Part shown: positions 1 to 48,250 of the stretch, piece after piece | Numbering within the stretch: the first letter of the stretch is position 1 | How the letters are laid out: every line of letters begins with the position of its first letter | Origin: Octopus sinensis | Lineage: Eukaryota | DNA: 48,250 bases | Assembly (NCBI RefSeq): GCF_006345805.1 | Contig: NW_021834529.1 | Location: 1-48,250 of the forward strand | Direction: 5' to 3' | Notes under the pieces: generated by a model | The model's database searches: none | Seen by the model: only the letters and a program-made list of their open reading frames with translations | What the model was told of the DNA's origin: nothing | Position numbers and translations under genes: made by a program

Positions 1-213
1 CCCACGGATAACCTAATCTGTTTCCCCTTTTTACACTATGATATTTCTGTGATACACGATCCCAATTGATCGGCTTTTTTTTAACGGTCCCTTTTGATCG
101 AATGTCTACCACCTTTCCATTTTTTTTTCTTTTCCTTCTCTTCCTAGAAAGAAAAACTCTACTTTGTATTTTGTCCCTTCTGTGTTCAGCCCTGTGTGGC
201 CAATAAAGACACA
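1..213 (+). mobile_element. 3' UTR end of a Tx1-like LINE, related to the 24.1-30.2 kb element, running into (TCTA)n
   Basis: Shares blocks with 29820-30195 (ccacggataa, tgtgatacacgatccc, aaagaaaa.ctctac, cagccctgtgtggccaataaaga); followed directly by (TATC)n. Confidence 0.85.
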
Positions 214-309
<96 letters not shown>

Positions 310-322
310 CATCTATCTATCC

Positions 323-381
<59 letters not shown>

Positions 382-399
382 GGTCTGTCTGTCTATCTG

Positions 400-439
<40 letters not shown>

Positions 440-643
440 CCTACCAACTAACCTACCTACCTACCTACCTACCTACCTACCTACATATATACATACATAC
501 ATATCTGTCTACCTACCTACCTACCTACCTACATACATACATACATATCTGTCTATCTACCTACCTACCTACCTGCCAACCTACCTACCTACCTACTACC
601 TACCTAACATACCTACATACCTACCTACCTACCTACCACCTAC

Positions 644-680
<37 letters not shown>

Positions 681-717
681 ATATTCTATATCTATCTATC
701 TACTATCTATCTATCTA

Positions 718-807
<90 letters not shown>

Positions 808-809
808 GA

Positions 810-871
<62 letters not shown>
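214..871. repeat. Compound microsatellite (TCTA)n/(CCTA)n/(CATA)n/(TCTG)n
   Basis: Directly visible tetranucleotide arrays. Confidence 0.97.
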
Positions 872-1188
872 GCTCTCCCAAATAAACTTGCACTTCATTT
901 TTGAAGCCCCGAGAAAGCGATAATGTAGTGCACAAGAACTGCGTTCTAAGTGCTTTGCATTATCTTTCAGCAGAAACAGCGGCAAGCTAATGAAGTGCAT
1001 TGCATAATTTCCTGTTCTTTTGCCATTTATTTAATTTCATATCTAGTCAGACAGAAAGCCATATAGGCATACGTTATAGAGATACAGACACACATATGTA
1101 CATACATACGTACCTACACACCCGCGTATATTAATATAAGCATGTTGTGTGTATGTGTGTGTATATTACATTCGTGTATACATAATGC

Positions 1189-1227
<39 letters not shown>

Positions 1228-2287
1228 CATACCATACATTATATATACATATAGTATATACACACATACATACCACGTATATATATGATATATATATATA
1301 TATCTTTACATATGTGTTTGTGGAGATGTATATGTATGCATACATACATACATACATACATACATACATACATACCGACATACATACATTACAATACCAT
1401 ACATACATAACATACAAATTGTATACGCATAGATAAAGAGGCGTTCTGTGTGTCGTCTATATGTGCTTGTTATATGTGTCTGCGAAATGAGGACATGGGT
1501 GGGTTGGAGACAATCCATTGTCAGCATATCCGTCAGTCACTATGTATATATGTCAATTATAGAACTAATGTAAATCGAGACACTCTCAGATTAGAATATG
1601 CAATAAATATAAATAATAAATAATGTAGGATATAAAAAAAAAAGAAAAACATTAAAAAATCTTGAGAGAAGAAAAACCGAAAATATATATATATATCTAT
1701 ACAAAACAAAAAAAAAATAATAATGTCATGTTTAAGCAGAAAGATAGATTGTCTTTTATGTCTCCACGAATGAAACTTATCTTATTGGAAGTCATTCGAG
1801 AAGTTATTTGCTACTAATTAGGGTACGTATGCATGCATACATGCATACATACATGCATACATACATGCATGAAAAACGAATGATGATGAGGAAGATGATA
1901 GTAGGGGTGGCCGACGGTCGGTGGTAGTAGTTGTTGCTGGGTGGTGTGGGGGTGGGGTGGTGGTGATGATAACGACGAGTGCCACGGTTTACTATGATGG
2001 ACGATGCATTCAGTGACTGTAATGATAAGTAATGATGACGCAATGATACATAATACAGACATACATACATCATACATACTACATACATGCATGCATGCAT
2101 ACATACATACATAACATACATGCATACATAATACATACATACATACATGCATGCATGCATGCATAAATACATACATACATACAAAACATACCATACATAC
2201 ATACATAATACATACATGCATGCATACATAATACATACATACATACCTAATTACATACATACATACATGCATACATACATATATATA

Positions 2288-2636
2288 CAACTGATATAAT
2301 GATTTGGGATAGAGAAGAGCAACTGTACCCATTATGGAAATAGCTGCCAGCGGATGTTTAAGCGAAGATCAGTGGAAAAGGGAGGTTCAGGTTTATACCT
2401 GTAATTATTGGGGCCCTGGGATATGTAACCCACTGCTTAAATACTAACCTTGAGAAATTAGGCTTCTGAAAACCAGAAAGGAGAAAGCTAATTCGAAGGC
2501 TTACACATCCAATCCATCACTGGAACTGTAAAAATCTGTAAAACTTTTCAGAAGTTCATCATTTGAATATATATAAGTATCTCTAGGTATGTAATTCTAT
2601 CCGTGAGAATACATACATAAAACATGCAAATCTGCA
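2288..2636 (+). mobile_element. 3' fragment of an R4/Dong-like RLE non-LTR retrotransposon in a (CATA)n array, copy 1
   Basis: Manual translation across frameshifts: DIMIWDREE...FRFIPVIIGALGYVTHCLNTNLEKLGF*KPERRKLIRRL..IQSITGTVKICKTFQKFII*, the typical RLE C-terminus; (CATA)n on both sides. Confidence 0.8.
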
Positions 2637-2670
2637 CATACATACATGCATGCATGCATACATACATACA

Positions 2671-2704
<34 letters not shown>

Positions 2705-3026
2705 CATACGTTCGTACGTACGTACATACATACATACATACATACATACATACATACATACATACATACATACATACATACATACATACATACATGCATA
2801 CATTGATACATATATACATATATACATACTTACATACATGCATACATATATACATACATACATGCATACATACATACATATATACATATATACATGCATA
2901 CATACATACATATATACATATATACAACATACATGCATACATACATACATACATACATACCATGCATGCATGCATGCATACATACATACATACATACATT
3001 ACATACATACATACATACATAATACA

Positions 3027-3057
<31 letters not shown>

Positions 3058-3411
3058 CAACCTGATATAATGATTTGGCATAGAGAAGAGAAACTGTACC
3101 CAGTTATGGAAATTAGCTGCCCAGCGGATGTTTAAGCTGAAGATCAGTGGAAAAGGGAGGTTCAGGTTTATACCTGTAATTATTGGGGCCCTGGGATATG
3201 TAACTCACTGCTTAAATACTAACCTTGAGAAATTAGGCTTCTGAAAGTCTGAAAGGAGAAAGTTAATTCGAAGGCTTACACATCCAATCCATCACTGGAA
3301 CTGTAAAAATCTGTAAAACCTTTTAAAAGTTTATTATTTAAATATATATGAGCATGTCTAGATATGCAACTCTTTGCATGAGAATACATACATGAGACAT
3401 ACAAATCTGCA
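3058..3411 (+). mobile_element. 3' fragment of R4/Dong-like RLE element, copy 2
   Basis: Near-identical to 2288-2636; the ORF track shows QPDIMIWHREEKLYPVMEISCPADV (PD..E motif); flanked by (CATA)n. Confidence 0.8.
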
Positions 3412-3610
3412 CATACATACATAAAATACATACATACATACATACATACATACATACATGCATACATACAGGCATACATACATACATACATACATACATA
3501 CAACATACATGCATAAAGACATACCATACACTACATACATACATACATACATAATACATACATACATACATACATACATACATACATACATACATGCATA
3601 CATACATACA

Positions 3611-4329
3611 TTATGGCTGCCCCTCGTTATCGAGTATGGCCATTGCACGAAGCTAAACAGTTACTGGTGCTGTGATCGAATGTGACTTTTTAGCCCAGCT
3701 AAAGATCTACAATGTCTTGTACAGAATGGCAACTAAAACCTTACCGGTAATAGCCGGATGTAGTTGTAAAACTGGGCTTCATGTACCTTTGCATGGCGTT
3801 TAAGTCCTCCTGCCGATTACACTCTCTCTCCATATGCCCGACAGATATGATAGTATGGTGTGTTTTAACCACCAGTGGGCCAGGTTGTCACTCATCTGTC
3901 TCGTTTTATGACTACGAAGATGACTCATGAGTCTAGCTTTACTGAGGCAGGGTCTTGCACAGACACTGCATGTCAGAATCAAAGGAGGACCCTTCCCTTC
4001 TGGAAGTGTAACAGCGATGCCCTTCCTGACATCCCTCCTACCTTCTCATGTGCAACTCGAGATTTCTCAAACGAGGGCTGTCTCCTCATGCACATCCTTC
4101 TCCACCTGCTACGATCAATAGTTATGCCTTCCATGTGTCAGGAGAGATGCAGCATCTCTTAGGAAGCCTTCAGCAAGTCCTTATACCTCTTTTTGGTTAG
4201 TGGAGGTCGTTCCCCTTTAGCTAACTCTCCATAAAATGGTGTTTTGGGCATCCTTGAATCCATCATTCTGACCAGATGACCACTCCATCTGAGCCTTTGC
4301 TTTAACACAAGAGCTTCTATACTTTCAAC
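3611..4329 (-). mobile_element. 5'-truncated RTE-like LINE fragment with C-terminal C2H2 fingers, embedded in (TATG)n
   Basis: SIEALVLKQRLRWSGHLVRMMDSRMPK..FYGELAKGER..KKRYKDLLK (RTE post-RT motif) and CSVCARPCLSKARLMSHLRSH; the 3' end cgaggggcagccata runs into (TATG)n. Confidence 0.85.
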
Positions 4330-4496
4330 ATACATACATACATACATACATACATACATACATACATACATACAAACATACATACATACACACATACATA
4401 TATACATACATACACACATACATACATACATACGTACCTACCTACCTACCTACCTACCTACATACATACATACATACATACATACATACATACATA

Positions 4497-4600
4497 CCCT
4501 GTTATTCATTTTGAAATTCCAATGAAGGAACCTTGGATCTAGGTTAGAAACCGGTTCTTGCTCTATTGGCAAGAAATCTTGAAATAAACTGAATAATACC
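4497..4600 (+). mobile_element. ~105-bp (CATA)n-associated repeat, copy 1
   Basis: ccctgtt...gaaattccaatgaaggaaccttgg.tctaggttagaaaccggttc...gaaataaactgaataat; recurs at 4740-4842 and 35234-35339. Confidence 0.75.
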
Positions 4601-4661
4601 ATACATACATACATACATACGTACGTACGTACATACATACATACATACATACATACATACA

Positions 4662-4695
<34 letters not shown>

Positions 4696-4739
4696 CATAC
4701 ATACATATATACATACATACATACATACAAACAAAAATG

Positions 4740-4842
4740 CCCTGTTGTTGATGTTGAAATTCCAATGAAGGAACCTTGGTTCTAGGTTAGAAACCGGTTC
4801 TTGCTCTATTGGCAAGAACTCTTGAAATAAACTGAATAATGA
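4740..4842 (+). mobile_element. ~105-bp (CATA)n-associated repeat, copy 2
   Basis: Near-identical to 4497-4600; followed by catacatac. Confidence 0.75.
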
Positions 4843-5539
4843 CATACATACAAATACAAGGAGGAGCAAAAGCTGCGTTGATGATGCGTATTGATGCAGA
4901 AACACTCCTGCACTTGTTCTTTTCTTTTCTTTTCTTTTTTCTTTTTGTCTAAAAAGCAAAGAAAACCGACATTTCCCCAAAACCAAAGTTTTCCTAAACG
5001 GCAAATCAGCTTCGTAGTTTTTTTTTTCTTTCTTGATTCTTAAGATTGTCTCCCTTTAACATCGGTGCCAACTGCCACTACGAGGAATGTCTTTTCTGAA
5101 TGAGTTTGTTTGATATGTAGTGTACTTTTCAATGCGTTATACAGAGTATTTTTAAACGTCTTGTCACATAAACAAATATTATAAACAAACAGTCATAGAT
5201 AGTCATGCATACTTACATACATACATACATACGCACATGCCTCTAGGCTTAATTTAATTCACCTAGATCAAAGAAAAGTTAAACTTAAATACTTTAACGG
5301 TTACGTTAAGTTCCGTCATTCACACGCCACCGAAATCAGCATATGTTGAACAATAAAAGCCTGGAAGACCTTTCTAAGATTTAAAACAAGGCATTATTGT
5401 GCAAAGAACGACGGAAAGAACAAGTCATGAATATTTTCACTTGTTTTGGGAGGATGGAGTGGGAAGGGGTGGGGGTTAAATATTATTCTTTTTTTTCTTT
5501 TATCCATTTACTATATACACACACACTTATACACATACA

Positions 5540-6148
5540 CACACGACAGACCGTCATATACACACACACACACGACAGACCGTCATACACACACACACAC
5601 GACAGACCGTCATATACACATACACACGACAGACCGTCATATACACATACACACGACAGACCGTCATATACACACACACACGACAGACCGTCATATACAC
5701 ACACACACGACAGACCGTCATATACACATACACACGACAGACCGTCATATACACCCCACACGACAGACGTCATATACACTACACACGACAGACCGTCATA
5801 TACACACACGACAGACCGTCATATACCACACACACGACGACCGTCATATACACACACACACGACAGACCGTAATATACCATACACGCGACAGACCGTCAT
5901 ATACACACACACACGACAGACCGTCATATACACACACACACGACAGACCGTCATATACACACACACACGACAGACCGTCATATACACATACACACGACAG
6001 ACCGTCATATACACACACACACGACAGACCGTCATATACACACACACACGACAGACCGTCATATACACACACACACGACAGACCGTCATATACACATACA
6101 CACGACAGACCGTCATATACACACACACACACGACAGACCGTCGTGTG
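5540..6148 (+). repeat. ~24-bp minisatellite (CACACGACAGACCGTCATATACAC)n, roughly 25 units
   Basis: Direct tandem repeat with a constant core GACAGACCGTCATATAC and a variable CA tract. Confidence 0.95.
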
Positions 6149-6385
6149 GTGTGTGTGTGTATATGTGTGTGTGTTTGTTTGTTTTCCACCACCGCGTGAC
6201 AACCGGTGTTGGTGTGTTTACGTTTCCTTAACTTAGCGGTTCGGCAAAAGGAACCGATAGAGTAAGTACCAGGCTTAGAAAAAAATAAAAAGAAAGAAAA
6301 AACTTTCTGAGGGCGAGTTATTCGACTAGAAATTCTTCCAGCTGATGCCCCAGAATGGCCGCAGTCTAATGACTGAAACAAGATG
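6144..6385 (+). mobile_element. 3' half of SINE family A
   Basis: gacaaccggtgttggtgtgtttacg...aacttagcggttcggcaaa...atggccgcagtc.aatgactgaaacaag matches the 3' half of 9421-9822. Confidence 0.85.
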
Positions 6386-6629
6386 AAAAAAAAAAAAGAC
6401 AAAAAGACAAAGTATTTGAAGTACAAGAAGTGAGACTAGGCTTCGACAAATTCTTCGATACGAAAACGATGTTGCTTTGTTAGGGCTAAGGTAGATGTAC
6501 TTAAAATTAAAGGAACGAAAGCCTACCGATCTTTTGAAGGAGTAACTTCATAAAAGTAAAAGAAATGTACATTTCAGTGATTGATGGTCCGAAGTTCGCA
6601 CTTGTTATCCGATTCTAAGTAGTTGGATG

Positions 6630-7212
6630 CCTGCTGTCACTACGTCGGCTAAGACGACGAGGGTTCCAGTTAATCCGTTGAACGAAACAACCCGCTTTTG
6701 TAATTAACGTGCAAGTCGCTGAGAAGTCCACAGGTACAGGTACCCTTAACGTAGTTCTCAGGGAGATTCAGCATGGCACAGAATATGACAAGGCCGACCC
6801 TTTGAATTACAGCTACAACTTATTTTTTGCTAGCTGAGTGCACTGCAGCCACGTGAAATAAAGTGTCTTGCTCAAGGACAGCATGCGCTGCCGGGAATCG
6901 AACTCACGACCTTACAACCGTGAGCCGATTACCCTAACCTATTTCTTTATTACCCACAAGGGGCTAAACATAGAGGGGACAAACAAGGACAGACATAGGT
7001 ATTAAGTCGATTACATCGACCCCAGTGCGTAACTGGTACTTAATTTATCGACCCCGAAAGGATGAAAGGCAAAGTCGACCCCGGCGGAATTTGAACTCAG
7101 AACGTAAAGACAGACGAAATACCGCTAAGCATTTCGCCCGGCGTGCTAACATTTCTGCCAGCTCGCCACCTTACCCTGAGCCGATTACCCTAACCACTAA
7201 GCCACGCGCCTT
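6630..7212 (-). mobile_element. tRNA-derived SINE (family C, CORE-like), split by a family-B SINE
   Basis: Minus strand reads ggcgcgtggcttagtggttaggg (A box)...gagttcgattccc (B box)...tgtccttgagcaagacacttt. Confidence 0.75.
6940..7176 (-). mobile_element. SINE family B (tRNA head, Meta-like domain) with 19-bp TSD
   Basis: Minus strand ggcgagctggcagaaatgttagc...gagttcaaattcc...gcctttcatcctttcggggtcgataaattaagtaccag; TSD TGAGCCGATTACCCTAACC at 6921-6939 and 7177-7195. Confidence 0.9.
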
Positions 7213-7534
7213 CTCTAACCACACGAAAACACCTAAGGGGTCCCTGCTTTCTCCGTTTGATTTTCGGTTTTACCAATCCGCGTCACATGTTACACGGGCA
7301 CAAAGTTTCAAATTTGCAGGAATAAAGGCAACAATATCGAATCCAGTAGTTGACAGAACTTGCATGGCTTTAATTCATCTCTCACTGATCCCCGAAGGAT
7401 GAAGGATGAAGTTGACCTCATCAGGATTTGAAATCAAATTTGAACGTAAAGGGCCGTAACTGAATAACGCAAGGCGTTTTATTTGTCAATCTACGACGAG
7501 TTGTACCAAACTATATATACATTGACAACGGTCA

Positions 7535-7849
7535 CGATGATGATGATGATGAGGAGGAGGAGGAGGAGGGAAGTGGTCGTGGAGAGAGGATGAATATGAT
7601 GACAATGTTGATGTGGATTAAGATGATGACAACGACGAAGCCGATGTCAACAATTATGATGATAAGGAGATGGAGGAGGAGGGCGAGGGGGAGGAGGAGG
7701 AGGAAAAAGATGGGCTGGTGACGATGATGACGATAACAATGATGACGATAACAATGATGACGATAACGATGATAATGATGATGATGATGATTATGATGAT
7801 GATGATGATGATGATGACGATAACGATGATGATGATGATGATGATGATT

Positions 7850-7882
<33 letters not shown>

Positions 7883-8001
7883 GTGATGATGTCAGTAACG
7901 ACAACGACAACGACGTCGACGACACACGACGACAAAGACAATGATGATGATAATGATAATGATGGCGAACATGATAATGATGACGGTACCGACGACAACG
8001 A
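7535..8001. repeat. (GAT)n/(GAC)n/(GAG)n trinucleotide region
   Basis: Directly visible. Confidence 0.9.
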
Positions 8002-8227
8002 CAATATCTGTTTTGACTGAACGAGGCATGCAGTATCGCCTTACTGTACACAAAAGTATTCCAGTCGGGAGTGTCAATCGGGTGCACACATCTGACGTAT
8101 TTCGTTCTTGTAATCCGAGTATTCATCGTGCTTTAGTTGCACACACACATCGAGAGAGAGAGAGAGAGAGAGTAGGGAGATAGAATTGATGTATAAACCT
8201 CTTTCTGTATATAACGTGTGTGCGTGC

Positions 8228-8276
<49 letters not shown>

Positions 8277-8289
8277 AAGTTTAATCCAA

Positions 8290-8490
8290 ACAAGAAAACA
8301 CAAAAAAAAAAACACAGCAACGCGAGGACGTGGAACAAATAAAGTATTATTGGACGCCCAGGAAAGAAGGGAAGAAGAAGGGTTTAACGTTTCGAGCGGA
8401 CCTCTTCGTCGAAACATAGGAGAAGGAAAGATCCCGAGAAGGGAAGACAGAGGAAAAAAAATCGCTGGCGGTACTCACGAGGTCACACAC
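8290..8490 (-). mobile_element. Penelope-like pLTR remnant with a degenerate minimal hammerhead (~8382-8415), between (TA)n tracts
   Basis: Minus strand GTTT-CGACGA-AGAGgtccgCTC-GAAA-CG-TT-AAAC; layout resembles 33220-33400. Confidence 0.6.
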
Positions 8491-8492
8491 AC

Positions 8493-8559
<67 letters not shown>

Positions 8560-8579
8560 GTACATGTATACATACGTAT

Positions 8580-8610
<31 letters not shown>

Positions 8611-8826
8611 ATACATGCCTATACACATATACACAAGTATGTGTATATGTGTATACATGCATGTCTCTATATATGTATATGTGTATATATGTATGTCTCT
8701 GTATGTGTGTGAATGTCTCTGTCGGTGTCTATATATAAACATGTATATATATATATATATATATATTGTGTATATACACACAGCCACATATATATATATA
8801 TATATGTATATAAACACATACCTATA

Positions 8827-8860
<34 letters not shown>

Positions 8861-9420
8861 ACACACACACACACACATGCATATATATATAATGTGTTAT
8901 GTGAGCTTCTGTCTGTGTACAGGTGTGTATATATTAGTGTTATGAATGGCAGTGTGCAGGCGTGTCTGCAAGTAATTGTATGCGTGTGTATGAAACGTGT
9001 GTTTTTATATCCGAATATATTAGACGAGGTCGATGATGACCCCCCACCACTGTCACCAACACCCAAACCTCAAAAACATATCACCTTACTCTTTTCCTTC
9101 GTTTCACATCTTTCAACCCGTTCTCCACTCCCACAACGTCACATTTCGTCTCAATTACATCTCAATCAACCTCCTCCTCCTGCTCCTGCCCCTGCACCTC
9201 CTCCTCCTGCCCCTCCTCCTCCTGCCCCTCCTCCTCCTGCCCCTCCTCTACCCATATAGTCTCACTTATCCACCACCTGTACCTTTTTTGCCTTTCCCCC
9301 TATTTCTTCTGAAATACATGTCATATCGCCTAGTACTTCCCCCAAAATCCATGTCACAAAAATTGCAAAATATTATGCATATACATCCATGTATACATAC
9401 ATACATACATACATACATAG

Positions 9421-9579
9421 GCGTAGGAGTGGCTGTGTGGTAAGTAGCTTGCTTACCAACCACATGGTTCCGGGTTCAGTCCCACTGCGTGGCACCTTGG
9501 GCAAGTGTCTTCTACTATAGCCTCGGGCCGACCAAAGCCTTGTGAGTGGATTTGGTAGACGGAAACAGAAAGAAGCTCG

Positions 9580-9621
<42 letters not shown>

Positions 9622-9822
9622 TTGTGTTTGTGTGTCTGTGTTTGTCCCCCCAACACCGCTTGACAACCGATGCTGGTGTGTTTACGTCCCCGTAACTTCG
9701 CGGTTCGGCAAAAGAGACCGATAGAGTAAGTACTAGGCTAACAAAGAATAAGTCCTGGGGTGGATTTGCTCGACTAAAGGCAGTGCTCCAGCATGGGTTG
9801 CAGTCAAATGACTGAAATAAGT
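9421..9822 (+). mobile_element. SINE family A, full length, with internal microsatellite
   Basis: tRNA-like head (tggctgtgtggtaag; gggttcagtccc), gcaccttgggcaagtg, internal (TA)n/(TG)n and conserved 3' half; many copies in the window. Confidence 0.92.
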
Positions 9823-9834
9823 ACATACATAGAC

Positions 9835-10110
9835 GAAGCTGACCATATTGAGATCGCTCGTTGGTGGGTGGGAGTGGGGGGAAGAATGCTGGTGATCTCA
9901 AAGATTATAACAGCCACCAAGTTAACACACAACCAGTCAGATATTGTTGTCTAGGACCACAAGAAAAAGATAAGTTCTTTTGTGGAAATGAAGTGATAAG
10001 TTTGCAAATCCAGTCCCCAAGATACACTTTCAGTTTCGCACCCATTATTATTACTAGAGCAACCATGATACATATCAACCGGTCTGAGGCGAAGTATGGC
10101 TGGTCTTGAG
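9835..10110 (+). mobile_element. Old degraded RLE (R4-like) LINE fragment
   Basis: IITATKLTHNQSDIVV*DHKKKISSFVE and LQIQSPRYTFSFAPIII resemble HN.PDIVVWD..K...E and YKF.FIP.IIGA. Confidence 0.5.
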
Positions 10111-10125
10111 TTCTCGAGGAGAAAA

Positions 10126-10255
10126 CGGTTCGGTGAAAGAAATCAATAGAATAAGTACTAGGCTTGCAAAGAACAAGTCCTTTGGTCGATTTGCTCGACT
10201 AAATGCAGTGCTCCAGCATGGCCGCAGTCAAATGACTGAAACAAGTAAAGAGTAA
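10126..10255 (+). mobile_element. SINE family A, 3' end
   Basis: cggttcgg...ataagtactaggctt...gtgctccagcatggccgcagtcaaatgactgaaacaagtaaagagt. Confidence 0.85.
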
Positions 10256-10323
10256 TACATACATACATACATACATACATACATACATACATACATACAT
10301 ACATAACATACAATATATATATA

Positions 10324-10360
<37 letters not shown>

Positions 10361-10435
10361 GTTTATATAGATATATACATATATATATACGTATATATAT
10401 ATTATATATATATATCTATATATATATATATATAT

Positions 10436-10632
10436 CCGGAGTAAACACATAAATGTGAAACAAGGTGGAAAAGAGTACTCAAATACCAGTGGTAGAGTAA
10501 TATGCTTTATTTAAAGCAGCAGAAAATTCAACAAAACCTGTTACAAAACCTGTTGCAAAAACTGTCCGACGAACGGCAACGTGAAACTCAGAGTAACAGG
10601 TTTTGTTGAATTTTCTGCTGCTTTAAATAAAG
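10436..10632. mobile_element. Penelope-like pLTR fragment forming a 40-bp perfect inverted repeat, within (TA)n
   Basis: 10505-10544 is the exact reverse complement of 10593-10632; hammerhead motif lies in the loop and right arm. Confidence 0.7.
10561..10604 (+). ncRNA. Minimal type I hammerhead ribozyme motif (CCGACGA core variant)
   Basis: CUGU-CCGACGA-ACG(GCAA)CGU-GAAA-CUC(A)GAG-UA-ACAG; stems I, II and III all pair. Confidence 0.65.
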
Positions 10633-10664
<32 letters not shown>

Positions 10665-10721
10665 CATACATACATACATACGTACACGCATATATATGTG
10701 TGTGTGTGTAAATATATATAC

Positions 10722-10945
10722 ATGATGGGGTGCTGAAAAGTTCCTGGCTTTAAAAGTACTGTGAAAGGCCTGGCTGGAGGCCCAAGCCTTCCCAGCACTT
10801 TTACAGGGCTTAGAAAAACTGAAGGGCCGCTGCAATAAGCGTGTGAATTTGAGAAGGGAATATGTTTAATAAAATCATAATTATCTGAACCTCCTGAACT
10901 TTTTTTTTTTTTCTGTTACCGAAGGACAAAAAATTTCCCACGTAC
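10722..10945 (+). mobile_element. Internally deleted mariner remnant
   Basis: TIR-like ggggtgctgaaaagttcctggcttt and C-terminal transposase-like LQGLEKLKGRCNKRVNLRREYV*. Confidence 0.6.
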
Positions 10946-11489
10946 AGTAGTAAGAAACTATCGTCACTCACTATTCCATAACTAATTTTCGGGCTAATTA
11001 AGCAACCTATACTTCGATTAAAAGCTTCGCTTTGTAAGACAGATTTTTCATTTTGTTGTTCTTTAATTGTGACTGTGTAATACAGATATCCGATTGCGCA
11101 TGTGCATGATTAAAGACAAGAGTAGAAAAGAATGCTGAGTGAATGGCCTTCACACTCACACACAAATACAGACATATACAGACGTATGTATGCATGTATG
11201 CATGCACATGCATTGTCAATATACCTGACAATGTACCGGATGTTTACATTAAACATTTTTGCATAATTTCCCCTCCCACCCCCGCTGAAATCAATATGTC
11301 ACCCAACATGTCATCTCTTATTACTGAATAACACACTCGATTTACAAAAATTTTGATCTTTTTTTATGACATCGCGGTATAAAATAACCTTTAAATATTA
11401 AAATACAATACTTTATACGTGCACTCATTTACATGTGTGTGTAGGTTGGTATGTATACACTTATACGTGTATATATATATATTATATAT

Positions 11490-11523
<34 letters not shown>

Positions 11524-11537
11524 ATATATATATATAT

Positions 11538-11591
<54 letters not shown>

Positions 11592-11593
<2 letters not shown>

Positions 11594-11770
11594 AAACGGT
11601 AAGATAACAAAAGAAAGAAAGAGACCTCAATATTATGTAAATAGAGGAATTTACTGTAAATGTAATATGTGACAATTATTCGGTAGCCAAGATGGTAGTG
11701 TAGATTTCCACCTCGGCATCCGAAACTCAGAGTTTTATCTTGGCTACCGAATAATTGTCACATTTACAGA
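11592..11770. mobile_element. Second Penelope-like pLTR fragment with a 27-bp inverted repeat
   Basis: 11667-11693 is the reverse complement of 11737-11763; the loop holds GAAA-CTCAGAG-TT, the same stem III as at 10583-10595. Confidence 0.55.
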
Positions 11771-11775
11771 TATAT

Positions 11776-11808
<33 letters not shown>

Positions 11809-12057
11809 TGCCTTCGAAACACGCTGGAGTCGAACTAGTGAAAGCTGATGATAGGGGATTTTTCCTTATGTAGTATGTCCTGTACTCTGTTTTTCTGTTG
11901 TAAAAAATGGTTTTTCCGTTTTCGTTTCTCGTTGAGTTCTACGTCTAGTTGTGGTGTCCTGTACTCACGTATATATATTTATATATGCATGTATATATAC
12001 ATGTAGATGTAAGTACGTACATATATGTTTGTATGTATGCATATATTTTATTTATTA

Positions 12058-12103
<46 letters not shown>

Positions 12104-12104
12104 G

Positions 12105-12141
<37 letters not shown>

Positions 12142-12588
12142 ATATATACACGTATCCAGGTGATGACTGCTCTATTTTACATGGAAAGGAAAAGTAATCT
12201 TGTTTATATACTAGACATGGGTAGAGTAAACGTGGGAGAGACAATACTTCTCACATCCTGACCACAGCTGATTTGCTCTTCAAAAGGCAAACAGAGAGAC
12301 ATGAAGAAAGAAATGAAGGAAAAATATACCGGTGCAGATGTGGTGTTTTATTATTCATCCTCACCCAACTACCGAAAGGATTAAACCTGAGGAGTGAGTA
12401 ATATACGTCCGTATTGTAGGCGTAAAAGCCGGCAACTGACGTGGTCTACCGGAACGAGAATTTTCATGCATGCGCAGAAATGGTAGCGTCACCTTCCGCC
12501 GAAAGGATATTTTCCATGCGGCATTAGATTTGGCGAGGGCAAAAAAAAAATGGTGTCGGATACCTTGTGAATGCACCTTGTAGACACT

Positions 12589-12829
12589 TATTTCTTTATT
12601 ACCCACATGGGGCTAAACATAGAGGGGACAAACAAGGACAGACATAGGTATTAAGTCGATTACATCGACCCCAGTGCGTAACTAGTATTTATTTAATCGA
12701 CCCTGAAAGGATGAAAGGCAAAGTCGACCTTGGCGGAATTCGAACTCAGAAAGTAACGACAGACGAAATACCGGTAAGTATTTCGCCCGGCGTGCTAACG
12801 ATTCTGCCAGCTCACCGCCTTTTAGATAC
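12589..12829 (-). mobile_element. SINE family B with 17-bp TSD
   Basis: Same family as 6940-7176; TSD TGCACCTTGTAGA(C/T)ACT at 12572-12588 and 12830-12846. Confidence 0.9.
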
Positions 12830-13167
12830 TGCACCTTGTAGATACTGTCTCGGCGCTACCACTCTTGACGAGAGCAAAACATCATGGATGTTAGAGATGG
12901 GGAGTCAAAGTGAGAAAGAGGGAGAGAAAGAGATAGGGAGAACAAGAGAGAAGGTAGTGAGAGGATGAGAGAGAGAGGAGAGAAGGGAGTGTCAGAGAGC
13001 TGCAAAAACACTCATCTCGTTCTCATTTTTAGCTGAGTAATCTAATTAACACGAGTGAAATGAGGTGTCTTATTTCAGGCCAAAGCACCGCCCAGGCTGA
13101 CACCGAAACCTTACAACATTATGATAAAAGATCTTATCAACTAGGTCACACACCTTTACATTTACCA

Positions 13168-13422
13168 GTCTAAGTTACAGGGCGTAAACCCACCAACACC
13201 GGTTGTCAGGATGTGAAGGGACAAATGTGCGCGCGCACATGCATACACACACATATACGACGAGCTTCTTTGAGTTTCCGTCTACCAGATCCACTTACAA
13301 GGTTTTGGTTGACCCGGAGCTATAGAAGAAGACACTTGTTCAAGTTGCCACACAGTAGGACTGAACCCGAAACCCAGAACTATGTGGTTGGGGAGCAAGC
13401 TTCTTACCACACAACCACACCG
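13168..13422 (-). mobile_element. SINE family A, diverged partial copy
   Basis: Reverse complement of the family A head and middle (tttccgtctacca.atccact, ggactgaacccg). Confidence 0.8.
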
Positions 13423-13624
13423 TCTTTTGGAAGACTAAATTACTTATGAATATATATTTAAATTTGTCAGTTCGCATAACATAAAGGTACAAGCAAAACA
13501 TAAAGGTACAAGCAAAGCATAAAGGTACAAGAGGACAAGATTGTTGGTGAGATGCATTTAAATGAAATAAAGACGGTATCTGAATTAAAAAGAAAGAAAT
13601 GTATTCCTTAATAAATCGTTAATA

Positions 13625-13905
13625 TGACTTGCATATATTTTCTTAGTACGTTCCGGCAGATTCTAACCTGAATAAGCGAATCGCTTGTGAGTTTAGTCAT
13701 AGGATAACAGCTCCTTCAAAACAAATGTGTGTTCATCGTACATTGTTACCGTAAGGACTCATTAGAGTCAAGAGACTCTGAGACACCCGGGGTTTCAACA
13801 TCGTTGTGTCTTGTTAGCCAAAGGAACCCCTGACTAATGAACACCTAAAGTTATGTGTTAATTATTATACGGTATCGTTAAAGAAGACAGTTTAATATTA
13901 GTTAA
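13625..13905 (+). repeat. ~270-bp diverged direct repeat, copy 1 (copy 2 at 16205-16461)
   Basis: Shared blocks acgttccggca, aacctgaataagc, tttagtcata.gataaca, gagactctg, cggggtttcaacatcgt, aaagaagacagttt.atatt. Confidence 0.85.
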
Positions 13906-13923
13906 TATTAATGTATACCTTAG

Positions 13924-16162
13924 CCCCTTGACAACGGTTTTTTTTTTTCAAGCAAGTAGGTTGCCTTGACGGTAATCATCTCGGTTGAGATCACCAATAA
14001 GCGCACGACATTGGTTCGGCGTAAGTTTGCATCAACCGCTTTAACCAGTTTACGGCGGTTCTATATCCGGTTGCCTGAGAGCGGCAACGGTAATTGCGCT
14101 GATTGAGGTTAGCACTGAGTACAAGAGACAACGTTCGGCGTGTATTTACGTCAACTGCTTTAATGCAAGTGCTGTTTATTTACATAAAATTATATCCTTG
14201 TGCAGGACGCTCATGCGGTGTTATTCTTGAATAAGATCACTCGACAGCACAAGTCAGGTCAACTTCATGTATCTACAATCACGTGAATTCAAAAATTGAC
14301 TTAAGTGTGGTAGAGTTCAAAACAGGGTACCACACACAGTGGCATATCACGTTGTGAACAATAATATCTAGATTCTATACGTTTCCGTTTTACTTTACAT
14401 ACTGTGCATCTCTTGGAAATATTTGTCTTCTTGGCGGTGGGGGAAAACAGTCGTGGAAAATGTCCACGTCTCTTCACCATGCAATGAGGAACGAGTCCGG
14501 CGTGGGGACGGCCACGCTTTCTGTACTTTGGTAGGTCTGATGCTTCTATCATTTCACGGAGCAATAGATTCTTGAATGTCAAACTATCCCCCACACCGCC
14601 AGGCATTTGCCAAATCAAAACGCGAGTTCACGACACACATGTCAACAAGAAAAGTTTTTGTACTATTTCATAAATTTTCTAACCGATTTGTGTGACGTCG
14701 CCAGCTAATCTGAACGATCGACCCCGCCCATCCCTTCATTGTATGAAACAACTGCATTCGGTTTCATTATGGCACCACCCTCCGCATCTTATTTCCTAAT
14801 GACCTTCATGCTTGCAGAATGCATTGTGCATAACATGCAGACGTTTTTCTTGTCACGCCACACTAGAGCGAGAATGCCGCTATCGGTGCATCAGTACGCT
14901 GTTTCCCCCTTTCGAAGTTTTATCTTGTGAAAATCGGGTGGCACATTTTTCCTGTGCGTCTTCACAGTCGCAAAGGCAGTAATCCTCCTCGCCTGCAGCT
15001 GCAGGAAAGGGTCCGGACTGGAAAACCAGTTTTCCATATAAATATTGTATCCTTTGTCACAAGTTTTCATTCAGCGACAACACGATATCAATTGACGCTA
15101 GAGTAAACGCTGGAAGATTCAATATATCCTGACCAGAGTAGATTTTGTAATTCTACGTGTACCCACAGTCTCTACTAGTTGACTTCAAAGCGGGTGCCGT
15201 TTGGTCGAGTTGTATTGTTTGAATCGGAACCTTCCCTTGAATTTCCACAAACTCTCCTCCATACAAATGTCCTGTGTGAGAACATACACCGTTCTGAAAT
15301 GTTCAGGCACTTCGTCAACGACAGGACGTATTTTGTGCAGTCTGTCATTCTGGTTCTCGTCTGAGTTGAATGTAGATCTCGAAGAAGCGCCAAAAATCGA
15401 TCACGTGGCATCGTTTCCGGAAAGAAAGGTGTCAACGTAGCTGGATCCCGATTCCAATATGACACCAAGTTCGGTTTCTTCACGATGCCTATCAGTATCA
15501 AAAGGGCAAGCAAAACTTTGATTTTGTCCCCTGTGGTTGGAAATCAATCACAACCATGCCCGGGTCTGACATGCTAGGGATAGTTTTCAGCATAGTCATT
15601 CGTTTTGTCCGCTATATATTGGAACATTTCATTCGTTAAAAACTCGTGGAAGATTTCCAATGGCCAACTTCCATGTTCAAGGTTTGTCTTTATGCCGGGC
15701 GTACTAGTAAACCCAACGGATGTCATTGTCTCTCGCTCGCCACAGGACATTCTGTTGTCCAGGGCCATTTACTGCTGCCCGCCTGTACCTTTCATTCACT
15801 AAAATATCATCATCGCTATCGGAATCCTCTGGTTCAGAAGTAGGAAAATACTCACTCTCCGAGTCATCGTCCCAACCGGAAGAAACAACTGGTGAGGTGG
15901 TGGAGCTTGGTGGAGCTTGACGCGACGACCGTAAATTCAACGAAAGTAAACGCAACGATGAAGTTGACAGAGGATCGGGGTAGCAGGACCAGCCTATCGG
16001 GTCGTAAATATTTACATGAAACATCTAATCGGCCTATCAGTTGGCAAGCGGGCCGGTACTAAGTCATGTAACAGGTTCTAAATCAGGGACCGCAAAATTA
16101 CGTCAACCGATTTAAAGCATGTACGTTGCGTGCGTAAATTTACGCCAACTGTTTTAAAAGGG
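13924..16162 (-). mobile_element. piggyBac DNA transposon, complete but decayed
   Basis: Ends CCCCTTGACAACGGTT and AACTGTTTTAAAAGGG (12/16 inverted match), each flanked by TTAG; subterminal cgtaaatttacg-type repeats; transposase remnants inside. Confidence 0.88.
14301..15900 (-). pseudogene. piggyBac transposase pseudogene (PGBD4-like)
   Basis: Acidic N-terminus (DDDSESEY..EDSDSDDD), PLEIFHEFLTNEMFQYIADKTNDYA, IGIVKKPNLVSYWN..MPRDRF, YNEGMGGVD, C-terminal Cys-rich RCTVCK..SRYYC..LCVVPCFELYHT*; multiple frameshifts and stops. Confidence 0.92.
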
Positions 16163-16204
16163 TTAGTAAAACAGCATTTGAATGGTGAACAGCGAGACAC
16201 AAAA

Positions 16205-16461
16205 TGATGATTTACATATTTATTCTTAATACGTTCCGGCACACTCGAACCTGAATAAGCTAATCGCTGGTGTGTTTAGTCATAAGATAACAACTTTAAA
16301 ACGAATGTGTATTCATAATACATTATTATCGAAAGGACTGATTAGCGTCAGGAGACTCTGGAACACACGGGGTTTCAACATCGTGTCTTGTCAGTCAAAG
16401 GAACACCTGACTAAAGAACAGCTTTGTTACAGGATCTCTTTAAAGAAGACAGTTTGATATT
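16205..16461 (+). repeat. ~270-bp diverged direct repeat, copy 2
   Basis: Matches 13625-13905; continues after the SINE insertion at 17048. Confidence 0.85.
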
Positions 16462-17047
16462 CTTTTCTACTCTAGGCACAAGGCCCGAAATTTTTTTGGG
16501 GTGGGTGGGGAGCAGTCGATTAGATCTACCCCAGTATGCAACTGGTATGTAATCTATCGACCCTGAAAGGACAAAGGCAGAGTCGACCACGGCAGAGTTT
16601 GAACTCAGGGCGTAAAGACAGACGAAATTCCTATTTCTTTACTATCCACAAGGGGCAACACATAGAGGGGACAAACAAGCACAGACAAACGGATTAAGTC
16701 GATTACATTGACCCCAGTGCGTAACTGGTACTTAATTTATCGATCCCGAAAGGAGGAAAGGCAAAGTCGACCTCGGCGGAATTTGAACTTAGAACGTAAC
16801 GGCAGACGAAATACCTATTTCTTTACTACCCACAAGGGGCTAAACACAGAAGGGACAAACAAGGACAGACAAACGGATTAAGTCGATTATATCGACCCCA
16901 GTGCGCAACTGGTACTTAATTTATCGACCCCGAAAGGATGAAAGGCAAAGTCGACCTCGGCGGAATTTGAACACAGAACGTAACGGCAGACGAAATACTG
17001 CTAAGCATTTCGCCCGGCGTCCTAACGTTCCTGCCAGCTCGCCGCTT
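16462..17047 (-). mobile_element. SINE family B: one head plus three tandem body units under a single 17-bp TSD
   Basis: TSD GAAGACAGTTTGATATT at 16445-16461 and 17048-17064; three copies of the aaaggcaaagtcgacc..gaact core. Confidence 0.9.
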
Positions 17048-17478
17048 GAAGACAGTTTGATATTAGTTAAGAAAAAGATATTTCATAGAATTTGATATAT
17101 AAATCAACTGTGTATAGATTCTATTTTCTCTGGTTGTATGGGCAAATAAATGATGGCTCAATTGATAGACAATGGAAAGGAATGAAAAATATATAGAACA
17201 TATGAATATATGTATGTATGTATACATATGTGTGCATGTTTGTGTATATGCACATACATGTATGTCGTATGCACTTCTGTATGTATGCATCTGATTGTAT
17301 GTATATACGTATATGTATGTACGTATGTACGTAGTATATATTAATGTACGCATGTGTGTATGTGTAAGTATCCACGTACGCATGTATGTATGCGTGTGTA
17401 TATATATATATATATTATATATATATATATTATATATATATATATATATAATATATATATACATGTATATATATATGT

Positions 17479-17524
<46 letters not shown>

Positions 17525-17752
17525 CATATACATATATATATATATATGCAGGTGTACTATGTGTTTATGTATGTTGGCATGCATATAATTAAGCATATAT
17601 GCATGTATATATGCATACATGTTTGTATGTATTTATGAATATATGCATATGTATGTATATATGTATGTATGTACGTATGTATGTATGTATGTATGTACCT
17701 ATGTATGTATGTATGTATGTATGTATGTATGTATGTATGTATGTATGTATGC

Positions 17753-17785
<33 letters not shown>

Positions 17786-18317
17786 TGTATGTATGTATGT
17801 ATGTATGTATGTGTGTGTGTATACACGTATGTATTTATGTAAACTCGTGCTACAATCAAACTAACTTTAGACACTGTATAATGGAAACTTAAGAAACAAA
17901 AATAAGAAAAAGAACAAAAAGAAAAAGAAAAAGAAAAGAAAAATGACAATTCACATGTATATTTATGAATATTTATGGTATATGGGTAGCGAGCAGAGAG
18001 GTGGAATAGAAACAGAATATATAATAAATAATATATTTTATATATAATTATAATATATAATATAATTGTCTGGAATCGAAATTACTGAAAAATATATGGA
18101 AAAAATAAGGAGATGTAACCGTTGGTCAATATGTTAATGAAATTTCAATTCTAATGGGACTTCGTTAATGTACCATGATGAATGTTTTTTTACCAGGACA
18201 GCGAGTCGAGAAAGTGGAATGAATGAACGAAAGAAATATGAATTATGAGTGCCGTGATAGAATGAAATAACGGAATCTGTGACAAAAAAAAAATGGATAA
18301 ATAAATAAATAATTTTT

Positions 18318-18859
18318 TTTTCTAAATTTGGAAGAGGGCCAGCAGTTTTTGAAAGGAAGGTGTTGGGGTTACGTCGATAATATCGATCCCAGTGTTCAAC
18401 TGGTACTTATTTTATTGACCCCCCCGAAATGATGAAAGGCAAAGTCGGACCTCGGCGGAATTTGAACTCAAACGTAAAGACGGAGGAAATGCCGGCAAGC
18501 ATTTTTCCCTGGCGTGCTAACGACGTGTCTTCAATACGAATAATAATAATAATAATAATGATCCCTTCTACTATAGGCACAAAGCCTGAAATATGTGGGA
18601 GGACATTCGATTACATCGACCCCAGTACTCAACTGGTACTTATTTTATCGACCCCGGAAGAATGAAAAGCAAAGTCGACCTCGGTGGAATTTGAACTCGG
18701 AACGTAAGGACTGAAAAGATGCCGCTAAGAATTTTGTCCGGCGTGCTAACGACTCGTCTTCAATGTACCCTTATCAGACAGGTAGTCATGATGGGTATAT
18801 TGGGCTTCGTATAATTGTACTCCAGTGTCACTTTGATGGCATGCACTGCTCTCTCACTC

Positions 18860-18918
<59 letters not shown>

Positions 18919-19130
18919 TGATAATGATAATGGTTTCAAACTTTGCCACAGAGGCAGCAATTTTGGGGGAGGAGGATGAGTCGATTGCATCGACCACAGT
19001 ATTTAACTGGTACGTAATTTAGCGACCCAGAAAGGATGAATGGCAAAGTCGACCTTGGCGGAATTTGAACTATGAACGCAAAGAAGGAGGAAATGCCGCT
19101 AAGCATTTAGGCTCAACGTGCTAACGACTT
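18318..19130 (-). mobile_element. Cluster of three older family-B SINEs with (AAT)n tracts
   Basis: Core ..gcaaagtcg..cct.gg.ggaatttgaact at ~18435, ~18665 and ~19040. Confidence 0.8.
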
Positions 19131-19289
19131 GACTTCGCAAGAGGAACAAAATTTGGAGGACCAAAAAAATTGCGGAGTGTGAAATACAGTAACCATGTTT
19201 AAATGTTTACACAACATGTTTACGATTTGTATACCGAACATGTAATTTAATGTTATGTAATGTTTTCTACTTATCATTATCTTCAGTTA

Positions 19290-19690
19290 AGTCGGCGAGC
19301 CGGCAGAAACGTTAGCACGCCGGGCGAAATGCTTAGCGATATTTCGTCTACCGTTACGTTCTGAGTTCAAATTCCGCCGAGGTCGACTTTGCCTTTCGTC
19401 CTTTCAGGGTCGATAAATTAAGTACCAGTTACGCACTGGGGTCGATGTAATCGACTTAATACCTATGTCTGTCCTTGTTTGTCCCTTCTATGTTTAGCCC
19501 CTTGTGGGTAATAAAGAAATAGGTATTTCGTTTGTCTTAACGTTCTGAGTTCAAATTCCGTCGAGGTCGACTTTGCCTTTCATTCTTTCGGTGGTCGATA
19601 AAATAAGTACCAATTACGTACTGGGGTTGAAATAATTGACAAGTGTCCGTCCCCAAATTTCAGACCTTGTGTCTTTAGTAGAAATAATTG
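19290..19690 (+). mobile_element. SINE family B: head plus two body units
   Basis: ggcgagccggcagaaacgttagc head; core repeated at ~19360 and ~19545. Confidence 0.88.
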
Positions 19691-19711
19691 TTAATATTTT
19701 CAATGTATCGT

Positions 19712-19918
19712 TTTCTTGTTTTAGTCAAAGGACTGCAGCCGTGCTAGGGCACGACCTAGAAGGCTTTAGCCGAACAAATCGACTCCAATACTTACTTATA
19801 AAGTATGGTATTTATTTTATCGGTTCTTTTGCCGAACTGCTCGATTAGGAGAATGTAAACTAACCAACATCATTTGTCAAGCAGTGTGCGAGGACAAACA
19901 CACACACACATACATACA

Positions 19919-19958
<40 letters not shown>

Positions 19959-20282
19959 ATTTGTATATACATACATACACGTATTTGTATATGCATGCAA
20001 ACACGCACGTATTTGTATATACATACACCCACATTCACACACACGTATTTGAATATACATATACACACACATGCACACACCCACACGTATTTGTATATAT
20101 ATACACACGCACACACTCAACCACACACATATACACATATATGCACACACACATACGGACATCCACACAGTTTCCATCTACCAAATCCTCTCACACAAGG
20201 CATTGGTTGGCCCGGAACTATAGAAGAAGACAGTTCTCCAAGGTACCGTTCAGCGGAACTGAACCTGAGACCACGCAGTTGC
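19712..20282 (-). mobile_element. SINE family A with expanded internal microsatellite
   Basis: 3' half at ~19712-19895, 5' half at ~20170-20282; intervening CA/TA tract has repeated cacacgtatttg units. Confidence 0.7.
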
Positions 20283-21009
20283 AAATCCATGAAAAAATGT
20301 TTTTCTGCCCAAACTATTAAGCAAATAAGAAAACTGGAGGCCAAATATATATAACTAGGAGGAGATCTTAAATTAACATTTGAATGTTAAACATAAAATA
20401 TAACGTGTGGGTGTTTGTAAAAATTTCTATAAGGATAATTGAAGGTTAATTGTCAGGGGTTGTTTTATAGGTGAGATATTACGTAACAATGGTCAGATAA
20501 GTGAGAAATGATGGAAAATATATAAATTCATATTATAGGTGGGTCAGTGAGATAGTAAACGTGTAGGATCTAAAGGGCAATTGTGTTTGGTAAATTAACG
20601 TGATATTTGGACATATAATGCAAGATGTAGGATAAGATGTTAGTGTGGTTTTCAGGTTATTAAATAAGGAGGGAATAGTTGTCTTCAGATTCAGTCGAAT
20701 TGTTGTGGGTGTATTTTTTTTTTATGGCAGAAGATAAACAAGTCGGATGCAAAAATTTTGGGTGGGTGGAAAGAGAAAATAAAGAATATAACATTTAGAA
20801 ACGAAGAAGTGTGAGAATTACTGAAAGCTTATACTGAGACGGAGATTAGCTTATATATCTGGATGGAATTTGTATTTAACACGCGTGCGCACACACACAC
20901 GCACACACTCACGCACACTCACACATACACAAAAACACGCATGCACACACACCCACGCACGTGTATACGTATATATATATACACTCACTTTATCTATATC
21001 TCTCGCTCT

Positions 21010-21379
21010 TTACTCTTTTACTCTTTTACTTGTTTCAGTCATTTGACTGCGGCCATGCTGGAGCACTGCCTTTAGTCGAGCAAATAGACCGCAGGGCTTA
21101 TTCTATCGATCTTTTTTGCTGAACCGCTAAGTTACGGGGACGTAAACACACCAGCATCGGTTGTCAAGCGATGTTGGGGGGGGGGCACAAACACAGACAC
21201 ACACACATATATATATATATACATATATACGACGGGCTTCTTTCAGTTTCCGTCTACCAAATCCACTCACAAGGCTTTGGTCGGCCCGAGGCTATAGCAG
21301 AAGACACCTGCCCAAGATGCCACGCAGTGGGACTGAACCCGGAACCATGTGGTTGGTAAGCAAGCTACTTACCACACAT
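21010..21379 (-). mobile_element. SINE family A
   Basis: Reverse complement of 9421-9822, including the (agtaaaag)n tail. Confidence 0.9.
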
Positions 21380-21399
21380 ACAATCCTTTTTGTTTTTGT

Positions 21400-22800
21400 T
21401 CTTGGAACGGTGAATCTCGAAACAGATAAAGCTATAAAAGCAGCATATGAATATTAGACCAATCTACGATAAGGTATTTGTCATGACTACAAATTTTTAA
21501 AAACAGCATCTTTTAATTTACACATACGGCCTAATAAGAAATTATTATGGCTGCTACAGATCAAATAGAGTCCGATGTGGTCGAGTTCAGCTTAAATTAT
21601 TACGAGTTAACTTCCTTTGATGTGAGTTAATCTCATTTCATTTCAGATCTGAGTAGTCAAATATTTTTTGATATAATTTGATAAGTACTTTATAAGATGT
21701 AAGTAGCATGCGAATGTATAACAAATATAGGAATATTTTAGCTAGGTGCATGGCGGATTAAAGTACATTGCTTATGTTTCTCTTAATAGTTCCAGTTTAT
21801 TTATTGCAGCTTTGTGTGTTTTATTTTGTCTTTAAATCCGATAGGGATCAGGGTATGAGTGTAACAAACAATTAAAGGAATCATTGAAAATTTGTTACTT
21901 AGCAAGAGGATTAGATTACTTCAATGCTAGATTTTAAACTTATCTATTGATCGTGTTCTTCTATATGCAGTGTAAGGTTTCATTGAGCTTATTAATAACA
22001 AAGGGAGCTATTGCGATTAAGATTCACGTCTAAGAAATTCAGTTTTAAGATAGACTCTATAGTGATTCGAAACTTTAGATTTCTAGGAAAGAGAAGTAAG
22101 CTTTTCTAAACCTTCTCAGCTCGGAGAATTATAGTTTCTTAATAAAGGAATAGTTTATTCTCTGTATAAATTGGGAAGAATTTAGATTTTAATTTAATCA
22201 AGAGATAGTCGATACTTCACAGACCTCGCGCGTCCATACTAACACCATTAAAGAAAAGTTGAATTTTTTTTTAATCAAAAGGCTTTGTCGTAATATAATA
22301 TTTTTGCATGCATGCATGGTGATCTAAATTTCTTAACCTCTGATAATGGTTGCTTTTTTTAGCGTAGCTTAGAGTCTTTGATAATAAGTGTTCACAGGTG
22401 GACAAATAATAATAACTTTTAACATAAAATTGTCGCAAATTTTCTACGCTGGGGGATAGAGTTGAATCTTTGGGCATTATTCCAGATCGGCAGAGACTTA
22501 CAAAATATTTTCAAGCGTAGATATAATCTTATCCAAATTGTAGTTGCTTATGACACCAATATCTGTTTTGAAAGTGGTTTGATAGCGTCGAATAATCTAC
22601 TAAAATAGTTATATTTAAAATCTCTCTTGTGATCTTTAAATGTGAAATATGGGTCTCTTTAAACAATTGGCTTGGCTCCATTATCATCACTTTCTAGATT
22701 CGTAGCTATTAATTTTTTATGAGTATTGACGTTGTTCAAGATATTTCAGGGTTTGTTTTTTTTCGAGATTTTAGTGAAATGTTAGAGAGAAATCTTTAAT
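21400..22800 (-). pseudogene. Heavily degraded Penelope-like reverse transcriptase
   Basis: Manual minus-strand translation gives ordered remnants FTFKDHKRDF, DIGVIS..LDKII, EHLLSKTLSYAK, TMHACK, EVCEV, LYR, RITIES..NFLDVN, FNPP, matching the LKDHK/GAEVCE/LYRDD/WFNPP type of PLE RT. Confidence 0.7.
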
Positions 22801-24032
22801 TATTAATCTCTTGTGGTTTCATGTTGCCGATGCTGAGCTGTGTTCAAACTCAGACATTTGGTTCTAGTTGACTCAGTAGTTTTAACTGTCAATAAGTTCC
22901 ATGTTGTTTACAGTTGTTGTTCTGGCTCTGCTCAGCCTTGATCGAGCATACATATACGACTGCTTTGCTTTTTATTATTTCAGCCTGAGTGTACCTCGGA
23001 CTAAATATTCTAATATGTTGCTTCTGTAAGAGAGTAGAGAGTGATAGTAACGGAGAACTTTCGACTTTTTCTAGTATAGAAAGCAACTATGTGGAAGTTC
23101 CTTCGATACATTATCTTGTTATTGTTGTCGTCGTTGTTGCTGTTGTTGTCACTAGATGTCGACTCTATTATAATCATCTCTTGTTACGATGTGTTGTTGA
23201 AGCATTGTGCTGTGTTGTGTTTGTGGATGTCGTGTTCAGACGTGATACGTTGTATGTTGTGAAGTGTTTGTGATATGTGTTGTTTTCTGAGTCGAAAATG
23301 TGGCATATAGTTATGTGCTTGTGATGAGATGCTCTAATGTGTTGTTGAGATGTGATGAGTTTGTCATGTCTGCTGCTTTATAACTTCGTGTAGTCAGGTG
23401 TTGTGATATGTAGTAGACTGAACAACTATAAATACAGTTTTGTCTGTCTCGTTTTGATCGTAAAGTTGATAGATGTTGTAAGTACGCTGAGCCAGATAGA
23501 AAAAAAAGAAAAGAAATGGATAGTCATGCGTAGAAGGACTTTGATCGAAGACCTGCCCGTTCAGACCTGACCAGGGGCTAAGCAACAACAATTCCTAACT
23601 CAGACGTACTTTAGCATAACAATACGCCCATTTGGCAAAAACACACATACGACCACATGCTTCAGGCGCATACACTTACATACTAACACCGACAAACACA
23701 TGAACACACACAAGGAAGGGGGATGGTAACAATTGACGGGAGAAATCAATGGGGAAAAGGAGAGAAAGAAGGAAAGAGAGGCAGGAAGAAAGGGAAGGTG
23801 TGAGGAAGAGTAAGAGGAAATTAGGGATAAGTGGGTGTGGCTGCGGGTTTTATTTGATGTTCTGCTCACCTGCTCGAGATAATACGAAATTTGCCAACAA
23901 CGGGGGACGCACAAACACAGACACATACATGGAGATATTCACAATGACACGCACAAATACTTGTATGCAAATATTTACGCAAACGCAAGCAAGGGCACCT
24001 ATACACACCTATCTAACTCTTCCTGTCTTTGT

Positions 24033-24033
<1 letters not shown>

Positions 24034-24102
<69 letters not shown>
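24034..24102. repeat. (TCTA)n array abutting the LINE 5' end
   Basis: Directly visible. Confidence 0.97.
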
Positions 24103-24325
24103 CTCTACAATGGACGGACGCTAGTCATATCGGCTCCACGTAAGTTGGCCACTTTTACATGTTTAAAACTCCTTGTTGTCAAATGTTTTGTTTTAATCGT
24201 TGTGCAAGTTCATTCACTAAAAAACCTGAGAATTATTCACGTAGAATTCCGCCCCTGTGTGGGCAAAATTACCAAAAACTTTCAAAACTTTCGTTGGTTC
24301 TTTTTAGCCATTTTTCATTTTGAAA

Positions 24326-24436
24326 ATGGCAACTAGAAACCACGTGGCTAGCCCACCAGTCATGCAGAACGGTAGCGAAACACTATTGCTACCACTAGCT
24401 GCTAAACCTCGCAGCTTGAACACCGCTGTCACCACC

Positions 24437-24468
<32 letters not shown>

Positions 24469-26303
24469 CAGCAAAACTAACGTCGCAAGACCATTCACCA
24501 TCGCCGCGACCAAAGACATTAACTTAGATTTCCCCCCACTCCCTACACCACTTGTCGATGATAAAAGGACGGAGAAAGGGATTTCAAAAACGAATACAGA
24601 CGAAAACATGAATGCCAGCACCACCACCATCACCACCACCACCATCACCACCACCACCAACAACAACGAAATGGGCACAAAGCCGCCTACCAAAGACAAC
24701 ACCGCCAACACCAACACCACTACTACGACTTCAACTACAACAACTAACCCCCTTCTGCTGCTAACACCTCCAAATTTAAAACGAATTTCGCGGATGCGAC
24801 AAAACAAAAACGAACAATTGTAAAATTCACTACACAGGAAATAAACCGCACAAAAGCACTCTTCACCAAAGAAGGAGACAAATTGCATTTTCACATTCCA
24901 CAACACATCGTGGAAAACACACAAAAAAAAAATAATCTATAAAGTAATAAACAAGAAAACAAGACGACCAGAAAATGCACCGCAGGAAAAAATTGAAAAA
25001 TGCCTTCGTCCTGCATGGGACTCCAAGGAATATATCAGTTGGGGAAATAAATTTGGTACAGTCCAAGTACGTTTCCTCAACGAAAATTTAGCAAAACGTT
25101 TTTCCACATTGGAGCTGCATTCAGACGACTTGGTAATGATACCAATCTATTTTAACCAGAGAGTCACGAAAGTCCAAATAAAAAATGTACCCCCTGAAGT
25201 CGAAACACAATGGTTAGTCTCTGCCATCTGCTTTGAAATGGCAGAGACAATGTCAGAGACAAACATCCTTGAAATCGCTGTTCTAGGAGAGAAAGACTAT
25301 GTGGGCAAATCAATCGAATTCCTGCTTCAAATGGATGAAGCAGCAAGAGAAAAGATACCCACCACTATAGAACTGCCAGGAGGCTACAAACTTTATGTAG
25401 TGGTAGAGGGCAGGCGACCACGCTGCTATTTGTGTGGAAGCGAAACACACTTGAAAAAGACGTGCCCAACCACTGCACACCAAGAGCAACAACAACAACC
25501 ACTACCACAACCAAAGCACTCCGGAAAAAAAGCTCTACTACCCACACCACCATCAACACAGAAGACGACAAGAGAAGCACACCAAGCTAATCCGTCATCA
25601 ACCAAAAACCACTCAACACCTGAAAAAATACCAACACCACCAACAACAGCAAGAACCAAAGGAATAGAAAAACAAAGAAAACACACAAAAACTGATCCCC
25701 CATCCCTTATACAGCACTCACCACACACAAACACTCAACAACCAACAGCAACGAAAACAACAGCACAACCACTTACACAGACATACATAGAAGCCTACAA
25801 CATACCCCTACCCCCTACTGATCCTCAGAAATTTCGTCGGAAGACGAAACCAGTGAGGAATGGCAAATAGCTACAAAAAGAAGGAAAATAAAGAGCAGAA
25901 ACACAACCAAACCAAATGCAAACACAAACAAAGCAGGGGGAAATACATCTCCCGAAGACATTTCAAAACCCAACACAAACAACAGCCACACCAACACCAC
26001 AAAAATATATACAGCAAACATGCTCACAGCTATAGACACCAAAAACACAAATTTGATGGAATACATCCAATCAAAAACAAACATAACAGAAGATGACATA
26101 AAAACAAACGATCACCCATACACAACACACCACCAGACCACATCAAAATATTACACATCTCCAAAAGTCTGCACCACACACTCAAAGGCATTCCCCCAGT
26201 GCGGTTGGTAAATGCCAAAAATATCTCACAAAGAACTGTACTGGGATCTCCTCGAGGACAAACCAAAGGAGGAGGAAAGCAAAAACTTTCGAGCAGTAAG
26301 TAA
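24326..26303 (+). pseudogene. LINE ORF1 (frameshifted) with zinc knuckle
   Basis: ATG at 24326; segment 25109-25870 contains KVQIKNVPPEV..VVVEGRRPRCYLCGSETHLKKTCP (CX2CX4HX4C); low-complexity Thr/Asn/Pro tracts. Confidence 0.8.
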
Positions 26304-26343
26304 CCCTCTGTTCCTTTCACTTGTATTCTAATTCATTAGGATT

Positions 26344-29300
26344 ATGATCAAGATTGGTTGTGTAAATGCGCGTGTCTTGGGGTCCCCTTGGAAACAAGGG
26401 TACCTCTTAAATGACATAAAGTCACATAAGTTAGAAATCATAGCCATAAGTGAGACCAGACTCCACAATCCGCGGGCCCTAAAGACCATGTTTGGCGGAC
26501 AGTTCAACATTTATTTCCCCCCCTGTCTGCGGTACTTTTTCGCAAGAGTCTGGATCTCAAAGTAAAGACAATATTCGTAGACCCGGAGGGTAGACTGGTC
26601 GTCCTGGATGTCGACGGCAGCAATGGGTGCGCTTTTCGACTCGTATCAGTCTACGCACCGCCCTTAACAGGTCTGGCGGATTTCTTTCAACGTCTAGAAG
26701 TATTCTTGGGAACGTCTCGTCCTTTACTCTTAGTGGGGGATTGGAATGCTACCTTGGACACGCATGTAGACTACGTGGGTAGAGATAGGAATAGACGGGG
26801 ATGCAAATGCCTCAGGGACCTGCTCAGACGCTTTCAACTGTCTGACAGGTTCCGACTAGACCACCCGAATGCGCCAACGTGGACATGGAGCAACCGCATC
26901 GGGTCGTCGAGATCGTATCTAGATAGGATACTGTGTAGGACAGTAGACAGAGATAGCATAGGATGTCCACAATTCCACATAGTCAGCTACACGGATCACA
27001 AACTTGTGACATGTACGCTAGACTTAGGTAAAACACTTAGGCAGGGTCCCGGATACTGGAAACTAAACGCGTCTTTCCCATCGAGACAGGTTTTCAGAGA
27101 CCGGATTAGCACACTAGTAAAGAGGGCTTTGACGGGAGCCATCATCAACAACAAATGGTGGTTTGCCCTCAAGAGAGCAGTAAAAGCCGAAGCGATTAGG
27201 TACAGCAAAGCACTAGCCATAGATAGAAATAGAGTAGAGGGTGAGCTAGTTAAGAAGCTAGAAGAGGCAATTAGAAGCGGCATCGCATCCGACGTTTTGG
27301 CGGCGAGGTTGGCCCTCGACCAACACTTCAACGCCAACACGAAGGATGTGCTGTCAGAGCTAGGATGCGTGCTCTAAGGAACGAAGGTGTTGGAGCCGCG
27401 AGAGAGGCCCGGGTGGCAGAGGCGCAACAGGGCAACAAAGCCACCATTCGGTCCCTGGTAGATGAACAGGGGCGCGAATTGCTCGAGCCAAGTAAAATGT
27501 GTGAGGCTTTTCAACAGCATTTTGCCCGACTGTTCGGGACGAGTGGCGGGCAAGAACGTAGGGTGGACTTCAGTGCCTACCTACACAGCCTACCACAACT
27601 CTCGACAAGAGAGTCAGGGTGCTGCGAAGGTGCCATCACGGCGGCGGAAGTGCAGGACGCGATAGCAGAATGCTCGAGGGACAAATCACCGGGTTCGGAT
27701 GGTCTACTCTACGAGTTTTACAATTGTATGCCAGACTTGTTTGGAGATCTCTTGGCGGCGGTGTACTGCAACTGGCAGCAAAACGGGAGCATTCCTGGTT
27801 TTGTGAGCCGAGGAGCCGTAACACTGCTGAAGAAAGATCTAAACAAGGGAAATGTAATAGATAACTTTAGGCCCATCACTCTGCTTAATGCAGATTTGAA
27901 AATTTTGGCCAAGGTGCTAGCCAAGAGGTTGGCGCTTGTCATCGAGAAACTGGTCGACAAGGCGCAAACATGCGCCGTGCCGGGCCGGACCATCCATGAC
28001 AACCTCCACCTGATGTGCTACATCATAGACAGGGTAGTTAACGAACCTGGCATGGGCGCTGATCAATTTGGATCAATCGAAAGCTTTCGATAGGGTGAAC
28101 CATCGATACTTGGAGGCAGTCCTCAGAGCGGCTGGATAGCCGCTTTGTACAGAGGCATCCGTTCGGTAATTCGCGTAAATGGACATCTATCGAGACCCTT
28201 CGACATCGCACGTTCGGTCCGTCAGGGATGCCCCCTCTCATCGCTTCTATACGTATTGACTCTCGAGCCATTATTGTGGAAGCTGGCAACTTTGAGGGGC
28301 ATCCCGCGAGAACTGGGATGCGGAACGAGCGTGTCTGCATACGCGGACGACGTCACCGTCATAGTGTCTAGCCACGAGCACATCGAGCAGGTCGGCGAGA
28401 CACTGAAAAACTACGAAGCGGTGACAGGAGCGAAAATCAACCGGGAAAATTCAGTGGGCTTGCGACTAGGCACCTGGAGAAGCAAGCCCATGCCGTCCAC
28501 CAGCGCCTCCGTCGTGGGACGCTGGACCGACGACCCGGTTGAGTTGCTCGGGGTCTGGTTTGGTCCGGACCTCCAAGTGGAAAAGAACTGGAACGAGATA
28601 ACGAGTAGGGTGGTCACTCTCGCCCGGCAGTGGGCCGAGAGGAAACTGTCCCTAAAAGGTCGGGCGGAGGTGGCGAACTCGTACATCGCGTCCGTCATCT
28701 ACTACCGCCTGACCGTCGTGCCTTGTCCCGACCCTCCCATCACCAAACTAGAACGCATTCTCTTTCGCTTCTTGTGGAAAGGATGCGTCCCGATGGTCAG
28801 GAGATCCATTTGCTGTCAACACCCGTTAAAAGGAGGACTGGGCATGCCGTGGTTGATGATACGCAGACACGCGCTGAGACTGCGACATCTCCGGCTCTAT
28901 GTAGACGACGGTGAACAGGTGTGGTCGCCGTTTGTGAGGCACGCTTTCCCGCAGCTCGTCTCCATGACCGAACTGCAGTCATGGATCAAAAAGAGGCCGA
29001 GGAAGGGCGGATGGCACCGCGAGTGTCGCGTTGCTCTCAAGCAACTCTGCCGTCCTGGGTCGACCTTGAGTGACTTCATCACAACCAAAGCATTCTATAG
29101 GGGATTAGTGGAGGGGAGGTACGACGACGAGCTCGGGGCGAACCTGGACATCGACGAGGAGTACCTGACCCGCCTGTTCGGGACGACTTTCGGGCCAGGA
29201 CCCATGGACAACTTCCAGAGATCCCTGGCCTGGCAGTGCTACCGAGAAGCGCTACCCGTTCGGATAAGCTCTACAGACACGGCTCGAGAAACACGGGGCC

Positions 29301-29716
29301 GACCTGCCCGAGATGCGGTCAGAGCGACGAAACCGTTCTGCACGCACTCGTGCAGTGTCCAACAATTTCCGGCCTGTGGGCTTATGTCGAACAACTGCTG
29401 TCACGTGTTGGACGAGTCGGTTTATCAGCTGAGTCTATCGTCAATTTGTCACGCCTCCTTCCTTCAAACGGGAAGGAAAGCTATTTTATCATCCTGTGGC
29501 TATGGCGAAAGAATGTATCTGGTGGACGCGTCTGAAAGGACTGGAGACAAACACTTTCCTCTCTGATCAATCTCTCATCAACTTCTTCAAGTACCACTTG
29601 AAAAGGAAGTGAGAGTAGAGAGGCAAGTTTTGTCTAGCGAATGTTTTAAAAGAAGATGGGTGAATGTAGCAAGGATGGCACGTATGAATGACGAGCCACC
29701 TTGAGCATAATCCTAT
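26344..29716 (+). pseudogene. LINE ORF2 (APE endonuclease, reverse transcriptase, C-terminal CCHC), several frameshifts
   Basis: MIKIGCVNAR, ISET, VYAP, GDWNA, SYLDRIL, TDHK, GPGYWKLN; SPGSDGL, FRPITLLNADLKILAK, KAFDRV, VRQGCPLS, YADD; LSLKGR, GGLGMP; CPRCGQSDETVLHALVQC. End coordinate approximate. Confidence 0.95.
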
Positions 29717-30194
29717 GAACCCAGAATTGAAAACAGAGGTTTACCCACTTGCAAACAAATGTGGTAACATATAACAATATTGACCAAGGTTACCGTGGTC
29801 TTTTTCGTAGGCTTTTCTTCCCACGGATAAACCTTACTTGCTTTCCCCTTTACACCATATATCATAACACTGTGATACACGATCCCTATTGATCGTTTTT
29901 TTTCTCCTCTTCCCCTTTTTTCCCCCTTTTTTTCTTCTTTTTTCATTTCTCTTTTCTTTTGTTCCTTTTCCTTTTCTTCCCTTTTTTTTATTTTTTTATT
30001 TATTTTATTTTATTTAAAAGAAATTTTTTTTTTGTTCTTCTTTTTCCCTTTTACGATCCCTCATGATCGAAAACCTACGCCACCTTTCTTTTTTTTGTTT
30101 CCTTTGTTTTTTGTTTTTTTCATCCCCCAAAAGAAAAGCTCTACCTTGTAACTTGTCCCATCTGTGTGCAGCCCTGTGTGGCCAATAAAGAAAC

Positions 30195-30462
<268 letters not shown>

Positions 30463-30549
30463 GTATACAAAAAATTACTAAAAACTGCTAGGTGCAATGT
30501 GATACCATAGAGGAAAAAATCTAATGGTCACTATGTGTAGCCAAGGGTA

Positions 30550-30682
30550 CCGTATAGCTGTTCGGTAAAATAATTACTAGGCTTACAGAGAATAAGTCCT
30601 GGGGTCGATTTGTTAGACTAAAGGTGGTGCTCCAGCATGGCCGCAGCCAAATGATTGAAACGTGTAAAAGAGTAAAAGAGTA
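30550..30682 (+). mobile_element. SINE family A, 3' end
   Basis: tactaggcttacagagaataagtcctggggtcgatttg...aaaagagtaaaagagt. Confidence 0.85.
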
Positions 30683-31734
30683 ACACACACACACACACAC
30701 ATATGCGCGTGTGCGTGCATGTATCAATAATCGTTTGTGTCTGTACGTATGTGTGTGTGTGTGTGTGTGTGCGCACGTGTGGTTAAATTTAGGCTACTGT
30801 GCACGAAATGGCGAATCGAAAGTAATTGTTAAGCAATGGAAAGTATAACGCTGATGAGACACAGGTCATAAGTATTTATGAAAACTATTTTAGTGATAGG
30901 CCGATGGGAAAATATTAACTGGAGTTTGCAGGAGGAAAATGAGTTCGTAGCAGAGTGACGATTCTGGACATGTTTCAACCTTATATGAGCTCTTCAGCGA
31001 AGTATCGTCCTCTTGTGGCTGACGGTATTTCTGAACGGCTGTTAGAAATATGAGAAAAAGAAAGCAAAATTACTGATTAATCAAGTTAAAATAACGACAT
31101 CAGAGAATTTCTCAATAAAACCTCCTGCAAGAAGAACATATCATCTTTAAAATCATCTTTAATTAAACGAAATTCCACTCCAAATGAGGAAAGAAAAAAA
31201 AACCCTCATTATCGTTAATGCAAAGGTATTTGTTGTTGTTGTTTTTGTTTAACCGCAGGTTATCTTCGAATAAGTAGACATAAAATCAAGTCGTTAAGGC
31301 ATGATGATCTCATCTTTTATTCAGATTTAGCACGTCTTGGGTCTACTTTATCGAAAAATTTCTTTCATGTATCTTAAAGACCATAGGCTGTGCGATTCGA
31401 GGGATTGACGTCGGACTTGGCTACTATTTCTAGCAGATGGGCACATGAACAGTCTTTGACTATGTCTCGAGGAGTTTAACCAGAGTGTTCTACGTTTTTA
31501 GTTCAGATTCAGCTTGGACGTTCTATTACACCATATCACTGGTTGTAACTGCTGCTTCTGCTACTACTGCTGCTTCTGTAGCTGGTCCTGTTACTACTAC
31601 CAATACTACTACTACTACTATTGCTGATGTTGCTGCTACGGCTGTTGTTATTTAGCCCTAGAACAGCAGTATTCCAATCATGACCAATTTATCACTTTAG
31701 CTATATCTAGATATATGTGTGTGTGCGTGTGTGT

Positions 31735-31806
<72 letters not shown>

Positions 31807-32003
31807 TATATACATACACATATACATATACATATATATATATATATATATATACATACACATATACATATACATATATATATGTACATACGTATATATA
31901 TATATATATAATATATATATGTGTGTGTATATATATTATATATATGTATATATATATTTATATGTATATATATATATATTATATATATATATGATCATAT
32001 TGT

Positions 32004-32310
32004 GAAGGCGTGGAAGTGGCCTAGTGGTTATGTTGTTGCACTCCCGATCGCAAGAGCGTAGTTTCGATTCCTTGGTTGGTGGTGCATTGTGTTCTTGGTC
32101 AAAGCACTTCATCCGATGCTGCCCCAGTTCATTCAGCCGTAAATTGGGAAACCATGCGGCGGACTGTTGTTCCGTTTAGAGAGAATGTTGGCTTGTCCAC
32201 CAAGCCTGCGGGGCGTTACCCTTCGAAAGCTACACCAATGCGAGGAAGTGCCTTGTGACCAGTGATTTATAACAACATCCAAGAGTGTCGTCGATATAGT
32301 GACAATACAA
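32004..32310 (+). mobile_element. tRNA-derived SINE (CORE-like, diverged)
   Basis: gtggcctagtggtt (A box), gtttcgattcc (B box), ttgtgttcttggtcaaagcactt. Confidence 0.7.
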
Positions 32311-33219
32311 TATATATCTTCCTTTCACACAACTTCAGGAAGTGATACGAAGGAAAATTGGCTGCTATTCCTGGTGGTTCAGACATATAGCAAGGACATG
32401 AGTACAAATGTAAGCAAGTGTATTCAAACTGATGCTTGATGCTGTTGTTGTTTAATACCAGGTCAACTTGAATTGAGCAGATCTATTAGTAAAGGCTTTA
32501 TAGCCATGATTATAGGTAACTTCAAATTTTTTTTGAGACGGCAATAAATAGCTTGAGGGCGATTTGGGTTCTTTTTTTGTGGGGGGAGGGTATTTTTCTA
32601 GCAGAGTGCATAACTATGTAGCGGCTCTCACATTAGCTCGTTAAGAATACAGGTAAAGTTTACAGAAAACAAACAAACTGACAAAAACTGGAGATAAAAT
32701 TAGTCTCAAGCAGTCGGATAAAGGCATAGTCAAGATATACTCTAATATGGAAATAAACAACATTCTTCATACTTATGTTATCAGTGAATTACGTAATAAA
32801 GAATGTTGGAAAATTGCATACGATACATGTACGTTATCTTTTAAGTACGTTAAATTCCTTCCATTAAAAAGGAATCGGCTTCTAACAAAGAAACCAAACT
32901 TCATAGAATTTTTAGGGAAATAATGCATAATTTTACTCTTCCGCTTACAAATGATATTTGCGAAGTGGGTGCTTAAATCATAGAAAAAAAATCTTGCAGC
33001 TTCAGTATCAGCAAATTGGATTTGCAAACTAGATGGTTATGTCGTAGGAAGGTAGAAAGAAAAAGCAACTTCACAACGTCTGTACGGATTGCATAGGTGC
33101 TTATGTCATCGAAAAATAAATCTTGAAATTTCAATATTCACGAATTGCACTCGTAAAATTAGTTCTTATATCAGGGAAAAATAAGCCTTGAAGCTCTACG
33201 GTCCACAAACTACATTTCA

Positions 33220-34280
33220 AAAATGAAAATAAACAAAAGACGAAGGCAGGTGGAAAACAAACGAACAATTGTATTAGTATGGCGCTCAGGAAATATAAAT
33301 AAAACAAGTCTTTAACGTTTCGAGCCTACGCTCTTCAACAGAAAGATACACAGAGAGAGAAAAACACAGAAAGAAGGAGAGGAAAAAAATGCGTGCAGTA
33401 GCTAACGAATCAACATGGCGATCTGATTTCGGCCAGAGGTCAAAGATCAAACATGAGACGCGAGAGCGAAATAAAGGGAGATAATAGGGTTGATAAAAGG
33501 GTTGAGGGACCAGCTAAAAGTGCGTGGGAGGGGTCTGGATGTGTGTATGTATAGGGTTGGTGTATGTATTATATGTATAAGGGTTTGTGTGTGTGTGTGT
33601 GTGTGTATGAGAGAGTATTAGTGCGTAAGATTGGTCTGGACGTGCGTATGTATGGTTGGGTGTATGTATTAGTATGTATTAGTATGTATTAGTACGTATT
33701 GGTATGTATAGGTGTATGTGTGTGTGTGAGAGAGTATAAGTGCGTATGCGGGGTCTGGACGTGTGTATGTATAGGGTTGGTGTAAGTATTAGTATGTACT
33801 AGTATGTATTAGTACGTATTAGTATGTATTAGTTGGTGTGTGTTATTAGTATGGCACATCATATGTGATGTGATGTGTAAAGTCATGTGGTGTAGTGAGG
33901 AGAAGAGTGGGAGGGGGAGAAGAGGGGGGAGAAGAAGGGGAGGGGAAAAGGAGGGGGAGGAGAAGGGGGAAGATGAGGAATGGGGAGAAGTAAGGGGAGG
34001 AGGGGGAGAAGGAGGAAAGAGGGAGAGGGGGAGAGAGGGAGGAGGGAGGGCAGAGGGAAGGGGAAGAGGGAGGGAGAAAGAGGGAAGAAGGGAAGGGGAG
34101 TAGGGGTGAAAGGATGAAGGACTGAAGAGTAGGGGTCGGGGGGAGAAAGGATAGGTGAGGAGGGGGAGAAGGGGGGTTAGATGAGGAGGGGGGGAGAGTT
34201 GAGACCAAATGGCGTATAAGAGCGAAGAGAGAAGATTAATTCCTGTTCACGGCGCAAACGGGAATCCGGATGGCCTCTGT
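33220..34280 (-). mobile_element. Penelope-like element 3' fragment (endonuclease C-terminus, long UTR, pLTR)
   Basis: 34278-34177 translates RGHPDSRLRREQELIFSLRSYTPFGLNSPPLLI* (R..RE...I..L....P.GLN motif); hammerhead motif downstream on the same strand. Confidence 0.8.
33309..33346 (-). ncRNA. Minimal hammerhead motif with one core substitution
   Basis: UCUUU-CUGUUGA-A-GAGC(GUAG)GCUC-GAAA-CG-UU-AAAGA. Confidence 0.65.
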
Positions 34281-34284
34281 GTAA

Positions 34285-34325
<41 letters not shown>

Positions 34326-34547
34326 AACACGCGCATGCATACATGCGCAAACACTCACATACCTACACACACATACATACACACGTACGTGCTTACATAC
34401 ATACACACACATACATACACACATACATACACACATACATAACACATACATACACACAAACATCCATACACGCACATACGTACATTCATAATACATACAC
34501 ATGCATGCATGCATACATACATACAGACATACATACATACATACATA

Positions 34548-34752
34548 ATGCAACCCACTGCCTAAATACGAGTCTTGAGAAATTAGGCTTCTCAAAACCA
34601 GAAAGGAGAAAGCTGATTTGAAGATCCAGTCCATCACTGGAACTGTAAAAATCTGTAAAACTTTCCAGAGGTTTATCATTTAAATATATGTGAGCATGTC
34701 TAGATATGCAACTATGTGCATGAGAATACATACATAAAACATACAAATCTAT
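34548..34752 (+). mobile_element. R4/Dong-like RLE 3' end, copy 3, in (CATA)n
   Basis: ATHCLNTSLEKLGFSKPERRKLI; same 3' UTR as 2288-2636; different 5' truncation point. Confidence 0.8.
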
Positions 34753-34779
34753 ACATACATAGATACATACATGCATTCA

Positions 34780-35181
34780 GGCGCAGGAGTGGCTGTGTAG
34801 TAAGTAGTTTGCTTATCAACCACATGGTTCCGGGTTCAGTCCCACTGCGTGGCACCTTGGGCAAGTGTCTTCTACTATAGCCTCTGGCCGACCAAAGCCT
34901 TGTGACTGGATTTGGTAGACGGAAACTGAAAGAAGCCCAACGTATAAATGTATATATAAATGTATGTGTGTGTATATATTTATGTGTCTGTGTTTGTTCC
35001 CCCAACATCGCTTGACAACCGATGCTGGTGTGTTTACGTCCCCGTAACTTAGCGGTGCGGCAAAAGAGACCGATAGGATAAATACTAGGCTTACAAAGAA
35101 TAAGTCCTGGGGTCGATTTGCTCGACTAAAGGCGGTGCTCCAGCATGGCCACAGTCAAATGACTGAAACAAGTAAAGAGTA
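34780..35181 (+). mobile_element. SINE family A, full length
   Basis: Matches 9421-9822. Confidence 0.92.
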
Positions 35182-35233
35182 CATGCATACATACATATAT
35201 GCACACATGTTTACATGCATACATATATATATA

Positions 35234-35339
35234 CCCTGTTGTTGATGTTGAAATTCCCAATGAAGTAGCCTTGGATCTAGGTTAGAAACCGGTTCTTTCT
35301 CCATTGGCAAGAAATCTTGAAATATATCTGAATAATGAC
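35234..35339 (+). mobile_element. ~105-bp (CATA)n-associated repeat, copy 3
   Basis: Same start (ccctgttgttgatgttgaaatt) and end (tgaataatgacatac) as 4740-4842. Confidence 0.75.
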
Positions 35340-35799
35340 ATACACACGTTCATTTTTCCTTGTCCAGCTACCTTTCTAAATATTCTGTCTTAATAAGACC
35401 CTTGTGTCTCCATTAGCATATAATGTGTGTCTTTGTGTGTGTCTGTGTGCGCGCATGCACATGTGTGTGTGTGTGTGTGTCTCCCTCTCTCTCGCTATAT
35501 GTATGAATGTATATATACATACGTACGGACACACGCACGCGCGTATATTTAATGTTAATGCCTCATGTATTTTTATGATATCTGCTGATGCTGTTGCATA
35601 GGGAAGTTCAGATGACTTGAGCTGAAAGACTTAATTCTCAATTTGTAATTGTACTGTTGTGTTGTTTTTATGAATATACATCAATAAACACTGACACACA
35701 CACGCACACACGCATTTCACACGTGCACACACACACACACACACTTCACTCGTATACACACACACACACATACAAAGTCCGTGAAAGAGAAAAGTTAAC

Positions 35800-36378
35800 T
35801 GAGTTGGATATAGAAAGAGACAGATAGGAATAACACACGCAACCGTACTCTGAGATATGCCCAATACACATAGATAGAGAAATTAAGGCTAATAGGCCGG
35901 ATATAGGTTTTAGAGATGACCAAGAAAAAATGCTTTCTAATCGATGTATAAACAAATGACAATATTTCTCTAAAAGAAACGGAGAAACTTTCAAAATACA
36001 AAGATCTGGAAATAGAGGTAATTCGAATGTGGAGCCTAAAAACAGAAACAATTCCTATCATAATAGGCGCATTAGGTATGATAAAAAAACATTCACTCAA
36101 ATACATAACAAAAACGCCAGGACTTACAAGTATATATAGCATTACAGAAAACAGCTCTACAAGGCACAGCACACATCTTACGTAAAGCACTTTCAATAAA
36201 GTGAAAATAGCGCGGGAGTGGCTGTGTGCTAAGTAGCTTACTTACCAATCACGTGGTTCCGGGTTCTGTCCGACTGCGTCGCACCTTGTGTAAGTGTCTT
36301 CTCTATAGCCGACCAGAGCCTTGTGAGTGGATTTGGTAGACGGAAACTGAAAGAAGCCCGTCGTATATATGTATATGC

Positions 36379-36427
<49 letters not shown>

Positions 36428-36770
36428 TGTGTGTGTGTGCGTGTATGTTTGTGTTTGAGTGTCTGTGTTTGTCCCCCGCCCCCCTGCATCGCTTGACAAC
36501 CGATGCTGGTGTGTTGTGTTTACGTCCCCGTAACTTAGCGGTTCGGCAAAGAGACCGATAGAATAAGTACTACGCTTACAAAGAATAAGTCTTGAGGTCG
36601 ATTTGCTCGACTAAAGGCGGTGCTTCAGCATGGCTGCAGTCACATAACTGAAACAAGTAAAAGAGTAAAAGAGTATCGGAACACTACAACAAACAACAGT
36701 ACATAGTCAAGGCACATAGAGCTGTGCCTGGTAGTGCAGTGAAAGCACGTGATAAAAATAAGACTACTGA
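35800..36770 (+). mobile_element. Dong/R4-like RLE LINE 3' part, interrupted by a SINE, ending in (AAT)n
   Basis: DMPIHIDREIKANRPDI..NISLKETEKLSKYKDLEIEVIRMWSLKTETIPIIIGALGMIKK..QKTALQGTAHILRKALSIK*; presumed UTR resumes at ~36675. Confidence 0.85.
36209..36674 (+). mobile_element. SINE family A nested in the RLE element
   Basis: Matches the family A consensus; internal (TG)n. Confidence 0.9.
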
Positions 36771-36806
36771 ATAATAATGATGATAATAATGATAATAATA
36801 ATTATA

Positions 36807-36864
<58 letters not shown>

Positions 36865-37308
36865 CCCTGTGATCATAATATCTCGGCGAAAGAGTTTGAC
36901 AAGCTCAGAAAATATAAAGACCTACTCATTGAAATTGAGAAAATGTGGCATCTCAAGGCGGTTACAATACCAGTGATCGTAGGAGCACTAGGAATGATCA
37001 AGAAGGGAACCGAAAATTATATGAGAATGATCCCTGGCTTACCATCCCTGCAAGAAGTGCAAAAGATTATCTTAACTGGTACATCACACGTATTGAGAAG
37101 AGCATTGTCGATGTGAGAACTATTACTACCCATGTATTTTAATTTAACTTAAAAAAAATTTTTTTTTTAAATGAACGAACTAGTGAGTTTAGTTTAATGG
37201 CCTACCAATGTATACTTTGAGTTTGTTTGCCCTGGGAGTCGGGAAGACACTCGGCAAGAAATGGAAGCAAATTTGAAAGAAGAGGAAAAAAATAATAATA
37301 ACAATAAT
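36865..37308 (+). mobile_element. Second Dong-like RLE LINE 3' fragment, inserted in (AAT)n
   Basis: Open frame 36865-37116: PCDHNISAKEFDKLRKYKDLLIEIEKMWHLKAVTIPVIVGALGMIKKGTENYMRMIPGLPSLQEVQKIILTGTSHVLRRALSM*; (AAT)n upstream, aataataataacaataat downstream. Confidence 0.88.
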
Positions 37309-37814
37309 CGTTTCTAGTCTTGGCACAAGACCCGAAATAATAGCGCATCAGCGTTTTTCCTGGTTTTTTACGTTCTGAGTTCAAATCCTACCGAGATCGA
37401 CTTTACTTTTTGTCCTTTCGTGGGGTCGATAAAATACGTCCCAGCTGAGCAATAGGGTCGATATAATCTATTACGTCCTCCCACACAATTTCAGGCCTTG
37501 TACCCAGACTGGAAAGGCTTATTATTATCAACCAACATCATCAAGTGCTTTTTATACGCTTTGTATATAAGTATTGCTAACAATAAGCCTCCCTATAAAA
37601 CACATACACACACACAACGAATTTTGAGGGCAAACCACCTCATTTCCCATGTTATAAGGTCATATCAATTGGATATGCAAATGAACAATTTAACGTTTCA
37701 CCAATCATGCTTGCAATAAAAAAAAGAGGAGGGTGACACAGTCCTTTCACTTGAAAAAAGGAGCAGTTACATCACACACGTACACACACACACGTACACA
37801 CACACGTATACACG

Positions 37815-37846
<32 letters not shown>

Positions 37847-38776
37847 GGTACGTTGAATAGTAAAACACTAAGCATAGGTTCCTTGTTCTAAACTCTTTTC
37901 TTTGTGACGGATATAATTTCACTAATATAGTCATATATACACAAACATACGTATACAACTATACATACATACATACATACATACATACATGCATACATAC
38001 ATATATACATACATATATACATGCATACATTCATGCATACTTACATATAGACATACATACATACGTACATACATACACAGATACATATATGCATTCATAC
38101 ATTCATAAATACATACATACATACATACATACATACATACATACACACACATACATACATACATACATACATACATACACACACATACATACATACATAC
38201 ATACATACATACACACACATACATACATACATACATACATACATACATACATACATACATACATACATACAGACAGACAGACAGACGGACAGACAGGCAA
38301 GAAGACAGATAGACAGAAAGACAGACAGATAGACAGATAGACAAATATACATATACACATACATTTGTACATACACACATATATGCAAACACATTCAAAC
38401 AAATACAGCTAATATATAAGTAAGCATATATCATATATACATATGTGTGTATGTTAGATATGTATTTGTACATATTTGTATACAGAAATATTTATATTAT
38501 ATATAAATGTATACAAACACACACACGTAATCTCTCACTCTCTCTCTCTCCCTCTCTCTCACACACACACATATGTGTGTGTTTGTGAAAGTTTGTAGAA
38601 ATATATACTCATATAAATATGCAATGTATGTATTGTATGTATGTGTGTGTATGTATGTATGTGTATGTGTATGTATGTATGTGTGTGTGTATGTATGTGT
38701 GTATGTATGTATGTATGTATGTATGTATGCTGTATGTATGTATGCATGTGTGTGTATGTATGTATGTATGTATGTA

Positions 38777-38809
<33 letters not shown>

Positions 38810-39006
38810 ATGTATGTATGTGTGTGTATGTATGTATGTATGTGTGTATGTATGTGTGTATGTATGTACATATGTATGTGTGTGTGTATGTATGTATGTT
38901 TGTATGTATGTATGTATGTATGTATGTATGTGTGTGTGTATGTATGTATGTATGTATGTACGTATGTATGTATGTATGTATGTATGTATGTATGTATGTA
39001 TGTATG

Positions 39007-39052
<46 letters not shown>

Positions 39053-39071
39053 ATTTATCTATCTATCTATC

Positions 39072-39158
<87 letters not shown>

Positions 39159-39259
39159 CTTTACTTGTTATATGCCTCCCTCTCTCTGTTTCTCTCTTTA
39201 TCTTTTGCCCTCAGTTTACACATCTCTCTCTCTTTCTCTCTCTCATCCTTTCGCATTAG

Positions 39260-39385
39260 TAACGAAGCAGTCCATAGCGGTGGAGTGGCTGGACTGTTCG
39301 AGGGTCGGACTTGATGAAGCCTTACTGTATCTGTACCAGCTCTACAGATTCTCAGTCCAGATCCCTTCCCATCTCCATAGAAATG
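39260..39385 (+). CDS. Candidate internal coding exon of an unidentified host gene
   Basis: Polypyrimidine tract and TAG acceptor (AG at 39258-39259), G|GTGAAG donor, 126 bp, phase 1-1, open frame TKQSIAVEWLDCSRVGLDEALLYLYQLYRFSVQIPSHLHRN. Confidence 0.55.
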
Positions 39386-39399
39386 GTGAAGAAAAAAGA

Positions 39400-39745
39400 G
39401 GAAGAAGAAGAAGAAGAGAAGAAGAAGAAGAAGAAGAAGAAGAAGAAGAAGAAGAAGAAGAAGAAGACGAAGAAGAAGAAGACGAAGAAGAAGAAGACGA
39501 AGAAGAAGAGAAGAAGAAGACGAAGAAGAAAGAAGAAGAAGAAGAAGACGAAGAAGAAGAAGAAGAAGAAGAAGAAGAAGAAGAAGAAGAAACGAAGAAG
39601 AAGAAGAAGAAGAAGAAGAAGAAGAAGAAGAAGAAGAAGAAGAAGAAGAAGAAGAAGAAGAAGAAGAAGAAGAAGAAGGAAGAAGAAGAAGAAGAAGAAG
39701 AAGAAGAAGAAGAAGAAGAAGAAGAAGAAGAAGAAGAAGAAGAAA
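39400..39745. repeat. (GAA)n array, ~340 bp
   Basis: Directly visible, with GAC interruptions. Confidence 0.97.
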
Positions 39746-40973
39746 GAGGAGCAGGAGGAGCAGGGATAAGAACCACAAGGGTGGATGAATTCAGTACCGT
39801 AGTATTGCTTTAGTGATCGTGCGATATTTCTTAATATTCAAAACGGTGAGCTATTACACCCCACGGCGGTAACGCTTGTTTATTTATTTAGTTATTTATT
39901 TATGTTTCTTATACGGTCACGTAGACTGAGCCTTTCAAATGTGTCAGAGTACGGTTGCCATAAAACCTTTCATTCATTCTTTTGTCGCTGATCATAATTC
40001 TCACATAATTCCCAAAACGATTTTTTTTCGGCTCCGAATGAACCTTACTCGCTCAAACAGCGATGACGACGATGACGAATACGACGACGACGACGATGAT
40101 TGTAATGATTGCGTTTGTAATCTTCCTTACGAAGGTGTCAAGATGATGATGATGAGGATGATGATGATGAAGCGACGATAACGTTGATGACGTTAATGAT
40201 GATGATAATGATGATGATGACGATGACTCTGATGACGATGACGATGACGACGACGAAGAATAATCTGATGACGATAACAACGATGATGACTATGATGATG
40301 GTGATGGCGATGATGATGGCATGATGTCGGTGATTATAAATGACGCAGCGACAATGAAGACGGCGTCAACAGTAATGACAATAATCTGTCGAAGGCGAGG
40401 ACGATACGAAAATATTGAACTCAATCACGCCATCTTGATTTTGGCCAATCACGATTTTTTGTGGGGGGCAAACTGTGTCCAATGCAATTGTTTTTTAAAG
40501 GCACAAAAAAAAAACGCAAAAAAAAGCAGAAAATAAGAAAATAAATGTATATATAAAAAACAAAACGTATTCAGTTCATGCAATGACCTCTGTGTAAATC
40601 GGTGCAAACTGATTGTCGTTCCTTTAAAGGGAATCGCCCGGTTTTATGAGCTTCAAACTTAACATGCTTGAGAAAGCAAAAACAAAAACAAATTAACGTG
40701 ATTTTATGACGTTTATGTTTTCATCACATGGTTTCGGGCTCGATCCGAGAGCACGGCAGTTCAATTTGAGAGTAAGATGGTAGGCGAAAATACTGATGAA
40801 ACCTGTCATCTATGTACACTTAATCATTGATGGTGGGTTAGGTACGGTAGTGATAACCTTCCCCTGCAAAAATGTGATTCGTGCGTATTTCTCTTTCTTT
40901 GCGTGCATATATGAACTGGTGTGTGAATGCATGTGAACAGTGACAAGTGTGTTAATTTGATTTACCATCCATA

Positions 40974-41248
40974 TCTTTATATATAAAACTGAAGTTGTGT
41001 GAGAGTCTGTCTCCTCCGATTTAGATTCCTAACTACTCCCACATTTTGCGGTGCAGTTTAACCAAAAGCGGGTATCTTATAGTCGTGATTCATATCGAGC
41101 CCTTCTGGGTATTAGCGCGCGTCTACCATCATTTTTTCGGATTTTTAATGTATTTTTTGCTCGGTTTATATAAAGGAAGTAACTCTCTAAAAATGCTTAT
41201 ATAGTTATTTCCCTTACAAACCCGAGCAACGCCGGGCTATACTGCTAG
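40974..41248 (+). mobile_element. Non-autonomous Helitron
   Basis: A|TCTTTATATATAAAA 5' end; subterminal hairpin CCCG(A)GC-AAC-GCCGGG; CTAG|T 3' end. Confidence 0.8.
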
Positions 41249-41794
41249 TTTATATATAAAATACTACAATTAGCCGTCATTTTTGACGGCATGGGGCCAA
41301 CTAGTTTATTTTATAAAATCCTAGAGTGTATTGCAAACTTTCGTTCTTGAATTTTTTAAACTAATAAATGTATGTTTTAAACAATGCTTTACCTGTTATT
41401 TCTAGCAACTCCTATTGATTTGTTTGTTCTTAGCTTTTAAATATTTAATTTGCTAGCGAACGCTTTAATGTTAACCTCATTCGTGTATATTTTAATGTTT
41501 TGACTGTTATTTCTAGCAACGTTTTGACATACCGATGCACCCACGCCTCGTCTCCGTGAATGAAAGAAGCAGCGAACGCGCTGTTTTTTTCTGATTGGTT
41601 AAACATTCTGAAAATTATCAAAATTTGAACACCTGTAAAATTTTTGCAAAAGTTTTCTGAAGTAAATGAATAAACAAATTCGGATTCAGCATCAAAAATT
41701 ACATCTATTTCATACATTAAAATTTTTCTACAGAAAATTGTAAACAATGATGAAAACTACAAAGATCCGGCAACAATTTAAGATTAGACGAAGA

Positions 41795-41963
41795 ATAATT
41801 GTTTCATTATTTACATTATTTACATTCGACGGATATTTGTCCTCATCTTCTTTGTTGTTAACACAACTTTTCGGCTGATATACCCTCCAGCCTTCTTCAG
41901 GTGTCTTGGGGAAATTTAGGTTCTCATTCCTAAGGTATTTTTCGATGGTATTATTATTATTAC

Positions 41964-42000
<37 letters not shown>

Positions 42001-42190
42001 GTTGTTGTTGTTGTTGTTGTTGTGGTGGTGGTGGTGGTGGTGGTTGGGGTGAGAGTGGTGCTCTCTGTCTATTATTTTAACTTCATCCCACAGTGGGAGG
42101 TGGGCTCTATTTTCCCATACACGATCAGCTATACCTGATTTATCAATATCTCCTCGTGTCACAACTTTGCGATGTTCGTCTACCCTTATA
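41795..42190 (-). mobile_element. Penelope-like fragments: endonuclease piece and pLTR
   Basis: VTRGDIDKSGIADRVWENRAHLPLWDEVKIIDREHH (S.IA.H..W...KI...E pattern), then a hammerhead-bearing pLTR on the same strand. Confidence 0.75.
41861..41904 (-). ncRNA. Minimal hammerhead motif with intact CUGAAGA/GAAA core
   Basis: ACAC-CUGAAGA-A-GGCUG...CAGCC-GAAA-AG-UU-GUGU. Confidence 0.7.
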
Positions 42191-44189
42191 AATAAATATA
42201 GAACTGAATAATTGTTTCTATTTCAAAAAGTAAGTCGATGTCAATCCAGAGAATCCAAACGATACAGAAACCTTATCGTGAATAACAGATAGGATTCGAA
42301 CACACTTCATCTCAGTTGGCGCTTTAACTACTATGTGTCAGACACTCATACGTTTGTACTTCAGGAGAAACCTGCTACTCTTTCTAATGCTTTCTTTGTA
42401 GCATTGATCTTATCAATGTTGTTGGCAGTGGTCTTGTTGGTGTTTGACTTATACGTCAGATATGCTTCAACAGGTCTATGTTAATGAAAGACATACCAAC
42501 CATGACGATCCGGGTTTCTTTTCTATTCACAATGCCTCCATGACTAACAACATCTTAGGTGTTATTCTTTAAAACGATAAGGTGTGGTTTGAATGTGATT
42601 TGGTTGCTATTTATAGCAGACACAATAGCGTTGCTAGGGATGGGAGTGACAAGAAGCACTCTTCCCCGAGTGATTCATTTTGATGGGGGCGGCACTTTGG
42701 AAACTCACATAAGCTCGGAACCCGAGAGAAGGAAACCGCAAAGACAAGGGCTGCATCTAGCCGATGTAAGCCACTGAGCAGGTCTTCTTTTTTTTTTTTT
42801 TTTGCATTCGCCCATTATAAGGTCCTTAGACCACTGAAAACGTAAGAGCTACTAGAATAAAATGGACGCTAGACAAAAGTCAATAGGTGACGATGTACAT
42901 TGGACTTAAAACCACGTCGTACCCCCCCCCCCCACACACTTGTAACATTAGTTTAAAGTTTTGGCACAAGGTCAGCTATTTCGAGGTGGGGCAGTATATA
43001 CCAATTTCATCGGTCACAGTGTACTTGTATCAGTACCACTAGAAATATTGGTGGGTGTAGCATTCCTCGTATTAAGTTTTATTCTACATTTTATGAGATG
43101 GAAATTTTATCCTTTTCGATATTTGTATTGGAGCAGAAAAATTATCATTTATCGTTTCATTGTAATTCGGGATTTCCAAGTAATTCAACAATAGTCAGCT
43201 ATTTAGGCAGTGAAGTCCGGATGAAAACATTTCCGTTGTATTATGTTTCTAAACCTCTCCCCGCGCACCAAATGCGACCTCCTCTTTTAACTAATGCAAC
43301 TCTATACTCCATTATGAAATAAACACAAACATTTGTTAACACGATAAAACGCTGTACTAACTTATCAGTATTATCGCGTCTCCCACAGTAAAGAAGGATA
43401 TCGGGCTACATTCTCGTTAAGACGTCTTCAAAAAGAAAAAACAGCTCAGCCCAGAGCTTCTTTTGGTATTTATTCAAGTTAAGTGTAAGGCACATGACTT
43501 ACTTAGCTGGCGCATACGATAGGTGGTGGGGGTGGGTCGGGTTTGGAAATAAAAGTTTCTAAAACGACATGTCTTGCTTGTTTTGACTGTTGAAACCACC
43601 GTTATCTATGGAAAATAAATAAATAAATTCCTGATATCAATCTCAAAGCCTGTTAATTTTTTACAGCTTTTGGTAGGAAAGAAGATTATTACTCTTTTAA
43701 GGGACTCTAAGGGAGAAGACTAGTAGAGGGAAATTTTCTCAAGTTATCTGCAGATGTTCCCCGAATGGCTACGACAGTGAGTTCTCCTTTAAAGCATCCA
43801 AAGGCCAAGTGATTATATTAAACCGGATGATAGAATGATTCTACCAATGAAACAACGAGCTTTCCACTTCAAATGGTACTATGTAATGTAAAGCAGACTT
43901 TCACTTCGCTTTGTAATCACAAGGTCCCTTGTCTGATCTCATTGTACAGCACTTTGAGAAGGTTGTCTACCACCATAGTTTCGCACTGACCAAATCTTCG
44001 TGGACGAAAGCCTTTCAAAAGGTGTCTTTACTAGAACTTTTATTTCCAATCATTCATTCATATATTCTGTTCCTGAACCTACCGTTCAAGAATTTAAACC
44101 TATATTAAAGTGAAGTCTTGTTTTTATTTACATACCTGTAGAAAGGGAACTGGTTAAGAATAATTGAATATATTTAATTACCATTTGCG

Positions 44190-44510
44190 ATTTGATTGTT
44201 GGATTTTTTATAATCAAAATGTCTAGAAATGGGAACTGTTCCTTGCTATATTCCATTGTGAATTGAATATTGGAGTTTATATTGTTCAGTGTGGTTTTGA
44301 AATCCAGGAGTTTATCATAGGTTTCATTCCACATAATAAAGCAATCATCTAGGTACCTTTTCCAGTTTTCTCTTATATACTGGTGAAATGGGGGTCCAAA
44401 TTTTTGGAGCGAAAGATCATATAGTGTAGATTCAAAGAAACTCATTATTAGGTTCGCAAGGACGGGCGCTGCTTTCGTTCCCATCGCAATACACTCATTG
44501 AACGTCAATA
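44190..44510 (-). pseudogene. Penelope-like reverse transcriptase core fragment (inverted)
   Basis: IAMGTKAAPVLANLIM..WKRYLDDCFIMW..IQFTMEYSKEQFPFLDILI. Confidence 0.9.
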
Positions 44511-44519
44511 CCCATCCGC

Positions 44520-45590
44520 ACTTATAGACCATGGAATTGAACGTGCCAAGAAATTGGACACAAACACACTAAGGACATAAGTACAAAACACCACACCTCA
44601 CCTTAAATCACTTCCATACATATCAACCCAGAACCCCAGAAACAATGAAGCATACAACACAATTATACAAAATCTCCCTCTGCTCACCCTAGACCCGAAA
44701 ATGAACAACATCCTAAATACACATAAACTCCTCAAATGCAAATGACAACACAAATCACTCAAGAGACTCCTAACAAATGCAAAACTATACTCAATGCATA
44801 CGATACCAGCAGTTAAAAAATGCAGACGACCTTATTGTGGTACATGCCTATACCTAACTGAAAGCTCAGAATTCACATTCCAGCAAGGAGAAACATTCTC
44901 AATTATGACCAACTTCACATGTGCTTCCCAGAACCTTATCTATGTCCTAACCTGCTCAGGTTGTGGCCACAATTATGTCGGCCAAACGAGCCTTACTTTG
45001 AGACGCAGAGTCACGTTGCATAAAGAACAGATTCGTTTCCTCAATACAGGCAGATAGCCTTGAGTGAACATATCGACAGATGCGCAAGAAATAAAACGCC
45101 GAATTTCCATATCTTTCCATTATACCAATGCAAAGATTGATTCTCATTACAAGAACGCCTAAACAAGGAATATCTGTTCATAGAAAAGTACAGACCACAC
45201 CTTAATATACAAACTACACCACTTTAAAATTCATGCTGATGAGTTAGTTGTCCCCTTTGCCACCTTTTACCTCCATTGGCCCACTCTCTAGACTCATTCT
45301 TATATTTCAAGCATTCAAAAATGGCAAGACCTCTTTGTCACAAGAATTGATTACTTCACAATGCCCCTTGAAAAGCTAATTTAAATAGCGAAAACTGGTT
45401 GGGTATCGCTACATCCATAAAATATGTATATATTTGAAAAGAAATTCCTTATAAAAAGATATTAAATTATGTGAAACGAGGGCATTTCTCTTCCACTTTT
45501 TATGTTTTCCACATATTTTCAACTCATAATTTTGCCACGTGTGTATACTGAATCTCCAGTATTTTTACTCCTTTTATATATTTTTATATT
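44520..45590 (+). mobile_element. Penelope-like (Neptune-type) 3' part: Cys motif, GIY-YIG endonuclease, pLTR
   Basis: CRRPYCGTC..NFTCASQNLIYVLTCSGCGHNYVGQT..LRRRVTLH..LSEHID..ERLNKEYLFIEKYRPHLN; degenerate hammerhead-like motif at 45361-45406. Confidence 0.88.
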
Positions 45591-45594
45591 TCTC

Positions 45595-45637
<43 letters not shown>

Positions 45638-45642
<5 letters not shown>

Positions 45643-45995
45643 CTGTGTGATAAGTAGCTTGCTTATCAACCACATGGTTCCGAGTTCAGTCTCACTGCGT
45701 GGCACCTTGGGCAAGTGTCTTCTACTAAAGCTTCGGGCCGACCAAAGCCTTGTGAGTGGATTTGGTAGACGGAAACTGAAAGAAGCCTGTCATATATATA
45801 TATATATATGTGTTTTCCCGCCATCGTCACTTGACAACCGATGTTGGTGTGCTTACGTCCCCGTAACTTAGAGGTCTGGTGAAAGGGTCCGATAGAGTTC
45901 GTACTAGGCTTACGAAGAATAAGTCTTGGGGTTGATTTGTTCGTCTAAATGTGCTCCAGCATGACCGCAGTCAAAAGACTGAAACGAATAAAAGA

Positions 45996-45996
<1 letters not shown>
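45638..45996 (+). mobile_element. SINE family A
   Basis: Matches the family A consensus. Confidence 0.88.
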
Positions 45997-46065
<69 letters not shown>

Positions 46066-46763
46066 TTATCTATCTGTATATATATGCATACACTCATATA
46101 TGAATAAATACATAAGCAGACATTCAAATTTAGATGTATGCACACATTTACGTAGGCATATATATATGCTGGTGTACTCACATGCATTCATATTCATTCA
46201 TATACACGTACATAAATGCATATATGCATACATACTTATACATACATGCATATCATATGCCTACATGGCAGTGGTTTCGGTGTTTGTAGTGTTGGTGGTG
46301 GTGGTGGTGGTGGAGCTGATGTTGCAGTCGATATTGAACATAGAGATGGTGACGATTAAAGAAAAAGTAGAAAAGGTAACAACGTTCACAGCATCAAAAA
46401 TCAGTGAAAAAAAAAACAAAAAAAAACAAAACAAAAAAAGCAAAAACAAAACAAAATCATGCACCAACGAAGAACTTACAGATAAAACAGCAACAACAAC
46501 AGAAAATTACAAGAGCAACAACAACAACAGAATAGCACCACCATCACCACCATTACCACTACCATCAGTGACGGTGGTAGCAACAGAAAAAAACTTTTTT
46601 TTAACAAACATACAACAAAAAGCCAGCAAAAGACAATGGCGAGAAACTACTGTGAAGTTATGGCGACGACGAAATACCTACAGCATGCACAAACGACTGG
46701 CGATATTGTACAACAGCGAACAAGGAAAAAAAAGAAACAATACTACCACCGTTACCACCCACG

Positions 46764-46797
<34 letters not shown>

Positions 46798-47295
46798 ACT
46801 ACTACTACTACTACTACTACTACTGCTACTACTATCGACACCACCATCACCGCCGCTGATACTACACAATTGCTGTATGGAATAACAAAAAGAAAGCAAA
46901 AAGAATGGAGGAAAAAGAGACGATGTCATGGACAACAAAGATTTCGATAAAGATGGAGTCACATCACTTTGTTGTTTGCCATTTACAAGTCATCAGACAT
47001 TTTTTTTTTTTTTTTTTTTACTTTCTTTTCTTTTCTTTTGATATAAAACTGACCACTATCTTTCAAGAAACGTGATTTCTGTTTTTGTCCTTTTTCTTAT
47101 TCATTCTTCCTTCCCCACCCCACCACCACCACCACCGTCACCACACCACACCACACCGTCACCACCACCACCACCACCGCCGCCACCACCACACGTTCTG
47201 TGTGTTTATTCGTGTACACATGTATTTGTGTGTCTGAGTGAGTGTGAGTGTTTGTGTGTGTATGTGAGAGAGACCATGTGCACATGTATCCGGAT

Positions 47296-47329
<34 letters not shown>

Positions 47330-47795
47330 ATATATCTATATATATATATATATATATATACATATATATCTATGCATATATGAATGTATCTATGTATGCA
47401 TGTATGCATATATGTATGTATATATATATATGTATATATATATATATTATATGTAGGATATATATAGATATATGTATGTATATATGTATATATATATTAT
47501 ATATGATGTATATATATATCTATGTATATTACATGTATGTATGTATATTTATATATATCTTGAATGTTTGTGTATGTATATTTATTTACATATATTGGAA
47601 TGTTTGTGCATTTATTTGTACGTGCAAACTCTTAAGAGTATGTCGTTGTGTGTCTCTGTGTGTATATGATTGTGTGTATGTGTGTGTGTGTGTGTGTGTG
47701 TATGTGCGTATATTTGTGTGTGTGTATGTATACGTGCAACTCCTGCACAATTCTTTGACATTATCTCTCTGTCTCTTTTCCTCTCTGTGTCTTTG

Positions 47796-47828
<33 letters not shown>

Positions 47829-48092
47829 ACTTCCTCTCTCTATCTCTCTGTTTCAACTTCTCTTTCTATCAAAAACCAATCTTTTCTGGATTTTATGGTC
47901 AAAGTTGTGTTGTCCGTCTTTTATTTATCATTCGACGTCGCCTATCTTGATTGGTTACGAAAGAATAGGTTTTCGCTTCCGGTTTAACGTCTCTTTCTCT
48001 TTTTGTTCTTTTTCTTTACAAGCCTCATGTCATCTTCACAACTTTCTGCCATCTTGGAGCTCTAGAAGTCAGTATGTGTGTTGTGTGGTGTG

Positions 48093-48123
<31 letters not shown>

Positions 48124-48250
48124 ATGTTATTTGATATGTGAATGTTTGTATGTGTGTGTGTTTGAAGAAGAGTGTCTTTGTTTTTTTTTTATATTTCTTT
48201 GCTGTTTTACTTTCATATTTGTTATTTTTTTTTTGGCTCTGTATTTCAAT

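Follow-up and report, generated by a model that had tools for sequence, protein, structure and literature searches.

Truncated R4/Dong-type retrotransposon copies abut (CATA)n arrays in Octopus sinensis and were probably inserted into them

The genome of Octopus sinensis holds dead, truncated copies of an RLE LINE, here called family A, whose 5' ends abut (CATA)n on the element's own strand in about two thirds of the copies sampled. We consider it probable that these copies were inserted into the arrays by target-primed reverse transcription, and that family A belongs to a separate branch of R4/Dong elements, one that is likely specific for tetranucleotide repeats. The coordinates in Table 1 refer to the window, by which we mean the whole stretch of 48,250 nucleotides of contig NW_021834529.1 that was analysed.

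Table 1. Family A copies, their arrays and neighbouring Dong-like fragments in the window
Feature	Positions	Strand	Remark
(CATA)n array at 5' junction of insertion 1	2046..2290	+	likely target
Family A 5'-truncated body, copy 1a	2291..2636	+	RLE C-terminus, stop, first 70 bases of 3' UTR
(CATA)n array between duplicated copies	2637..3059	+	
Family A body, copy 1b	3060..3411	+	tandem duplicate of 1a (5' point and deletions shared)
Internal 3' UTR (CATA)n array, first part	3412..3611	+	
RTE-like 3' fragment within internal array	3612..4327	-	label from motifs
Internal array, second part	4328..4493	+	
Family A terminal 110-base tail	4494..4597	+	true 3' end
Second tail	4733..4842	+	within 243-base tandem duplication; then CATACATACA
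(CATA)n at 5' junction of insertion 2	34495..34547	+	
Family A body, insertion 2	34548..34750	+	independent insertion
SINE-like repeat within internal array of insertion 2	34779..35180	+	
Family A tail of insertion 2	35231..35338	+	then CATACACAC
Family C (TAA-type Dong-like) 3' fragment	35829..36770	+	ends in (AAT)n; split by SINE at ~36210-36685
Family B (TAA-type Dong-like, young) 3' fragment	36865..37290	+	within family C's (AAT)n tail

An earlier note on this DNA had described three fragments encoding an RLE C-terminus with CATA-type sequence on both sides. All three are present on the forward strand, each with CATA-phase sequence on both flanks, and match the C-terminus of the family A ORF in tblastn (E 5e-32, 7e-27 and 1e-15, in the order of the table), a match that in copies 1a and 1b includes the PD..E part of the endonuclease. 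They represent two insertions, however, and not three. The starts of copies 1a and 1b differ by at most 2 bases, and the two have in common a 5-base deletion, a 51-base deletion, a 1-base insertion and substitutions, with differences at 25 of 346 sites. Because of the near-identical 5' point and the common deletions and insertion, they are one insertion that was duplicated, with unequal exchange between arrays as the likely cause. The copy at 34548 starts about 190 bases further 3' and has none of the deletions of the other two, and it is therefore an independent insertion, as the note had it. What the note took for target sequence on the 3' side turned out to be something else, namely an array internal to the element's own 3' UTR, with a 110-base tail beyond each array (twice in insertion 1) and the true ends only after that tail. 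An RTE-like piece and a SINE entered the internal arrays later, parting tails from bodies; the RTE-like label is a putative one, given from sequence motifs.

The majority lines of family A, built from 29 and 30 loci, describe an element of about 4.1 kb, made up of a body of 3,915 bases, a (CATA)n array that varies in length, the 110-base tail and CATA again. A 5' UTR of 186 bases is followed by an ORF from base 187 to base 3,845 (about 1,220 codons), which in the majority line appears as two frames, of 254 and 991 codons, joined at an A-run that varies between copies, and by a 3' UTR made up of 70 bases, the internal CATA array, the tail and then CATA. The tail lies 3' of the body in 47 of the 62 copies with room to show it, and a body lies upstream in 20 of 26 loci found with the tail. 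In the remaining 15 of the 62 no tail lies within 1 kb of the body, as would fit priming at the internal array, though later loss could explain it too. Around six loci that have the tail alone there is no RLE coding sequence. CATA is joined in one and the same phase at the end of the body and at that of the tail, which gives the tail the look of flanking DNA or of an older 3' end picked up through read-through.

By all appearances of their sequence these copies are an old, truncated and dead RLE LINE. Their divergence from the majority line is 6.5% substitutions at the median and 3.6% at the minimum (142 alignments), with 2.1% for family B and 7.8% for family C, and the longest stop-free frame lying wholly inside a family A element has 345 codons (first 71 loci). 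In PMC13282606, a LINE/SINE wave at this divergence is dated to 18 million years, an age that may by inference be extended to family A. Sequence of the family was also very deep in read runs of three other organisms (X3, X6, X16, X22), and from this abundance it follows that the family predates their split.

How general the association with CATA is was assessed across the 2.72 Gb of the genome, scoring in each search the 40 best-scoring loci, which are not a random draw. The candidates were at least 3,695 with one fragment, at least 1,320 with the RT region, at least 315 with the 5' region and at least 1,534 with the tail. Forty evenly placed 10-kb stretches contained no family A copy and a single 71% match, as would fit a few thousand copies. 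We assembled 107 distinct 5' junctions, none within 800 bases of another family A copy, and counted a junction as positive when two CATA units lay on the element's strand within 30 bases of it. CATA was found at 69 of the 107 and TATG at four, versus 1.4% of 79,760 background windows, which excludes chance as the explanation of the flanks; the random 5' flanks that the earlier note had named as a refutation are not what is seen. The separate searches gave similar pictures (25/36, 14/23, 16/30 and 12/16, plus 2/2 in the window). Three CATA units are present at 50 of the 107, and short 5' tracts are common. Further upstream, the signal at these junctions falls to 24/107 at 100 bases, 6/105 at 200, 4/101 at 400 and 5/77 at 800. 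CATA also follows 36 of 44 true 3' ends, where it may be either tail or target; loci from the tail search were left out of this count because that query ran six bases past the tail.

The earlier note had described the family as confined to such arrays, and this goes too far. Thirty-eight of the 107 junctions have no CATA within 30 bases. When 20 of these were traced 6 kb upstream, five proved to be interrupted copies with an upstream piece that begins at CATA, and for the other 15 there was no such piece. At least 15 junctions therefore look genuinely off-array, and the true rate of CATA at 5' junctions is probably 65-80%. The 5' flanks of family A are CATA-specific and strand-specific, but this is a strong preference rather than confinement. 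At some loci one family A copy sits in the array of the next, in head-to-tail order (L053, L054, L019, L078, L091, L096 and L014). An RTE-like family occurs in the same arrays on the opposite strand, in the window and in L007, L025, L129 and L163, with TATG at three of six 5' ends and four of five 3' ends in a small sample, most of it from family A loci.

In their domains the proteins encoded by family A are of the R4/Dong type, as the earlier note had proposed. A non-LTR RT was recognised by Pfam (RVT_1, E 4e-19) in a single copy, L061, and the best relatives among solved structures are R2 proteins (E 8e-24). In the same ORF the majority line carries C-x2-C-x8-H-x4-C, RHD, PD..E and K-x3-Y, which we take to be the CCHC knuckle and the PD-(D/E)xK endonuclease; in a relative, P0007, Pfam finds zf-RVT (E 3e-5). 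The N-terminus of A-like proteins matches a profile of 94 Dong-type N-terminal segments, from which A-like rows had been left out, at 98% (E 1.4e-13; control 0.4%). An AlphaFold model of the A-like N-terminus has three helices, with pLDDT above 90 over 63 residues. A Foldseek search of the PDB with this model gave no match at E<=0.001, and its weak rows included several helix-turn-helix DNA-binding domains. Family A is thus predicted, from profile and model, to have the Myb-like three-helix N-terminus of the Dong type. No C2H2/C2HC pattern occurs in the first 400 residues of any of 20 A-like proteins (20/20), nor is one visible by eye in the N-terminus of family A, and most of 18 aligned A-like rows have a conserved basic stretch (RR-N-R-Y-like) before the Myb motif.

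Family A would accordingly be described as an RLE element of the R4/Dong type which, to judge from its ORF and its flanks, works like Dong without being Dong in the strict sense. R4/Dong elements are recognised by insertion into rDNA or a microsatellite, and here the microsatellite is seen in the CATA at its 5' junctions and 3' ends (69/107 and 36/44). The (TAA)n target of Dong proper is found in families B and C but not in family A, where three TAA units occur at 0 of 125 5' junctions. Neither are its flanks those of R4 proper, a 28S rDNA site with a target duplication, being CATA or unique DNA, and duplications are unreadable inside arrays. Nor does it have the apurinic-type endonuclease of Waldo; a C-terminal RLE is present instead, and Pfam finds no APE domain in the full-length relative P0007. 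An HDV-like ribozyme has been described at the 5' end of Dong and R4 (PMC3774820). Among 51 Rfam matches at E<=5 on six loci there was no ribozyme family, in a search whose sensitivity is limited by decayed copies and pseudoknots; the matches were microsatellite artefacts. Folding z-scores, limited in the same way, ranged from -1.9 to +0.3. The 5' ends of family A, L279 and L280 have a short G+C-rich hairpin directly after the array, and folding of the whole segment is not significant.

Homologues of family A fall into two tiers, about 60 proteins at 43-57% identity, including one from Argonauta, and others at 32-38%, including insect proteins. Its RT is 36-40% identical to that of TAA-flanked and insect Dong-like proteins, where by Dong-like we mean TAA-flanked or close to lepidopteran proteins. 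We placed these sequences in a quick RT tree of 39 rows, with SH-aLRT as the only support measure and a Tx1 outgroup on a very long branch; its rows covered A-like, TAA-flanked, insect Dong-like and 28S-inserted elements. All 13 A-like rows lie together on one side of a branch whose SH-aLRT support is 100 and whose stem measures 0.62, and families B and C fall among the TAA-flanked elements. Where the A-like branch stands with respect to two 28S-inserted elements is supported by only 83. These two (L312:89-4184 and L318:114-4072) are RLE elements in 28S rDNA with ORFs of 1,310 and 1,241 codons, a duplicated target of 13-14 bases and 48% RT identity to each other; we take their insertion site to be that of R4, and their RT is 29-30% identical to that of family A. 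It is likely, from this tree and the flanks, that family A belongs to a separate deep branch of Dong/R4 retrotransposons, one that inserts into four-letter repeats.

Relatives from metagenomes point the same way as to repeat length. Out of 80 loci, seven had an A-like best match (one of them doubtful, at 33%), and in four of the seven (CTTA)n lies at a contig end, in L280 at both ends, with four TAA units in none. The other 73 had three CTTA units in none, four TAA units in 38 and three CATA units, besides TAA, in two. Tetranucleotide targeting hence looks like a property of the branch, though from perhaps only two hosts, as the four CTTA contigs, whose record names run in a single series, may come from one. 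Two Dong-like elements, L289:1-105 and the 3' end of L330, sit beside (TGATAA)n and (ATG)n and not beside pure TAA.

By analogy with R2, the protein of the element would bind a CATA array and nick the TATG strand, and the CAUA repeats of the RNA would pair with the nicked strand and prime cDNA synthesis. Priming would mostly occur at the true 3' end but now and then at the internal array, which would leave copies without a tail, and 1-5 bases of microhomology would serve to join the cDNA end to the CATA upstream. The sites may later have been reshaped by slippage, by further insertions and by unequal exchange between arrays, as in the duplicate at 2291 and 3060. At clean 5' junctions, those at which the element directly adjoins a perfect run of 12 bases (n=32, including one tandem duplicate), microhomology of at least 2 bases with the missing element sequence is present in 15 of 32, with 7.7% expected (P 3e-9), an excess that fits microhomology-guided joining of the cDNA to the array; both window junctions are without it. 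In L050 and L064, which lie on two separate contigs, the truncation falls on one and the same base, family position 1400, just after internal CATA, and this position is likely a microhomology hot spot. A search for an empty site at L016 in reads and contigs of four runs found none, the matches ending at the arrays and both flanks being repeats, and 74 family A copies tested for paralogous empty sites matched nothing but arrays or themselves. What lies upstream of L016, a repeat considered as an interrupted host, is another truncated element.

One may consider other explanations for the same flanks. If CATA arrays were merely abundant, elements might pile up or survive in them without any targeting, and the window is indeed rich in arrays in which SINE and RTE-like copies sit too. 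We give this account practically no credence, since it is refuted by the specificity for strand and family. The asymmetry between strands is 83 to 4, and CATA marks 83 of 125 5' junctions of family A in the comparison of families, but 0/29 in family B and 0/60 in family C (together 0/89); it is also found at only 1/29 5' ends and 2/39 3' ends of the SINE control in random stretches, with the background at 1.4%, and the signal drops within 200 bases. TAA behaves conversely, with 0/125 in family A, 24/29 in family B and 25/60 in family C, whose set, cut at 78% identity, may mix subfamilies and interrupted copies (the fragment at 35829..36770 has no AAT at its local 5' flank); the note's remark that (AAT)n-associated relatives coexist at 35.8-37.3 kb is thereby upheld. 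Alternatively, the RNA might choose the site: a loose endonuclease would nick AT-rich DNA, the CAUA tail would pair with any short TATG patch, target duplication would put CATA on the 5' side and slippage would grow the arrays, making the element more a maker than a seeker of arrays. That CATA is carried in the element's own 3' UTR would suit such a scheme, as would the many short 5' tracts (three units at only 50/107), the quarter to a third of junctions off-array and the failure of empty-site searches to recover any. Yet at 19 of 126 junctions another family A copy lies within 800 bases, typically with the junction in its array, so that some arrays are likely older than the insertion, and the co-resident families B and C relate to their own repeat in the same way, as known Dong does. 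We regard this scheme as unlikely, and since it still needs CATA at the site, it would alter the mechanism and not the association.

The origin of the target is a separate matter. The earlier note had supposed a relative that switched its target, which would make family A a recent offshoot of TAA-targeting Dong families in this genome, and the three families do agree in domain order and Myb-like motif and occur together in one window. In RT identity, however, family A is only 37.8% identical to B and 39.2% to C, whereas B and C are 56.1% identical to each other and family A is 58.8% identical to the foreign L280; in the tree it joins foreign proteins on a long stem with support 100, relatives whose repeat is CTTA. 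A recent switch is accordingly very improbable, and a separate, deep branch remains the preferred reading.

Microsatellite targeting by RLE elements is already known, as is an ACAT target in another clade. According to PMC3812793 and PMC7998251, Dong of Bombyx mori, DongAg, DongBg and the ostracod Dong1/2 are (TAA)n-specific members of the R4 clade, and R4/Dong elements have a TAA target in most insects, molluscs and cnidarians (PMC7998251). Family A resembles them in its single ORF with RT and RLE, its Myb/SANT-like N-terminus without zinc fingers and the own-strand microsatellite on both sides; it differs in its target (CATA, CTTA in relatives, TAA at 0/125), its separate branch, the basic RR-N-R-Y-like stretch before the Myb motif and the 3' UTR with internal array and 110-base tail. 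Nematode R4, as described, shares the clade features of family A, but its target is 28S rDNA (PMC10946416, PMC7998251). Closest in target is Waldo (WaldoAg1/2, WaldoFs1), specific for (ACAY)n (PMC3812793), a class that includes ACAT, the same repeat as CATA; it has an apurinic endonuclease and belongs to the R1 clade, whereas family A has an RLE, and the two reached the same target independently. Togen, with (TG)n, and microsatellite-specific HERO families are RLE elements with targets other than TAA (PMC4640811) and belong, as described, to other clades.

Dong-R4 LINEs are abundant in octopus annotations (PMC13282606, PMC9115989, PMC8967140), and families A, B and C probably fall under that label; the available text of these papers gives no target sequence and no separate CATA family. 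The literature searched has no CATA or CTTA target for R4/Dong; Repbase, Dfam, the original Dong/R4 descriptions and supplements lay outside this scope and could list the family.

Target change in site-specific retrotransposons is an open question that is relevant to insertion tools. Here one genome has three RLE families with mutually exclusive repeat targets, CATA in family A versus TAA in families B and C. L280, moreover, has an uninterrupted ORF of 1,153 codons, CTTA at both ends and thus a target one base from that of family A, and comparing the two makes it directly testable which part selects the site, the Myb region, the endonuclease or the RNA tail. Family A, although its copies here are dead, also has a bearing on the richness of octopus genomes in CATA arrays. 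A broader and more tentative reading, on which we would put slightly less than even weight, is that of a third deep branch of the R4 group beside TAA-Dong and rDNA-R4, present in many animals and specialised on C(A/T)TA, in which the basic stretch before the Myb motif would set the repeat that is read, a one-base target change (CATA versus CTTA) would separate members, and thousands of octopus copies would have shaped the CATA landscape.

Elsewhere in the window there are tandem arrays with units of 243 bases (4356-4859), 27 bases (5529-6143) and 184 bases (16514-16998), and a long L1/Tx1-like LINE at about 24845-29563 (+) with an ORF1-like frame, an endonuclease-like frame and an RT 72% identical to that of L036.
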